Shown: positions 1 through 58,370 of the stretch, one piece after another
How the letters are laid out: every line of letters begins with the position of its first letter
How positions within the stretch are numbered: position 1 is the stretch's first letter
Assembly (NCBI GenBank): GCA_947624025.1
Contig: CANQIJ010000001.1
Span: forward strand, 1-58,370
Source: an uncultured Lachnospiraceae bacterium
GTDB taxonomy: Bacteria > Bacillota > Clostridia > Lachnospirales > Lachnospiraceae
DNA: 58,370 nucleotides
Reading direction: 5' to 3'
Program-made: the position numbers and the translations under genes
Notes under the pieces: generated by a model
The model's input: only the letters and a program-made list of their open reading frames with translations
Databases searched by the model: none
Told to the model about the DNA's origin: nothing

Positions 1-78
1 TCTGCAGTTTTCAAGGTGCCTCGGTGCCTTTTTCCTTTACCTCAGACTTTCATAAATCACTTGACACTACCTTCTTTG

Positions 79-795
79 TTATTTGAACGGTCTATTCCAG
101 TCTTCGAGATGTACGCCATACATGCCGCCATCCTCTACGTCGTCCTTGTCAGTCACTTCTGCCTCAGAACCGTCGGCATAGAGCGCATATATCGTGAACT
201 TCCCAAAAAGCTCACGCGCAGCGGAACTATTCATGGGAATCATGCCGTTCCACGTATATCCATACCGAAACATGTCTTCCACAACATACGAATTTTCAGC
301 CACATCGACACAACATTCAATTAAGGAAAACGCATTCCAAAAGGAAGTCTCAAATGTCTCCGGTTCTCCCATTGCCATACCGTTATTTACATTTTCTCTA
401 TAACAGTCTGCCATGCTGGACAGAAAATCCCCATAATCTTTATCGCTGCTGTCGAGATGAATTTTCAGCAGATTCATCAGATCCTCAACTGAGTCAAGGA
501 ATAGAGTCAAGTCGAGTTTGAGTCCCTGTATTACCCGAGAGGTCAGGTTCTGCATCTCTTTAAGTACGCTGTCAGGAGAATACTCCTTCACATCCTCCGG
601 ATGGTTTTCCGGAAAGCGGTAGTCTGAAAAATCCTCGATTGCACTCATGATTGCCGTGTCATCCGGCATATCATATTCGAAGATGTTCTTCTGTGCCTGA
701 AAAGCCGAATTTTCTACCTGGATATCGTTCAATTCCACACGGCCCTCACAGTAACTTCTAATAATTTCTTTATATGTTGGGTCATTATATACCAT
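79..795 (-). CDS. Hypothetical acidic protein (leading/establishment-region type)
   Basis: Long ORF in a tightly packed minus-strand operon. Start moved to MVYNDP (ATG 795) after a GGAG RBS. Confidence 0.7.
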   Translation of the reverse strand: MVYNDPTYKEIIRSYCEGRVELNDIQVENSAFQAQKNIFEYDMPDDTAIMSAIEDFSDYRFPENHPEDVKEYSPDSVLKEMQNLTSRVIQGLKLDLTLFLDSVEDLMNLLKIHLDSSDKDYGDFLSSMADCYRENVNNGMAMGEPETFETSFWNAFSLIECCVDVAENSYVVEDMFRYGYTWNGMIPMNSSAARELFGKFTIYALYADGSEAEVTDKDDVEDGGMYGVHLEDWNRPFK

Positions 796-1378
796 CGTTT
801 TTTCTCCTTTCCACATGCATCAAATCCTCAGCCACACTGACATCAAAGGTTTCCTCGAACCAGTGCCAGATGTCCTCTCTGTTGGTGCCGGGATTAAAGC
901 CATTCCAGGCGATCTCGATCTCCTCTGTATCCGGATCCATCGGAATGTCACCGAATTTGCCCCAGAGATAAATCGCGATCTCCTTTCTGGCAAATTTTTC
1001 GATTTCGCACAGAAAGTCCTGTTCCAGCCAGTCGGTTTCTTTGTGGATATTCTCAAACTTCTCAGCTACGTCCTCGATAAGTTCTGTGAGTTCCTGATAC
1101 GGGATATCCTGGATGAAACCACGATCCCAAAGCTCCCTGTACAGCCAGGTTACTTCGATGACTGTTCCTTCTATGTCCTCTGTCGGCTTATATCCTGCAG
1201 GAATATTGACGTAGAAGCCTTCGGGGATTCCGCGTATGACTTCCTTTTTCTGGATACTAAGAAGCTCTGCTTCTTTCTCCTTGTCATAGAAATACGTGAT
1301 AACCTGCCGTACATTCTCAGCCTTGGCGTACTTGCGTAACACGCGACCCTCTTTCTTAAAAACTATTTCGTAAAACAT
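785..1378 (-). CDS. Hypothetical protein
   Basis: 197-aa ORF with AGGGG RBS. The C-terminal 'F.PGT.REDIWHWFEETFDVSVAE' segment is a motif I recall from clostridial mobile elements. Confidence 0.7.
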   Translation of the reverse strand: MFYEIVFKKEGRVLRKYAKAENVRQVITYFYDKEKEAELLSIQKKEVIRGIPEGFYVNIPAGYKPTEDIEGTVIEVTWLYRELWDRGFIQDIPYQELTELIEDVAEKFENIHKETDWLEQDFLCEIEKFARKEIAIYLWGKFGDIPMDPDTEEIEIAWNGFNPGTNREDIWHWFEETFDVSVAEDLMHVERRKNDGI

Positions 1379-1390
1379 TTTTTCCCCTTT

Positions 1391-1768
1391 CTACCGCGCT
1401 TCTGAAAGCTGCGGTGTTAAATGATCTTCAGGGACAGTGACCTTTACCTTCTTTTCTTCTCCATTAAAGAAGTACAGCCGGATGGTATGATCACCCTCCC
1501 AATGTTCTCCTACCCGGTTTTCATTGACCGGGCACCACTTTTTCAGACTGGGATAGTTAGAACGAAGGAATTGGTCCATCCTGTCATCAAAGAACAGATT
1601 TTTTACTTCCTGGATGCCAATTCTAACTTCTGTCTGTCCGATCACAAGCTGATTACGTTCAATCCCGATCTCCTTCTGTTTTGCCTTGTGAATTTTGTAT
1701 AAGACAATAAATCCCATCAGCAGCACAACAGTTATAAAAAGGAATAGGCTTATTACCATGAGTCTCAT
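1391..1768 (-). CDS. Hypothetical protein with N-terminal TM helix
   Basis: Start MRLMVISL (1768) overlaps the upstream stop (ATGA); hydrophobic N-terminus. Confidence 0.6.
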   Translation of the reverse strand: MRLMVISLFLFITVVLLMGFIVLYKIHKAKQKEIGIERNQLVIGQTEVRIGIQEVKNLFFDDRMDQFLRSNYPSLKKWCPVNENRVGEHWEGDHTIRLYFFNGEEKKVKVTVPEDHLTPQLSEAR

Positions 1769-2034
1769 GATAAATCCCCCTTCCCGGCGCCGAAAGCGAT
1801 CGCTGCACCCATTGCACACAGCAAAAGGCCGGCAGACTGGTCTTCAAAAACCAATGCCGCGATCACGCCGAGTGCTGCGGTCAGCGCAGCCATACGATAC
1901 CACCGCAGGTATCTTTTTCTGCTGCGGCGCTTTATTTTTTGCTCGACACGGGATCTTCTCTCGAAGATCTCCGCTGCTTCCTGTAACGTATATGTGCCGG
2001 TATCACCGGCACAAAGTTCTCTACTGATCTTCAT
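1765..2034 (-). CDS. Small membrane protein (2 TM)
   Basis: Start MKISREL (2034) after AAGGAG; two C-terminal hydrophobic segments. Confidence 0.55.
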   Translation of the reverse strand: MKISRELCAGDTGTYTLQEAAEIFERRSRVEQKIKRRSRKRYLRWYRMAALTAALGVIAALVFEDQSAGLLLCAMGAAIAFGAGKGDLS

Positions 2035-2056
2035 ATTTTTTTCTCCTTTCTCCGGA

Positions 2057-2527
2057 TTACCGGAGCATATTGTTTTCCTTGAATGAGCAAAAGTCGTCGC
2101 CTGCATAGATTATAAAATCCAGCAGACCGACATCCATCAGTTCACAAGCGGATTTTAGTTTCTTGGAAACGCTGATATCTTCCTTGGACGGTTGTGCGCT
2201 GCCGGAAGGATGATTGTGCACCAGGATAATGTCCGATGAATTGCACAAAACCACTTTCTGAAAGATCGATCTCATATCACAGAAAGCGTGATCGATCGAC
2301 CCATGCGATATTTCAAATAATCCGATCAGGTGGCATTTCTTATCCATACACAGCAGGTACACATACTCTTCCGTCTGCTGATCCAACGCATAAAGTTCCC
2401 GGAACATCCGGCAGATTGCATTCGGACTCTGCAGAGTATCCATCAAGGGATAATTAACAGACCTCTCTTTTACAAGAGAGGCCGTTCTGTCGTTACTTAA
2501 GAGGGATTTGTACTGTGTAATTCTCAT
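2057..2527 (-). CDS. radC: RadC-like JAB/MPN domain protein
   Basis: Conserved N-terminal Glu plus the HNHPSG..PSKED JAMM motif; short JAB-only form typical of mobile elements. Confidence 0.9.
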   Translation of the reverse strand: MRITQYKSLLSNDRTASLVKERSVNYPLMDTLQSPNAICRMFRELYALDQQTEEYVYLLCMDKKCHLIGLFEISHGSIDHAFCDMRSIFQKVVLCNSSDIILVHNHPSGSAQPSKEDISVSKKLKSACELMDVGLLDFIIYAGDDFCSFKENNMLR

Positions 2528-2793
2528 ACCTCGCCCTCCTTGATCCTGTCTTCTACCATTTCCAGCAGTGAATCAATATTCCAGCCAGAGACGGCAACGA
2601 TAACACTGTTTACCAGATCGAAATCATGAGCAGTCTCGCACTTGTTGACAGCATCAACTATGCCTTTCACAATTTCATCCAGATCGTTATCCCATTCTGT
2701 GATTTTCTCATAGAAAACCTCAGCTACTTTGTATTCCTGAGTTTGATACAAATGATTCAGCCTTTCGGTTGAATCAATAACCTGCTTTGTCAT
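2524..2793 (-). CDS. Hypothetical protein
   Basis: Start MTKQVID (2793) after GAAGGAA; stop overlaps the radC start. Confidence 0.6.
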   Translation of the reverse strand: MTKQVIDSTERLNHLYQTQEYKVAEVFYEKITEWDNDLDEIVKGIVDAVNKCETAHDFDLVNSVIVAVSGWNIDSLLEMVEDRIKEGEV

Positions 2794-2815
2794 ATTTTTT
2801 TCCTTTCTACCTGTT

Positions 2816-3520
2816 TTAGGCGATCTGCCTGTAAACAGGATTTTTAGTATATCCGTCAAAAGCCCATAAAACGACTTCTTTCGGATTTCCACAAGCAACA
2901 GCGGCGATTTCCGCAGCGATATCCTTCTCCAGAAGCTCGTGGCAATAGACACGATATCCATTTACCTCCTCCGGATTCTTCGGGATATTATCACCGTCAT
3001 GGATGATCCATTCGCTTCCTTCATTGAAATACTCCACCTCGAAAGCATCCAGCGCATCCTTTGACCAGGATTCAGCAACATAGTAAATATCCTGCCAATC
3101 ACCCTGGCAGTATCCACGGATCATTTTATGTTTCCAGGTTTTCCCTGTTACCAGGGATAGCGTTTCGCACAGAACCCGTTCCTGTACGCCTGAATATTCA
3201 GCATACTCTGCAACCAGCAGCTTGATTTTGTGGATATCCTTTGTGCTGTAGCAGGGCTTTTCCGATCTCAGAAGATCGTTGATGGCCTCAGTGGGATTTT
3301 TATACCATTCAGTGTAATAACCGCCATTGTGAGTCCTCAGATCTTCAAGCGCCTCATAGAGTTCCCCGTTTTCCAACGCGTCAAAAACTCTGGAAAAAAC
3401 TTCCGGGCAATGGTCCTTATAATCCCCGTTACCCTTTGCCGCAATATCCTCTGACCATTCATCCAGGTCCATCAGCGGACTTTCCTGAATTTCCGGTGCA
3501 ATCTGTCTTGCATAAATCAT
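2816..3520 (-). CDS. Conserved hypothetical protein, first gene of the establishment-type operon
   Basis: 234-aa ORF with AAAGGAG RBS and an 'IRGYCQGDWQ' motif; follows a consensus promoter and structured leader. Confidence 0.75.
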   Translation of the reverse strand: MIYARQIAPEIQESPLMDLDEWSEDIAAKGNGDYKDHCPEVFSRVFDALENGELYEALEDLRTHNGGYYTEWYKNPTEAINDLLRSEKPCYSTKDIHKIKLLVAEYAEYSGVQERVLCETLSLVTGKTWKHKMIRGYCQGDWQDIYYVAESWSKDALDAFEVEYFNEGSEWIIHDGDNIPKNPEEVNGYRVYCHELLEKDIAAEIAAVACGNPKEVVLWAFDGYTKNPVYRQIA

Positions 3521-3580
3521 GTTAATCTCCTTTCCAAGGTCTTCACCTCTTAGAAAATATTTTTAGTTTCATCTATGTTC

Positions 3581-3712
3581 AACCGCCGAGGCGGATTTTT
3601 TTTTGACAAACAAAAAAGCAGCGGAACGAGTGTTCCTCTGCTAAATTTAAAAAAAATAATAAATTTGTAATATTATATGTGTATATTATACCATGATCAC
3701 AGGCGTTTGCAA
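3581..3712 (-). promoter_or_regulatory. sigmaA promoter plus structured leader, copy 1
   Basis: TTGCAA(3712-3707)-16-TATAAT(3690-3685) with extended TG, then an AGCAGAGG..GCTGCTTTTTT hairpin and an ATCCGC..GCGGTT hairpin. Paralogous to 8937-9070. Confidence 0.7.
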
Positions 3713-3729
3713 GCGGAAATCTTATCCTG

Positions 3730-3758
3730 TTGACATCCGGAAACATATGTTCGATAAT
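3730..3758 (+). promoter_or_regulatory. sigmaA promoter with Gram-positive LexA (Cheo) box
   Basis: TTGACA(3730)-17-GATAAT(3753). GAAACATATGTTCG at 3740-3753 is CGAACATATGTTTC on the reverse strand, matching CGAACRNRYGTTYC. Confidence 0.85.
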
Positions 3759-3778
3759 GTTCTCAGAAGGAGCAACCC

Positions 3779-5284
3779 ATGAATCCTATTTATATTGCTA
3801 TTGATTTAAAATCCTTTTATGCATCCGTGGAATGCGTGGAGCGCGGTCTTGATCCGCTTATTACAAATCTTGTAGTAGCTGATGAAAGCCGGACAGACAA
3901 AACCATCTGCCTGGCCGTCTCACCTGCCCTGAAGACTTTCGGGATCCCAGGCCGTCCAAGGCTCTTTGAGGTAAAAAGCGCTGTAAAGAAAATCAACGCC
4001 GGGAGAAGGAATGCAGCGAAGGGGCATAAACTGCACGGCTCTTCCTATTTTCTGCCGGAGCTTACTGCAGATTCATCCCTTTTCCTGGACTTTATCATCG
4101 CAGTACCGCAGATGGCCACCTACATGCGCTACAGCACGGACATCTATAAGATATACCTGAAATACATTGCCCCGGAGGATATCCATGTCTATTCCTGCGA
4201 CGAGGTATTTATGGATGTATCACAGTACCTTGCCACCTACCATATGACTGCTAGGGAACTGGCAGAGAAAATGATCCACGATGTTTATCGCACTTTCGGA
4301 ATCACAGCTACGGCCGGCATCGGCACGAATCTCTTCCTGTGCAAAATCGCAATGGACATCGTGGCAAAGCATATGCCGCCGGATGAGAATGGTGTCCGAA
4401 TTGCCGAACTGGATGAGATGACATACCGGAAAACCTTATGGGATCATACGCCGATCACAGATTTTTGGAGAGTCGGCAACGGAACAGCCAGAAAGCTCTT
4501 CCTAAATGGAATGGAAACCATGGGAGATGTGGCCAGGTGCTCCGAAGAAAACGAGGATCTGCTTTACCGGCTTTTTGGCATAAATGCGGAACTTCTCATT
4601 GATCATGCCTGGGGATGGGAACCCTGTACCATCGCGGATATCAAAGCCTATAAACCGGAATCAAACAGCGCAAGCTCCGGGCAGGTCCTGCAGCGGCCTT
4701 ATACCAGCAGCGAAGCACGGCTTGTTGTCCGGGAAATGACGGAAGCCCTGGCCTATGATCTGATGGAAAAGAACGTCTGCACAAAGCGCATGGAGCTGAC
4801 GATCGGATACGATGCGGAGAATGCCAAAAATGAAAAGATCCGGGCTGAATACAAGGGAAAATTCTATTTAGACGGTTACGGCAGGCGGATCCCGGACCAT
4901 TCCCACGGCACGACCCACCTGGAGGACTATACCTCTAATGCTGCCCCGATTTGTATGGCTGTGCTTTCCCTATATGACCGGATCGTAAACCCGATCCTCT
5001 TAATCCGGCGGATCAATGTCTGTGCCTGCGACATTCTAAATCAGGCGGATGTACCTGTCAAGGAAGAAATCTATGAGCAGCTGGATCTGTTCACGGATTA
5101 TACGGCAAAGGAAAAGGAACGGGCTGAGGAAAAGATCAAACAGGAAAAAGAACAGGCGCTTCAATCAGCTGCTCTTACTATAAAGAAGAGATTCGGGAAA
5201 AATGCTCTGCTGAAAGGGTCGGATCTTCTGGAAGGCGCCACCACTATCGAGCGTAACAACCAGATCGGAGGACACAGAGCATGA
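3779..5284 (+). CDS. Y-family DNA polymerase (UmuC/ImpB/MucB-like)
   Basis: IDLKSFYASVEC and YSCDEVFMD catalytic motifs, TATAGIG, C-terminal 'QLDLF' clamp-binding motif and 'IGGHRA' ending. Confidence 0.95.
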   Translation: MNPIYIAIDLKSFYASVECVERGLDPLITNLVVADESRTDKTICLAVSPALKTFGIPGRPRLFEVKSAVKKINAGRRNAAKGHKLHGSSYFLPELTADSSLFLDFIIAVPQMATYMRYSTDIYKIYLKYIAPEDIHVYSCDEVFMDVSQYLATYHMTARELAEKMIHDVYRTFGITATAGIGTNLFLCKIAMDIVAKHMPPDENGVRIAELDEMTYRKTLWDHTPITDFWRVGNGTARKLFLNGMETMGDVARCSEENEDLLYRLFGINAELLIDHAWGWEPCTIADIKAYKPESNSASSGQVLQRPYTSSEARLVVREMTEALAYDLMEKNVCTKRMELTIGYDAENAKNEKIRAEYKGKFYLDGYGRRIPDHSHGTTHLEDYTSNAAPICMAVLSLYDRIVNPILLIRRINVCACDILNQADVPVKEEIYEQLDLFTDYTAKEKERAEEKIKQEKEQALQSAALTIKKRFGKNALLKGSDLLEGATTIERNNQIGGHRA

Positions 5285-5694
5285 GCAATTATGACGATAT
5301 CATTAACCATGAGCATCATGTATCCCGGACCAGACCGCAGATGGCCATGATCAACCGGGCCGCGCAGTTTGCTCCCTTTGCTGCATTGGTCGGCTATGAT
5401 GATGAGGTCACAGAGACAGCAAGGCTTACCGAGGAGAAAATAGAGTTATCAGAAGAGAAAACCGCCCAGATCAATGCTGTTCTGCAGGGGGTTCAGTCCC
5501 GAATCGCTGAAAAACCTCAGATCATCATTACCTATTTCAGAAAAGACGAGAAAAAAACCGGCGGCTGCTATCTTCCGCTCTCCGGCGCGGTAAAAAAGCT
5601 GGATTTATACACGAAAAGGCTGCACATGGAAAGCGGCGAGGAGATCGCCTTTGAGGATATCGCGGAGATCGCCTTGGAAAGTCATGAGACGTAG
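5281..5694 (+). CDS. YolD-like protein (partner of the Y-family polymerase)
   Basis: 'YDDII..H..SRTRPQM....RAAQFAPFAAL.GY' motif; translationally coupled to the polymerase. Confidence 0.85.
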   Translation: MSNYDDIINHEHHVSRTRPQMAMINRAAQFAPFAALVGYDDEVTETARLTEEKIELSEEKTAQINAVLQGVQSRIAEKPQIIITYFRKDEKKTGGCYLPLSGAVKKLDLYTKRLHMESGEEIAFEDIAEIALESHET

Positions 5695-5696
5695 AA

Positions 5697-5731
5697 ATGC
5701 CGCACAGTCTATATAAAAGGCCATGCGGCAT
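5697..5731. terminator. Hairpin between convergent genes
   Basis: ATGCCGCA...TGCGGCAT inverted repeat. Confidence 0.5.
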
Positions 5732-5739
5732 AGAGAATA

Positions 5740-6276
5740 TTAACCCTGGGTTATCCTTTTTATCATTTTGGCGCGGCGGTCCTCGGGTAATTCTTTTATG
5801 AGATCATTTGCATATTCGATCTCCGTTTTAGGAATCATTTCGCCGGTTTTAGAATTATAGCGGAAAATGGAATGTCTTCGGTTATCCTGGGAGAAAACAT
5901 GAGCACCATAGTGTTTTTTTGCGTTTTTCCAGTCCCTCATCTTTTTATTCTTCAAATCATTTAAAAAGGTATTGTTTGGATTCTGAACCGTGTAGCAAAA
6001 ATTGTTGATGAAGACGCTGTATGTCTGGCTGACAGGCTCTTTTATTACAATGGTATGTAATATATTCCCTGTTTTCTCAAACACTTCGGGTTCAAGGATA
6101 CCCAGTTCTCCTTTTACCAGCTCGTCTCTGCTCCAAGTCTGAGGAAATACCTCGATTTCCAGTTTCAACTTGTTTCCGAAGACTTTCTCCTTCAGCTTTT
6201 CAGAATGTTCGATCATTGAGTTGAAGACGTTCATTACCTCCTGTAAATTTGGCATAAAAATTTCGTTGTACTGCAT
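5740..6276 (-). CDS. Hypothetical protein
   Basis: 178-aa ORF directly downstream of the 6280-6696 gene. Confidence 0.65.
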   Translation of the reverse strand: MQYNEIFMPNLQEVMNVFNSMIEHSEKLKEKVFGNKLKLEIEVFPQTWSRDELVKGELGILEPEVFEKTGNILHTIVIKEPVSQTYSVFINNFCYTVQNPNNTFLNDLKNKKMRDWKNAKKHYGAHVFSQDNRRHSIFRYNSKTGEMIPKTEIEYANDLIKELPEDRRAKMIKRITQG

Positions 6277-6279
6277 TCC

Positions 6280-6696
6280 TTATTCCTCCTCCTCGTAATT
6301 TTTTTTAAGATCGTCTATAGAAAAGACAATCCCTTCGCAATAGATCCGCTGCATTAAATAAATCAGAAAGGTCTCGTGGGGAATGGTAGTCTCAAATCTC
6401 CACTCGATTCCTCCCTCCTGCCGCCAACTTTCTTCATCTCTCATTATTCCGATCTTGTTTGGCTTGTCTTCGTCCTCATGCCATTCTGAAAGCCCATCCC
6501 GGTCAAAGAAAACTGCTGGCTGAATGCTATCCGTATCGACCAAAGCTCCGTCAAACTCGAAATAATCGTCTTCACTTATGTACGCGATGACGTAGCCATT
6601 ATCTCTAGCAATCTGCAGTTCATCCTCTGTAAATTGTAACAGGGAAATATCCGATTGTCTACCGTCGAGCATTTGGGCGTATTCCTTCAGATTCAT
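6280..6696 (-). CDS. Conserved phage-type hypothetical protein
   Basis: Start MNLKEYA (6696) after AAAGGAG. The 'DD..EF.GA' and 'W..ET.IPHETF.I.....YCEGIVFSI.DL' pattern is one I recall from phage proteins. Confidence 0.7.
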   Translation of the reverse strand: MNLKEYAQMLDGRQSDISLLQFTEDELQIARDNGYVIAYISEDDYFEFDGALVDTDSIQPAVFFDRDGLSEWHEDEDKPNKIGIMRDEESWRQEGGIEWRFETTIPHETFLIYLMQRIYCEGIVFSIDDLKKNYEEEE

Positions 6697-6862
6697 ATTT
6701 TCTTCTCCTTTCTCGTGGATTTGTTCTATGCACTGACTGTAACATAGAAAAATGTTCACGAGGGAAGAATTTTTTATTAAAAAAAAAGAAAATCGCACGA
6801 TAGTCTTGTTTAAATCGCGCGATTTGTATATAATATATATAAAAAGCAAAGGAGATTTTGCT

Positions 6863-7078
6863 ATGTCAATCACCGCAACAGAATTTAAAACTAATTTTGG
6901 CAAGTACCTCATGATGGCCGAGAGCGAAGACATATATATCACGAAAAACGGAAAAGTCATAGCCAAACTTACAAATCCCTACCAGAATCGTGTAGATATG
7001 GCACAGTCGTTGTTTGGAATTATTCCGGCAGATATTACCGCAGAGGAAGCAAGAGAAGAAAGGATTGAAAAAATATGA
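6863..7078 (+). CDS. Phd/YefM-family antitoxin
   Basis: MSITATEFKTNFGKYL...IYITKNGKVIAKL is the typical Phd N-terminus; AAAGGAG RBS. Confidence 0.9.
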   Translation: MSITATEFKTNFGKYLMMAESEDIYITKNGKVIAKLTNPYQNRVDMAQSLFGIIPADITAEEAREERIEKI

Positions 7079-7494
7079 GGGCAATCATTGACACCTGCAT
7101 TATAATAGATGCCCTGCAGAAAAGAGAACCATTTACGGCAGATGCAGAAAAAATCTTTCTTGCTGCGGCCAACATGCATTTTACCGGCTGCCTGACGGCA
7201 AAATCCGTGACGGATATTTACTATATCATGCATAGATCTCTGCACAGCAACGAGCAGGTACGGAAATCCTTGGAATCGCTGTTTCAGCTGTTCGAGATCG
7301 TGGATTCCGCTGCCATCGACTGCAAACGGGCACTATCCTCTCCCGTGTCTGATTTTGAAGACGCAGTAATGATTGAAACCGCTGCAAGGATTGAGGCTTG
7401 CATCATAACAAGAAATATGCACGACTATATGGACGCAGCAGTTCCCGTATATCTGCCTTCGGAATTTCTGAAAAATCTTGCGGAAGATTCTTGA
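7075..7494 (+). CDS. PIN-domain (VapC-like) toxin
   Basis: IIDTCIIID, DFEDA and ITRN..D PIN motifs; overlaps the antitoxin stop. Confidence 0.9.
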   Translation: MRAIIDTCIIIDALQKREPFTADAEKIFLAAANMHFTGCLTAKSVTDIYYIMHRSLHSNEQVRKSLESLFQLFEIVDSAAIDCKRALSSPVSDFEDAVMIETAARIEACIITRNMHDYMDAAVPVYLPSEFLKNLAEDS

Positions 7495-7512
7495 AAACAG
7501 CGCCCAGATGTA

Positions 7513-7602
7513 TTGACATAAAACAGAAAAATGGTATAATAAATACAGTTAAAGACAGAGAGAAATTCCATTTGACCAGCAAAGGGGATTCTCTCTTTTT
7601 TT
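7513..7602 (+). promoter_or_regulatory. Consensus promoter followed by a terminator-like leader hairpin
   Basis: TTGACA(7513)-16-TATAAT(7535) with extended TG, then AGAGAGAAATTCC...GGGGATTCTCTCT followed by a T run, before ORF 7640. Confidence 0.6.
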
Positions 7603-7639
7603 GTTGGATGAAAGGAACGTTGAAAGGAGAAGATAGATC

Positions 7640-7975
7640 ATGAGAGACCAGAAAAACTTATTAAAGGTATGGTTAGACAGAAAACTCACAGAGGAAATCA
7701 AGGAAGCGCTGCAGAGAAAAGATATTCCTAAGTATCACTGCATCAGGGAACTGCTTGCAGCCTGCGTGGAAATTTACGAAAAGGCTGAAGCCAACTTCAT
7801 CAAGGAAGGCAAAGACCTCTCCGCGTATGGCGGCGGGGGCGCAGGGATCCCGATTACACCCCTGCAGAAGGAATTTTTACTTTCCCCGGAAGCAGAGGAC
7901 ATCTTCTGCACAAAAGAAATGCAGGATTTCCTTGGATATCTGCGTAAATACAGTATTCCCAAGCTTCATATTTAA
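7640..7975 (+). CDS. Hypothetical protein
   Basis: 111-aa ORF with AAAGGAG RBS, its own promoter and a terminator. Confidence 0.65.
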   Translation: MRDQKNLLKVWLDRKLTEEIKEALQRKDIPKYHCIRELLAACVEIYEKAEANFIKEGKDLSAYGGGGAGIPITPLQKEFLLSPEAEDIFCTKEMQDFLGYLRKYSIPKLHI

Positions 7976-7984
7976 CAAAGGTCA

Positions 7985-8025
7985 AAAAGAGGACTGCCCC
8001 ATAAATGGGTAACAGTCCTTTTTCT
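7985..8025. terminator. Bidirectional terminator
   Basis: AGGACTG...CAGTCCT stem with A and T runs on both sides, between convergent genes. Confidence 0.7.
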
Positions 8026-8505
8026 TTAGTCTTCATCAACGATAGGATACATCGTAACTACAGAGAAGGGCATTCCTGTATTGGTGTCACGCTCTCCACC
8101 ACCGTAGATATTTTTGGTCAGTACAATGCGATAGGAACTGACTTTTTTTATTCCACCGTTGGGTAAAACCATCCTGCCGATGGGTCCATCAAAGGAAAAG
8201 TTTTCAAATTCCTTTTCCTGGATGGAATTATCCCTCAAATAAGGGATAAGGTTTTTCTCTATGAAATATTCGTCGCTGAATAAGTCATAGAGCAGGACAT
8301 CAACGGTATTGCCATCCGTAAACGATGAAACAACCGCCTTTCTGTCCTGTTTCTTTCTCCTTAAAAGTTCTTCGTCGGATAACCCGACATGGTATGTGGA
8401 GATGTGCATACCATTAGACATATCTGCGTTTGCCAGATTCATACGATCCAGTTTGCGCAGAATCTCATTTGCTAAATGATCCATGATAATCTCCTTATGG
8501 TACAC
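8026..8505 (-). CDS. RNase A-like domain protein (CdiA-CT RNase A type)
   Basis: H...YHVGLSDEEL..R, SSF and C-terminal VVTMYP motifs characteristic of this toxin fold. Confidence 0.65.
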   Translation of the reverse strand: MYHKEIIMDHLANEILRKLDRMNLANADMSNGMHISTYHVGLSDEELLRRKKQDRKAVVSSFTDGNTVDVLLYDLFSDEYFIEKNLIPYLRDNSIQEKEFENFSFDGPIGRMVLPNGGIKKVSSYRIVLTKNIYGGGERDTNTGMPFSVVTMYPIVDED

Positions 8506-8590
8506 TCGCCCTCCGGTAGGCTGTGTCTAACACCGCCTACAGTGGCGTATGATCCCATTTTCCGGAGGATCATGTTATTGAAAGAAAAAG

Positions 8591-8827
8591 TTATGAAACT
8601 GCTTTCCATATTCCACCAATGCACTGCAGCTTTACGCCGGCATCTGCCGCCTCTGCTACTGCCTGTGCAATGGTTTTCTCCCATCTGCTCACTACGCTGG
8701 ATATATACTCCTGTGCAGTTTTACAGTTGGTTTTAAACCGACGGCTCATACGATCCTTAGCCGTTTCTGTTTCGATCTGTGCCTCGATTGCAAGACGGTT
8801 TAATTTCTTAATGTAATAGTTAGCCAT
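8591..8827 (-). CDS. Small hypothetical protein
   Basis: Start MANYYIKK (8827) after AAAGGAG; first gene after leader copy 2. Confidence 0.6.
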   Translation of the reverse strand: MANYYIKKLNRLAIEAQIETETAKDRMSRRFKTNCKTAQEYISSVVSRWEKTIAQAVAEAADAGVKLQCIGGIWKAVS

Positions 8828-8936
8828 AATAGACTCCTTTCTACTGATTGAATCAGTTTGCTGCATTTTAAGAAAGGCACGAAAAAAACAGCCTATAAAT
8901 AGCCTGTTTCACGTTTCCTTTCGGTTGCTCTATTTT

Positions 8937-9070
8937 AACCGCTATAAGCGGATTGTTAAGGTTAATATATAAAAAAGCAGCGAATCCGAGGACCCTCTGC
9001 TAAAATTTTAAAATGATAAAATTAAAAATATTTTATATTTTGATTATAACCCTCCCCCATAATTTTGCAA
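8937..9070 (-). promoter_or_regulatory. sigmaA promoter plus structured leader, copy 2
   Basis: TTGCAA(9070-9065)-16-TATAAT(9048-9043), with the same AGCAGAGG..CGCTGCTTTTTT and ATCCGC..GCGGTT hairpins as 3581-3712. Confidence 0.7.
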
Positions 9071-9117
9071 GTGTTTTCTGCAAAAACAACCATTTTAACC
9101 CTGTTTTCAGCCTTGTG

Positions 9118-9161
9118 AAAAAAGTAGCGCCATCGCTCTGGTAAAGTAAGGCGCTACTTTT
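9118..9161 (-). terminator. Intrinsic terminator closing the Cas12f-like locus
   Basis: 12-bp stem AAAAGTAGCGCC/GGCGCTACTTTT ending in a U tract on the minus strand. Confidence 0.75.
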
Positions 9162-9203
9162 AGGTTTTACCCTGCTATTTGCAGTTTTGCCATATAACTT
9201 TTA

Positions 9204-9239
9204 GTTTGGTTACTATGCTGTTTTGGAGCTTATCGAAAC
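9204..9239 (-). CRISPR. Single 36-bp CRISPR-like repeat downstream of the dCas12f-like gene
   Basis: Minus strand GTTTCGATAAGCTCCAAAACAGCATAGTAACCAAAC with GTTT...AAAC ends; 25/36 identical to 10607-10642. Confidence 0.6.
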
Positions 9240-9251
9240 GTTTCCAATACC

Positions 9252-10535
9252 TTACGCGGTCACAGGCTCCTTTTCATTTGCTTTTTCCTTCTTTTTTCCT
9301 GTCTTCTTTACTTTTTCCGCAAAATCTTCTGCCTGTGCGATCTGAAAAGCGTCTGAGATATCATCCTCTTTTGACACATCTTCCAGCGGCTTAGGCGCAT
9401 AATCCACTTTACGGACCACGATGCCATACTGTGCCGCTTTGTATGTGACAAACTGCTGGAACTCGTAAATTGCCCAGTTATTCAATACCCTGTCTTTGGT
9501 ATTAAGAGTTTCCTCAAACTCCAGATTGATATATTTTGCGGAATTTTCTACAGCAAAGTCCACTATTTTTCTGGAAAGGTAATGATTGTAAGTCCGGTTA
9601 AAATTCCGCTCATATTTGTGGAACTTCTCGAAGGGCTTCATCTTCTTGTTGTAGCCGTGTCCGCCGGCATTGGAGGTAATAGTACACTGAAGACGGTAGC
9701 GCTGTTCATGGATCTGGGCGCGTTTGCGTCTGATCTCCTCAGTATGCCCTACTAAAAGATAAAACGGCTTCTTCGTTTTATTCTGTGCTGCATTGAGAAC
9801 GCAGACTGCGGGAACGGTACGCCCGAGAAATACGCCGACTGTTTTATCTTCTTCCAGACTGACCTCCCTCTTCGGGATCTCCATACACATATTCAGGATG
9901 ATCTTTGTGCCGGAGATCTGGATGGTCGATCCGCCTACCGTATATTCTTCCTCAAAGATTCTCTGGATCTCTGTCCTGAGTGCCTGAGACCGGTGAGGAG
10001 AACCGAAAACCAACTTAAAAGTAATATCGTTGGCAAATTTAATGAATACCTCCAGATCGGTCTTATAAAGATGTTCGAGAAATTCCTGATGGGATCCGTA
10101 ATTGTGATAGAGTCCGCAGTCCGCCAGGGACTGTGACCTCAATTTAACATAGTCCCCGTGTACCAGGAGCGGTCCGTCCATACGGTAGGAGGGAAGGGAA
10201 ATCTTTCCGTAAAGAAGCCCCTTCTTACAGGCTGTTGCAAAGTCCTGTTTTACTTTCATAGAAAGGCTGCTGGTAGAAGGAAGACCTTTCGGGAGTTTAA
10301 TAGATGCGTCATAAGCACTTCCCTTTTTACTTGTGCTGATTCTGGTATAAAGTTTGTTCAACTCTTTCCTGTCTTCTGCAGATACATCCTGAACGGCCTC
10401 CATATACAGGGCTGTCATAAATTGATTCATTGCCTTATTCTGGTTAAAAGCGCCATCCCGCAGATAACTATAGACTCTGTTTACTTCCTCTTTATCCCCT
10501 ACGGGAATAAGTTGGATTTTTCTGTTTAAAAACAT
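9252..10535 (-). CDS. Cas12f/TnpB-family RNA-guided protein, predicted nuclease-dead
   Basis: 427 aa with Cas12f hallmarks (SLPSY, GGHG..KK, NH.LSRKIVDFA, INLE, W..YE.QQ...YKA..YGI.V). RuvC-I reads VGVFLG (D>F236) and the C-terminal CxxC zinc finger is absent. Confidence 0.85.
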   Translation of the reverse strand: MFLNRKIQLIPVGDKEEVNRVYSYLRDGAFNQNKAMNQFMTALYMEAVQDVSAEDRKELNKLYTRISTSKKGSAYDASIKLPKGLPSTSSLSMKVKQDFATACKKGLLYGKISLPSYRMDGPLLVHGDYVKLRSQSLADCGLYHNYGSHQEFLEHLYKTDLEVFIKFANDITFKLVFGSPHRSQALRTEIQRIFEEEYTVGGSTIQISGTKIILNMCMEIPKREVSLEEDKTVGVFLGRTVPAVCVLNAAQNKTKKPFYLLVGHTEEIRRKRAQIHEQRYRLQCTITSNAGGHGYNKKMKPFEKFHKYERNFNRTYNHYLSRKIVDFAVENSAKYINLEFEETLNTKDRVLNNWAIYEFQQFVTYKAAQYGIVVRKVDYAPKPLEDVSKEDDISDAFQIAQAEDFAEKVKKTGKKKEKANEKEPVTA

Positions 10536-10606
10536 AGTTTCTATTAAGCCTCCGTCTTCACTGCATTATTCATCCAACTCCAAATATACATAATTTCGCA
10601 TTCTGA

Positions 10607-10642
10607 ATTTGGTTACTATTTATTTTTATAGGTTTCTGAAAC
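10607..10642 (-). CRISPR. Single 36-bp CRISPR-like repeat upstream of the dCas12f-like gene
   Basis: Minus strand GTTTCAGAAACCTATAAAAATAAATAGTAACCAAAT; shares the 3' ATAGTAACCAAA 12-mer and the 5' GTTTC with 9204-9239. Confidence 0.6.
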
Positions 10643-10708
10643 CTCATAACAAAGTTTTGGTTGAGTGTCACTTAGACCTCACCCTCCGGACGCCAAATCG
10701 CCCGTTAT
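10643..10708 (-). ncRNA. Putative Cas12f tracr/omega-like RNA scaffold
   Basis: ACGGGCGATTTGGCGTCCGGAGGGTGAGGTCTAAGTGACACTCAACC forms stem GGGCG/CGTCC then a GGTGAG..CTCAACC stem, resembling the 5' ends of clostridial Cas12f tracrRNAs as I recall them. It abuts the repeat. Confidence 0.55.
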
Positions 10709-10715
10709 AAATCAG

Positions 10716-11516
10716 TTATACTGTCTGCTCTCTGATATGATCCAACTCGAAAGGAACAGCACCTTCTCCGTCTGAGATCCACCGGATCAGACAGCGCTGG
10801 ATATCAAATTCTATGGCTCTCTGCGTCAAGGAATTATTTCTTGCACAGTACATCCTTAGATTATCCATATTGTAGGGAATACCCATATCATTCAGCACAA
10901 GCTGGATGTAAGCCAGTTTTTCACTGTTATCCAGGTCCTTCAGTTCCTTTTTGATGGAGAATCTGCTTTTCAGAGCATCATCCATGATATCGATCCGGTT
11001 CGTACAGCCGATCAGGATGGCATCCACCTGTCTGCGCTTCATCAGATCGAGCTCCTGCATGATCGTCACGGTGATTCTGCTGATCTCTCCGCCAGTGGCC
11101 GCGCTTTCCGTTCCTCTTTTTTGGGAAATAGCATCAATCTCATCCAGCATGAAGATCGCCTTGGTCTTGGACATATACTGGAAGATATCACTGATGATTC
11201 CTGCGGTTTTACCGAATACACCGTCAAACAGTTTGGCAAAGTTGATATAGACAAAATCAAGGTCAAAACAATGGGCCATATACCGGCCGAAGGTCGTTTT
11301 CCCTGTACCGGGAACGCCGTAAAGCAGTGTACTGTTCAGATAATAGACCCCGTATTTAACCAGTTTATCTTTCACTTTCTGCGCATTTCGCACATCCTCA
11401 ATGATTTCGACCTGCGTTTTGGAAACAAAGTACCTGGCCATCGGGAAATCATCACAGTATTCCGCTACAAGGTATGGTGCTATATGTTCCGGAATTTTTA
11501 ATCTTGTTTTTGACAT
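10716..11516 (-). CDS. AAA+ ATPase (classic clade, single domain)
   Basis: Walker A GVPGTGKT, Walker B FMLDEID, SRH TNRIDIMDDALKSRF. Confidence 0.9.
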   Translation of the reverse strand: MSKTRLKIPEHIAPYLVAEYCDDFPMARYFVSKTQVEIIEDVRNAQKVKDKLVKYGVYYLNSTLLYGVPGTGKTTFGRYMAHCFDLDFVYINFAKLFDGVFGKTAGIISDIFQYMSKTKAIFMLDEIDAISQKRGTESAATGGEISRITVTIMQELDLMKRRQVDAILIGCTNRIDIMDDALKSRFSIKKELKDLDNSEKLAYIQLVLNDMGIPYNMDNLRMYCARNNSLTQRAIEFDIQRCLIRWISDGEGAVPFELDHIREQTV

Positions 11517-11616
11517 GTATTATCCTTTCTAAAACCTTGAAAAATGATCTATCAATTTCTATTTCGGCTGTCTGCAGTTTTGCTCTGCAGAAGAAACGGG
11601 CCTTTAACAGGCCTTT

Positions 11617-12069
11617 TTATCTGAGAAACTTACTCTCTTCACCGCTGTACAGAAAACGTTGAATATATTGTTCGTTCGATACAGAATCGGACGTTGACTG
11701 AAATGCTTTATACCACTTTTTTGCCAATTTACCCATGGGTAAGGCCAAGATAAGATTAATATCTCTTTCACCCATTTCGATATCCGATATACGCTGTTCT
11801 TTATGATAACGCGTATCGATATCTTTTTTATCTCTTAAATAGAGCCATACGATTTTGGCAGCCAGAATCAAATCCAAGATCCAAATGGATGTAGTAATGA
11901 TGGGAAACTGCATAATAAATTTAATTAAATCATTATCTATGAATGTAAGACAAAATAATATATATCCTCCAAGTATTCCGCCAATTGACAACCCGGTTAA
12001 AAGGTAATTAAAAAAAATCAAGGTATATACTGATACGACCGCTAAGCTCAAAATCCGTGAACAGATCAT
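11617..12069 (-). CDS. AT-rich membrane protein
   Basis: Two to three hydrophobic segments; visibly more AT-rich than its neighbours. Confidence 0.55.
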   Translation of the reverse strand: MICSRILSLAVVSVYTLIFFNYLLTGLSIGGILGGYILFCLTFIDNDLIKFIMQFPIITTSIWILDLILAAKIVWLYLRDKKDIDTRYHKEQRISDIEMGERDINLILALPMGKLAKKWYKAFQSTSDSVSNEQYIQRFLYSGEESKFLR

Positions 12070-12334
12070 ATAACATAGGGATCAAAGTTGAAATCAGAAA
12101 AAATAAAATTAGTGCGCCTATAAAAAACGTAATTTTCATCGAAACCTAAACGGCGGAAACCGTATTCTCCTTTCTGCTAGTATATTTGTGGATTCTTCCA
12201 CAAACAAATGGGGTAATGCGCGGGCGGAATATATTATCCCGCCCGGCGTTAGGTGTCCATCCCAGATATTGTTATCAGGGGGGGGTCTTGAACGCAGCAT
12301 TGTTTCTTCCCCACAGAACTGGGCACAGGTAAAA

Positions 12335-13024
12335 TCACGCGGAAATTGCCTGCGCCGCGCCATCTTTTTCAATCTCCTTCTTTAATGCCGCCATACGATC
12401 ACTCACATCTGTATGATCTGAATACTGATCTTTCAGATCCTCCATCTCCGTCTGCTTCAGATCCAGTTCGGCCGCAGCCTGCGCCGCATAAAGCCGCTTG
12501 TTCGCCTTTTTCTCCCACTCGTTTACGCTTTTTGTGCCGTCAGTACCATCAGGCATCTTGAACCTGGATATACGTTCTGTTGCCTTAGCCACAGCTATGG
12601 TCTGCTTGATCGTATCAGACTTCTGCTCCAGAAGGTCCAGCTCATTCTGCATCTTCGCGTATAACTCGTTCATTTTTTTTGCGTTGGCCTGCGCCGTCTC
12701 GTACATGCGTTTCGCCTGGTTGAGGTTATTCTCGCGATCCGCCTCCACGCGCAGGAACTTTTCGGCATCCTCCTCTTTTCCGGCCTTAAGTGCCTTCTTT
12801 GCGCACTTGTGCAGCTCATCCAGATCCTTTTTCACAGACTCGAAAGTATCCTTGGCAATCTTCTCTTCCGCCATCACCCGCGCTGTTTCCAGTTTAGTTT
12901 CAGCCAGGTTTTGCCTTGTCTGCCTGATCTGGTCCGCAAGCATCACCTCCGGATCCTCACACTTGTCCAGTACATTGTGGACATTTGCGGAAAAAATTGA
13001 CCTGATTCGATTACAAATCCCCAT
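12335..13024 (-). CDS. pspA: PspA/IM30-family protein
   Basis: MGI.NRIRSIFSANVH..LDK.EDPE.ML.Q N-terminus and long coiled coil; start set at ATG 13024. Confidence 0.9.
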   Translation of the reverse strand: MGICNRIRSIFSANVHNVLDKCEDPEVMLADQIRQTRQNLAETKLETARVMAEEKIAKDTFESVKKDLDELHKCAKKALKAGKEEDAEKFLRVEADRENNLNQAKRMYETAQANAKKMNELYAKMQNELDLLEQKSDTIKQTIAVAKATERISRFKMPDGTDGTKSVNEWEKKANKRLYAAQAAAELDLKQTEMEDLKDQYSDHTDVSDRMAALKKEIEKDGAAQAISA

Positions 13025-13072
13025 GTTTTCCTTTTCCTCCCTTTCCTTTTTCCTCCAGATCAAAATATACTG

Positions 13073-13684
13073 CTATTTTTCCGTAGCATTTTCGGTACAC
13101 ACCACCTCCTCTTTTGTGTCGACAGGACTCTCTTCCTGTATGGTCATTGCCATTGCCATGTGAAGATCCTTTAAGAACATCCTTGCACAGATGCTCTCTG
13201 CCAGGTGTGCTTTATTCGGCCCGTACAGGAAGAAAAAGAATGCTGCAAAAGAACACATAAGAACAGGAAAATTCGATTGCACAAACTGCAGCACAGCCGG
13301 ACACCTGTTAAAAAGGATCGTACAACCCGTGATGGAGATGCAGGTGAAATAAATACAGAAGAGAAAAGATAAAATATCACCAAACGGATTCTTTTTAAAA
13401 TATCCTTTTAAGAATCGATACACAACGGCATAGATAGTTGTGGACGCCGCGATCACGATAGCAAATACAGGATTGAAGCAGTGCAGCACAATGACCAAAA
13501 GCAACATTTCCAGGAAAACCGGAATGATCCTGTAAATGAGATTGCTGATCAGAAATTGTATCTTGAAGCTGCGGTGAGCCATGACTTCCTTTTTATATTC
13601 TGCAAATATGACGTCAAACATCTCATGCGCATTTTCTTTCGTGATCCTTTGATTTTCCGTGATTTCATTCAGATCCATGATCAT
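13073..13684 (-). CDS. Multi-pass membrane protein
   Basis: About four TM segments, GGAGG RBS, upstream of pspA. Confidence 0.7.
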   Translation of the reverse strand: MIMDLNEITENQRITKENAHEMFDVIFAEYKKEVMAHRSFKIQFLISNLIYRIIPVFLEMLLLVIVLHCFNPVFAIVIAASTTIYAVVYRFLKGYFKKNPFGDILSFLFCIYFTCISITGCTILFNRCPAVLQFVQSNFPVLMCSFAAFFFFLYGPNKAHLAESICARMFLKDLHMAMAMTIQEESPVDTKEEVVCTENATEK

Positions 13685-13716
13685 CCTCCTTCCTTCCCCT
13701 TTCCGGTATAATGTAT

Positions 13717-13744
13717 ATTATATCCGCAATATCCATTTTGTCAA
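13717..13744 (-). promoter_or_regulatory. sigmaA promoter for the membrane protein-pspA unit
   Basis: TTGACA-16-TATAAT on the minus strand. Confidence 0.7.
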
Positions 13745-13796
13745 TATAGATTTACATATTTTTTAGGATTTAGGAATTATTATGGAGTTTAAAACT

Positions 13797-14265
13797 AAAA
13801 ATCCCGGCGGTCTCATTTGCCGTCGGGATTTCTAGTGATGAAATATGAAAGGATTTCAACATACGGCTTCTCGGTATGCTGAAACACCGGTGCAGGGAAC
13901 CGACCCCTGCTATTGAAAACATTCATTTTCAATCTTTCCAAACAAAACCGGCGCGTGACTAAACGAAAGTCAGAACGTTTAGTCACGATGCAGGGTGTGC
14001 ATTAGAAGGAGTTCAACCATGATCAGGTGGAATCACTGGTACCGCAGGAAACGTCACAAAATTGTTCCTGTCTTTGTTTCTTCCGGGTCCTTCTGTTACC
14101 CGTGGACGTCCATTTCCCGTTTCCACCGATGCGGCAACCGGACATTGAAATCCGGCCTTCCGATATCTGATACAGGTGGCCTTCCTCTATCTGATACTGG
14201 CGTATCGCCCCTGATACCTTTGCCGCCTTTCCAAACTACTAGTAAGCCAAAAAGGAGATTACATA
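13797..14265 (-). ncRNA. Candidate large structured non-coding RNA (unassigned)
   Basis: Lies between a promoter-like site (TTGACA 14298-14293, TATAAT 14277-14272) and a terminator (13797-13831); contains many hairpins and no convincing ORF. Confidence 0.4.
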
Positions 14266-14314
14266 TTGTATATTATACAATAATGAGGCCTTTGTCAAGA
14301 AGTTTCTGCAAAAA

Positions 14315-14917
14315 TCATTTATCGGTGACATTTCTTAAGCCGCGTACCGCTTCATTATTGTAAAAGCTGTCTGTAAAATCAGTCAGTTCCAGCATGGCAT
14401 CCTGTCCGGACAGTTCCGGCTTATAGCTTCGTGCGCTTGTCATGGCATCCCAGGCATCCACTACGGAAACAATCTGCGTTTCCTGCAAGAGTCCGGTCAC
14501 TTTATTTCCATCCGGATACCCTGTTCCATCGATATGCTCATGATGATGCAGGATGATATCAAGCACCGTATTTCCATATCCCTTCATCATGGCAAGTTCA
14601 TACCCGTACACCGGATGAAGCTTGATCTGTTCAAACTCCTCCTGCGTCAGAGCCCCCTTCTTTTCCAGAATAGAGAGAGGGATTTTGATCTTACCAATGT
14701 CATGCAGCACTGCTCCTTTTGCCAGATCGATCAGCCTTTTCGAATCCATGCCCCAATTATACCCGATCTGCACAGACATAAAGGCAACATTCAGGCAGTG
14801 TATAAAGGTACGTTTGCTGTATTTATTTAAGGAACAGAGCAGGTCTGCAGTATCCGGTTCAATAATGATCCCGTCAAGCAGGATCCTTGCTCTTTGTTCT
14901 ATCGATTTTTTCTCCAT
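14315..14917 (-). CDS. HD-GYP domain phosphodiesterase
   Basis: HDIGK, HP..G, HHEHIDGTGYP and D.WDAMTS.R.YK motifs are all intact. Confidence 0.9.
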   Translation of the reverse strand: MEKKSIEQRARILLDGIIIEPDTADLLCSLNKYSKRTFIHCLNVAFMSVQIGYNWGMDSKRLIDLAKGAVLHDIGKIKIPLSILEKKGALTQEEFEQIKLHPVYGYELAMMKGYGNTVLDIILHHHEHIDGTGYPDGNKVTGLLQETQIVSVVDAWDAMTSARSYKPELSGQDAMLELTDFTDSFYNNEAVRGLRNVTDK

Positions 14918-15815
14918 TCTGGCCTCCTGAACACTCATACTGTTTTTTAGTTACATACTCTTTTAGAATCCGGTACGCCCCGCAGTCATAGTAGGCCTGG
15001 TTTTCCTCCATGCAGATCGTTCTTCTGCCCGTGCGGACTGCAGCAGCGCCTGTTGTCATGGATCCGGCGAAGGGATCCAAAATGATATCCCCGGGGTCCG
15101 TGTAAGTCTTTATCATTTTTTCCATCAGGGCAAGCGGCTTCTGTGTAGGATGCAGACTTTCTTTTTGGGTGTCCTTCGCATATTTCCAGATACTGGTGGG
15201 ATACCGTTCCGTACTGTCATAGCTGTGATTTTCGATCCTGTCGTAATTACTGCTGTTTCTGTTATGCTGATGGTTCGCAAGGCTTGTTTTCCTCTTGTGC
15301 CCAACCGTTTTCTGCGGATGATAAACCGGCTTTTTTTTATAGAAGACGCAGATGTCCTCATGACTGCGAAGCGGCATCCTTCCAGCGTTCTGGAATCCTG
15401 TCGGCTGTGTTTTCTCCCAGATCAGGTTGTAGCGCCACATGGCACGGTTGCTGTCCATCAGCCTAGCCGTAAACATCCCGTTGGCAAACAGGATGATGGC
15501 GCCGTTATCCTTGATGATCCTTCTAAAGTGGGTCCACAAGCCCGGCAGTCTGTGCTCTTTATAATAGGCAACCGCCTCTTTGCAGGAACCCTGTCCGGTA
15601 TGATAACAGTACAAAAGATATTCCTCTTTCGTCATAGGGATCTCTTTTCCGGGTAAAACCACATAATCTTCCAGGGGAATCCAGACATCCCATCGATTCT
15701 TTGTCTGTCCGTAAGGCATATCTGTCATAATGCAGTCAATCGATTTGTCAGGGATCTGCTGCATCAGGAAAAAGCAGTTCCCCTGCCATATCTCAAAAGG
15801 GTTATTCTCAAACAT
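14874..15815 (-). CDS. Orphan beta-class N6A/N4C DNA methyltransferase
   Basis: Motif IV DMPY near the N-terminus, HPTQKP, motif I DPFAGS near the C-terminus; no adjacent restriction enzyme. Confidence 0.9.
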   Translation of the reverse strand: MFENNPFEIWQGNCFFLMQQIPDKSIDCIMTDMPYGQTKNRWDVWIPLEDYVVLPGKEIPMTKEEYLLYCYHTGQGSCKEAVAYYKEHRLPGLWTHFRRIIKDNGAIILFANGMFTARLMDSNRAMWRYNLIWEKTQPTGFQNAGRMPLRSHEDICVFYKKKPVYHPQKTVGHKRKTSLANHQHNRNSSNYDRIENHSYDSTERYPTSIWKYAKDTQKESLHPTQKPLALMEKMIKTYTDPGDIILDPFAGSMTTGAAAVRTGRRTICMEENQAYYDCGAYRILKEYVTKKQYECSGGQNGEKIDRTKSKDPA

Positions 15816-15824
15816 ACCACATCC

Positions 15825-16340
15825 TCACAGTCCTGCGTTTTCCGCAAAGCTTAAAAAGGCGACGCCAAATTTATGGAAGACATCTCCGATCTTTTTCTCT
15901 CCGTTGATATAAGGGGCATACTCCATCCGGGCCGGATGATCCTCCTTAAGATGGAGAAAAAGATCGTGAAAACCGATGCCATCCCCAAAGCGGATGTAGC
16001 GCTTGATTCGGCATATAGCAGCGTCCATGTGCGGACATCCCTGTATGTATAACAGAGTACATAAGATCAGATGCCGGCTGTCCCGGTCGATGGAACTAAA
16101 ATCTGTCTGCAGCTGATTGACGGCTTTTTTTAACTTCATCTGGGATTTCTGCGCTTCATGATCGCTTAACTCCTGGGCAAGCTGCAGGGACGTATACTGT
16201 CCATAAGTCAATCCTTCCTCTCTTGCTTTTATGCCGATATCCCTGATCTTCTCCATGTTGTTCTTATTTTTCTTTTTTCTGGCTGCAGCCACCGCTTTTT
16301 TTGCCGGCTGCCTCTTCTCGTATTCATCCCAGTATGCCAT
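15825..16340 (-). CDS. Hypothetical protein
   Basis: 171-aa ORF with GGAGG RBS and an 'A.EEGLTYGQY' motif. Confidence 0.7.
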   Translation of the reverse strand: MAYWDEYEKRQPAKKAVAAARKKKNKNNMEKIRDIGIKAREEGLTYGQYTSLQLAQELSDHEAQKSQMKLKKAVNQLQTDFSSIDRDSRHLILCTLLYIQGCPHMDAAICRIKRYIRFGDGIGFHDLFLHLKEDHPARMEYAPYINGEKKIGDVFHKFGVAFLSFAENAGL

Positions 16341-16357
16341 TTGATTTCCTCCTCGAT

Positions 16358-17896
16358 TTATTTCTGATAACGATAATAGGCCGATACCAGCCTTTCATCT
16401 GTGGTATCCACATTTCCCTCACCAATCTCCAGAACGTACTCCGGGCAGCCGTTTGGCACGGCATAGAATGCATAAAACTCCGTATCCGAGATCGGAATAT
16501 CATACGATCTATGGGGATACGTAATGCCACGGTACCGCAGGTCATCTCCATCCATGCCCCGCAGCTTTACATTGATATAGCCCTCCGTATTTCCGGGGAA
16601 AGAAACGGTATAATGCACTGCCTGCCACGCACATCCCTCCGGCGCCTCAAAATACTCACCATAGACGGCACCCTCAGCAAAAGCATTCTGAATGATATCC
16701 CTGGCTTCTTTTCCCGTCAGGATACGGTCTGCACAGACTTCCACTTCTCCAAACCACGGCGTTTGAGACAGCAGCGCTGTCGCGTATGCCTTTTTCCCGG
16801 GCGGGAGCAAACTGTAGATATCCGACCGGTATACGGTTCCGTCCACAGATGCCTGTGCCGGTCTTTGGTTATCAGCCTGGACCGGTTGTTTTTCTTTGGC
16901 CTGTACGACCGGCTTAGGAACAGTTTCCTGATCCGAATCCGAAAAAGTTTCCGTTTCCGGGCTTTCTTCCGGGCTATCATCCTCCGGAGCCGTGATTTCC
17001 TCCACTTCTATGACTTCCAGCGGTTCCTCCGGCAGCATATCACTGATCTTTGTTTCTTCAGCTGACGGATCCGTTCCTTCCTCTTCTGCGCTGCCGGGCT
17101 CCTCTTCTGGGAGAACGGCGTTATCACTTACGCTTTCGTTCTTTTGGTCCGTTTCCGGACTTGCCGCGTCGGAGGTGTCCTGCTGTGGCCTGTTTTCACT
17201 GACTGCTTCCGCCTCCCCGCCCAGGGAAACTGCAGGGGGTTTCTCCTCCTGTTGCTCCGGCGGATCACAGGTTGTCACGGTAGCCGCCATATAGGTAATA
17301 ACCTCTTTTGTTTCATCCGGAAGCTCCTTAAAGTCTTCTCCCCTGGTGCCGACAAACACCGCCCATTCTTCCGTGCCATCCGACAGGTAGGAAAAACGCC
17401 CGGCGAAGTCATTGTACAGTTCACTGGTAACGGCCACCTGGGCTGTCACGGTAGCAGACAGCTTGTAGACCCCGTTCTTCTCATCCTCTACAAAATCCAG
17501 TTTTTTCCTGGGGCTTGTAAAGTAGATCCCCATGATATTGCCGTCCTGCACAGCAGCAAGCTTGTCATCTGCATCCCGAAGGCCGAAGGAAACACCTTTT
17601 TCCGCTACATAAACGATGGAGTCCATCTGGAAAATAAAGTAACGGTTCCCGCCGTCCTTATACACATAGGTCTGGTCCGGCTCAAAGGACATATCCTCGG
17701 AAATATTGGTAACGGCGGTAGCATTTCTGGCGACATCGCTCATAACGTCAAAGCAGATGCCGTCCACCGCCGTGATGCTGGTATAGCCGTCTTTGCCGCT
17801 GTCATAGATTTCTTTATTTTTCCCGCAGCCCGTTAAGAGAAGCACGGTCAGCGCTGCCATTGCACGAATCCATATCTTTTTCTGTCTCATTTTCAC
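16358..17896 (-). CDS. Lipoprotein with acidic Pro/Glu linker
   Basis: Lipobox LLTGC; central low-complexity acidic region. Confidence 0.8.
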   Translation of the reverse strand: MKMRQKKIWIRAMAALTVLLLTGCGKNKEIYDSGKDGYTSITAVDGICFDVMSDVARNATAVTNISEDMSFEPDQTYVYKDGGNRYFIFQMDSIVYVAEKGVSFGLRDADDKLAAVQDGNIMGIYFTSPRKKLDFVEDEKNGVYKLSATVTAQVAVTSELYNDFAGRFSYLSDGTEEWAVFVGTRGEDFKELPDETKEVITYMAATVTTCDPPEQQEEKPPAVSLGGEAEAVSENRPQQDTSDAASPETDQKNESVSDNAVLPEEEPGSAEEEGTDPSAEETKISDMLPEEPLEVIEVEEITAPEDDSPEESPETETFSDSDQETVPKPVVQAKEKQPVQADNQRPAQASVDGTVYRSDIYSLLPPGKKAYATALLSQTPWFGEVEVCADRILTGKEARDIIQNAFAEGAVYGEYFEAPEGCAWQAVHYTVSFPGNTEGYINVKLRGMDGDDLRYRGITYPHRSYDIPISDTEFYAFYAVPNGCPEYVLEIGEGNVDTTDERLVSAYYRYQK

Positions 17897-17903
17897 GCCT
17901 CGT

Positions 17904-18320
17904 TTATGCCGGAGCAGAAGTAAAAGAGGGATCTGCCCCGTAGATTTTCTTACAAAGCTTTAAGATCGTTTTTTCAAATACGCCCTTTTTATCAAGGTCT
18001 GAAAATCCCACAACCACCCTGTTTTCATGCATGGGCGCCAGGATGCAGATCCTGCGTATGATATTCTTATCCTGGTCACTGTAGGATGCCTGATCGAAGA
18101 AAAGGATACTGTCGTGCACGGATTTTAACATCTCATAATTGATCTTTTCTGACCGTTTAATTTTGTTATTCAGATCCGATCCCCACTCGTTTTTCCCAAG
18201 GATATACACCGTTTTTTGGGGATTCTTATCAAAAGTTTGTCCGACCAGCTTTTTTAGGTCTTTTTCTCTGTTATCCCTGTTCTGATCCCCGATATATACC
18301 GATACATAAGCCATGTCCAT
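17904..18320 (-). CDS. Hypothetical protein
   Basis: 138-aa ORF in the operon with GGAGG RBS. Confidence 0.65.
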   Translation of the reverse strand: MDMAYVSVYIGDQNRDNREKDLKKLVGQTFDKNPQKTVYILGKNEWGSDLNNKIKRSEKINYEMLKSVHDSILFFDQASYSDQDKNIIRRICILAPMHENRVVVGFSDLDKKGVFEKTILKLCKKIYGADPSFTSAPA

Positions 18321-18335
18321 TTTGTGTCTGTCCTC

Positions 18336-19775
18336 CTATTCTTCCACCGTGATGATATCAACGTCTTTTACGTCTTCGCTCAGGTAATAGTCCGCTTCCA
18401 GGATCCTGGTATCCGGGTAATGGTACACATTGATCTGGTACTCTCCGGCCGGCAGGTAGGCGAAATTGTATTCCATGATCTGGACAACATCGTTATATGA
18501 TCCGCTCTTTTTAACCATTTCGCAGCTCTTCCCGCTTTCATCCGTGATCTGGGCCGTTACCTTTCCGCTGCCTTCGTACTTCAGGGTAAAGACAACACCT
18601 GTCATATCTTTGTCAAAGTTAAGGTTATAAACCTCTTTTGTCGCTTCGGCATCCTCCTCATTGGATACGATCTGCACATCCATGACGGTCATGCTCTGCG
18701 GGGTCAGGTTCACCAGCCACTCTCCCGGCATGGATTCCTCCATGTCGCAGAGGATTTCTCCGGTGTCCTTTTCCGTTTCCACTTTCATCTGCCTGCCGTC
18801 CGGTGTTGTTAAAAGCATCGTGACCCGTCCAGACACATTGGTTACGGTATTGGGATCAAAGGTGGCTTTGACTGACATATTTTTCGTGGCATAATCCAGG
18901 TGAAAGACAAACTGCTGTGAATAAGCCATGATCTGATCTTCCTCTGTCTCATAAAACGGGATGTTATAGTCGATCCCCGCCGTATCACCGTCTGATTTTT
19001 TGAAGTTGTAATACTTAAAGAAACCCTGTCCGGCTATGTCATAATAGCCGCACTCCAGGTCATCCGGCAGCCTGATGGAAACATAGCCGTTTTTCGTGAT
19101 CTCGATATCATTCAGCGAATAAATCTCATAGCTCTGGAAAAAGTGGGTATCCGCCGTAACCGTTGCGGTACCGTAGTAGGTGCCGGCATAATAGGTGATT
19201 TCATATTCTGCATCCTTTTCCATGCCGGTGATGATGCCTGCCTCATTCAGCATGGTCTCATTCACCGGAACGCCGTTGATGGTCTCGATCAGGATGTTGT
19301 CGGATTTATCCGTTTCAAACGCCTCCCGCGCAGAGGTGCCTTTCACTGTTGCAGATGTCGCCTGAAAGGAAATGTAGCCGTCTTCAAATTTTGCACCATG
19401 CAGGGCAATGGAAAATCCGCAATCCTTGTACCGTTCCAGGGTCAAAGCCTCTTTGTCGATTTTTTTGCCCGCCCTGGCAAGCAGCTCGTTTTCATAATAG
19501 GACGGTAACAGGGTTTCATCTTTCCCTGCCCAGACGCATTTGGTGGCATCCAGGTCCTTACTGCTGGCTGACCTTGCCAGATCATGCACCTCATAGAACT
19601 TCGTACCGTCCTTGACGTAATAGACATCTGTCTTCAGTTCGTCATCATCTATGGCTTTCAGCCTGTATTTAGCGGTTTTATCCTGGAAGATCTGCTTCTC
19701 GCAGCCGGACAGAAACAATACCGGCACCAGAAGAAGAAACAGAACAACGGTCTTTCTGAAATAAGTGGATTTCAT
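18336..19775 (-). CDS. Lipoprotein, beta-rich
   Basis: Lipobox FLSGC; 479 aa. Confidence 0.8.
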   Translation of the reverse strand: MKSTYFRKTVVLFLLLVPVLFLSGCEKQIFQDKTAKYRLKAIDDDELKTDVYYVKDGTKFYEVHDLARSASSKDLDATKCVWAGKDETLLPSYYENELLARAGKKIDKEALTLERYKDCGFSIALHGAKFEDGYISFQATSATVKGTSAREAFETDKSDNILIETINGVPVNETMLNEAGIITGMEKDAEYEITYYAGTYYGTATVTADTHFFQSYEIYSLNDIEITKNGYVSIRLPDDLECGYYDIAGQGFFKYYNFKKSDGDTAGIDYNIPFYETEEDQIMAYSQQFVFHLDYATKNMSVKATFDPNTVTNVSGRVTMLLTTPDGRQMKVETEKDTGEILCDMEESMPGEWLVNLTPQSMTVMDVQIVSNEEDAEATKEVYNLNFDKDMTGVVFTLKYEGSGKVTAQITDESGKSCEMVKKSGSYNDVVQIMEYNFAYLPAGEYQINVYHYPDTRILEADYYLSEDVKDVDIITVEE

Positions 19776-19796
19776 AAAATTTCCTTTCCAAAGGAT

Positions 19797-20267
19797 CTAC
19801 TGGTTTATGATCTTCTGTATGGACAGAAGAGAACATCTGTACTTGCCGCACAGTGCCCTGAGGGACATATTCTTCTCGTAATATTCTTTTCTGATCTTTT
19901 TCTTTGTTTTCTCATCGAAACGGTTGCTGCTGCGGCCCTGTTCCTTGCATTCCCGGTAATGATCTTTCCGGCTGACAAGGTACAGGTTGTCATAGGCGGC
20001 ATTGGCCGTGTCGCCGTCCTTAAACCGAAGGACATTTAACGCCGTATCCGCCGGCACATCGGAAAACAGGTTATAGACAAGAAGCGCTTTATTCTTCTTA
20101 ACTACCTTGCCCTCGATCGTCAGGGATATATGGGAGTTTGGGTACGTAAAATAGTAGCTTTTCAGTTCCTTGCCCCGCTGGGAAAGGACCCTTCCGTCCC
20201 GGTACACCCTGTATCCGTGATACAGCACCATATCTTTTTCTTTGTTATCCTGCATAACTGTTACCAC
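19797..20267 (-). CDS. Degenerate HNH (NUMOD-type) protein with C-terminal HTH
   Basis: YRV..DGRV.S N-terminus, an HNH_3-like core FKDGD..N....NL..VSRKDH with H>F, and a C-terminal helix-turn-helix (SLRALCGKYRCSLLSIQKII). Confidence 0.6.
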   Translation of the reverse strand: MVTVMQDNKEKDMVLYHGYRVYRDGRVLSQRGKELKSYYFTYPNSHISLTIEGKVVKKNKALLVYNLFSDVPADTALNVLRFKDGDTANAAYDNLYLVSRKDHYRECKEQGRSSNRFDEKTKKKIRKEYYEKNMSLRALCGKYRCSLLSIQKIINQ

Positions 20268-20617
20268 CTTCTGTGATTGTGTTTCTTCAGATCGGTAAAA
20301 AGTTCCAAGGCTTCTTTGTCTTCTGCATCCGATGTCTGCCTGGCCTTGTTCTGTTTAGCGGCTTTTATCCTGGGAGCGCTTCTATCCGGCATAGTGTTCG
20401 CATTTCTGTGCACAGCCGCCAGTTCCTGTTCAAAAGACTGTCTCAGTCTGACTAAACGGTCGATCTGCAGACGTTCCAGCCTGTACAGCACCAGCAGATA
20501 GAGCATGTACAGAAAAAACAGCATAATCACGATCATCCAGACCGATATCCGTCCGGCGGTTGTATCCCGGATCACAGCAAGGGTTTCGATGTGCTGCCCT
20601 CTGATCATGTTTTTCAC
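20261..20617 (-). CDS. Small membrane-anchored protein
   Basis: One TM segment followed by a coiled region. Confidence 0.6.
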   Translation of the reverse strand: MKNMIRGQHIETLAVIRDTTAGRISVWMIVIMLFFLYMLYLLVLYRLERLQIDRLVRLRQSFEQELAAVHRNANTMPDRSAPRIKAAKQNKARQTSDAEDKEALELFTDLKKHNHRRW

Positions 20618-20625
20618 CCGCTTTC

Positions 20626-21330
20626 TTACAATTTTTCCCTAAGTCTTCCGGACAGGAACCGGTAAAGGAGTTCATCTAAAAGCTCTGCCTCATACTCATC
20701 ATCAAAGACACCCTTAAGCCTTCCCTTTAAGACGTTACCGGCTGCGGCGATCAGTTCGTCGGCCGGCATGAACCGCATATCCTTCAGGTCATCCAGAGCC
20801 TCACTGCGTTTTTTGACGCAGTAAATCATTTTCAGGGCCTCGATGATCAGCTCGGCCGGATACTGGGCATCCAGTGCCCGGTTGACGGATGCAAAGAATT
20901 TCTGGGTATCCTGGCTGTATTTCTTTTCGGTCGTGTCATTCAGCACACCGTCTATCATGGCATCAATGGATGCGGAAGGTTCCGCTGTTTCCAGATACGA
21001 GACCAGTTTGTCCATATCCTTTGCCAGAGTGTCATTATGGGGGAGCATCTCTCCGCCGTAAGTAATGAACAGCCCCGGCGATCTTCCCGGACGCACTTTG
21101 ACCCGGTAGGTATTCTTCTCCATAAAGATCCCTAACAGGGTATCCTGCCAGATATCTTCCTTGACAGGCTCTTCCGACAGGGTTTCCCCGGAATCCTTGT
21201 CGATGACAAGCTTTTTCCCGATAATGACGGTAACAAGATCCTTGCCGTTTACCTGCCGGATACTGTTCTGCTCCACCTGCCAGTCATAGGGGGATATTTT
21301 AAACGGCTGGTATACTACATGGCTTTCCAT
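20626..21330 (-). CDS. Hypothetical protein
   Basis: Start MESHVV (21330) after AGGGAG. Confidence 0.7.
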   Translation of the reverse strand: MESHVVYQPFKISPYDWQVEQNSIRQVNGKDLVTVIIGKKLVIDKDSGETLSEEPVKEDIWQDTLLGIFMEKNTYRVKVRPGRSPGLFITYGGEMLPHNDTLAKDMDKLVSYLETAEPSASIDAMIDGVLNDTTEKKYSQDTQKFFASVNRALDAQYPAELIIEALKMIYCVKKRSEALDDLKDMRFMPADELIAAAGNVLKGRLKGVFDDEYEAELLDELLYRFLSGRLREKL

Positions 21331-21343
21331 ACGTTTCTCCCTT

Positions 21344-21886
21344 CTAAAATGCGTTGCCATATTCTTCCGTGCTGCCTACGTACCCGCCGTAGGAGCCTGA
21401 GATTGTTTTGGGAGCGTGGGCAGAGAAAAAAGTCACAAGCCTGGTTGCAAAAGTAGGCTCCTGCAGTTCAAACGTCACCTGGATATAATCCCCATTCTTC
21501 AGCGGGTAGTTGTGGAATCCTGCGGACCCGTCGCCGGCAAAGATATAATCCAGGATCTCATCCTGATAGTAGGCGTTATAGGCATTTACAACTTTTCCGG
21601 TCGTCCGGCCTGCATCATTTGTCTGCGGCACGGAGGTTTTGGATTCATGCCGGATTGACACATTGTACAGGTTGTTGGTTGCATGGATCCGCTGCATCAT
21701 CTCCGTATAGGACTCTGCGGAGATATAACCGGACGCCCTGGCTTTATCAACGAACTCCACCACGGCATCATTGCAGTAACTCTGTGCATTCGCATCCATC
21801 TTCAGGCATAAGGAACTCATCCCTAATAGAGCGACCAGAAAGATGCCAACTACATAATTGACCGGTGTTAAAAACTCTTGAAACAT
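21344..21886 (-). CDS. Tad-cluster pseudopilin-like protein
   Basis: N-terminal TM helix, 'FVDKAR..GYIS' and C-terminal 'YGGYV' motifs; located in the Tad-like operon. Confidence 0.55.
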   Translation of the reverse strand: MFQEFLTPVNYVVGIFLVALLGMSSLCLKMDANAQSYCNDAVVEFVDKARASGYISAESYTEMMQRIHATNNLYNVSIRHESKTSVPQTNDAGRTTGKVVNAYNAYYQDEILDYIFAGDGSAGFHNYPLKNGDYIQVTFELQEPTFATRLVTFFSAHAPKTISGSYGGYVGSTEEYGNAF

Positions 21887-22017
21887 ACCAATTACTCCTT
21901 TTTACGGTTCGATGACGACCCAGTTTCTGATGACTTCCTTGATTTCATTTGACACTTCTCTCCGCATTTCCGGCGTAATCCCCGGATACAAGTTTCATAC
22001 TTTTCCCTTTCTTTGAC

Positions 22018-22476
22018 TTAGCGCAGCCTGTACAGAACCTTTACCAGTTTCCCGTCCTGGTCAACGGTATAGGTTTTTTCGTACTGTCTGGTTACGGAGA
22101 TTAAGTCCGCCAGATCACGCGGTACGCCGAATTTTGCCATATAATCAAAGATATCCTCTCCTGTTGGTGTCCTGTAGCGGTTGACGACCTTATCATTGAT
22201 CTGGACCGTCACGGTTCCGTCATACGTCAGGAGCTCTGTCAGTACAGCGGCACCGGACAGATACAGGTTGCTCTTACCAACGCCTGTTTCATACCCCTGC
22301 GGGGATTCATAGTCTTCGTATGTGGAAGAAATATCGATCTTCCTGTCAACGGATGCATTGACTTCCTGTTCGATCTCTTCATTTCTCTCCGTGATCTGAA
22401 AGATCAAAAAAAGGATCGCGATGCAAGCAAAACTCTCTGCGGCAATTAGATACAATTTATAGAGTATTGAGCTCAT
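22018..22476 (-). CDS. Pilin-like protein
   Basis: N-terminal hydrophobic helix; 'LSGAAVL' and C-terminal 'D.DG.L..V.Y' parallel the neighbouring pilin-like gene. Confidence 0.55.
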   Translation of the reverse strand: MSSILYKLYLIAAESFACIAILFLIFQITERNEEIEQEVNASVDRKIDISSTYEDYESPQGYETGVGKSNLYLSGAAVLTELLTYDGTVTVQINDKVVNRYRTPTGEDIFDYMAKFGVPRDLADLISVTRQYEKTYTVDQDGKLVKVLYRLR

Positions 22477-22497
22477 TTAATGGCACCTCCGGCACAG

Positions 22498-22532
22498 GGA
22501 TGTGGTGTCCGGACTGACCGGATACCACATCC
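22498..22532. terminator. Strong hairpin immediately 3' of the putative major pilin gene
   Basis: GGATGTGGT(G/A)TCCGG stem; the U tract is present only on the + strand. Confidence 0.6.
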
Positions 22533-22543
22533 TTTTTCCCGAT

Positions 22544-22996
22544 CTACGGCTGCGTCTGCACCGTAAAGATGATGTTCGTGATCGTCCCGTCAGAATCCCT
22601 GACGCATTCGCCTAAAAACTTGCTTCCGGGATTGATATAATACTGGGAGGACTTGTCTCTTGTATTCGCTATGGAAAGATCCGAGGGTGTTGCTAAGTCC
22701 GGCCCGGTAAAGATATAGTTATTGGTTCCCTTGCTTGTCGTGACGGTGATGCAGACATCATCGGTGGAATCAAAATATTTGATCGCGCTTACGACATCCG
22801 ATCCGGTGACGACCGCCCCGTCATACCGGGTATAATCGCTCTCTTCTACTGCGATGGACATACCGGTCAGTTTGTCGTTGGCACTTTCCGTGAAATCCTT
22901 GCCCTTGTTGATGGAATTAAACAGGACGCCGAGCAGGATCAGGGCCCCGATGACTACGCCGCCGATTGCAATTACTTTTTCAATGATTTCTGACAT
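22544..22996 (-). CDS. Putative major pilin-like protein of the Tad-type cluster
   Basis: N-terminal hydrophobic helix, 'YDG..VTGSDV.SAI' and 'YINP..KF......D.DG.I..I.F' motifs; AAGGAG RBS. Confidence 0.6.
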   Translation of the reverse strand: MSEIIEKVIAIGGVVIGALILLGVLFNSINKGKDFTESANDKLTGMSIAVEESDYTRYDGAVVTGSDVVSAIKYFDSTDDVCITVTTSKGTNNYIFTGPDLATPSDLSIANTRDKSSQYYINPGSKFLGECVRDSDGTITNIIFTVQTQP

Positions 22997-23070
22997 TTTC
23001 TTCACTCCTTTTTTTTAAATGAATTTACAGGTACGTGTGGTTGGAGTGTTCTATGTCAGGTGATTGCCGC

Positions 23071-25071
23071 CTAAATGGAAAGATCCATGCTCATGTACAT
23101 CTTAGCCGCCAATAGGAGCATAGGAAGCATGAGATACAGCACCAGGCTCATTAAGAACGGTGCCATGGCGATAAAGCCGCCCGTCCTGGATCTTCTGTGG
23201 ATCAGATCCTCTGTCCGCTGTTTCCGGTTTTCCAGGGAATACGCCCTCTCGATCTCCACGTTGGAAAAAGCAGTTTTCAAATCGGTAGAGTCGATCATAA
23301 GCAGGCTGTCCACAAACCGTCTAAAAGCATCATTGCTTTCGGAATCCTTCAGCTTTTCCAGAGCCTTCTGTTCGCCGTTCTCCATCTCATTGATACAGTC
23401 GTCAATGCTTGACTTGAAGGAATAAGCGAACATACTGAGCCATTCCATGATCTCATCCAGCTTGATGCCGTCTGCATTACTTAAGATCAGCACAAGCGTA
23501 TTAAACTGGTTCACCTCGTCATCCTTGTTCGTGGTGGAGATCTTGATCCGGAACTTTAAGTACCACAGCGGAACATAATAGGCGATCGCGGCGGCAGCTA
23601 AGGAGATCAGCAGGATGTACCATTTGTAATAGGTATTCTTATAGGCTGTCAGTTCCCGGATCACCTCATCTGCTATGATGTTGGCGTATTCGTCATTATG
23701 GATGCCGTCCTGTTTGATCTGTTCTGCCATCGCTTCCCGGTCTAGGGAAGACACCCTTTCGCCCTTGTTGGACATGATATAGTTCTTTGCCGTTTCCTCC
23801 ATCGTCTGCAGGTATTCCTCGTTCGGAACGATGCTTTCGTCAAATTCCGCCACGTAATCCTTAAGCATGGTCAGTTTCTCATGCACCGAGGTAAAGACCA
23901 TGGAAGTATTGATGCAGAGGAATGCGGCTGCTGCAAAAAGGATCTGTTTGGCAACAAAAGCTTTCGGACCAGTCTGGTCGCCTACTTCCTTTAAATCTTC
24001 ATTCAGGTTCAGGTAGTACATGTACCTGTGATTGACGATCCTGTTCAGCATCTTGGACAACGGCCTGAAGCCGGCGATCTTACTGAAGATCGATTCTCTT
24101 ACGATCTCACCGCGCTGCCCTTCTTTTAAAACATCGATCATATAAAAGCAGGCAAAGGATACCAGAAAGATCAATACCATTAGCGCTTTTCCCGGCGTAG
24201 ATTCATAAAACGCACGGGTTTCCGGCATGTTGCTGCAGGACCAGATCTGAAGCGGCTTCAGCAGAAAGATACTGATGATGCTGACGCTCTGCATGGTCCG
24301 GAATGCCGAGTAAATCAGGTTTTTTTTCAATATCTCCTGACCGATCTCCTCCTCCAGATAGGAAAGGCTCTTTAAGAATCCCTGCTCACCATTTGAGTAT
24401 TCCTTTGTCGAGGAAGCAATGGATAGCATTAACAGAAGAAACCGGTTCGGGCTCATCTGCGTGTACTCTTCCGTATCCTCTTCAAAGGTCGGGGATACCA
24501 GGATGTTATAGATCTTCTCTAAGTGCAGGCTGATCTCATAAGGTACGTCTTCCAGCGCATCATAGATGGAATCCTCCACGTTCCAGCAGGAGGTATAATT
24601 ATGACGGATCGTGGACAGCGCATCTTTTAGCTGCACCAGGATCGTGTACTCCTTTTTAGAGTATGAGGTCTGGATGTTCTGATAAAAGATCACGAACGCC
24701 CCTGTCAGACCCATGATCAGATACCACAAATCGCCCCTGGTGAAATAGACCGTAAAGCCCGAAAGGAGCACCACGATCAGCAGATTTTTCAGCATCACCT
24801 TCGTGGCTTCCTTATTGACGCTCATCATATCCGCCGGATATACGGATTCGGTATCAATAATGACTTTATGGAAAATGCGGTTTAAACCCGGCGTCACCAG
24901 AAACAGGCGGTAGAAGAAATGCAGCCTGTTCCTGCCGCTGTGCTTATTTAAGGCATTCGCCTTGTTGATCCGTTTTTCCCTGTGTTTTCTGGTTGCGGAT
25001 AAATAGATTCCGACCCCGATGAAGATGACTGCAAAACAAAGCAGAGCAGCCATCCAGTTGTCATATCCCAT
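23071..25071 (-). CDS. TadB/TadC-like fused membrane platform protein
   Basis: Multiple TM segments in two repeated halves; directly downstream of the CpaF-like ATPase. Confidence 0.6.
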   Translation of the reverse strand: MGYDNWMAALLCFAVIFIGVGIYLSATRKHREKRINKANALNKHSGRNRLHFFYRLFLVTPGLNRIFHKVIIDTESVYPADMMSVNKEATKVMLKNLLIVVLLSGFTVYFTRGDLWYLIMGLTGAFVIFYQNIQTSYSKKEYTILVQLKDALSTIRHNYTSCWNVEDSIYDALEDVPYEISLHLEKIYNILVSPTFEEDTEEYTQMSPNRFLLLMLSIASSTKEYSNGEQGFLKSLSYLEEEIGQEILKKNLIYSAFRTMQSVSIISIFLLKPLQIWSCSNMPETRAFYESTPGKALMVLIFLVSFACFYMIDVLKEGQRGEIVRESIFSKIAGFRPLSKMLNRIVNHRYMYYLNLNEDLKEVGDQTGPKAFVAKQILFAAAAFLCINTSMVFTSVHEKLTMLKDYVAEFDESIVPNEEYLQTMEETAKNYIMSNKGERVSSLDREAMAEQIKQDGIHNDEYANIIADEVIRELTAYKNTYYKWYILLISLAAAAIAYYVPLWYLKFRIKISTTNKDDEVNQFNTLVLILSNADGIKLDEIMEWLSMFAYSFKSSIDDCINEMENGEQKALEKLKDSESNDAFRRFVDSLLMIDSTDLKTAFSNVEIERAYSLENRKQRTEDLIHRRSRTGGFIAMAPFLMSLVLYLMLPMLLLAAKMYMSMDLSI

Positions 25072-25088
25072 TTTTACGCTCCCTTCTG

Positions 25089-27032
25089 TCAGGATACCTG
25101 TGCTTCATCCGGCAACAGTTCCTCCACCGGATCCGGCAGATCCCCAAAGAAATCGCCCTGATAGGGATTCCTCTTGATCGCCTGTATCATGTTCATGTCT
25201 GCAACAAACTGCTGTTCTTCTGCCGCCGTCAGTTTGGATTTGATGTCGTTCAACATCTCGTCACTGGGGAGCTGCACAAAGACAAACTCGCCGTTTTCAA
25301 ACCGTACCAGGTCCCGGCACTCAAAGAGTTCTCTGTCGGTCTGCCGCTTCCAGTATTCCTTCTCATCCTCTTCATGGGTAGCTGCTGCTTTTCTGTCGGA
25401 AGGATACTTTACATTGGTCAAAGGCACGACTTCCGTGATCCGCTCCAGGTAACGGTGTCCCTTCTTGTTTTCCATGTGCAGGTCGATGTTTAAGATCTTG
25501 GCCGACATCTCCACCGCTTCTTTTTTATCCCGGTAGATCCCGACGACAGGATCTAACAGGTTGTTCGCAAAGGACAAGACCAGATCGTAGGTCGTCTTCG
25601 CATGGTGCGTAAACATCGTAAACAGGGATGCTACCATGGAAGTCTGGATAACGAAGTTTGCCTGGATCGCCTCTGCCACCTCACCGATGATATTCACATC
25701 ACCGGAGGTTTTTTTCTGGAAGTTTAAGCCCTCCTGGGAGCCGATCGACTCCGTTTCCTGCATGGAGATGATGTTCCGGTAGGGATACGCGTAGTTTAAA
25801 TTTAACTCCGCTGATATCTCCTGCACACGTAAGGACAATCTGGCGTCAATATACCGGACCAGGGATTTTAAGGTCACGGTTTTTCCGGAGCCCTGTGCAC
25901 CGGTGATGGCAATGGTTCGCTGGCCCTTAATGAGCCACTTGATCATAGTAAGAGCGATCAGGTTGTTGTTGCCCTTGATGATGTTTTCCGGAGCAAGGGA
26001 CGGCGCTGAGTCAAATTTACGGGAGATAAAGAAGTAAGTATTGACGAAGGGCGGCCGTGCCACAACCACACGGGAGCCGTTACGCATCGTAGAGATGACA
26101 TACCCGCTTTTCCGTGAGAGGATCCGGTTGGCACCGTACTTATAGATGTTGCTGGTGATCCGGACAAGCTCCTCCTGGCTTTTTAACTGTACGCAGCTCA
26201 TCCGCAGTTTCACGCCGCCGACCATAATCCAGATGGACTGATACGTGTAGCGCAGGTTTTTAGCATTCATGATCTCATACCCGTCCTTGGATACGCCCGA
26301 CAACCCGACCGCGACCTCATCAATGCCGGTGTCAAAGAGCATGTCTACGATTCCGAAGCCCTTATAGTCTTCAAAGATCCGCTGCGAGAGGATCTCCAGT
26401 TTGTCGTTATAGGACAGGGAATAATGGCCGTTTAAGTAAGCAAAGATCTCGTCAAGTTTCTGACGGGTAAAGTCATAAATCATATCCCCTGTTTCCGGAA
26501 TTTCAATAGGTTTTAAGATGTCAAATTTCTTGATCAGCGTGGAAAACCCGTTCTGCTTTAAGGTCTCACCGTTTTCATCCGTCAGATAGTTGTAGGCGAT
26601 ATAGAGCATGATCTCGAACTTATCTTCCGGTTTGAGCTCATTTGCCCGCCCGAAAGGGATGATGAAGTCGATCGATGACTCATTAACGCCCAGGTGCATG
26701 GACGGATCAAGGAGCATATTCTTGATATACATCTTTACGAAATGCTTGGCCTGGTGGTCGCCGGAGGCAGACCGTTTCAGGTTTTTCCGAAATTCCGACT
26801 TGGACTTTTTCCGTTTTTCGTATTCTTTCTTGTTTAGGTTCCTGTCGCGGATGTTATCCTTCAGCATGGAGGAAAACTCCCTGGTGATCTTATCCCTTAA
26901 GGTGTCGATATCGGTATAATCGTTTTCATCCATGTCATCATCCCGGACATCCGACAGTGAGTTGGTATACCGGTAGGCCACGTAACCGACGCCGGCGAGG
27001 ATCAAAATGATCAGAATCAGATTAAGTACCAT
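25089..27032 (-). CDS. CpaF/TadA (VirB11-family) pilus assembly ATPase
   Basis: RVVVARPP, ISRKF, Walker A GAQGSGKT, QE..EL Asp box, NIIGEV Walker B and FTHH His box. Confidence 0.85.
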   Translation of the reverse strand: MVLNLILIILILAGVGYVAYRYTNSLSDVRDDDMDENDYTDIDTLRDKITREFSSMLKDNIRDRNLNKKEYEKRKKSKSEFRKNLKRSASGDHQAKHFVKMYIKNMLLDPSMHLGVNESSIDFIIPFGRANELKPEDKFEIMLYIAYNYLTDENGETLKQNGFSTLIKKFDILKPIEIPETGDMIYDFTRQKLDEIFAYLNGHYSLSYNDKLEILSQRIFEDYKGFGIVDMLFDTGIDEVAVGLSGVSKDGYEIMNAKNLRYTYQSIWIMVGGVKLRMSCVQLKSQEELVRITSNIYKYGANRILSRKSGYVISTMRNGSRVVVARPPFVNTYFFISRKFDSAPSLAPENIIKGNNNLIALTMIKWLIKGQRTIAITGAQGSGKTVTLKSLVRYIDARLSLRVQEISAELNLNYAYPYRNIISMQETESIGSQEGLNFQKKTSGDVNIIGEVAEAIQANFVIQTSMVASLFTMFTHHAKTTYDLVLSFANNLLDPVVGIYRDKKEAVEMSAKILNIDLHMENKKGHRYLERITEVVPLTNVKYPSDRKAAATHEEDEKEYWKRQTDRELFECRDLVRFENGEFVFVQLPSDEMLNDIKSKLTAAEEQQFVADMNMIQAIKRNPYQGDFFGDLPDPVEELLPDEAQVS

Positions 27033-28002
27033 CGTTCAGGCTCCTTTCCTTATCCGCCGGCAGATCGATCATGATCTGGTTGTTTTTTTTCTTCCGGAAT
27101 AAACCTTTTCGTACCGTCATGACTTCCTGTACCGCTGACTCCGGCAGCACAGTGGGACTTTCCGCTGTTCTTCGCTCCTGTTCCGATTTTGTGGTAAACG
27201 CAGCCTCCTCATCTTCCGATGGCGTATCCGCTGAAACGAACCGGCTTAACAGGTCACTTATGGATGCGGTCAGCATATAGTTGTCATCGTCGCGGATGGT
27301 TTTTCTGTTTGTCAGGATAAAATCCAACAGATTTTCCGTGATCACTGCATCCTTAAAACCCACGTTATGGGGCACGGTATAAAGTTTTCTGACCTTGTAT
27401 CGTTTCCTCATGCCGGAGAGGTCAAACTTAGAATCCGGCTCGTATTCCTTAACGATCAGGCTGACCGTGCTGTCTGTTTTGACTTCACCGGCGTATTTGC
27501 CCTGCGGTACGATCACGATGTTTTCATCCGCGATCTCCTTTGCCATTTTTAACAGTTGCCTGCTGTCTGACGGCAGCATAAGGAAAATATACTCATAAAT
27601 ATCCCTGGCATGGGTGATAACTGCTTTGAGCAGTTCCGGTTTTGTCATATCAAGCAGGGACGATTTCGCTGTCGGCCGGAATACATCAAACATATTTTCT
27701 TTGGTTAAAAGTTTTGTCACCGTGTCGTTGTAATGCTCTTTGGATAAATCTGCGGTTTCTGCCCGCAGAAGGATGGCATCCAGGCCGTCATCCTGGAAAT
27801 TATACAGGTCCCGGATACTGTTTTCCCGGATATCCCTGCCGGAGAGGATATTTAAGACAGACGCCTGTTCCGGCACAGCATTCGTAAACTGCAGCACCAG
27901 GGTCTTCTTGGATTTGGCGATCGAGCAGACGCCGGCGATCAGGGCCGTTATGGCCGCTGCATCATACAGGTTATTTTCGAGATCTCTTACGGTAACGATC
28001 AT
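27022..28002 (-). CDS. Degenerate ParA/MinD-like (TadZ/CpaE-like) protein
   Basis: MinD-like segment order without an intact Walker A; located in the Tad cluster. Confidence 0.45.
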   Translation of the reverse strand: MIVTVRDLENNLYDAAAITALIAGVCSIAKSKKTLVLQFTNAVPEQASVLNILSGRDIRENSIRDLYNFQDDGLDAILLRAETADLSKEHYNDTVTKLLTKENMFDVFRPTAKSSLLDMTKPELLKAVITHARDIYEYIFLMLPSDSRQLLKMAKEIADENIVIVPQGKYAGEVKTDSTVSLIVKEYEPDSKFDLSGMRKRYKVRKLYTVPHNVGFKDAVITENLLDFILTNRKTIRDDDNYMLTASISDLLSRFVSADTPSEDEEAAFTTKSEQERRTAESPTVLPESAVQEVMTVRKGLFRKKKNNQIMIDLPADKERSLNDGT

Positions 28003-28691
28003 TCTTCCTTATCCTCCTCTGCCGTCTTTTTTCTTCCCGCGTTCGTTCCGGTCAGTGCATTGCGGACTGCTTTCAGCGTATTTCTGTATTCTGTCGAAAG
28101 GCCTTTAAGCGACTGCGAACCATTGTAACAAAGGTTTACGTAGGCGTTATAGCAGCCTTCATCCAGGTAGATCAGGTATTCATTTTCCACATCCGTCAGC
28201 TGCAGCTGTTTTTTCAGATATTGTTCCGATATCTTACTCGAAGGCTTATCCATGTACACCAGATAAAGATCTTCCTTTGGCGTACAGGTATTCAGATAAC
28301 TCATGTCGATCTCATGAAGGATCTCCCGGATCGTGGAAGGCCGGTAATCTGTTAAAATAACCATCTTGTCAGACAGATCCAGAAGGTCGTAATCCACATT
28401 TAACCCATGATAGATGATAACGATGTCAAACTTTTCAAAAGCGCCCATCTGATCCGGAAGTACGGTTTTATTCCGCATATAGACGGTCCTTCCGCGTTCC
28501 ACATAGTCGCTTGTTTCATCTGCATTATTCAGCGCAAGGAACAGGTCGTGGCTGAAGGAATTGTCAATCACCAGGATCCGGTATTTTTTCTCTTCCAGGC
28601 TTTTTGTCAGAAAATAAGGGAATCCGCCGTTTTCAAGCCCGATGACGGATACCATTTTGGTTGTTTTCATTGCTGATGCCATTTCCCTCAC
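27999..28691 (-). CDS. Degenerate P-loop-fold protein of the Tad cluster
   Basis: RILVIDNS and FDIVII segments typical of MinD-like folds. Confidence 0.45.
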   Translation of the reverse strand: MREMASAMKTTKMVSVIGLENGGFPYFLTKSLEEKKYRILVIDNSFSHDLFLALNNADETSDYVERGRTVYMRNKTVLPDQMGAFEKFDIVIIYHGLNVDYDLLDLSDKMVILTDYRPSTIREILHEIDMSYLNTCTPKEDLYLVYMDKPSSKISEQYLKKQLQLTDVENEYLIYLDEGCYNAYVNLCYNGSQSLKGLSTEYRNTLKAVRNALTGTNAGRKKTAEEDKEE

Positions 28692-29779
28692 CTGCTTTCC
28701 GTCTGTTCTTCTGTTGTGGACAGGCCAAAGGCAGCCGATCCGCCGGTCTTATCCTGGTCTTCCAGGACTGTATCCGTGTCCTCATATGTTTCCGGGCTCA
28801 TATCCCCATACAGGTCCTCATCCTCATCCTCTTCCTGCGTGATCGTATCCGTACCTGTCTGATCTGCCTCTTCGCCATCCTCCAGGGATTTTTCATAATC
28901 GTAAGCATTGATCCCCGTCAGGACGGATGTTTTTGCCGTATCCTCCAGGTTATGGCCTTCAGCCACAGCTGCAAGACGCTCATCGGATAATACCGTAAGA
29001 CTGGCTTCCAGGTTCTGCCTTGCGATCGTGTTCAGTGTCGTCTGGGCTTTGGTAAGCAGGTTTTTATCATAGAAGGATGAGGAAGGATCCATCTGGTCTG
29101 CCACGGAAGCATTGACCAGGTATGTCGGAATCGCCTCTTCCTGCAGGTTGCCCTCCACATATCTTGTGGCATAGATCTTCGTTCCGGTGATGGTATAAGC
29201 ATCAATGGTAGCGGATGCCATACGCAGGATCTCCTCTTCATTTAAGTAGGTCCAGAAGACGCAGTTAGGAAGGTTCAGGTTTTTGATCTGTTTTTTGGGA
29301 AGCACCAGAAAATCGCTGCCGTCCGGGAACATGATCCGGATATCCACGACATCATTTTCCTCCTGGTCCGTCATCAGATTCACCACCTGCATCTCGTATT
29401 CACGGGTATCCGTTTCGATCGAAACCGGGGAAACCATGTTGTCCATCACCGTCATGCCCTCATAGATATCCACGATGGCTGTGCTGCCCAGGTCATCTTC
29501 TGAAATATAGTTGTATTCCTCCAGCCCGGTGTATACGGTCTGCTTGACTACGTTGACCCCTTCCTCGACGATCTCGCCGTGGCCGATGCCGCTGCCGTCT
29601 GCAGTGGATACCACATAAACGGTTTTTTTATTGGCTTCCATCTCTCCCAGGGCTTCCTGATTGATGGCAACTTCCTCATTCAAGGTCATCCGGGTCATGA
29701 TGAAAGCTGCCAGGGCACAGCAGAACATCACGGCAAAGATGATGGCGATGACTGTTAAGGTTTTTACTTTTCTCTTCAT
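28688..29779 (-). CDS. SAF-domain CpaB/RcpC-like protein
   Basis: N-terminal TM, SAF-like region and 'D.RE.E......D.VDIRI.FPDG.DF.VL.KK' motif. Confidence 0.7.
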   Translation of the reverse strand: MKRKVKTLTVIAIIFAVMFCCALAAFIMTRMTLNEEVAINQEALGEMEANKKTVYVVSTADGSGIGHGEIVEEGVNVVKQTVYTGLEEYNYISEDDLGSTAIVDIYEGMTVMDNMVSPVSIETDTREYEMQVVNLMTDQEENDVVDIRIMFPDGSDFLVLPKKQIKNLNLPNCVFWTYLNEEEILRMASATIDAYTITGTKIYATRYVEGNLQEEAIPTYLVNASVADQMDPSSSFYDKNLLTKAQTTLNTIARQNLEASLTVLSDERLAAVAEGHNLEDTAKTSVLTGINAYDYEKSLEDGEEADQTGTDTITQEEDEDEDLYGDMSPETYEDTDTVLEDQDKTGGSAAFGLSTTEEQTESR

Positions 29780-29808
29780 AACTTTCTCTCAGCGAATGCT
29801 GCTCCTTT

Positions 29809-31152
29809 CTAGGGTTCCATATGTGTAAAGGCACCGTTGATCCGGAAGGTAGCCGGATCCTTTGCCACGATTGCGACAACGCATTTCTGTCCGTTATAAG
29901 GAACCCCGCCCAGTTCCATCACGGGCGCCCTGCAGATACAGGTTGCCTGCTCGCAGTTGACACCGGTATCCTTTAAGCCAAGGTTGACGATGTAGGCACC
30001 GGTCTTTAGATGGTAGGCAATATAGCCGGAATACTTCTGGCCGATCTTATACCGGTCGAAGTACATCTTATTCGGATTTTCCTTGGCATCCTTGGCAGAG
30101 GCTTTGATCTTCACATAGGGATACTGCCTGCCGAAAACCTCTGTTTTCGCCGTATCCACGCTTGTCACACGTACCAGGATCGGATTTCCTGCGCGGAACT
30201 CCTTTTCATAAAGAAGGTCATCCAGATAACGCCAGGTCAGCTCGCTGCGTTTGATAAAGACATCCGCTCCCTGCACATCCACAACAAGGCCGGTCCTTGT
30301 AACAAGGACGATCCTTCCTTTCACCAGACTGCCGGGTTTGATGCGGGCGCGTTTGCCGAGGTAGTTATCATAGGAGATGATCTGCATCGCGCCGAGTCTG
30401 GAGGCCAGCACATCCTCATCTTCCAGGCTTATGTTGTATACCACGAACTCAACAATGGACCCGATCCGCATGGACATGGTATACCGAAGGTCGTCATAAG
30501 CCTCGGGTGCCGAGTATCTGCCGTTTTCATCGATAAAGAACAGCGGCGCAGGGATCCGGATCTTATAGATAGACGACTTGATCTCCCGGTCCGTGTTAAT
30601 GTCTGAAGCACTCGCCGCGATCAGGTGGCAGATCGCCATAACAGTCCTTACGGTTCCTACCTGCATTTCCTCGATACCGTCTACCACACCGTAGACTGCT
30701 TTTGGCTTGGTACTGTTCGCAGAGTCAGAGAGGATGTCGTATTCGATCTTCTTGGCTCTTGCATAGGTGTTTAACTCGTCATTGTCATCACCAATGATCT
30801 CTTCTGCTTCATCAAATGCTTCCCTTACTGCACGGCGCATACCACGGCGGGAGCCGGGTACATTGATCGTTCTGCGGATAAACGCATCTGAAAGTTCCAT
30901 GGTAACTTCAAAATCAGCCGTTTTTTCCGGAGTGATCTCGCTTTGTTCGATCGGCATGACGGTCTTATCTGAAATCTCCTCTTCTGTTACCTCCTCGGCA
31001 GCGCCTGCGGCATCCATTTCTTCCTCAAGGACAGAAGCCGTATCCTGCTGGTCTTCCGTAACCTGTTCCAGAGTATCTTCCGCTGCAGCCACTTCTGCTT
31101 TTTTTGTTCTTGGCATTCCTAAATCCTCCTTATTCGTTGATTTTCTTATCAT
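29809..31152 (-). CDS. S1/OB-fold domain protein
   Basis: 'G..VKGRIV.V...GLVVDV.GADVFI..SELTW' S1 motif with an acidic N-terminus; alternative start at 31116. Confidence 0.75.
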   Translation of the reverse strand: MIRKSTNKEDLGMPRTKKAEVAAAEDTLEQVTEDQQDTASVLEEEMDAAGAAEEVTEEEISDKTVMPIEQSEITPEKTADFEVTMELSDAFIRRTINVPGSRRGMRRAVREAFDEAEEIIGDDNDELNTYARAKKIEYDILSDSANSTKPKAVYGVVDGIEEMQVGTVRTVMAICHLIAASASDINTDREIKSSIYKIRIPAPLFFIDENGRYSAPEAYDDLRYTMSMRIGSIVEFVVYNISLEDEDVLASRLGAMQIISYDNYLGKRARIKPGSLVKGRIVLVTRTGLVVDVQGADVFIKRSELTWRYLDDLLYEKEFRAGNPILVRVTSVDTAKTEVFGRQYPYVKIKASAKDAKENPNKMYFDRYKIGQKYSGYIAYHLKTGAYIVNLGLKDTGVNCEQATCICRAPVMELGGVPYNGQKCVVAIVAKDPATFRINGAFTHMEP

Positions 31153-32903
31153 TGTTTATAAAATTGATGGGAATTGACCGTTGCATAAAATGCGTGGTTT
31201 CCCCAATTTCCTTCATCTCCACCGGCATTCCGGAAATACAGGATGTCGGGATCATCAAAGAGTTTCAGGTTGCCGGAAAGGACATCCTTCACGGCTATCA
31301 CCATTTCTTCCGGCGGCGTTCTTGTCTCGATCAGGTCAGAGTCGGCAAACTGGCCTTCCTGGTAGATGACCTCCCGGATCGTATCCGGGAACTGATCACT
31401 TCTTACCCGGTTTAAGAGCACTTCTGCCACCGCTGTCCAGCCGTTGAATCCTTCCCCGCAGGCCTCGTTATAGACCAGCTGTGATGCCAGGTAGATCTCG
31501 CTGTCCGTAAAACGGCAGTCTGGCTGGTAGGTAACGGCAGGTTCCGGAAGTAGTTCCCCGTTTTTTTCCTCCGGCCTTGCCGTTTCCGGTACTGGCTGGT
31601 TCTTGATGGTGGCGGCATCCTCCGGGACCTGCCAGGTTAAGCTTCTCTTTTCGTTCTCCGTACCATCTGCCGCCGGCAGCCGTTTGAAGATCCGGAACAT
31701 CGTGGTCTTTTCCGCAACCACGGTCCGTTTTGCGCTGGAGCAGTGGATCCACATGCTGTTACCCAGATAGATCCCCACATGATTGATCCCCTGCCCGTTA
31801 TGAAGCAGTCCCAGGTCCCCCGGGCTCAGGCTGTTCTCCGGGATCGATGTGGTATAGTTCAGGATCGAGGTCGTCGAAAACATATTCTTCCATACACTTT
31901 CCTCAAATCCCGCCGTCCGGAGCGCCCACTGGACAAATCCGGAACAGTCAAGGCCTTTCTGCCTTCCTGTGGAATCGATGGTCCACCAGGAAGTATCGTA
32001 GCCGGGCTTGGATGCTTTCCCGCCCCACTCGTAGGGAACGAGTCCGATTAGGGAAGCAGCCTGATCAATCAGCTGTTTTCTGTAAAGGTCCAGGTCCTTA
32101 TCATCCAGCACCTGTCGGATCAGTTCTTCTGTTTCTTCCTCCAGCAGATCCTCATGCCTGGTGGCTAAAAAAACGGATTCCCGCAGGCCGTTTGGGTTAA
32201 TCAGATGATCGAGTTTTTCCTTTTTCTCCTGTGCAGATTCCAGGTACTTTCCGGAGTCCAGACTGAAATAGGAAAGGATGTCTTCCGGTGTTAAGCCTTT
32301 TAGTGTTACCGACCCGTAGATTGTTTTTTTTCTGCCGGGATTGATCTGCTTTGTTCCGCAGGGTTTAAAAAACCCGTCTTCTGTTTTTTGAAAATCCGTG
32401 ATGGTCTGGGGAGAATCGATCAGGATCATTCCGCTTTTTCTGAATTTTCCGCTGCCTTCTTTTGTTTCCTCAAAGGTATCAACAGCAACAGACTCATATT
32501 CCCAGATGGTGGATGGGTTTACGGTTACTTTGATAAAAGGAAGACCAAAGAAAAGAGTATCCAGGTTACGTTTTCCTTTGACATCCACAGCTACAAGGTA
32601 GGAAGAGATCATTGCCAGGTAATCCGCATCCAGATAGGGATTTTCGCACTGTTGGAAGCTTTCCATTGTCAGATGGTAGTCCAGGTGGTCTTCCGTAATC
32701 TTAGCTTTTACCTGGTTTTCCGCATCTTCCAGGGATCCTGCAATGGCTGATTCCAGTAAAGAGGTTGCTTCCAGGATGCTTTTCTTGATCACCAGGGAAT
32801 CGGCAGCCGCTGTTAAGGGCTGCACAGGAATAGAACATAACAGGGTCATTGCAAGAAGAGGTAAGATTATTCTTTTTTTCAAAAAATGGTCTTTTAGCGT
32901 CAT
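31149..32903 (-). CDS. Cell wall hydrolase: NlpC/P60 plus SleB-like (Hydrolase_2) domains
   Basis: PYEWGG, GLDCSGFV and HVGIYLG...IH; EACGE...AVAEVLLNRV...FPDTI.EVIYQ.GQF; N-terminal signal peptide. Confidence 0.9.
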   Translation of the reverse strand: MTLKDHFLKKRIILPLLAMTLLCSIPVQPLTAAADSLVIKKSILEATSLLESAIAGSLEDAENQVKAKITEDHLDYHLTMESFQQCENPYLDADYLAMISSYLVAVDVKGKRNLDTLFFGLPFIKVTVNPSTIWEYESVAVDTFEETKEGSGKFRKSGMILIDSPQTITDFQKTEDGFFKPCGTKQINPGRKKTIYGSVTLKGLTPEDILSYFSLDSGKYLESAQEKKEKLDHLINPNGLRESVFLATRHEDLLEEETEELIRQVLDDKDLDLYRKQLIDQAASLIGLVPYEWGGKASKPGYDTSWWTIDSTGRQKGLDCSGFVQWALRTAGFEESVWKNMFSTTSILNYTTSIPENSLSPGDLGLLHNGQGINHVGIYLGNSMWIHCSSAKRTVVAEKTTMFRIFKRLPAADGTENEKRSLTWQVPEDAATIKNQPVPETARPEEKNGELLPEPAVTYQPDCRFTDSEIYLASQLVYNEACGEGFNGWTAVAEVLLNRVRSDQFPDTIREVIYQEGQFADSDLIETRTPPEEMVIAVKDVLSGNLKLFDDPDILYFRNAGGDEGNWGNHAFYATVNSHQFYKQ

Positions 32904-33112
32904 GTTTGTATAGTATACCATGTTTAGAGGGGCGTCAAACCGCCCAAAGATACAAAGAAGAATGTTTTTGTACGATTGAAATCATAATTATGGGAAAGTC
33001 AGATTTACATCTGGAAAAGACAGGAAGAGTAAGGAAAGAGAAGCAGATATTTGTATAAAAAAGAATAAAATAAAAATTTTATATTTTCTCCGTAAGGAGA
33101 AGAAAGAAAAAG

Positions 33113-33136
33113 AACGGGCCGCTTTGCGGCCCGTTC
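33113..33136. terminator. Hairpin downstream of the fibre-like genes
   Basis: GAACGGGCCGC/GCGGCCCGTTC-like stem followed by a U-rich tract on the minus strand. Confidence 0.65.
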
Positions 33137-33162
33137 GGCGGAAATATTACAAACCTCATATT

Positions 33163-34596
33163 TTATTGTTTCGGAATACTGATTGTCAGATGATTTCCTC
33201 CTTCGCTCCACGTATAGGTTGGCATTTTTGCTATGATTTTGTTGTTTACATCCTCGCCCATCTTTGTGATCTCATTGGATAGATCTTTTTTGGTATTGGT
33301 AAGCTCATTGGATAGATTATTTTTGGTATTGGTAAGGTCTGCCTGCAGACTGGTGATATTGTTGTTTGTCTGTTCAATATCAGAGTTTAGGGAAGACTTG
33401 GCAGATTCGATGGCTTTCTCCAAGGCATCCTTGTCAGCAGAATCTGCCGCAACCAACTCATCATAAGCTCGTTTCAGATCGTCCGAAATGTCACTTCCCA
33501 GACTTTCTAAGGCATCTTCCAGGTTGGCTATATCTTGCTTGGACTTGCTTTCCAGTGCTTTTTCTGCCGCTTCCCTGGCCTTGTTCATTAATTCCGCTTT
33601 TTCAGCATTATCCGCAATCTGGCTTTCCAAATCCTGTTTTGCGTCTGCCAACTTTTGTGACTGCTTTTTGTCATTGTCGTTTACTTTCTGGGTCATGGTT
33701 GTGGCAAAATCATTGTAAGCATTCGTCAGGGTCGTGTTCAAACTGGAAATCTTCTCATTCAGGTTATATCCGGCCTGGGCAGACAAAACATCATTATCGC
33801 CGGTCGGTTTCACGGAGAGATTGGTCACGATATTGATCGCCGGCTGCGCCGTGGATACGAAGGCGGTAAAACTGTTCTGCAGGTTCGTGATCTGGTCTCT
33901 CAGCTTTTCAACCTCTTCCGTACTGGAGCTGTCCTTTTCCACCACTTTGATCTTGGTTTCCAGTTCCTTGACTGTCTCTTGGTATTTTGTAACGGTATTG
34001 GTTACTTTGTCCAGTTTCTCCGTGATGGCCTTTTCGATCTGGACCAGATATTTTTCCTGATTTGCAAACCGCTTTTCCAGTTCATCATAGAGATTCTTTT
34101 CCACGATGACGGTAACGGCATCCGCAATAGCCTCGATCTGGGAATCCGTCAGTTTGGCTTCCTCATAATAGGTAGAAAACTTTTCTACGAGTTTGTTATA
34201 GATGGCGGTTTCCAAATTGCTGATGGCTTTTTCTGAGATCAGGCTGCTTTGGTTTGTGATTTCAGAAAGTTTTTCCGGCGTCAGGTTTTTCAGGATTTCC
34301 GAAATCAGGATCTCCTGCTGTTCCGGGGTAAGGTCGATGGCGATCGCTCCCGAATCCTGAATGGTATCGACGGTTTTAGACAGTTCCTTGATCTCCCCTT
34401 TTTGGTTCGTCAGATATTGGCCGAAATACTCCTTCAGTTCCACAGAAATGTTTTTCTGCAGTGTCTCGGTTGCGTCTGCGTTCAAGATCTCTTTTTCCCT
34501 GTTATGCAGGGCCACTGCGGTTACGAGCACCAGCAGGATGATGAGAACTGCGGCACTAACAATTCTGATGGTCCATTGTGATACATGTTTTGTCAT
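33163..34596 (-). CDS. Membrane-anchored coiled-coil protein with phage-tail-repeat-like motif
   Basis: N-terminal TM, long heptad repeats and an 'IVTNLS...VLSAQAGYNLNEKI' motif. Confidence 0.75.
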   Translation of the reverse strand: MTKHVSQWTIRIVSAAVLIILLVLVTAVALHNREKEILNADATETLQKNISVELKEYFGQYLTNQKGEIKELSKTVDTIQDSGAIAIDLTPEQQEILISEILKNLTPEKLSEITNQSSLISEKAISNLETAIYNKLVEKFSTYYEEAKLTDSQIEAIADAVTVIVEKNLYDELEKRFANQEKYLVQIEKAITEKLDKVTNTVTKYQETVKELETKIKVVEKDSSSTEEVEKLRDQITNLQNSFTAFVSTAQPAINIVTNLSVKPTGDNDVLSAQAGYNLNEKISSLNTTLTNAYNDFATTMTQKVNDNDKKQSQKLADAKQDLESQIADNAEKAELMNKAREAAEKALESKSKQDIANLEDALESLGSDISDDLKRAYDELVAADSADKDALEKAIESAKSSLNSDIEQTNNNITSLQADLTNTKNNLSNELTNTKKDLSNEITKMGEDVNNKIIAKMPTYTWSEGGNHLTISIPKQ

Positions 34597-34637
34597 AAGA
34601 TCCTCCTTTCCAGTACGGTCTTCTGTTTCCTGTCTTT

Positions 34638-34964
34638 TTACGGGTTTTCCCCGATCTTCAGATGCAGGGTCCCTGTTCCGGTCGAATCGCCGTATTCATC
34701 AAGAACCGGTTCAAATCTTCCGAATACGGTTACTTCTGTCTTTTTGTCCAGCGCCTTGATGTCGTCGGCATCCAGCACCACATCGTTTTCCCCGGAGTAA
34801 TCCCCATCCTCTTCATAGTCATAAACGAACTGGCCGTTGGACCGTACGGAATGAGCGAAAGCTTCCTCCGTCGTCATAGAGGATGCGGCTGCATAGACCC
34901 CGGTGCCAAACACGGTTAGACCCGCTGTTACGACAGTTGCCGCGAGTATCCTTTTCTTTTTCAT
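34638..34964 (-). CDS. Small secreted protein
   Basis: Signal peptide MKKKRILAA...VYA. Confidence 0.7.
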   Translation of the reverse strand: MKKKRILAATVVTAGLTVFGTGVYAAASSMTTEEAFAHSVRSNGQFVYDYEEDGDYSGENDVVLDADDIKALDKKTEVTVFGRFEPVLDEYGDSTGTGTLHLKIGENP

Positions 34965-34983
34965 ATCTCTTTCACCCCTTTCC

Positions 34984-35871
34984 TTAGTTAAAGATATGGA
35001 TCGTTGGCTTCCCATCGTCGTTGGTATAGGTGATGACTTTATCCTTGTACTCCGTCCAGGTATAATCTTTGGGATCCGAACTGCGGACCGTACCCTGGTA
35101 TGTACCGATATACTTTGAGGTTTCTTTGGGCGTCATGCTCATATTTTTGCCGTCCACGGTATCCGCATAGACGATGAACGTGCTTAAGCCGTCTTTTCCC
35201 GCTTCTCCCGTGTCACCTTTTTCCCCGGTGGCTCCGACGCTTCCTGTTTTTCCGGAAGCTCCCGTCTGTCCTGCAGGCCCCTGAGGCCCCCGGGCCCCCG
35301 TTTCACCGCGATCCCCTTTTTCTCCGTCAACCCCGTCCCTTCCAGAGGCTCCTTCCACGATCTGAGTACTGGTGGTTGTCATCTGGCTGAGCACGGATTC
35401 CTTGATCCGCTCTTCCATCTTGGCTAATTCCTTGGCGGTTCCGTTTGCAGTATTGTTAGTGTCGGCTTCGGAGGTGATCACGACCTCGCGGTCAGAGTCC
35501 CTGTCATCCGCTCCCCCTGTGATCCTGTCGTAGAGATTCCCGATCGTTACCATGATCCCGCTTTCCTTTGAGGTCTTTTTTTCCTCTTCCTCATCATAAA
35601 GCAGGTCATAGGCATTATCGCTTCCGCCGTCTGCCATCTGGATGTCATAAACGGATCCGTCCAGAGCTCCGGCCTGCTCCATCTGCTGATTGTAGGCCTG
35701 GAGGGAGATCTTTTTTTGGGCGGATACCCTTGCCACGGCAGCGCTGGAATAGATCACGCCGATCACGAGTAATACGGCGGCAAGAAGGAGCGCCGGTTTA
35801 TACCAGGCATATCGTTTTACTTTTTTGATCTTCTGTTTTAAATGTTCCCTGTTTACGCGTATTTTTTTCAT
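34984..35871 (-). CDS. Collagen-like surface protein
   Basis: About 18 Gly-X-Y triplets, a 'YAD..DG.N.S......YIGTY......DP.DYTW' phage-tail-type repeat and an N-terminal TM. Confidence 0.85.
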   Translation of the reverse strand: MKKIRVNREHLKQKIKKVKRYAWYKPALLLAAVLLVIGVIYSSAAVARVSAQKKISLQAYNQQMEQAGALDGSVYDIQMADGGSDNAYDLLYDEEEEKKTSKESGIMVTIGNLYDRITGGADDRDSDREVVITSEADTNNTANGTAKELAKMEERIKESVLSQMTTTSTQIVEGASGRDGVDGEKGDRGETGARGPQGPAGQTGASGKTGSVGATGEKGDTGEAGKDGLSTFIVYADTVDGKNMSMTPKETSKYIGTYQGTVRSSDPKDYTWTEYKDKVITYTNDDGKPTIHIFN

Positions 35872-36338
35872 GACGGCATGTCCTTTCTGAGATAACTCTC
35901 TCCCGGTTTTGGTCTGACTTTTCCGCAGAACTGGCAGTATTTTGCGTCAAAGGCAAATGGCGTTCCACAACAACAGTAATCATGGTTGACTTCCATTTTG
36001 GGGGCCGGCTCTGTTTTGTGTGGTTTGTATGTGATCCCCTGAACCGTATGATACCTGGTCGCTTCATTCTCAAGACCGCAGTATCTGCAAAAGCAGACAG
36101 AATCCTTCATCATTCTGCCGCAGGAAGGACAGGGATGAAACGAACAGCCGCAGATCTGGCAGGTACGCGCGTTTTTCTCTGCGATGGTTCCGCAGACAGG
36201 ACACCTGGTATAAGGAAGCATCCTTGCCGGCTCCTGCTCCGGTTTGGGAGATTTCTGGTTCCTGGTTGCTGCCAGGACTGCTGTTGCGCATAAAGCTGCC
36301 GTTCCTGTTGCGACGGCAATCACATTTTCCTTTTTCAT
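35868..36338 (-). CDS. Zinc-ribbon (double zinc ribbon) protein
   Basis: Multiple CxxCG motifs; N-terminal hydrophobic segment. Confidence 0.8.
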   Translation of the reverse strand: MKKENVIAVATGTAALCATAVLAATRNQKSPKPEQEPARMLPYTRCPVCGTIAEKNARTCQICGCSFHPCPSCGRMMKDSVCFCRYCGLENEATRYHTVQGITYKPHKTEPAPKMEVNHDYCCCGTPFAFDAKYCQFCGKVRPKPGESYLRKDMPS

Positions 36339-36444
36339 AAAGATTTTCCGCTCCTTTTATGATTGTATATTATACGATTTACTATCACTATACCATAATT
36401 CAAAATAAAAACAATGACTTTTTTGCAGAGAGCCGGATCATTTT

Positions 36445-39042
36445 TTAGGAAAGCAGATCTTCTAAGGACTGCATCCCGGTAAAGATCTGAAAAGCTTCCG
36501 CCGCTGCCGCTTCCGGTTGTTCCTCCGGGTTTTCTGGTTCCGGGGGCGGAAAGTCCGTTAAGGGTATGGTCTGCGGGTTTTCCTCTTCCGGTTCCGGAAA
36601 CGCCGGCATGTTTAAGACGGAAACCTGTCCTGCTTTTTCCATCTTCGGAGCAGAGGATTTCTCTTTTTCTTTACTGGTTGTAGTTACCGCCGGCCTTTTC
36701 TGTGTTTGATTTTGTTTTTCTTCCCGCCGGTCCGGGGCAGTTTTTTGTTGGTTTTCTGTGGGAGGCGCTTCCTCTTCCGGTATCGGGAGAAGCACCTGTT
36801 TTTTCCCGGTGCCGGGATGATCTGTTCTGGCCGCCGGTCTTTCCGGCGCTGGTGTTTCTTCTCTTCTGCCGGAATCGGTCTTTTTAGTTTTGTCTTTCTT
36901 TATGATATGAAGCGTCGGAACCGGCGTTTTCTCATGTCCTTCCTCTTCGGGTTTTTTGTCAGGTGCCGGCAGGATCCCTTTCTTCTGCAGGGATTCTTTT
37001 GCCTTGCCCTTTACATTCTCTGCGATCTTCCCGCTTTTAACAGCGATCGTCTGCCCCAGGGATTTTTTATGCCTGGCTCTTACTTTCAGGATGGCATCCG
37101 GATCATAGTCTTCATCGATCTGCAGTTTTTCGTCCTTCTCCAGTTCCAGGACAAAGCTTGGTTCGTGGTCATAGTCGAAATCCTTATCCACGACCCCGTC
37201 CCGGATCAAGCGCCAGAACGGGTAATGCTGTGCCGGCAGCACATACATCTTATCCTTATTTTTACTGATGAATCTCCCGTACGGATGATCCCCCGCCCAG
37301 TAAAATGTCTTCAGTTTGACCACATTGTGCTGGGATACCAAAAGCAGCACCTCGTCTTCCTTAAGGGATCTTACCTCTCCGGTTGTTAAGACCTGCCTGG
37401 TCCCCTCTCCTTCCGAGATGGTTTCCTGTGCATGGATTCCCAGTACATCCATCTTGTTTCTGTCGTAGCGCCGGTTTTTAACATTAATGGTCTGCTCGCC
37501 GCTCATCTCGGACCACCACTTCATAGTCTCCGGGTCATTCGTTTTTAACATCAGGAAATAGTCCACATCGTTCATGATGGTTCGCCAGGCTTCCTGCGGA
37601 TACCGGTTCTTTAACTGGTTGATGTCCTGGCAGGCCATATGGGTGACGATGTTACGGCTTCTGACGGTGGAAAGCTTTTTTTCAAACTTAGGGATCGTGA
37701 TACTGGGCGCCTCATCCAGAACCATATGTACCGTAATCGGCAGCTCCCCGTCTACCCGCATGTCTGCATACCGCACAAGCTCCTGGTAGAACAGGGTAAA
37801 AAAGAGGGAAACGATGGGCGACATGGATTCGTCCTGATCGTTACTGCCCACAAAGTAAAGGCACCGCTTTCTTCCGGGATTTAAGAAATCTATGTTGCCT
37901 TCCGTAGCAGATAAAATGGTCCGCAGTTTTTTGGAGTTAAACAGCTTCAGCTTTAACCGAAGACCCTGCAGCACCTGTTCCTTTGGTTTTTCGTCACCGT
38001 CTGCAAAGATCTTAAAGGGTGCGTAGGCCGGGTGGGATGTGGGGATCACGGAAAAATCCGCTTCCAGCCCTTCCACGTCATACTGCATGATATAGTGGAA
38101 CAGGGTCGCCAGGTTTTTGTCTTCCGGGCGGTAATCCTTTCCGATGGTGATCCTAAGGATCAGCGCCTGCAACAGGTTTAATGCGCCGTCCTGCCAGTAA
38201 TCGAACATGGCTTCGCCGTAATCCGTGGTTGCTATGATTGCGGTAGACAACACCTGCGCCTTATCCACATCATCGCCGACATACATCATAAAGTTGCAGG
38301 GATCGGAATTATCCAGAAACATCGGATTTAAGTTTAGAATCCGCACTTCGTAGCCTAACATCTTGGCAAGCTCCGATGTGATCTTAAAAAGCTCGGACTT
38401 GGGGTCGTTGATGATCGCGCTCTCCCCTTTCCGTAAGATCTGCAGGATCAGGGGGATGATGTAGGTTGCAGATTTACCGGCAGACGGGCCTGCCACCATA
38501 AGGACGTTCCGGTTGATCTTCCTTAAAGGATGTTTCTGGCCTACGACTTCCGCAGTGTTATACGGATTCTTTCCAAAGACCGGGTCTTTGATATTCTCGA
38601 TCGCACCCAGATTGAAGACCTGCTTCATCTCCGACTCTTCCATCATGGTATTGGTGCCGTAGGTTCCCTCGTTCGATACGTCATAATTTCTGTCGGTGTC
38701 TTTTTTAAAACCGGTCTTAAACAGCAGAACGCAGCGGAAGAAAACCCATTCCAGGAAAAAGAAGATAACCAGGGATAACAGGATCCCCTTATTTAGCCAT
38801 GCCGTCAGGATGTTCCGGAAATTCATCAGGTAGCCGCTGCCGCCGAGGTTCATCACAAACAGCGTAATGCTTCCCGAAAGCAGGATGGTGAGAAACAGAA
38901 CAACGATCAGCTGCCCGTAGAACAGTTTTTCATTGTTTTCATACAGATACCGTATCCCGCTGGACGCGTTTCCAAATACGGTATTCGCCAGTTTGTCATG
39001 GATCCTGTTTTTTAACCTTTGTATCATGTCTTGCCCTTTCAT
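36445..39042 (-). CDS. virD4: Type IV coupling protein (VirD4/TraG family)
   Basis: Two N-terminal TMs, Walker A GPSAGKS, DPKSEL, VLDEA and QDINQL..RY motifs; long disordered C-terminal tail. Confidence 0.92.
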   Translation of the reverse strand: MKGQDMIQRLKNRIHDKLANTVFGNASSGIRYLYENNEKLFYGQLIVVLFLTILLSGSITLFVMNLGGSGYLMNFRNILTAWLNKGILLSLVIFFFLEWVFFRCVLLFKTGFKKDTDRNYDVSNEGTYGTNTMMEESEMKQVFNLGAIENIKDPVFGKNPYNTAEVVGQKHPLRKINRNVLMVAGPSAGKSATYIIPLILQILRKGESAIINDPKSELFKITSELAKMLGYEVRILNLNPMFLDNSDPCNFMMYVGDDVDKAQVLSTAIIATTDYGEAMFDYWQDGALNLLQALILRITIGKDYRPEDKNLATLFHYIMQYDVEGLEADFSVIPTSHPAYAPFKIFADGDEKPKEQVLQGLRLKLKLFNSKKLRTILSATEGNIDFLNPGRKRCLYFVGSNDQDESMSPIVSLFFTLFYQELVRYADMRVDGELPITVHMVLDEAPSITIPKFEKKLSTVRSRNIVTHMACQDINQLKNRYPQEAWRTIMNDVDYFLMLKTNDPETMKWWSEMSGEQTINVKNRRYDRNKMDVLGIHAQETISEGEGTRQVLTTGEVRSLKEDEVLLLVSQHNVVKLKTFYWAGDHPYGRFISKNKDKMYVLPAQHYPFWRLIRDGVVDKDFDYDHEPSFVLELEKDEKLQIDEDYDPDAILKVRARHKKSLGQTIAVKSGKIAENVKGKAKESLQKKGILPAPDKKPEEEGHEKTPVPTLHIIKKDKTKKTDSGRREETPAPERPAARTDHPGTGKKQVLLPIPEEEAPPTENQQKTAPDRREEKQNQTQKRPAVTTTSKEKEKSSAPKMEKAGQVSVLNMPAFPEPEEENPQTIPLTDFPPPEPENPEEQPEAAAAEAFQIFTGMQSLEDLLS

Positions 39043-39141
39043 TGTATAGTATACTCATAGTGAAATTAGTATAATACAACGGGTAACAATTGCAAGCGGT
39101 TTTTCTGCAGGATGCTACTGATGGTTTTTTTCCATAAAAAA

Positions 39142-39165
39142 AGACACCCCCTGTTCCAGGGTGTC
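39142..39165 (-). terminator. rep terminator
   Basis: GACACCC...GGGTGTC stem with a minus-strand U tract. Confidence 0.65.
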
Positions 39166-39177
39166 CTGTTTGTAGAT

Positions 39178-39220
39178 TGTTAAATAATTATCACTCAAAT
39201 TGATTGATAATTATTTAACA
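39178..39220. repeat. 43-bp imperfect palindrome with 23-bp core, copy 1
   Basis: TGTTAAATAA-TTATCACTCAAATTGATTGATAA-TTATTTAACA; overlaps the rep stop codon. Confidence 0.8.
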
Positions 39221-40432
39221 GAAGTTTGCTGCCAGTTCTTTTTCCAAAGCGTCAAAATCATAATCGTTCTGCTCAAACTGGTTGAACGGATTTTCCTTCT
39301 TTGCTGCTCTTCCTTTTTTCGGGCTTTTCATATCCGGCCTGTCATAATAGCCGTCTTTGATGGCGTTGATGATGAATCCAACAAAATTCCCGATACCGTC
39401 GCAGTTCTCTCCGTAAGCTTCTCTGATCTTCTGGTAAGTCTTTTCCACCGTCTCATAATGATAATCTGCAGCTTCCGCGATCGCCTTCACATCACGGATC
39501 TTAAGCGGCTGGTCAATCAGATCGCTGATCATCTCCTGTATTTCTTCTTTTTCCTCTATCGTGATCTCCTGTTCTTCCTCCGGTTTGAAGCGTACCGTAA
39601 AGATAAAGCCTGTTATCTCATGGGATGGTGTCCTGTCTGTGTCGTAGCTTACCGTGATATCACTCTTCTTATTGATCTCTTCCACGGCCACGTTTACGAC
39701 ACGGCGCTTAAAATCTGCATTTGAGGTAAATCCTTTTTCCGATGCCGCCTCTACGGCAGCGTCGTAGTCGGGATTCTTTTTGTTATTCAGGATGGATTTT
39801 ACTTTTTCATCTGCAGCATTGACAACGCCAAGGATCAGTTTCAATTCGGACAGGGTGGCCGATATGGTAAAAAAGTCATCCCTGTTGCCGGAATTTTTCA
39901 CATTCTTTGGCGTGTATGCTCTGGAACGCAAAAACTCATACAGTCTGAAGGCGTATACGGAATTGAACTTCATCATGACGGGAAGTGACAGCTTCGTATA
40001 GTTGCCCTTCATTTCGATGAGGTACTCCTTCATCATGGGGTTAAAGTCTATCGTCATATATCCGTGGTCATACTCGGAATGGATGATGATGACCATGTAT
40101 TCAAATTTCTTAAGCTCCGGGTCATTATACCCGATCTTACGCCCGGTCATGCTTTCAGCCGCTTTATTTAACTGGTTGTAAAAGCTGCCGCTGTTTCCGT
40201 TTAAGATCTTTCTGATTCTTCCCGCGCTCATACGGAAGTTGATCTCACCTGTATCTGTTACGTGCAGATTAGATAAGGCCAGTGCCAGGAGCTTATTCTC
40301 CAGAATGGTGCTCTGGTACTTGGCACTGATCAGAATGTTCGACTTATTATAGATCAGCGCAGGTAGGTAGGCTTCCATGCCGGCATCGTCTTGTTCCTGT
40401 ATGGTTATATTCACTGCTTCTGCTTTTTCCAT
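39215..40432 (-). CDS. repB: Plasmid replication initiator, Rep_3/RepB family
   Basis: KSN.LI.AKY, F.SVYAFRLYE.L and FKR.V..AV.EIN motifs; C-terminal 'NPFNQFEQNDYDFDALE' tail. Confidence 0.9.
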   Translation of the reverse strand: MEKAEAVNITIQEQDDAGMEAYLPALIYNKSNILISAKYQSTILENKLLALALSNLHVTDTGEINFRMSAGRIRKILNGNSGSFYNQLNKAAESMTGRKIGYNDPELKKFEYMVIIIHSEYDHGYMTIDFNPMMKEYLIEMKGNYTKLSLPVMMKFNSVYAFRLYEFLRSRAYTPKNVKNSGNRDDFFTISATLSELKLILGVVNAADEKVKSILNNKKNPDYDAAVEAASEKGFTSNADFKRRVVNVAVEEINKKSDITVSYDTDRTPSHEITGFIFTVRFKPEEEQEITIEEKEEIQEMISDLIDQPLKIRDVKAIAEAADYHYETVEKTYQKIREAYGENCDGIGNFVGFIINAIKDGYYDRPDMKSPKKGRAAKKENPFNQFEQNDYDFDALEKELAANFC

Positions 40433-40503
40433 CTTTAATCTGTTTTTCCCTTCTTTTTTCTGCCTGTGTACAGTTGCCGATCTAAATAATTTTTCTTGAT
40501 TTG

Positions 40504-40533
40504 ATTATATATGACCCGGCGCAGAAATGTCAA
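40504..40533 (-). promoter_or_regulatory. rep promoter
   Basis: TTGACA-18-TATAAT on the minus strand. Confidence 0.6.
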
Positions 40534-40915
40534 TCTTTTTGTACATCCTTACCGCAATATCTTGTGGCTGAACCGTTTGCTTGTTTCTATATTTTGGTGT
40601 TTTTTCTTCTGCACATGCCTATAATTATATGATTTTCTTTTCCCTTTTCCATATTTTAGATTTCATTTGTACAATTCTGTCTTGGTTTTCCATAAAGTAT
40701 CTGATTTTAATCTGCCGCCTCGCCCCGCCTATTCCTCTTTCCTGGTATTACGACAATCGCGGCTTATTTTATCCGATTTCTGGTATTACGCTCCTTGATG
40801 TGGATGATTTTTGGTCTGTTTCTTCTCCTTTTCTACAGACTGTCTTAGCTTGCACCACGGCTTTCGGGTTTTACGGCTTTCCCGGATCGTTGCTTTTCTG
40901 GTTCTCTGGTTCTCC

Positions 40916-41835
40916 ACTATGGCAGAATTGTAGAATGTTTCTTACCTTTTTGGGAATCTTTTTATTTTTTCTACAATTCTGCCATACTGCATTCCTCTTT
41001 TCTGGTTCTACTATGGCAGAGATGTAGAATCTTTCTACATCTCTGCCATAGTGGTTCTAAATCTTGGTTTTACGGTTTTCGTAGTACACAATATGTAGCC
41101 CTGTCAGTTCTGCTATGGCGTAATCGTAGAATTTAAGCCTTTTTTCTTGGTTCGCAGTTTACTTTTCTACATTTTCGCCATCCCTTATCTCTCTCATTTT
41201 CTCCCTTTTTCGCCTTTCACTATGGCAGATTGGTAGAATTATTCTACATTTTTGCCATAGTGGTACTAAATCTTGACTTGCTACATGGTGTTAGCCACAA
41301 AATGTTGTATGTTATCTTATCGTATGGCAAAAATGTAGCTTCTATGGGCTTTTCTTTTGGTCCGGTCCGTTTTGCGGTTCTACATTTTTGCCATACCCGA
41401 TGCTTTGTCCTCTTTTTTCCTTTCGTTTTCTTTTAAGAATGGCAAATTTGTAGAATTGAATGATACTTTATGGAAATTACTAACAGGTTTCTACATTTCT
41501 GCCATACCTTTTTCTATCCCCTATTCAGTTTTACTGTCCACTATGGCATTTTTGTAGAATGTATTCTACCAATCTGCCATAGTGGTTTTCCTGGCCTTAT
41601 CTTAAGCCTGGTCTGGACTGCATCCTTTCTATTTATGGGTTTTATGCTTTTCCCATTCTACTTTTTTGCCATCTTTACCTACGTTTCTGCCAGTTTTCTC
41701 TACACATCTGCCGTTTTTGTCTACCCCGCCTGCAGTTTTGAATGCCCTGTTTTCTACATTTTCTGCCGCGTTTCTCTACACTTTTGGCCGTATTTATCTA
41801 CGTTTTCTGCCATCTTTTCCTACATTCTTGCCGTA
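40916..41835. repeat. Iteron field / probable replication origin
   Basis: About 20 copies of (AC)TATGGCA-N5-GTAGAA in both orientations upstream of rep, followed by an AT-rich tract (~41885-41925). Confidence 0.85.
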
Positions 41836-42084
41836 GCAAAATCATGTTTTTCCTTGTATTTTCGGCATTTACCGCATCTGCTAAGTTAAAAAGAAAAGAA
41901 ATTGTTGTTTTATAATTTTAATGGAACAACAAAACAGCCGCTGATCGGAACAGCATTGATACGGATATGATCAGAAAATACGGTATCTGTCTGCCGTTGA
42001 CAGTTCCCATCAAAATATTTTTAAAAATTTCTCTTGTATTTTTTCAAAATATAGTATAATATACATATGTGGTTGGTTTGTTCC

Positions 42085-42132
42085 AAATAAGGCTTTGTCC
42101 GTTTCCCTTGCGGGTACGTCCAAAGCCTTATT
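42085..42132. terminator. Hairpin 3' of the 42133 gene
   Basis: AAATAAGGCTTTG/CAAAGCCTTATTT inverted repeat. Confidence 0.6.
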
Positions 42133-43314
42133 TCATTTGCTAAAGTATTGGTCAAAGAATTTCACGATATCAATGCTTAATATCTTAACATAATTCCCCG
42201 CAAGCTCCGAGATCATTTTTGCTTGAAAACTGTAACAGTAGATTTGGTACGTTCTGGTTTTGTCTGTTTCGAGTAATGCCCGGGTGATGAATGCTTTCAG
42301 TTTGATCAGATTCGGAATCAGAAATACCAGTTTGCAGATATTGTTCTCGGTATCGTAGCCGTCACAGTCTACGCTGACCTCTGCAGCATTCATTTGTTCC
42401 TCTTTCCGCAGTATCATGTTTAAAATCTTTCCCCGCCATCCGCTTGTTATCATCATTTTTACCAATAAGATGCCGTTTTGGTCTTCGGGAACGATATAAA
42501 GCCTGTCGTAGGCGTACTCCATGTTTAATATGATCGCTTTTTCATTTTTACGGTAGCTTTCGTTACAGATTTTGACAAACAGGCTTTCATCGCGGGCAAT
42601 CACGACTGCATTCTTTGGTTCGTCTATCTTGACTTCTGACAGACTCTTTTTACTGATCAGCTGCGTGATGTAGGCGGACATCTTGACTTCACCAAATTTT
42701 TTCCATTCAATCAGTGATTCCCCGATGTTATAGACGGCATAGATTCCGCCTGGTGAGGTCAGCAAGCCACTGATGCGTGAGTTTGAGAGTTTTTTCGTTT
42801 TTTCTCCTTGTTTATTCTGATATGTTACTGTGTCGCGGTAGGATTCGATCTGCTTTAATTCATTTGATGAATAGAATGCCAGATCACTGTCTTCTAACAT
42901 TTCGCAACGCAGATCACGTTTATCCGGACCGATCTCTATCCCGCAAGCGTACATCATGATCTGCGTTGCGCTGTTTTTCATCACTCTCTCTGATGCCGAC
43001 TTGTTGATATTGTCACTTAGGGCTTTGATTTTTTCGCTCGCCGTTTTCTCATAGTATTCTGCGTATCCTTTCGGCACGTATTTTTCGTATTCTACGCGCC
43101 GACTGCTGTAATCTAGCAAGCGGATATTCTTTTCTCCACCGCGTTTATCGACTATGACCGTTTTATCTTCTGCCATCTCCCTTACTGCCCTCTGATACAT
43201 ACGGCAGTTGTCTGACAGCAAGCGGAGGCTTCGATATGGTATTACTGCTACGATATGCAGTAATTGTATGATTTCGTTTTTATAGCCTTTTTTATAGTTC
43301 CGTTTATTATTCAT
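42133..43314 (-). CDS. Hypothetical protein; possible non-HUH relaxase (Replic_Relax/MOB_C-like)
   Basis: Start MNNKRN (43314) after AGGAG/GGGAG; wHTH-like N-terminus; lies at the end of the T4SS region. The relaxase assignment is inference. Confidence 0.35.
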   Translation of the reverse strand: MNNKRNYKKGYKNEIIQLLHIVAVIPYRSLRLLSDNCRMYQRAVREMAEDKTVIVDKRGGEKNIRLLDYSSRRVEYEKYVPKGYAEYYEKTASEKIKALSDNINKSASERVMKNSATQIMMYACGIEIGPDKRDLRCEMLEDSDLAFYSSNELKQIESYRDTVTYQNKQGEKTKKLSNSRISGLLTSPGGIYAVYNIGESLIEWKKFGEVKMSAYITQLISKKSLSEVKIDEPKNAVVIARDESLFVKICNESYRKNEKAIILNMEYAYDRLYIVPEDQNGILLVKMMITSGWRGKILNMILRKEEQMNAAEVSVDCDGYDTENNICKLVFLIPNLIKLKAFITRALLETDKTRTYQIYCYSFQAKMISELAGNYVKILSIDIVKFFDQYFSK

Positions 43315-43621
43315 TTTTCTCCCTGTTCTCCTTTTTCTGACTCTGCTCTTCTCCCCTTTTTTTGTCCGCTCTGGCTCGTCTCTTTCTGCTTTCATTTCCT
43401 TCTGCGTTTTACGTTTCTTCTTGTGTCCTACTTTCCTTTTGCGTCTTACACCCAAGGAAAACAGGAACGAGAAAACCCAGTAAACATCATGGTTTGGGCC
43501 ATATAAAAAAGTGTTTTTTAAAAGTTTGGCAAAATCCCTGTGGAAGCACCTTTTTCACACAATCAAAAGAGTGCTTTCCATTATTCGTCAGACACCTTTT
43601 TGAAGCAGCACCGGCATCAAT

Positions 43622-44224
43622 TTATGGGGCTGTGTGATAAGCCTGGGGAACACTTTTAGCCAGTTTGACCGAAGGTCTGTCTGCCTCCCCATAAGCGATA
43701 ATGGCCAGAATAAAAGGAAAAGAAAATCCGCTTTCTTTTATCCTGACGATCAGTTCTTTATTGGATGCATCATCCATCACGAATACAGGGATCGTCTGGA
43801 TCAGTGAGCTTTTTTTGGAACTTTCCTTCTTGAGATATCTTTCCTGAAGCAGCGCAATCTTGTTCAGGCATCCTTCATCCAGGTACATCACATCGAAGGA
43901 ATCCTTTCTGCCGGCGGTAAAAAAGATATCTGCCGGAAAGACGGCCCGCATAGATTCCGAGAAGTCGCTCTTGGAAGAATCCAGTTCCAGCATAGCCCAG
44001 ATACAGGAAATCGTTGGCCGTGACATTTTAGAATTGATCGTAACCAGGTACCTGGAAGAAATCACGGACAGGACACGCTTCTTGATCAGGCAGTTTACCA
44101 GTGTAATTACATATTTGCTTTCCAGTGGCTGCATAAGCACCTTAAGCTGCTCGATATCCAGACAGCCGAATTTAGAAACATAAGATAAGATGTCATGTTC
44201 TTCTCTTGTAAGTTGTACCATCAT
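43622..44224 (-). CDS. DUF5697-like protein (wHTH N-terminus)
   Basis: 'LTREE..IL.Y...FGCL..EQL' pattern recalled from clostridial conjugative elements; GGAGG RBS. Confidence 0.5.
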   Translation of the reverse strand: MMVQLTREEHDILSYVSKFGCLDIEQLKVLMQPLESKYVITLVNCLIKKRVLSVISSRYLVTINSKMSRPTISCIWAMLELDSSKSDFSESMRAVFPADIFFTAGRKDSFDVMYLDEGCLNKIALLQERYLKKESSKKSSLIQTIPVFVMDDASNKELIVRIKESGFSFPFILAIIAYGEADRPSVKLAKSVPQAYHTAP

Positions 44225-44458
44225 GCTACCTCCTTTTATTGTACAATTTGCATGGTATTTGTATAATTTGATACTGCTTTCTGTAACTTTGATATCGCAT
44301 TAAGGCGTATCTAAAAGAAAAACCTATAAACGGTATCTATTTAATAGTAAAACCGTGAAAAAACCGCTATAAACTTGTAAAAACCCTATTTTTGTTATGC
44401 GATTTTATGATTTTAAACACACATTCTAAGAATTTCACCTCACTTTCTTATAATTCAA

Positions 44459-47400
44459 TCAATTTTTTACAGATTTTGTTGCTTTCTCTTCTAACTGGGC
44501 ATAATACTTCAATTTATTTGGGTCGGTTGTGAAATCCCGGTCTTCCATCGCGGAAGGAAGGATGTTGATGCAGATCTTGGCGTGTCGAGTAAGCAGCATT
44601 GCCTGGCCTGGTTTAAAATGGGTGATCATGTCAACGTCATCATCATTCAGCCCCAGATTTTCTGCGACCTTTCTTGCCTGCGGTTCTTCCATGTACATGA
44701 CGAATTTAATGGCAGTACCATATACGACTGCACGTCCTGTTTCGTCAGCCATAAGATCATCAATATCTTGTGTGGTGATACAGATGGACCCTCCGTAGCC
44801 ACGGACGATCTTAACCATTTCCTTGATCTCCAGGGCAGCTTCTTTATACTTCATAAGCTTCCACGCCTCTTCGATGATGATCGTATCTAAGGACAGGCGG
44901 TTCTGCTTTACCAGTCCGTAAGTACATTGAATCGGAATATAGAAAAAGGATGGAAGCAGATCCTCGGGAATGTTGTTCTCGTCAATATAAAAGACGATAA
45001 ACTTATTTTCCAGATCCACATTGGTTGGACCATTTAAGTTACTGCAGTTTCCGAACACATACTTGGAAAGAGCCTTGGTAATCCGGTCCAGTTCAGGATA
45101 TACAACCAGTCTGTCATAAATATCTCCGATAATAGGCATGTACTTAATCTCGCCGTTTTCGTCGTAGATGGAGTCATTATCATGACTAATGCCGAACCGG
45201 TTATATAAGGTATAAAGTTCTTCCTGCACCAGATCGTGCTCCATATCAGACATGGGCTGGTCCTTAAGGTTTAAATTGATCCAGGTCAGCAGATAGGATA
45301 TCTGACCGGATAAAAGCGAGGAAGTGACATTGGATTCTTCGTGCAGCATATCTCTGTCAATTTGTGCTTCCGGCCTGATCTCGCAGATATTGATACAGTC
45401 TTTGCTGCCAGGATACAGATGGATAAAACTGCCGCCGATATGCATACATCCTCTGTAGGACTCATGCCCCTTTAGGGGAATGATCAAAAAGATCCGGCAT
45501 AAGGATATGCGAAGGGATCTGGCAATGATATTCTGGGTATAGGTTTTGCCGGCACCGGTCGCACCAAGGATCGTCATGTTGGCATTCGTGAAATAAGCCG
45601 TATTAAACGGATTGATCGTCACCAGAGACAGGTTGCCTGCCATGGCATTTTGTCCAAGCGGAGCTCCTGTGTAATCATTAAACTCAAAAGATGTAAACAG
45701 GTACAGGGATCCGAGAGAACTTGTAAGGTAATTCCTTTTATTCCGTCTGAAGATATCGCCTGCCACTTCAAACAGAGGTAGTGTCATGTTAAAGAATTTT
45801 CTCACGTTTCCATAGGCATCTTCCATGTAGAGTTTTTTTGTGGCCATGTCTTTAATAAAAAACTGCTTTTTCTGGCGAAGCTCCATGATCGAATCTGCCC
45901 GTAAGGAAATCAGGATCACGACATCAAACAGATTTTCCCCATGATTCATATGATCCACAATATAGGTTTTATTCTGGACTTTGGTTAGCAGGTTTTCTCT
46001 TTTGGCAGAGGACTGGGTATTTTTCAAATCCACGGTTTGAATCCTGGTATACTGTGACAAAGCAGAAACCGTGGTATCATGGTTTTTGCGTGATATATAA
46101 ATATCAAGATCTATGCCATCACCCAGAGCCATGAGCAGGTCTGTCCACCCGATGTAGGTGATGCCGGGATGACCAAATTCCTTCAAGGCAAAATAAGTCA
46201 CATACTGGCCATCGATCATCACGTATTCCTGGCTGTTAAACGTAAGACCTTTGGGCGCCAGAAAATCCATGTCTATCGTGCTCTTCTGCTTCTTTGATTT
46301 AGAGGTCGAGTTGTAAAAATCAACATCTCCGATCATCCGGTTGATCCGATCCTGGAAAAATTCATTCCTGCAGGAACGGCGGTTTAAAATGTAATAAAGA
46401 ATTTCGCCGATTTCGTAGCTTGACCGATCAATGGCATAATCCACGACACTGTTTCCGCACTCGGAAAAAGCCTGTACAATGGCTCCCTTTGTCGTTTCCA
46501 AATCTGACCAGATATCCTGGGCATCGCTGGAAGTGCCTTCGTACCGAAAAATAAAAAAATATCGTTTGCTAACGGTTGCGTCGCTGCTGATACTCTTGAT
46601 TTTTTGGATCAGATCCTGCGCACATTCAACGAATCCGTCAGACACTCCGCGCTGCCATTTTTCCTCTTCGCATTTTTGTTTGATGTGTGCGATCATACGG
46701 GCCGGGTTGTTTTTATCGCAGATACACTTCAAATGGACCTGCGAAGGCCCCTCATTAAAGATGGATGCAAAGATACGGGCGATCCGGTCCTGCTTCGTTA
46801 AAGACATATCAGAAAAATTTACAGGGAGCACTTCCAGTATTTTGATAAACATACCGCTCGTTGTCTGAATAATACCGTTTTTTACTTGTTTGATCGGAAT
46901 CGCATCCTGGGAAAATCCCTGGCGGATACGGCGTTCTTTTCTTGCCTTTTTTTTCTTTTCTTTATTGGTAACGGCCTTTTTAATGGATCGGTAGCCGGTA
47001 CCGATTGCCTGATTGACTTTTTCGCTTTCCTTTAAGGACGTCAGCATGGATTCTGCAACAGACTTCTTTTCTCCAGACTCCGGATCCGTGCTTACCGATA
47101 AATGAATCCCCTTGATTTTCTTAAGGGCTTCTGCTCTATCCTGTGCAGATCCCGAAACGGTGTTGTCTTTCTCGTATCCGGCATCATCTGTCACCGTATC
47201 ATCATTTACTTCGTCTGAATACTGCATAAAATCGGCATCAGCCATTGTATCCTGATCCGCTGCCATATCATCAGAGGTTTCTTCAGAAATCATATCAGAA
47301 TATTCAGGTGTATCATAACCATCTTTATATTCGTCCTCTTCAAAAACTTCCGACTCCAGCACAGAAGAAACAGGTTCAGTGTTCGATGTTGCTGTGTTCT

Positions 47401-47527
47401 TCTCCGTATTTTGCATCGAAGGCTTTGAAGTTGTACTTGATCCGATTGACGAGTCGATCGAAAGCAGACTCGCCACCGAAATAGTTGTATTGGACGTTTG
47501 TGTTGTTTTTTCGTGCATCATTAACAC
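44459..47527 (-). CDS. virB4: VirB4-family conjugation ATPase
   Basis: NANM.ILGATGAGKT Walker A, IIIEEAW Walker B, RGYGG...TTQ. Start uncertain because it overlaps prgI; 47416 is possible. Confidence 0.92.
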   Translation of the reverse strand: MLMMHEKTTQTSNTTISVASLLSIDSSIGSSTTSKPSMQNTEKNTATSNTEPVSSVLESEVFEEDEYKDGYDTPEYSDMISEETSDDMAADQDTMADADFMQYSDEVNDDTVTDDAGYEKDNTVSGSAQDRAEALKKIKGIHLSVSTDPESGEKKSVAESMLTSLKESEKVNQAIGTGYRSIKKAVTNKEKKKKARKERRIRQGFSQDAIPIKQVKNGIIQTTSGMFIKILEVLPVNFSDMSLTKQDRIARIFASIFNEGPSQVHLKCICDKNNPARMIAHIKQKCEEEKWQRGVSDGFVECAQDLIQKIKSISSDATVSKRYFFIFRYEGTSSDAQDIWSDLETTKGAIVQAFSECGNSVVDYAIDRSSYEIGEILYYILNRRSCRNEFFQDRINRMIGDVDFYNSTSKSKKQKSTIDMDFLAPKGLTFNSQEYVMIDGQYVTYFALKEFGHPGITYIGWTDLLMALGDGIDLDIYISRKNHDTTVSALSQYTRIQTVDLKNTQSSAKRENLLTKVQNKTYIVDHMNHGENLFDVVILISLRADSIMELRQKKQFFIKDMATKKLYMEDAYGNVRKFFNMTLPLFEVAGDIFRRNKRNYLTSSLGSLYLFTSFEFNDYTGAPLGQNAMAGNLSLVTINPFNTAYFTNANMTILGATGAGKTYTQNIIARSLRISLCRIFLIIPLKGHESYRGCMHIGGSFIHLYPGSKDCINICEIRPEAQIDRDMLHEESNVTSSLLSGQISYLLTWINLNLKDQPMSDMEHDLVQEELYTLYNRFGISHDNDSIYDENGEIKYMPIIGDIYDRLVVYPELDRITKALSKYVFGNCSNLNGPTNVDLENKFIVFYIDENNIPEDLLPSFFYIPIQCTYGLVKQNRLSLDTIIIEEAWKLMKYKEAALEIKEMVKIVRGYGGSICITTQDIDDLMADETGRAVVYGTAIKFVMYMEEPQARKVAENLGLNDDDVDMITHFKPGQAMLLTRHAKICINILPSAMEDRDFTTDPNKLKYYAQLEEKATKSVKN

Positions 47528-47825
47528 TCCCTAATCTAAAATGTTTTCGATCATGTCTGCTTAAGATCATTTCTAAGATCACCTGCAGGACACTTCTGTT
47601 TTTGATTCCGCGCAGAAAAAAAAGAGCTTCTGCCAGGCACAGGACAATAATAATGATAACTTTGATCTGAGTTACAAAATTTGTGTGGATCACGATGGCG
47701 ACCGTGATAGCGCAGAAAATGGCTGCTTCCACCCACCGGATCCAGTCTATTGTCAGGATCTTGCCTTTTGTCAGTGCATTTTGCGGAATTATCCGTTGGT
47801 TTTTTTCTATTTCTCCTACTACCAC
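47376..47825 (-). CDS. PrgI-like (VirB3-like) membrane protein
   Basis: 'IIPQN...G.I', two TMs and 'GI.N.S' motif; immediately upstream of virB4. Confidence 0.65.
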   Translation of the reverse strand: MVVGEIEKNQRIIPQNALTKGKILTIDWIRWVEAAIFCAITVAIVIHTNFVTQIKVIIIIVLCLAEALFFLRGIKNRSVLQVILEMILSRHDRKHFRLGSVNDARKNNTNVQYNYFGGESAFDRLVNRIKYNFKAFDAKYGEEHSNIEH

Positions 47826-47897
47826 TGTTTCCCCTCCTTTCTTACATGGATATCTTAGTTATAGTATACTATACTATAACCGGAAATTTTTGCAACA

Positions 47898-47944
47898 AAA
47901 AAGTGCTTTTTCTAAGTTTAAAATCTTAGGAAAAGCACTCTTTT
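47898..47944 (-). terminator. Terminator-like hairpin
   Basis: AAGTGCTTTT.CTAAG / CTTAG.AAAAGCACT stem. Confidence 0.6.
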
Positions 47945-47964
47945 CGCTTCGGAGCTTCTAAAAA

Positions 47965-48441
47965 TCAATAAACAGTATCCAAAATGGCAAAGGTAAATTC
48001 TTTGGTATCAACGCGGTATCTGATCTCCAGGTATTTTTCCGTATCATCGAGAGAACAAAGAAACCGAGGATAGGTCTTGTCTGATGAAATGGTATCTTTC
48101 AGAATGGTCAGCTCATGATAGCCGCCATAGCCGTGTTCATTTAAAAACTCGGCGGTATGGATGCTGATACTGCCAACCGCATTCACCGGAAGAATATCAT
48201 ACAGGAGCTCATAATTTACGATATCAACATTGTTGGGATCCAGTTCAGAACCGGGTTCTTTGGATGGCTCATACTGGTCTGTTAAGTCTTCCTGAGGTTC
48301 TTCGGGTTTTGTATACGTGAACGTTCCTATGGTTTTATCTGCGTTTTCTTTATCAGTACCCGGTCTGGTCAAAAACAGTAACAGTCCGACACTGAAAACA
48401 GATACGAACACCATGATAAGGATCACTTTCTTTCTTTCCAT
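47965..48441 (-). CDS. Membrane-anchored hypothetical T4SS-associated protein
   Basis: N-terminal TM; located within the transfer operon. Confidence 0.65.
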   Translation of the reverse strand: MERKKVILIMVFVSVFSVGLLLFLTRPGTDKENADKTIGTFTYTKPEEPQEDLTDQYEPSKEPGSELDPNNVDIVNYELLYDILPVNAVGSISIHTAEFLNEHGYGGYHELTILKDTISSDKTYPRFLCSLDDTEKYLEIRYRVDTKEFTFAILDTVY

Positions 48442-48461
48442 ATACTATCCTTGCTCCCTTC

Positions 48462-50555
48462 CTAGCGGTATCCATAACTCTGGATTTTATCGATAAGATA
48501 GACCGCTTCTTTAAATGTCATGATTTCGTTATTCCTGTTGGGATCATTTACAAAAAATAATCCGGTACTGCCGTCGGATGTGATCGGAATATCCTCGCTG
48601 GAGCCGGACCGCTGAAAACCGTGAAGGACTACCCAGTGTCCGTTTTTTGTTGAAAAATGCTCACTGCTGTTTGGCTTGATATGCGCGATCACGAGCTGCT
48701 TATTGATCAGGGCACCGGTGATCTTGGTCAGGTCAGAATGCTGTGCAAAATTGCCATCATCCAGATAATGCCAAAAACCGTATTCTTCAGATAGAGCAGG
48801 CCGGTTCAGAAGTCCTCCATATTTTTCATTCATCCGATCAAGGAGCAAACCGGGATCAACGGAACTATCCCCAAAGAAATTAACGACCATCGCCATGGAT
48901 GTCACGCAGCAGCCCTGTGACTTCATGGTGCCATCTAAATATTTCCGTAATCCCCATTTGGGATCCGCCTGTTTAAACAGGGCAACCTCATAATACACGT
49001 AATCCTCCGTGATCACTAAAGAATCCAGGATGTCTTTCATGTACATGTCACCTGCATCCATAGTGATCTCGCCAGTTTGTCGTTCGTATGGGATGAGCTG
49101 TGTCCTTTCCTCAGTTCCCCAGAACATGTCCGGTTGATAGCATCTGGTGAAATATTCCTGATATTCCATAGCCTTCCAGTTGGTCATGTTCGGAAGAATT
49201 TCCGATACGGAATAGGGATCGATGGAAAAATAATCAAACAGTTCCAATAGACCGTAAGAAGACACGGTAACTTCACCGTAAATAATCGTATCAAAATAAG
49301 CTTCCGCAGCTTCCCCGGTTATATCGGTTGTTGTTCCATCGGCGTGAGTAATCGTAACGGATTTATCAGAATGGACCTCACAGGATTCTCCTTCGCCAAG
49401 CATGGATTCATTGACAACATATTTTTCCGCTTTATCAACCTTAAGCGTGTACAGGGTACGCAGAAACTCTTTATCTTCGTAAAGCTTCTGAAACTCGCTA
49501 TACTCAAAGGATTTCCAGTCTTCCTCTACGGACCAGTCTTCCGACAAGGATATGACATTAAAGATCTCTGCATAGTTAATATTGCAGTTTTCCCCATCGA
49601 GTTCATACGGAAACTTCGATTCTGCATAACTTTCCATGGTAAGTTCCATGTCGTATTCCTGTTCCATGGCGATCTGATAAACTTCATCCTTACACACATC
49701 GGTATAAGCTTTTTCAATCGCATCCTGAAGATCTGAAATAAAAACTTCCTGTATGTCTTCATAGGATGCGCTCTTGTCCAACCGGCCTTCAAGTCCTTTC
49801 ACAATGTCAACACCGGACTGGAAGAGCTTAAAAACTGCCATGATGGGAGCGGCAATCGATGCGACCATCTGAGTCACCAGGATCAGGACAATCATAAGGA
49901 GAGCAGCAAGTGCAGCTATGATACCAATGACAATCTTAATGGCGATATTGTCGTCTGCAATGCCGTTTTTCTTTTCTTTACCCTGACCGTTTGCTTTGCC
50001 TTTCGCAGAAACCGCATCGGCGGCGTCATTCATTTCCTTCGCGTTTTTAGCTTTTTCTGCCGCCTGTTTCCCGGCTCCAACCGCAGCACCAGCGGCGGCG
50101 CCGATCGCGGTGCCAATTCCTGGTACAACCGATCCGGCCGCAGCACCAGCGGCAGCGCCTCCGCCGGCAGATGCTCCGGCAGTTGCGGCGCCAGCAGCTG
50201 CTGCAGAAGCCCCGGCTCCGGAAGCACCTGCAGTTCCTCCGGCAGCGGCGGCGCCAGATCCTGCAGCGCTGCCAGCGGCAATACTACCGGATGCACCGCT
50301 TCCCGCTGCAGATGCCTGGGAAATGTTATGGCCTGCTTCCGCAAGATTCCCAGTCTGTCCGGTAGGTTTCTGGCTGGACACTGCTGTTGATTCCATACCC
50401 GAAGATCTTTTGACAGTGCCGTTATCGCCAGAAGAATCCTTATGTACAGCCTTTTTGATCCCGTCGGATATATGAGAGGACATATCGGAGGAAACAGAAG
50501 GAGAAGACTGCTGTTCCTGATCATCTTTTTCCTGATCATCGTACTCATATGCCAT
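48462..50555 (-). CDS. Conjugation wall-hydrolase-like protein with C39-like peptidase domain
   Basis: Ala/Gly-rich N-terminus and TM; C-terminal Q.DP.W, GCCVTSMAMV, GHWVV and NDP (Cys-His-Asp triad). Confidence 0.75.
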   Translation of the reverse strand: MAYEYDDQEKDDQEQQSSPSVSSDMSSHISDGIKKAVHKDSSGDNGTVKRSSGMESTAVSSQKPTGQTGNLAEAGHNISQASAAGSGASGSIAAGSAAGSGAAAAGGTAGASGAGASAAAAGAATAGASAGGGAAAGAAAGSVVPGIGTAIGAAAGAAVGAGKQAAEKAKNAKEMNDAADAVSAKGKANGQGKEKKNGIADDNIAIKIVIGIIAALAALLMIVLILVTQMVASIAAPIMAVFKLFQSGVDIVKGLEGRLDKSASYEDIQEVFISDLQDAIEKAYTDVCKDEVYQIAMEQEYDMELTMESYAESKFPYELDGENCNINYAEIFNVISLSEDWSVEEDWKSFEYSEFQKLYEDKEFLRTLYTLKVDKAEKYVVNESMLGEGESCEVHSDKSVTITHADGTTTDITGEAAEAYFDTIIYGEVTVSSYGLLELFDYFSIDPYSVSEILPNMTNWKAMEYQEYFTRCYQPDMFWGTEERTQLIPYERQTGEITMDAGDMYMKDILDSLVITEDYVYYEVALFKQADPKWGLRKYLDGTMKSQGCCVTSMAMVVNFFGDSSVDPGLLLDRMNEKYGGLLNRPALSEEYGFWHYLDDGNFAQHSDLTKITGALINKQLVIAHIKPNSSEHFSTKNGHWVVLHGFQRSGSSEDIPITSDGSTGLFFVNDPNRNNEIMTFKEAVYLIDKIQSYGYR

Positions 50556-50575
50556 GGAGCATTCATTCCTTTCGT

Positions 50576-52633
50576 TTAGAATTTCTTTTTCCTTGCGGTC
50601 CTATCATCGATGTAATCTCCCTGTTTCTGTGGAATAACATCAACCTTCATCGTTCCATAATCACCCATGTTTACCAGGTTTGCACGAGAAGAGGATGAGA
50701 TATCTCTGTCTGTTGGCCTGCTTAATACAACGGTCCCCGTGCCATATGCAGAAGTATAATCAAATCGGCGTTCTCCCCTGTCCGTATCGATGACGCCTTT
50801 CCCACCAGGTACAGCACCGGGCGGCAGCATACCGGAAATACTGTTGTAAGGTGATCCGGACGCAAAGATCTCGCTTTGCGAACTGGCAGGAAGATCTATG
50901 CTTCCTACCGTGTACGATCTGCCGGGATCAGACATGTTGGTTGCAAATTTCAGGTTATTGCCAGAATCATAGCAGTGCATGATCCCATCAGATATACCAA
51001 CACTTGTGATGTTCGCATCGGCGAATTTTTGGTTATCAACCGGGAAGTTTGTCAAGGTTGATACAATGGATTGCTGACCGGGTTCCATTTTGGAAAAATC
51101 ACATTGAATGGTACCTTCATATCCTCCAGCAGCTGTGGTTGAGATGTAACGTTTACTGCCGCCAAAGTTATCCACAATGCCATACTGTTTTGCATTCGGA
51201 TCCACCTCAGTTCCAGCCTTGAAGTTGATGACCTTACCATCGTGTTCTGCCATTCCCGTAACAGATCCATCGAAATTAAAGTGGGCTGATGTAATCTCGT
51301 CTGCCCTCAGTCCGCCTGTAGCATAGGCAAATGCATCGTAGCCATTTTCTGTCATCATCTGTTTGATAGCATCAGTTTGGATATTGGTCGGAACGTTTTT
51401 AAGATTCATGACCTGACCAGATTTTGCGAGGTCAGCAACCCTGTCAACCATATGAGCATATTGGGAACTGCTGCTGTGACCGACATTGGCAAATCCTTCC
51501 TGTTCGCCAAATGCACGGATCGTCTGTGCCCGGGTAGGCATCTGCCCGTGCGAAAGAGATTTTAAATGGGTACCTAGAGATGCCATGCCGATATTTCCTT
51601 TGGCACCACCGGCTCTTTCCAACACGTTGCCGGCAAATCCGCCGCCCTTTTTCAGTAACATACCAAGACCCATGGCACCTGCACCGATGGAATAGAGAAG
51701 AGATCCACCTGTTTGTGCGACGGAAAGACCCATTGCCCTCAGCTGCGCCTCCAGGTTTTCGACCTGCTTCATAAAAGCGAGAAGGATCAATGCATCACCA
51801 AGATGCATCCAGGCTCCGTTAGAGATCATTGCACAGACCATATACAGGTACACCCGGCAAAATAAAACCGTGAATAGGGTGGTAATGTACATCCGAATAA
51901 AGTTCTGCAGAATATTGGAAGTGGTTCTACTGGCCCAAGTGGCAAATGCTACAGGAGAAGCGATGATCAATAGCTGTGAAAGCACATACCGTTCAATGAT
52001 CTTAAGCAGCAGTTTTACAAACCCGATTCCAACTGCTATCAGTGCGATAATCTGAATCAGACAGCTTGAGGTCATTAAATCCCCAAGCATATCCATGGAG
52101 GAACCAAGAAAATCGGCAACATTGGAGGATTGACCAATGGCAGTATTCAATGACTGCGAAAATTCTTCAGAAAATCTTGCTGCAAGAGATTTGGCTCCTT
52201 CCGAGTTAAAGGAAGCATTACAGATGTAATCGTTTAGGATCCCGCACAGAGGTCTTGCTATGCCAACCAGAGCACAGGTAATAAAAAACCGAACAACGAG
52301 TTCAATAATGTTATTTTTTTGATCGACCATAGGACCCATAGTTGTTAGAAACGCGTGATACAAAAACAAAAACAGAGTCAGCAGTGCTCCTGTCCAAAGA
52401 AATACGTTAAATAAAGGAGCGCTGTAGTTGGAAGCTCCATCGCCAAGCAGAGCATAGAATTTTGAACTGGATGCATCAAAACTTTTCAAAAACCAGTTTA
52501 TAACAGATAAAAAGATTTTAGTAATTTGTAAGTAAATATAATTGGTGGTCCCATCTATCATTGGTTCTACAAGATCCGTATAAGGCAATGTAGAACACAT
52601 TGCGGGAGAGAGAAGTGACGTCAAATAGATCAC
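50576..52633 (-). CDS. VirB6/TrbL-like polytopic membrane protein
   Basis: Six to seven TMs, 'ERY....L...SPVAFA..AS..T...L.NF.RM' motif and a long soluble C-terminus. Confidence 0.75.
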   Translation of the reverse strand: MIYLTSLLSPAMCSTLPYTDLVEPMIDGTTNYIYLQITKIFLSVINWFLKSFDASSSKFYALLGDGASNYSAPLFNVFLWTGALLTLFLFLYHAFLTTMGPMVDQKNNIIELVVRFFITCALVGIARPLCGILNDYICNASFNSEGAKSLAARFSEEFSQSLNTAIGQSSNVADFLGSSMDMLGDLMTSSCLIQIIALIAVGIGFVKLLLKIIERYVLSQLLIIASPVAFATWASRTTSNILQNFIRMYITTLFTVLFCRVYLYMVCAMISNGAWMHLGDALILLAFMKQVENLEAQLRAMGLSVAQTGGSLLYSIGAGAMGLGMLLKKGGGFAGNVLERAGGAKGNIGMASLGTHLKSLSHGQMPTRAQTIRAFGEQEGFANVGHSSSSQYAHMVDRVADLAKSGQVMNLKNVPTNIQTDAIKQMMTENGYDAFAYATGGLRADEITSAHFNFDGSVTGMAEHDGKVINFKAGTEVDPNAKQYGIVDNFGGSKRYISTTAAGGYEGTIQCDFSKMEPGQQSIVSTLTNFPVDNQKFADANITSVGISDGIMHCYDSGNNLKFATNMSDPGRSYTVGSIDLPASSQSEIFASGSPYNSISGMLPPGAVPGGKGVIDTDRGERRFDYTSAYGTGTVVLSRPTDRDISSSSRANLVNMGDYGTMKVDVIPQKQGDYIDDRTARKKKF

Positions 52634-52657
52634 CGTTCCTTTCTTGCGCTATATTTC

Positions 52658-52686
52658 AAAAAGGCTGCTGTTCAGCAGCCTTTTTG
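52658..52686. terminator. Intrinsic terminator
   Basis: AAAAGGCTGCTG-tt-CAGCAGCCTTTT. Confidence 0.75.
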
Positions 52687-52697
52687 ATTGTAAGATT

Positions 52698-53114
52698 TTA
52701 ATTACCGCCACTACCTTTCATCCAGTCGGATATACTGTCTGCTGTTGTACCTAACACGCCGCCATCCGTACCAATTACTTTAAATACGACATAAACTACG
52801 ATACAGCCGACAAGACTCCATTTGGCGAATGCAAGCATTTTGTCATTCTTTGAAAAAAACAAAAGAAATAAATCAATAGCGACAAGCAGCCAGCAGAGAC
52901 TGTCACAGTAAAGACTGGAAAAATTGCTTAAAAGATTCTGTACCGTTGTCTTTGCATTGGTCGTAAGCTGAAGATCACCGGCTCTTATCATACCCTGTGC
53001 GAATAAAAAGCCGGGAAGGGCGGAAGCTTTTGCTATGATTTCGCATTTCCGATTCTGATAATAGTCGAAAAAAACATTCTTATCAGAGGTTCTTGCTTTT
53101 ACTTTTACCTGCAT
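52698..53114 (-). CDS. Small 2-TM protein (VirB2/pilin-like by position)
   Basis: Two hydrophobic helices; first gene of the T4SS unit; AAAGGAG RBS. Confidence 0.5.
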   Translation of the reverse strand: MQVKVKARTSDKNVFFDYYQNRKCEIIAKASALPGFLFAQGMIRAGDLQLTTNAKTTVQNLLSNFSSLYCDSLCWLLVAIDLFLLFFSKNDKMLAFAKWSLVGCIVVYVVFKVIGTDGGVLGTTADSISDWMKGSGGN

Positions 53115-53224
53115 TTTATATTCTCCTTTCTGCTAGTATAGTATACTATGAGAATAGCACACCTGGAATCATTTGCAAGCACTTTTTGTATAATATACCA
53201 AAAAGAAGATAAAATGGGCTTATT

Positions 53225-53337
53225 TGTTAAATTATTAACACTCAAATTGATTGATAATTTTTTGTCAATTAAAATAGAACGAATCTTTGTGAAATATTTA
53301 TCACTCAATTTGATTGATAATATTTTCACAAAGATTC
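53225..53337. repeat. Two further copies of the 23-bp quasi-palindrome
   Basis: Cores at 53235-53257 and 53298-53320 (63 bp apart); the second sits inside a 57-bp inverted repeat (53281-53337). Confidence 0.8.
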
Positions 53338-53393
53338 AAAAAAAAAGATACGAGTCTGTTCTGGACCCGTATCCTTATAGACTATTAATCTGA

Positions 53394-53903
53394 TTAATCT
53401 AACATGGAACCAAAGCCGGAGGCAAGGGAATCTAAAAACGCATCGTTCTCATCGGGTTCTGAAGGAACAAGATCCTTCCCGGATTCCGTGATCTCTTTTT
53501 CTTCCACCACAGGAGCCTGCACAGGATTGACCCCATAGGCGGAGGGATGCGGGATCATCTGCTGCGGCATCATCACAGGGTAGGGAAAGGGAAAAGGGGA
53601 CATAGGAGTCTGTAACATTCCCTGAGAGGACTGAAACTTTTTCATTGCGATCATATTCATTGCCTGTGATTTCGCCAGCATATCAGAATTATTACTGTCG
53701 ATGTAGCTGTTAATTACGAAAAGAAAATGATCATAGGGCGTGTTCTCGTCCAACTCATATTCCTTAAAAAAATCATCAAGGAGCTTTATGACCAGGTGTG
53801 ACTGGGAATATCTTACTTTATCCAAAAGGCGGTAGACATTCATTTCATATTCGTTGGTTGTATGAAACATGAGGGATTTCTGAACCCAGTTTTGTTTTTT
53901 CAT
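53394..53903 (-). CDS. Putative ParR-like adaptor
   Basis: Directly downstream of parM; compact N-terminal domain and Pro/Met/Gln-rich disordered tail. Confidence 0.45.
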   Translation of the reverse strand: MKKQNWVQKSLMFHTTNEYEMNVYRLLDKVRYSQSHLVIKLLDDFFKEYELDENTPYDHFLFVINSYIDSNNSDMLAKSQAMNMIAMKKFQSSQGMLQTPMSPFPFPYPVMMPQQMIPHPSAYGVNPVQAPVVEEKEITESGKDLVPSEPDENDAFLDSLASGFGSMLD

Positions 53904-53906
53904 CTT

Positions 53907-54896
53907 TTATTCTCCCTTCTGTGCAAGCGACAGCCGCAGCATTCTTGTGTATCCTTTTGCGTTGGCTCTGGTATCCGAAACAAAATGAACAATATCTTTG
54001 CGGATCTGATTGTTATTTAATATGTACTTTTTTAGAACGATTGACCCGCCGCCGACAAAAATGCAGGGATAAGAGGTAAAAGCAATCTTAGCCTGGCGCA
54101 TGGCAGAGATGATCTTGGTGGCGTGTCTGTTCGTCATATCAAGGATTACCTCAACAACGTTATCGGGAAGAACATGAGCCCGACCGCTTAAGACATCTTC
54201 GATCAGACTGTAATCGATCGCCATATCAAAGTCTTTATATACCTTATCAATAATACTGTCATACAGAATAATGATGCCTAATTCCAGGGAATGCATATCT
54301 TTTTGCGGCTTACCGTCGACAAACTGTGCAATATCAAGCGTGTATCCGCCAATATCGAAAATATAATAGGTTCGATATTCATTAAGAATGGAACCTCCGA
54401 TACTTGCAGCTGCAGCGCCGCCCTGGGGATAGATCTGTACGGATTCCATAGTAAAATGAAAATGGTATTCGTTGTAAAGGTAATCAATTCCGTTTCCCAG
54501 ATGTTTCTGATAGTAGTCGGTAAGCTTCTTGACGTCGGTTTTCCTGTAGTGAGCGATGGGTAGACCGGCGCCGAGGGCGATCCTGTCAATCTTATCAATG
54601 CGCTGCTGGACAGCATCATGATCCTCGGTGTCTTTCGTAATTTTATATAGGATCTCCTTTGCTATGGCAATAAGGGTCAGCACAAGGCATCTTTCGTCTT
54701 GTGTTTTGTCAGCCATGTAGTAAAGCCTTTCGTTCGTTACGACATAGTATTTCCCGTCCAGACAGAGCCATTCCTTGGCCAGCAGCTGTTTCTCTGTAAA
54801 GGGTCCTTCGTACCCGCTTGGTGTAGTGGTGTGAGGACTTTTGGTATCATAGTTGCCGACATCGATGCCGACAAGATATAGTGGATTTTTTTTCAT
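53907..54896 (-). CDS. parM: ParM/StbA actin-like partition ATPase
   Basis: GIDVGNYDTK, GLP, PQG, DIGGYTLD, VGGGS and ANAKGY actin-fold motifs. Confidence 0.9.
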   Translation of the reverse strand: MKKNPLYLVGIDVGNYDTKSPHTTTPSGYEGPFTEKQLLAKEWLCLDGKYYVVTNERLYYMADKTQDERCLVLTLIAIAKEILYKITKDTEDHDAVQQRIDKIDRIALGAGLPIAHYRKTDVKKLTDYYQKHLGNGIDYLYNEYHFHFTMESVQIYPQGGAAAASIGGSILNEYRTYYIFDIGGYTLDIAQFVDGKPQKDMHSLELGIIILYDSIIDKVYKDFDMAIDYSLIEDVLSGRAHVLPDNVVEVILDMTNRHATKIISAMRQAKIAFTSYPCIFVGGGSIVLKKYILNNNQIRKDIVHFVSDTRANAKGYTRMLRLSLAQKGE

Positions 54897-55057
54897 AGGA
54901 ACCTCCCAATAAGTTTTTAGTAATAGTATACTATACTATAATTATGTAATTGTCAACTTATTTGTATTAAACTGGCAATTTTTTATGAGATTCTATTATT
55001 TTTTATTTTTGATCTTCCACAGTTCGTATAATTGAAAAGATTTTTGTATAATATCCA

Positions 55058-55085
55058 TTGACATTATGGGATTATATGGTATGAT
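55058..55085 (+). promoter_or_regulatory. parAB promoter
   Basis: TTGACA-16-TATGAT with extended TG. Confidence 0.6.
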
Positions 55086-55103
55086 GCTTTTGGGAGGATT
55101 GAT

Positions 55104-55922
55104 ATGAAAACAGTAGCCATATATAACAGAAAAGGCGGTGTCGGCAAGACGGTATCGTGTGTCAACATAGCTGGATGTCTGGACAAGATCATGGGCAAAA
55201 AGGTGTTAATAGTAGATACGGATGCTCAGGCGAACGCGACATCCTATCTCATGCTCCACGATATAGACAGGGTACGTTACAGTCTGATGGATCTGTTTGG
55301 GGATCCGGAGATCACGCCGGACAAGATTATCTATAAAGCGAGGATACCGGACAAGAAAAATGAAAAACTGGTAGAATCGAATATCTATCTTGTACCTGCT
55401 GTCAGGGAACTGGATAAGATATCGGCCAGCAATATGTATATTTTGCGTGACTTTCTTGCAAAGATAGAAGATCGGTTTGATTATTGCCTGATCGACTGTC
55501 CGCCGTCCGTGACAGACATGACGATCAATGCGCTATGTGCAGCCAATTATCTGATGATACCGGCGTTAGCCGGAAGGGATTCCGTTACGGGCTATGGAAT
55601 CGTCGTTTCTGAGATCGATGCCATGAAGCAAAACGGGTTTAATGTGAATTTAAAGATCCTGGGGGTTTTTCTCAACCGTGTCGATAAAAGACGTGCCCTG
55701 GAAGAATACTACAGGAATTTCTGGCAGGGCAACGGTAAAAAATCCGCACATTTCGCTCATTCTGTCAGAGACACGTCCGATATTGTGAATGCACAGGAAT
55801 TTGGTATGCCGATCCATTATTACAAAAAGAGTGCTGTGGCGGAAGATTATGTGGATTTAGCAAGAGAACTAAACTTTAAAATTCTATCTTATGAGAATAA
55901 GGTAAAAAAAGGAGGTAACTGA
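55104..55922 (+). CDS. parA: ParA/Soj Walker-type ATPase
   Basis: KGGVGKT, D.D.QAN and IDCPP motifs. Confidence 0.95.
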   Translation: MKTVAIYNRKGGVGKTVSCVNIAGCLDKIMGKKVLIVDTDAQANATSYLMLHDIDRVRYSLMDLFGDPEITPDKIIYKARIPDKKNEKLVESNIYLVPAVRELDKISASNMYILRDFLAKIEDRFDYCLIDCPPSVTDMTINALCAANYLMIPALAGRDSVTGYGIVVSEIDAMKQNGFNVNLKILGVFLNRVDKRRALEEYYRNFWQGNGKKSAHFAHSVRDTSDIVNAQEFGMPIHYYKKSAVAEDYVDLARELNFKILSYENKVKKGGN

Positions 55923-57058
55923 TGGCTTTAGATTTCTCAAAATCAAGTAAGATGATCAATCAAGTAATGGGAGAGGCGGAAGACACTAACATGGACGAAA
56001 AGAAAAGGGATATTCCGATTGACCAGATCGACGAATATCCGCTTAACGAGTATCTGTTCGGTTATGAGAACCAGGATTTTGCCGATGAAGTTATAGGAGA
56101 AGACGGTTTCCATGGTGTGATTGAGGTCTGCGCAATGGAAGACGGGCGGTACGAGATCCTGTCCGGTCATAGGCGCTTTCGGGCATGTAAGGCAAATGGC
56201 TATCCGACCATACCCTGTGTTGTCAATGAGTATCTGTCGGATGACGAACGGCTAAAGCGCGTTATTAGAGGCAATCTTTTAAACAGGGTATTGACACCAC
56301 TCAATTATGCACGATGCCTTTCAGAATATGAAAAAGTTCTGAAGAAAGGACCTAAGGAAGAGCAGAAAGGCATCCGGGATAAGATGGCTAAATTCTTCCA
56401 CATTTCCCCTGCTGCTGTAGGCAGATATCTGTCTCTGAATAACCTGATTCCGGAATTTCAGGAATTGTGTGATAAAACCAACTATCCGTATACGAACCTG
56501 ATGCCGGTATCCTCAAAACCGGAAGAGTTTCAGAGAAAGGTATATGATGCTTTATATAAGCTTGCCCCCAACAACGATGTGGCAGAATTATCCAGGAATA
56601 TTATTGAACAGCAGGTCAATATAATTCAGCAGAGAGAAGACCGGGATCAGGATAACAGACAGGTTGGCACCCGGGGAGTGGTTCCCAGAGAAGATGTGGT
56701 CATGGCAGATACGCCGATGAAGCCCGAAAACCCCTTACCCGAGAAAAAACCGGAAAGTATGGGCACAAATACAGATACTTTTGCAAAAAAAGAATGGAAA
56801 CCGATGTATGATGAGGACGATGAGGACGATTTCATAGTAGAGACGGCGCCGGTTCATGTACATCAACCGCTTGACGAGACCGAGGATCTGGAAACCGAAG
56901 ATTTCGTTCCGGAGGAAGAAATAGCGGAGGAACCGAAAGACAAGGAAATTAACTTTTATCTGGACAGACTGGAGAGGATCGTTGAAGATGCCGTTCTGGA
57001 GGATAAAGGGAAGATCATCGGAAGATTACAAAAAATCATGGATGTTTTAGCAAAATAG
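55922..57058 (+). CDS. parB: ParB-family protein
   Basis: YEILSGHRRFRA ParB/CTPase motif followed by an HTH; coupled to parA. Confidence 0.9.
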   Translation: MALDFSKSSKMINQVMGEAEDTNMDEKKRDIPIDQIDEYPLNEYLFGYENQDFADEVIGEDGFHGVIEVCAMEDGRYEILSGHRRFRACKANGYPTIPCVVNEYLSDDERLKRVIRGNLLNRVLTPLNYARCLSEYEKVLKKGPKEEQKGIRDKMAKFFHISPAAVGRYLSLNNLIPEFQELCDKTNYPYTNLMPVSSKPEEFQRKVYDALYKLAPNNDVAELSRNIIEQQVNIIQQREDRDQDNRQVGTRGVVPREDVVMADTPMKPENPLPEKKPESMGTNTDTFAKKEWKPMYDEDDEDDFIVETAPVHVHQPLDETEDLETEDFVPEEEIAEEPKDKEINFYLDRLERIVEDAVLEDKGKIIGRLQKIMDVLAK

Positions 57059-57083
57059 AAAAACCCCCATACGGGGGTTTTTT
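57058..57083. terminator. Bidirectional terminator
   Basis: AAAAACCCCC-atac-GGGGGTTTTT. Confidence 0.8.
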
Positions 57084-58289
57084 CTATTCATCAAATGCTG
57101 CCAGATCCATGAAAAGAACCTGGGCTACGGTTTCCTGCGCCTTAATGGAATCAAGAGGACTTATGGAAAGGTTTTTGTTCTTTCTGTTCTCCTGATAGGA
57201 CAGCAGCATCTCGTTTAAATACCAGTAAATATCGAATGCCGAGCATCCGTTCTGGTGTTCTGCCATAATTCTCTCCTTTGCTTCTTTCAGCTCATAGGAA
57301 TAACCTCTGAGTTTCAAAGCATCATAAACATTCTGCAGGCACCTGGACGGCTCCTTGATCTTAACATTCATCAGACGGACGATGTTATCCGTGTTATCGC
57401 GGAAAGATGCCAGGAATCGATCAGCAACGTCTACAAACAGTGTCATTGCCTTATCGCCTCCCTTATGTTCCACGGAAAGGCTCTTACCAAAGGTAATGAG
57501 CGGTGATCCGTCAAATGACATGAGCGGTGTCAATCTCGCTGCACACAAACCAACATCTGATGTGGTAAGGCGAACAGTGAGTTTTAAATTCTCAACAAGC
57601 ATCCCGTAGGATTCCAGCAGATTTTTCACCATTTCCACATAATTCGAATCTGTGATTTCGTACCTAAGATCCACGATCTCGTGAGTGACAGAGCCTCCCG
57701 CGAAGGAAACGCCGCCGAACTCGCCGTTTAACTCGTTTTCCAGGATCTTCATCAGACGTGTAACCGGCATGATCGAGTAATCGCTTACGTCACCGGATAA
57801 TAAAGCCGTTACTTTTCCGTCGCGGATCAGCGCAAGGGTAGAATCCCTGTACAGCCGCAGTCCGTTATTCAGACACTCACAACGGGTGGCAGGCGCCATT
57901 TCATTAGCGCGGGCTTTATCTTTGAGCGAATTAATGCTCCGCCCCGTGATACCTGCGCGATCCTGCAGGTGTCCGAAGGCCGTATACCGAAGAGGATACA
58001 GCACCTTTTTGGTACCGTTACTGATCGCTACAGCTGTCTTGGTCGATTCCATCGAAGAGAGGATATCATCTTCGGTGACATCTTTTTCAAAGCCCTCGAT
58101 CTGTGCTCCATCAGCACAGGTCATTTTAAATGCACCCTTTAAGTGCAGGTTCAGCGGATTGTTTTCAAGCGGAACCGCCTCAATTTCGTTCGTATACATT
58201 TTCTGCCAGACATCGGTGGTTTCCTGTCCGTTAAAAAATGCATGTGCCTCTTCAAGATCTGTAAAATTTCTGATTTCAAAATCCTTCAT
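57084..58289 (-). CDS. Conserved hypothetical protein, possibly DUF932-related
   Basis: 401 aa with GGAGG RBS; 'LIRDGKV.A..S...DY' and 'TTSD.G' motifs recalled from clostridial mobile elements. Confidence 0.5.
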   Translation of the reverse strand: MKDFEIRNFTDLEEAHAFFNGQETTDVWQKMYTNEIEAVPLENNPLNLHLKGAFKMTCADGAQIEGFEKDVTEDDILSSMESTKTAVAISNGTKKVLYPLRYTAFGHLQDRAGITGRSINSLKDKARANEMAPATRCECLNNGLRLYRDSTLALIRDGKVTALLSGDVSDYSIMPVTRLMKILENELNGEFGGVSFAGGSVTHEIVDLRYEITDSNYVEMVKNLLESYGMLVENLKLTVRLTTSDVGLCAARLTPLMSFDGSPLITFGKSLSVEHKGGDKAMTLFVDVADRFLASFRDNTDNIVRLMNVKIKEPSRCLQNVYDALKLRGYSYELKEAKERIMAEHQNGCSAFDIYWYLNEMLLSYQENRKNKNLSISPLDSIKAQETVAQVLFMDLAAFDE

Positions 58290-58370
58290 GATTTTTTCCT
58301 CCCTATTTAGTCAAGTGTTTTTCCCTTATTTTTCAAGGAATTTTCAATTCATATCTCAGATAAATGAGCC

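Follow-up and report, generated by a model that had tools for sequence, protein, structure and literature searches.

TldR proteins, which come straight from transposon TnpB and use an omega-type guide against conserved targets, are associated with flagellin and csrA genes as well as with oppF. Both the oppF-associated (PMC13622181) and the flagellin- and csrA-associated proteins (PMC10691335) follow an RNA-guided, nuclease-dead repressor logic. The latter source also describes altered catalytic sites in large branches of Cas12f, and outlines the minimisation of arrays and the fusion of guides. For Cas12f itself, PMC13472631 describes sigma-E dCas12f and, separately, a cluster of dead Cas12f near arrays, with guides sometimes placed at efflux promoters and an example from the Chitinophagaceae. 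On plasmids, Cas12m and type IV-A are known to silence by binding alone (PMC11656645). The cleavage-free Cas12m, type IV-A and Cas12b3 systems of conjugative plasmids, for which silencing of plasmid genes is shown or predicted, are covered there and in PMC12669027. The principle is already published, for Cas12m, for Cas12b3 and for array-linked dCas12f in Bacteroidetes. A literature search, with most subscription journals outside its scope, found none that treats a dead Cas12f1 from plasmids of Lachnospiraceae. Five Firmicutes taxa were looked for and not found in the text supplements of PMC13472631, whose figures or unnamed accessions could include the clade described here.

The window, by which we mean the whole stretch of 58,370 nucleotides that was analysed, is contig C1 of a 2.5 Mb Lachnospiraceae genome in 275 contigs (G000). 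Because it carries genes matching VirD4, a VirB4-like protein, Rep3, ParA/ParB and a ParM-like protein, the window is part of a conjugative plasmid, in agreement with the initial annotation of this DNA. A second genome of the same genus (G401, also L001 and G415 below) bears a syntenic plasmid, whose contigs C5 and C43 match the window together with contigs C16, C26, C159, C88, C57 and C125 of G000; C5 and C43 belong to the same element, as each of them has homology to C57. In a search of 122 genomes of the genus, the VirD4 of this plasmid was found in two (E<=1e-150), and both carry the dead cas12f gene. A third strain, 98% identical, was seen in sequencing run X5, and region 9259-10671 is identical in contigs of run X1, which may be the source sample. 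No close relatives were found in PLSDB or INPHARED. The features of the window used below, all on the minus strand, are as follows.

9117..9161, minus strand: terminator-like hairpin with a 12-bp stem, an 18-nt loop and a T tract (z -3.5 for 9112-9204)
9162..9203, minus strand: post-repeat-2 sequence, an intergenic module that is conserved, contains a small hairpin and has homologues near positions 6575 and 10111 of L001
9204..9239, minus strand: repeat 2 (36 nt), 25/36 identical to repeat 1
9252..10535, minus strand: dcas12f, an intact 427-aa ORF of the Cas12f1/V-U3 family, predicted to be nuclease-dead
9336..9404, minus strand: place where the zinc finger (TNB) is deleted and where RuvC-III is a degenerate remnant (residues about 378-400)
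9519..9521, minus strand: RuvC-II Glu339, kept, in the motif EFE instead of EDL
9828..9830, minus strand: RuvC-I position, Phe236 (TTT) instead of the catalytic Asp
10536..10606, minus strand: 71-nt interval from repeat 1 to the ATG, with a candidate guide (about 10577-10606) and then the 5' UTR
10607..10642, minus strand: repeat 1 (36 nt); a TGAG leader junction comes before it, as in intact relatives
10646..10704, minus strand: tracr-like scaffold (stem-loop 1, 10687-10704; stem-loop 2, 10662-10681; anti-repeat, about 10646-10658)
10716..11516, minus strand: AAA ATPase gene, directly upstream of dcas12f and its neighbour in 3/3 strains seen
53168..53184, minus strand: promoter -35 region ahead of ORF 52698-53114 and a run of transfer genes

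The 427-aa protein of the window (P0001) belongs to the Cas12f1 family, formerly V-U3. Its best sequence match in the PDB is CnCas12f1 (8hr5, E 7e-43), with RhCas12f (9nzp) also among the best solved relatives; PADLOC assigns it to Cas12u3 (E 4e-68), with no Cas12u1 match at E<=0.001; and CnCas12f1 is also the best Foldseek match of an AlphaFold model that is modest (mean pLDDT 62) and was used for the fold search only. The initial annotation of an intact Cas12f-like ORF is therefore upheld, and size, sequence and fold all place P0001 in Cas12f1/V-U3 (type V-F1, 400-500 aa). It shares with described Cas12f1 systems a scaffold, 36-nt repeats and the lack of nearby adaptation genes, but it is much further from any solved structure than from intact, uncharacterised gut-phage proteins (about 60% identity), and it lacks the RuvC-I Asp, and with it an intact RuvC D-E-D triad, as well as the zinc finger.

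These lesions had been called from the DNA letters alone, and they hold up against homologues. A search found 389 proteins, and the residue counts that follow cover the 120 matches listed, query included. Both the RuvC-I Asp and the zinc finger are present in 116 of these 120; the exceptions at RuvC-I are Phe in P0001 and in P0002 (82%), Tyr in P0003 (67%), the protein of the sister plasmid, and His in P0096 (55%), and the finger is absent from all four. The codon is TTT in the window, TAT in the sister plasmid and GAT in the three intact relatives checked. Where the CxxC..CxxC finger is deleted, P0001 is about 23-31 residues shorter than intact relatives. Glu339 is kept in 120/120, as previously noted, in a motif that reads EFE in P0001 and EDL or ENL-type in intact homologues, so that the Asp or Asn after Glu339 is replaced by Phe. 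RuvC-III had been called degenerate, and its context is indeed wrecked; however, D392 of EDDISDAF falls in the RuvC-III Asp column of a MAFFT alignment that is ambiguous across the deletion, so that this Asp itself may survive.

Could the protein still cut or nick DNA through a rearranged active site made of Glu339, Asp392 and another acidic residue? The retention of Glu339 and the alignment of D392 speak for it, as does the existence of active TnpB proteins with rearranged sites (PMC10691335). Against it, the RuvC-I residue is a bulky aromatic that varies among Phe, Tyr and His, the acidic residue after Glu339 is gone, and the sister plasmid tolerates perfect targets of its own spacers (see below). 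We regard residual cutting as very unlikely.

A cluster look-up added P0121, P0122 and P0123, which have likewise lost the RuvC-I Asp and the finger, so that P0001, P0121, P0002, P0003, P0122 and P0123 all combine Phe or Tyr at RuvC-I with no finger; the reading frames are open in all six. In a FastTree tree of 112 sequences, built with the RuvC-I column removed and leaving out P0123 and representatives shorter than 380 aa or beyond P0199, P0001, P0121, P0002, P0003 and P0122 form one clade (support 1.0). Its sister is the His-bearing P0096 (support 0.999, a link that long branches could inflate), and the two together nest within intact proteins (support 0.998), with the intact phage Cas12f around the dead clade about 60% identical to it. 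Between P0001 and its orthologue on the sister plasmid, dN/dS is 0.17 (bootstrap 0.10-0.25), with dS about 1.5 and pN/pS 0.22/0.65. Other orthologous ORFs of the plasmid mostly lie at 0.04-0.22, a range into which dcas12f falls with one of the higher values; the outliers are one probably spurious overlapping ORF (1.6) and several ORFs with saturated dS. By residue range, dN/dS is 0.12 for 1-130, 0.07 for 131-230, 0.14 for 231-340 and 0.37 for 341-405, the RuvC-III tail. The strain in run X5 keeps Phe236 and differs by 11 synonymous and 14 nonsynonymous changes over the covered part (pN/pS 0.37, p 0.013). The dcas12f gene is under purifying selection, and its lesions are common to a clade. The initial annotation had named phylogeny and dN/dS among the checks on its proposal; what they return is not one drifting copy among catalytically intact homologues.

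Loss of the RuvC-I Asp is common in the wider family: it is missing from 38 of 128 representatives of at least 340 aa (150 were listed, of which 22 shorter ones were dropped), at roughly ten or more places in a tree whose deep support is weak. In IMG/VR, 54 of 55 loci of relatives keep the Asp, and several of these are 53-60% identical and have similar scaffolds. The abundance of such intact relatives would suit a decoy or anti-CRISPR, in which the dead protein sequesters the guides of intact Cas12f1 from phages and other elements of the same hosts or poisons dimers with it, and a comparable role has been proposed for RuvC-dead phage Cas9 (PMC11656645). Yet the plasmid retains scaffolds and arrays of its own, needless for a decoy, and no intact close relative lies alongside in G000 or G415 (one match each), and we think a decoy highly improbable.

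The position of P0001, within the intact Cas12f of Lachnospiraceae phages, makes it independent both of TldR and of sigma-E dCas12f, and the independence suggested earlier is supported. Whereas TldR descends from TnpB with a single omega-type guide, P0001 has array-associated Cas12f1 as its relatives and variable, full-length spacers, and it has no oppF, flagellin or csrA association. Like sigma-E dCas12f (PMC13472631; 9n9c), it has lost the finger and the RuvC-III region, but the sequence match is distant (E 3e-16 over residues 169-372), the window has neither an adjacent rpoE with a C-terminal extension nor an hth neighbour, the scaffold and repeats are separate and not a fused guide, and the protein is predicted to repress, not to activate. 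The array-linked dead Cas12f of PMC13472631 likewise lies near arrays, has a promoter guide and is a predicted repressor, there of efflux promoters; it comes from another phylum and lineage, whereas the system here is plasmid-borne and has targets on the plasmid itself. Cas12m, type IV-A and Cas12b3 differ in their unrelated effector lineages, and Cas12m (V-M) is a tracr-independent V-U1 effector; P0001 matches Cas12u3 and has a tracr-like RNA, and the only full-length targets found here are on the carrier plasmid. In place of the tnpA of an IS200/IS605 or IS607 TnpB there are CRISPR repeats: as the initial annotation had said of the window, there is no tnpA or cas1, and neither Y1 TnpA (PF01797) nor Cas1 (PF01867) was found in G000 or G401, both of which may be incomplete. 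No serine recombinase was found among the 60 window ORFs scanned. We conclude that the system is genuine, under selection and separate in origin from the dead lineages already described.

In the window, dcas12f has as neighbours the AAA ATPase gene and a gene for a 91-aa protein of unknown type; the AAA ATPase gene and dcas12f are probably co-transcribed. The scaffold stands directly after the AAA ATPase gene and is followed by repeat 1, and similar scaffolds are found beside intact relatives. Across 14 homologous copies, 94.7% of cells in the scaffold alignment are paired (slid controls, 29-46%) and 6 of 13 pairs show compensatory changes, with the structure taken from the window's own fold and a shuffle test that kinship inflates. 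The locus thus has the tracrRNA-like scaffold, anti-repeat and CRISPR repeats of a Cas12f1 system, with a weak duplex: anti-repeat:repeat pairing is worth -2.3 and -4.7 kcal/mol in the window, vs -10.5 and -5.4 in G401. No second scaffold was found in G000 and no repeat beyond the two in the window, Rfam gave no match at gathering level (E-value matches being at chance level), and a scaffold pattern search of IMG/VR gave none. The earlier reading of a retained scaffold, two repeats and a terminator is correct, the last as a terminator-like hairpin.

Each repeat of the window had also been credited with a spacer. After repeat 1, the interval to the ATG may hold a guide, and in run X5 a repeat sits directly before the last 35 nt of the corresponding pre-ATG interval. 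The sequence after repeat 2 does not hold up as an acquired spacer: it is a conserved intergenic module, of which the sister plasmid has two copies that lack a full repeat in front of them, and so is probably a trailer. The 5' UTR has a 16/19 inverted match in the interior of the gene; this was dropped, being about at chance level by a rough estimate.

These features raise the question of whether the window holds a remnant, with a cassette in decay and a protein retained for a role that needs no guide or that was lost recently. The diverged repeats, the weak duplex and the lack of any target for the window guide point that way, as do the longer branches of the dead clade relative to its intact neighbours in the tree and the place of dcas12f among the plasmid's higher dN/dS values. 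Open frames in the whole clade, a dN/dS far below 1 and scaffold stems that stay intact through compensatory changes point the other way, and we consider a remnant unlikely. The window's own cassette may nevertheless be degenerate or untargeted. For its candidate guide, the longest seed in G000 is 13 nt, 0 of 300 other genomes have a match with up to 3 mismatches, and IMG/VR has no 18-nt exact match.

The strongest functional clue is the sister plasmid, not the window. Four scaffolds are present in G401. One stands before a gene for a membrane protein; another, with an array of three spacers, precedes the AAA gene; a third, with two repeats, sits after dcas12f; and the fourth, at C5:80024, is fused to half a repeat, a natural single guide. 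Two of the four repeat-flanked spacers match their own plasmid perfectly, where the number of exact 29-nt matches expected by chance is about 2e-10. Spacer l1s1, which lies between two intact repeats beside dcas12f, matches 29/29 at C43:955-983. This match spans a promoter (TTGCAA-16-TATAAT) that lies 86 nt ahead of an operon for small proteins, which have no Pfam family and whose N-termini look, by eye, like signal peptides. Spacer l2s3 matches 30/30 at C5:8470-8499, within a MoxR-type AAA gene that has a vWA gene downstream; the repeat before this spacer is 6 nt short at its 3' end, damage that may disable this guide. In the window's plasmid, l1s1 fits two promoters over its first 17 nt (17/17), at 53168-53184 and C125:5246, and the G401 counterpart of the former, at the transfer genes, has 2 mismatches, both in the first 4 nt of l1s1. 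Neither G401 nor 121 further genomes of the genus contain a full match to the other two G401 spacers or to the stretch that follows the last repeat; matches in G409, G436 and G450 were set aside as partial or repeat-boundary chance matches. Self-targeting was observed in one genome, G401. Two short spacers of run X5 match neither G000 nor G401, and no guide is common to the window, G401 and X5.

The two self-targets differ in their 5' flanks (..GAAAA vs ..CTCC), so that one site may lack a PAM and not be bound. One related Cas12f, which we take to be CnCas12f1, provides a point of comparison. Its PAM is reported to be C-rich, and that of RhCas12f1, also one of the nearest relatives that have been characterised, is CCD (PMC11641405). 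In four scans with spacers of intact relatives, all hits were the arrays themselves or one 24/30 partial match, and no arrays for PAM inference were found in INPHARED or in 401 genomes of the family. As a small control, 0 of 3 spacers from intact phage systems had a second exact match in their own record, and for a dead phage Cas12f with a long array (L064), the spacers queried gave no self-target in the 94-kb record.

What, then, is the dead effector for? Our best reading, to which we give an even chance, is a reprogrammable silencer that only binds DNA and that acts on genes of its own plasmid family. The scaffold and the repeat-spacer RNA would be transcribed with the AAA-dcas12f operon and would pair through anti-repeat and repeat. 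Cas12f1 is a dimer, and the dead protein, probably a dimer as well, would bind matching DNA without cleavage and block RNA polymerase, either at the promoter or as a roadblock. We infer RNA loading, cleavage-free binding and polymerase blocking from the biology of Cas12f1, Cas12m and TldR. New spacers would probably be loaded in trans by host Cas1-Cas2, so that targets could differ between strains and lie on the carrier plasmid or on close relatives. At the scaffold-repeat cassettes, the leader junction reads TTTGAG/GTTT, which may resemble type II-A leader anchoring.

Two other readings share this binding-only mechanism. First, the dead effector may serve competition between elements and nothing else, silencing incoming relatives or phages, with self-matching spacers that came from the carrier or a near-identical sibling and are accidental, tolerated or disabled. 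Full-length spacers that differ in all three strains would be expected on this account, one self-spacer does lie mid-gene behind a damaged repeat, and l1s1 fits the two promoters of the window's plasmid at 17/17 where the G401 counterpart of the transfer-gene site is mismatched. Yet full-length matches outside a spacer's own plasmid were not found in the 121 other genomes, and l1s1 is a perfect self-match between two intact repeats beside the gene; we hold this account, including its origin for the self-spacers, to be possible though not probable. Second, the protein could have been domesticated as a hard-wired transcription factor in the manner of TldR or sigma-E dCas12f, using a single fixed guide against a single conserved target. 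Purifying selection and the promoter target in G401 agree with this, as does the fusion at C5:80024, a domestication step according to PMC10691335. However, no guide is conserved between strains, no target was found for the window guide, and the 60 window ORFs scanned include no member of the sigma factor, HTH, oppF, csrA or flagellin families, and we give little credence to a hard-wired factor. The initial proposal of an RNA-guided regulator therefore keeps its support from a selected dead clade and a promoter self-match on the sister plasmid, and loses the idea of a fixed guide.

A bolder form of the reprogrammable-silencer reading, which we advance as a speculation and think rather doubtful, is that this plasmid family turned a phage-type Cas12f1 into a reprogrammable switch of its own promoters, including the transfer-region motif, tuning its own or sister conjugation and surface genes by spacer acquisition, and that the gut phage and plasmid V-U3 clade is a hotbed of repeated independent domestications. 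If plasmid promoters are silenced, Cas12f would provide a further way in which conjugation or plasmid competition is controlled by guide RNA in gut Firmicutes, and the 427-aa protein would be a natural scaffold for CRISPRi. The transition from nuclease to binder is young and independent, dead and intact proteins being still about 60% identical, and an array, a fused single guide and a self-target occur together on one plasmid, in G401; the origin of RNA-guided repressors from CRISPR nucleases thus becomes directly testable with a matched pair.

The arrangement of the window had been put forward as undescribed. Its exact order, with one scaffold and the gene between two repeats, was seen in no other locus compared, but in intact relatives a scaffold-array cassette can stand upstream of the gene (L017, L043, L044, L072), downstream of it (L018-L021, L073) or on both sides (L016, L028, L042), and the window order is a reduced variant of these layouts. 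In X5, dcas12f lies upstream of the AAA gene, 636 nt apart, with a repeat directly before its 5' UTR. Layouts that vary in this way across G401, X5 and the intact relatives indicate that the order is fluid, and the shuffling is probably mediated by repeats. The hairpin at the far end of the locus (9120-9161) falls outside the list of a terminator scan whose loop limit was 8, and it occurs also in unrelated gut contigs.

Loss of the RuvC-I aspartate is a recurrent feature of the Cas12f1 family, in which the residue is absent from 38 of the 128 representatives of at least 340 aa among the 150 listed. Further dead lineages with full arrays lie on phage-like contigs: one locus (L064:3992-6000) carries Ser at the RuvC-I position, and three others (L074-L076) carry Ala, have lost RuvC-III and bear several scaffolds.

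The leader-repeat junction TTTGAG/GTTT lies at 10643-10648 in the window, and also occurs in the leaders of related loci L042, L043, L064, L026 and L028. This junction, the 36-nt repeats and the 29-30-nt spacers are similar to those of type II-A arrays, which may indicate that spacers are loaded in trans by host Cas1-Cas2. Sequencing run X5 yielded contigs from a 98%-identical strain that align to window 9239-11528; in that strain the AAA gene lies downstream of dcas12f, and its arrays include short spacers of about 16 and 24 nt. A half repeat fused to the scaffold, a natural single-guide form, is found in the sister-plasmid genome (G401 C5:80024-80100; about 10000-10080 in locus L001), with similar fusions at L018:927, L019:1000 and L073:7292. 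Some of these fusions are distant from the cas gene and directly 5' of another gene.

The same plasmid continues on six further contigs of the genome (C16, C26, C57, C88, C125 and C159), giving about 138 kb including the window. An integrative phase is possible, because C125 and G401 C43 each carry an ORF judged by eye to be tyrosine-recombinase-like. A conserved extended -35 promoter motif is present at window 53168-53184, C125:5246, G401 C43:983 and G401 C5:30359. The motif, which a second operon has in common with the promoter of the transfer region, may be the site for a plasmid regulator.

Intergenic promoter modules (window 8783-9207 and 3557-3717) recur at several sister-plasmid positions. 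The stretch that holds these modules resembles a leading region; its genes include those for a Y-family polymerase, YolD, RadC, a DNA methylase and a Phd/PIN pair. The hairpin at window 9119-9161 (12 bp, 18-nt loop) matches no Rfam family; present in many unrelated gut contigs with differing flanks, it is a repeated element. A further gene of the window is conserved in the sister plasmid:

8026-8505, minus strand, protein with a CdiA-CT RNase A-like domain (PF18431) that stands alone

Follow-up and report, generated by a model that had tools for sequence, protein, structure and literature searches.

The guides of type V-F1 Cas12f1 effectors share a core of stems, a pseudoknot and a repeat:anti-repeat helix (PMC12255294), and their lengths are given as 129–156 nt for the natural guides of MG119/Al3Cas12f (PMC13186708), 210 nt for the SpCas12f1 sgRNA (PMC12255294) and 233 nt for the BlCas12f sgRNA (PMC13670948). 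Cas12f1 works as an asymmetric homodimer on one RNA and reads a 5' PAM. Natural single guides of 85–105 nt, formed by fusion of tracrRNA and repeat, are described for the sigmaE-associated dCas12f proteins (Hoffmann et al., PMC13472631); the same study describes a second dCas12f cluster that neighbours CRISPR arrays, whose putative gRNAs lie on the upstream side of these arrays and whose targets are promoters, and a fusion of tracrRNA with half a repeat has also been proposed (Altae-Tran et al., PMC10691335). The TldR repressors (bioRxiv 10.1101/2023.11.30.569447, PMC13622181) likewise combine a nuclease-dead RuvC protein with a single RNA and are predicted to repress promoters, and types IV-A and V-M (Cas12m), interference-dead and carried on conjugative elements, repress plasmid genes, providing precedents for both plasmid CRISPRi and the borrowing of host adaptation (PMC11656645). 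Related reports are PMC13622181, 10.1101/2025.01.20.633832, 10.64898/2026.03.27.714800 and 10.1101/2023.03.03.530964.

The locus considered here lies in a 58,370-nt stretch of DNA from an uncultured Lachnospiraceae bacterium (the window). In protein size and fold, guide elements and 3' spacer it resembles the Clostridia type V-F1 Cas12f1 systems (CnCas12f1 8HR5, RhCas12f, OsCas12f, AsCas12f1, SpCas12f1, Al3Cas12f and BlCas12f), and neither those systems nor our locus include cas1, cas2 or cas4. However, the window protein is nuclease-dead, its scaffold is only about 60 nt long and sits in cis within the leader of an array, the repeats and the leader end are of type II-A, and scaffold and repeat together come to 98 nt against 129–233 nt. 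With the sigmaE-associated and CRISPR-adjacent dCas12f the locus shares a dead Cas12f and a probable guide fused from tracrRNA and repeat; the published cases have rpoE or HTH partners or concern a Chitinophagaceae example, whereas the window has no sigma factor, keeps the full 36-nt repeat and has relatives with an intact nuclease and the same fused layout, and the main text of PMC13472631 makes no mention of Firmicutes, Bacillota or Lachnospir-. Unlike TldRs, which descend from transposon TnpB with its omega-RNA, the window protein is nested among array-associated Cas12f and comes with CRISPR repeats; from types IV-A and V-M it differs in its effector and in the need for a scaffold RNA and, while IV-A borrows the adaptation of host type I-E systems (PMC11656645), the borrowed signature here is that of type II-A. 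The junction ATTTGAG|GTTT, 36-nt repeats and spacers of about 30 nt are common to our family and the group-1 arrays of type II-A (Van Orden et al., PMC5382924), but the window lacks cas9, cas1, cas2 and csn2, its repeat precedes the spacer in the direction of reading, and a Cas12f pseudoknot has taken over the 3' end of that repeat. Our main reading, to which we give a probability of roughly 0.6, is that the dead Cas12f works with a scaffold encoded in one piece with the first repeat, likely a ready-made single guide that would let the protein block transcription at a promoter.

The unit occupies the minus strand at 10607–10704 (98 nt), 71 nt upstream of the 427-aa Cas12f1-like ORF, and reads, from 10704, hairpin 1, hairpin 2, AAA, anti-repeat and 36-nt repeat. 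Hairpin 1 (10687–10704) has 6 bp, with pair probabilities of 0.96–1.0 in the window sequence, and carries in its loop the motif ATTTGG (10693–10698), the 5' strand of the pseudoknot; hairpin 2 (10659–10683) has a TGAG...CTCA core and a bulged A. The anti-repeat (10648–10655), whose partner in the family register is repeat positions 20–28 (10615–10623), overlaps a remnant of a group-1 type II-A leader end (10643–10649). The first repeat (10607–10642) is II-A-like and ends 3' in CCAAAT, which pairs with the hairpin-1 loop, and the spacer fused to the scaffold follows at 10577–10606 (28–30 nt, its 3' end being uncertain). An orphan second repeat (9204–9239), also on the minus strand, lies just past the stop codon of the cas gene (9252–10535) and is followed by a conserved trailer without a spacer; the window array thus holds one repeat–spacer unit and one orphan repeat, where relatives have short arrays. 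The two repeats are identical at 25 of 36 nt, and an 11-mer common to both occurs exactly twice in the 2.5-Mb assembly. Contigs from a second sample span 10518–10760 with no difference among those listed; in a related strain, a repeat abuts 10569 and the stretch 10577–10606 is absent. The sequence beyond 9204 was also considered as a second spacer and rejected, the same trailer following repeats twice in the sister element. This trailer (8930–9203, minus strand) contains a hairpin at 9120–9161, a TTGCAA-16-TATAAT promoter at 9043–9070 and an AT-rich block, and the module recurs in the sister element (L001 ~5580–5800 and 9100–9215; G014:C5 113513), reminiscent of the repeated promoters of leading regions. 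Taken by itself, the unit of the window has only a slight folding advantage over shuffled sequences (z −1.99, equalled by 7 of 200), and an Rfam scan of 8000–13000 returned no family for the unit, the three weak matches being unrelated and below the gathering score.

The case for a structured guide comes from the relatives. We collected 107 Cas12f loci from genomes, metagenomes and viral contigs and aligned 32 hand-picked, well-delimited and related units, from which the structure itself was proposed; one of them, L086d, is mis-aligned at the anti-repeat. In this alignment the four-helix structure has 96.8% of its 900 cells paired and changes on both sides in 18 of 29 pairs, a level reached by none of 500 shuffles, while slid controls gave 34–46%. 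Hairpin 1 is paired in 97.4% of cells with both-side changes at 5 of 6 pairs, hairpin 2 in 95.4% (5 of 9) and the anti-repeat:repeat helix, helix 4, in 95.9% (5 of 9), and the pseudoknot between the hairpin-1 loop and the repeat 3' end is paired throughout (100%), with compensatory changes in 3 of its 5 pairs and the variants TTTGG:CCAAA, TTTGA:TCAAA, TTTTG:CAAAA and CTTTG:CAAAG across the family. Because the structure had been proposed from these same 32 sequences, we checked the pseudoknot, which is absent from the covariance model, on 63 further model matches from 36 loci: an exact complement of the loop core stood at the repeat end in 29 of 41 distinct new units, against an expectation of 8.3 (maximum 14 in 2000 trials) with shuffled loops and ends, and most of the misses are units in which hairpin 1 is mis-registered or absent. 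We have little doubt that these 98 nt encode the guide-RNA scaffold used by the neighbouring Cas12f protein. In the window, both hairpins and all six pseudoknot pairs are intact. The anti-repeat helix has lost strength: of the 7 pairs in its core 5 hold, the pairing energy is −1.8 kcal/mol with repeat 1 against −4.4 with the orphan repeat, and a slipped register of 6–8 bp is predicted, which in the predicted fold has 6 bp and is capped by an AGGTTT/AAACCT hairpin. The palindrome may therefore act as a cap, in the dead clade only.

These results bear unevenly on a sequence-only reading of the same DNA. It had described a compact tracr-like scaffold in cis with the repeat, next to a nuclease-dead Cas12f, and both the family fold and the defects of the protein agree with it; its motifs are all present on the minus strand where it put them, and its GGGCG-ATTTGG-CGTCC stem and its second stem are the covarying hairpins 1 and 2. 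It had named a lack of covariance among homologues as evidence that would count against it, and we see strong covariance instead. Its register of repeat and anti-repeat was wrong, however: the repeat 3' end belongs to the pseudoknot, and the partner of the anti-repeat lies deeper within the repeat. The duplex it proposed between TTTGTTAT and GTAACCAAA has pair probabilities of 0.01–0.03 in the window and is rejected across the family; together with the AGGTTTC/GAAACCT palindrome it gives 66.3% paired cells against a shuffle mean of 67.3%, a value equalled or exceeded by 448 of 500 shuffles. In the window sequence the palindrome is predicted to form (pair probabilities 0.65–0.98), but it is no conserved helix, being fully paired (6/6) in only 4 of the 32 units, namely the window, two sister units and L062d; across the family this stretch spans the leader–repeat junction motif (GAG|GTTT). 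As to compactness, the unit is indeed shorter than the natural Cas12f1 guides compared, but it is no record next to the published dead Cas12f. That reading overlooked two things: the type II-A leader motif at the junction, and a layout common to the whole family, nuclease-intact phage relatives included.

The unit is widespread among the relatives and accompanies their cas genes. With near-duplicates left out, 81 of the 107 loci were given to the covariance model, which found 136 matches in 75 of them, all on the strand of the gene, and none in 15 host II-A loci. One unit was found in the window's own assembly, three in the genome of the sister element, and others in 2 of 121 further genomes of the genus, one of these standing alone. 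Relative to the cas gene they occur upstream, downstream or in both places, and in every case a short array follows immediately on the 3' side; their length is 77–162 nt (median 104; n = 78, duplicates included). There are also fully collapsed units of 69–81 nt, or up to 86 nt over the intervals given here, in which the anti-repeat, a short loop and half a repeat replace the full repeat; these are candidates for the smallest natural Cas12f scaffolds (L041:2852–2937, L095:4293–4370, L089:4310–4390 and L020:4399–4467), and one of them has a GAAA-containing loop and lies directly upstream of a gene with a RuvC-I Asn. Their existence implies that the fold works in one chain.

Several arrangements were noted in passing. 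The stand-alone unit (L160, G033:C4:15887–15994, minus strand) consists of scaffold, repeat and guide, borders a low-GC island and has no cas gene closer than 1.5 kb, and its pseudoknot carries a compensatory change of its own. The sister element (L001) has four scaffold units, at 2193–2250, 2808–3080, 5319–5510 and about 9020–9075, one of them without a repeat and another without hairpin 1 that truncates a homologue of the window ORF 5740–6276; in this element, the units appear to move by recombination. The X5 contigs show still other orders of gene, array and AAA ATPase gene, and at L008:3490–3650 an array holds the same spacer three times.

The sequence in which the scaffold is embedded bears the signature of a different CRISPR type. 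The seven bases before the first repeat read ATTTGAG in 16 of the 32 units, with near variants in the others; in the window they have drifted to TTATGAG, keeping TGAG|GTTT. Together with 36-nt repeats, ATTTGAG|GTTT marks the leader junction of group-1 type II-A arrays and is essential for adaptation in Streptococcus thermophilus (PMC5382924). In host genomes, a first, stricter junction pattern gave no hit in 301 genomes, and the loci were then located through csn2: 250 genomes from the same family yielded 26 csn2 loci, and the exact ATTTGAG|GTTT is present at 19 of these. Repeats of our family are identical to the best host II-A repeat at 19–30 of 36 positions, against about 13 for shuffles, a similarity that is equally high for the reverse complement, so that the orientation follows from the junction only; the first repeat of the window matches one host II-A repeat at 25 of 36 nt. 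The window thus has the junction and the 36-nt repeat of a type II-A array, and no cas9–cas1–cas2–csn2 beside them. Type II-A systems insert new spacers at the leader–repeat junction and, as the scaffold lies within such a leader, the most recent spacer would come to lie after repeat 1, joined to the scaffold. Judging from these signatures, the integrases of host Cas9 systems likely write the spacers of the mini-array. We found no cas1 in the window's assembly or in that of the sister element and no csn2 in the former; the loading of spacers must therefore have occurred in another host. A literature search returned no description of a Cas12f scaffold in a II-A leader, and the clade may appear in supplements (V-U38, V-U40-43; Hoffmann Extended Data Fig. 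1a).

The protein encoded at 9252–10535 on the minus strand has the size and fold of Cas12f1 and an anti-repeat and pseudoknot RNA of the tracr type, encoded in cis, and lacks the D-E-D triad and the C4 zinc finger. The RuvC-I Asp is replaced by Phe236, the RuvC-II Glu339 and the Asp aligned to RuvC-III are kept, and the zinc finger is deleted. Its best sequence match is CnCas12f1 (8HR5, E 7e-43), all 14 PDB sequence hits being of the Cas12f type, and Foldseek ranks Cas12f at the top for the predicted fold (8HR5, E 2e-20; model pLDDT 70, TM ~0.5) and Cas12m at rank 36. Among the homologues in the matches listed (~55–62% identical), 116 of 120 keep both the RuvC-I Asp and the zinc finger, while two close relatives (82% and 67% identity) share both defects; the window protein, P0002 and the sister L001 form a single dead clade (support 0.999). 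Elsewhere in the 96-sequence tree, in which 78 sequences are D-E-D, RuvC-I is missing from three or more additional branches. Further independent losses in the family, to Asn or His, were noted in L041, L062–L080, L079 and P0096, several with two or three scaffold–array cassettes per locus, and no targets were found for the spacers of these loci. In three elements the gene has kept an open and conserved frame and, judged from a dN/dS of about 0.13 against the sister gene, a rough value as dS is near saturation, the window protein is under purifying selection. As it is conserved despite the loss of the RuvC-I Asp and zinc finger, the protein is predicted to bind DNA without cutting. A reading as TldR or IS605 TnpB, whose mobile forms come with TnpA or in multiple copies, was rejected: the gene is single-copy in the assembly, scores below the NCBIfam TnpB cut-offs and is nested among array-linked Cas12f relatives. 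A search of PLSDB plasmids and INPHARED phages at E 1e-40 gave no match.

What such a protein would do is indicated by the sister locus. Its fused spacer matches 29 of 29 nt in the same genome, at G014:C43:955–983, and the match reaches from the −35 TTGCAA as far as the first T of TATAAT in a TTGCAA-16-TATAAT promoter, which has a DUF6100 gene on one side and genes encoding signal-peptide-like proteins on the other. A perfect match in the own genome is compatible only with a non-cutting effector, and as protein matches link contig C57 of the window's assembly to C43 and also to the end of C5, the target is probably on the same element. The 5' flank of this protospacer is CCCGAAAA, one protospacer being too few for a PAM; in the hunt for a PAM, two spacers of intact loci searched against viral contigs returned the arrays and, beyond these, a single partial match of 22 nt, and when one array was compared with 17 viral records the matches were confined to repeats. 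The fused guide of the sister further agrees over 17 nt with two promoters on the element of the window (window 53184 and C125:5246), partly because it starts with common −35 context; the former, at 53168–53184 (minus strand), is the −35 region of ORF 52698–53114 and may be a cross-element target of the sister's guide, the window's own guide not matching it. Of the four sister spacers tested, the other three have no target in their own genome. For the window spacer, the best match in its own assembly is 13 nt within a coding region, a length reached by 24 of 300 shuffled spacers; nothing rose above chance in the sister element, none of 60 genus genomes had a match at up to 2 mismatches in 20 nt, and viral contigs gave one 19-nt match to an unrelated record and nothing above chance. 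The 13-nt match, on contig C22, had a promoter-like look and was rejected for lying in a coding region; a likeness of 11 of 13 nt between the window guide and the promoter at 9043–9070 was set aside for missing the 5' seed of the guide. With a promoter match in the sister and no target above chance for the window, repression is supported for the clade, where we consider it quite probable, and presumed for the window copy.

Under our main reading, hairpin 1, hairpin 2, the short anti-repeat:repeat helix and the 5-bp pseudoknot, as delineated by covariation, would form a scaffold with the same kinds of elements as the stem, pseudoknot and repeat:anti-repeat core of Cas12f1 guides, and an effector without the RuvC-I Asp and zinc finger would hold its target DNA uncut. 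The AAA ATPase gene (10716–11516, minus strand; PF00004, E 1e-23) ends 11 nt before the scaffold and is adjacent in the sister locus too, and none of the promoter-like sites listed falls between the gene and the scaffold; read-through from it is a likely source of the transcript. The ends of this transcript would be trimmed and its duplex of 5–9 bp left uncut, giving scaffold, repeat and about 20 nt of guide, and the mature RNA would probably be a single chain. With the scaffold lying in a mini-array leader that bears a type II-A integration signature, a host Cas1–Cas2–Csn2–Cas9 machinery would insert its spacers right after repeat 1, and the newest of them, joined to the scaffold, would direct the protein to a sigma-70-type promoter, as seen at the sister locus and presumed for the window, the target of whose spacer is probably on an unsampled co-resident or competing mobile element.

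Against a guide that is single by design stand the downstream repeats of relatives: all repeats of their arrays retain both the anti-repeat and the pseudoknot sites. The scaffold must hence be able to act in trans as well, and this is equally in keeping with a processed tracrRNA. The locus could then be an ordinary dual-guide system with the same repressor role, its tracrRNA and pre-crRNA being co-transcribed, cut between anti-repeat and repeat and re-paired. The linkers between the two vary widely, as the range of unit lengths (77–162 nt) shows, and of the two repeats in the window it is the orphan that forms the more stable duplex with the anti-repeat. Collapsed one-chain units exist, however, the anti-repeat of the window overlaps the leader end with no free linker, and a duplex of −1.8 kcal/mol with repeat 1 would seem too weak for efficient re-pairing in trans; we find a dual guide unlikely, though deserving serious weight.

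The same weak duplex, with its two mismatches, and the drifted leader end could instead mean that the window copy is a decaying relic, its scaffold inherited from active phage systems and its guide left without a target or a working duplex. The single spacer without a target found, the orphan repeat without a spacer, the assembly without cas1 or csn2 found and the different arrangement of scaffold, repeat and gene in related strains would all agree with decay, but the intact pseudoknot and hairpins, the open reading frame conserved in three elements and the perfect promoter target at the sister locus make a relic improbable. The promoter target bears also on the idea that the dead protein is a recruiter or decoy, guiding for example the AAA ATPase or another protein of the element, or an activator. 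Dead Cas12f and Cas12k are known as recruiters (PMC13472631, PMC11656645), and the AAA gene, with a dN/dS of 0.04, adjoins the locus in the window, in L001 and in one X5 contig. The position of that gene relative to the cas gene varies, however, and the sole mapped target extends from −35 to −10, a position at which a bound protein would by itself shut out RNA polymerase; the neighbours are the AAA ATPase, a PspA-like protein and unknown proteins, with no transposase or TniQ found, and no sigma-factor family was found among the 52 window proteins scanned, so that the operon of sigmaE-associated dCas12f is not seen here. A recruiter, decoy or activator is accordingly very improbable.

Returning to the single-guide repressor, the unit would offer a naturally minimal Cas12f guide with a covariation-defined fold, of 98 nt with its repeat and 69–81 nt in the collapsed relatives, and a naturally dead effector of 427 aa for CRISPRi, with many intact relatives for editing. 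A single clade captures the proposed intermediates of the tracr–repeat re-fusion behind RNA-guided transcription factors. More tentatively, and we think less likely than not, a Cas12f clade of gut phages and plasmids may have fused its tracrRNA into a stolen II-A leader, so that host Cas9 adaptation writes spacers onto a single guide; its repeatedly inactivated members would be transcription factors that gain promoter targets by CRISPR adaptation, and its collapsed members the smallest natural Cas12f scaffolds. The PAM recognized in Cas9 adaptation sits on the other side of the protospacer than a type V PAM, and whether a type V effector can use spacers picked by the Cas9 adaptation machinery is a question that can be tested.

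The window belongs to a conjugative element, with genes for a coupling protein, a TraG/VirB4-like ATPase, Rep3, ParA/ParB and a ParM-like protein and a GC content of 45% against 51% for the assembly; the sequencing runs that contain its sequence are listed as rabbit gut metagenomes from two studies. Parts of the element are found on contigs C1, C16, C26, C159, C57, C88 and C125, about 138 kb together, and are homologous to C5 and C43 of the sister genome. The cargo at 2057–15815 looks like a plasmid leading region, with genes for RadC, a Y-family polymerase-like protein and its small partner, an antitoxin/PIN-like pair, PspA/IM30, an HD protein and an N6/N4 methylase, and within it, at 8026–8505, lies a gene for a protein with a CdiA-type RNase domain.
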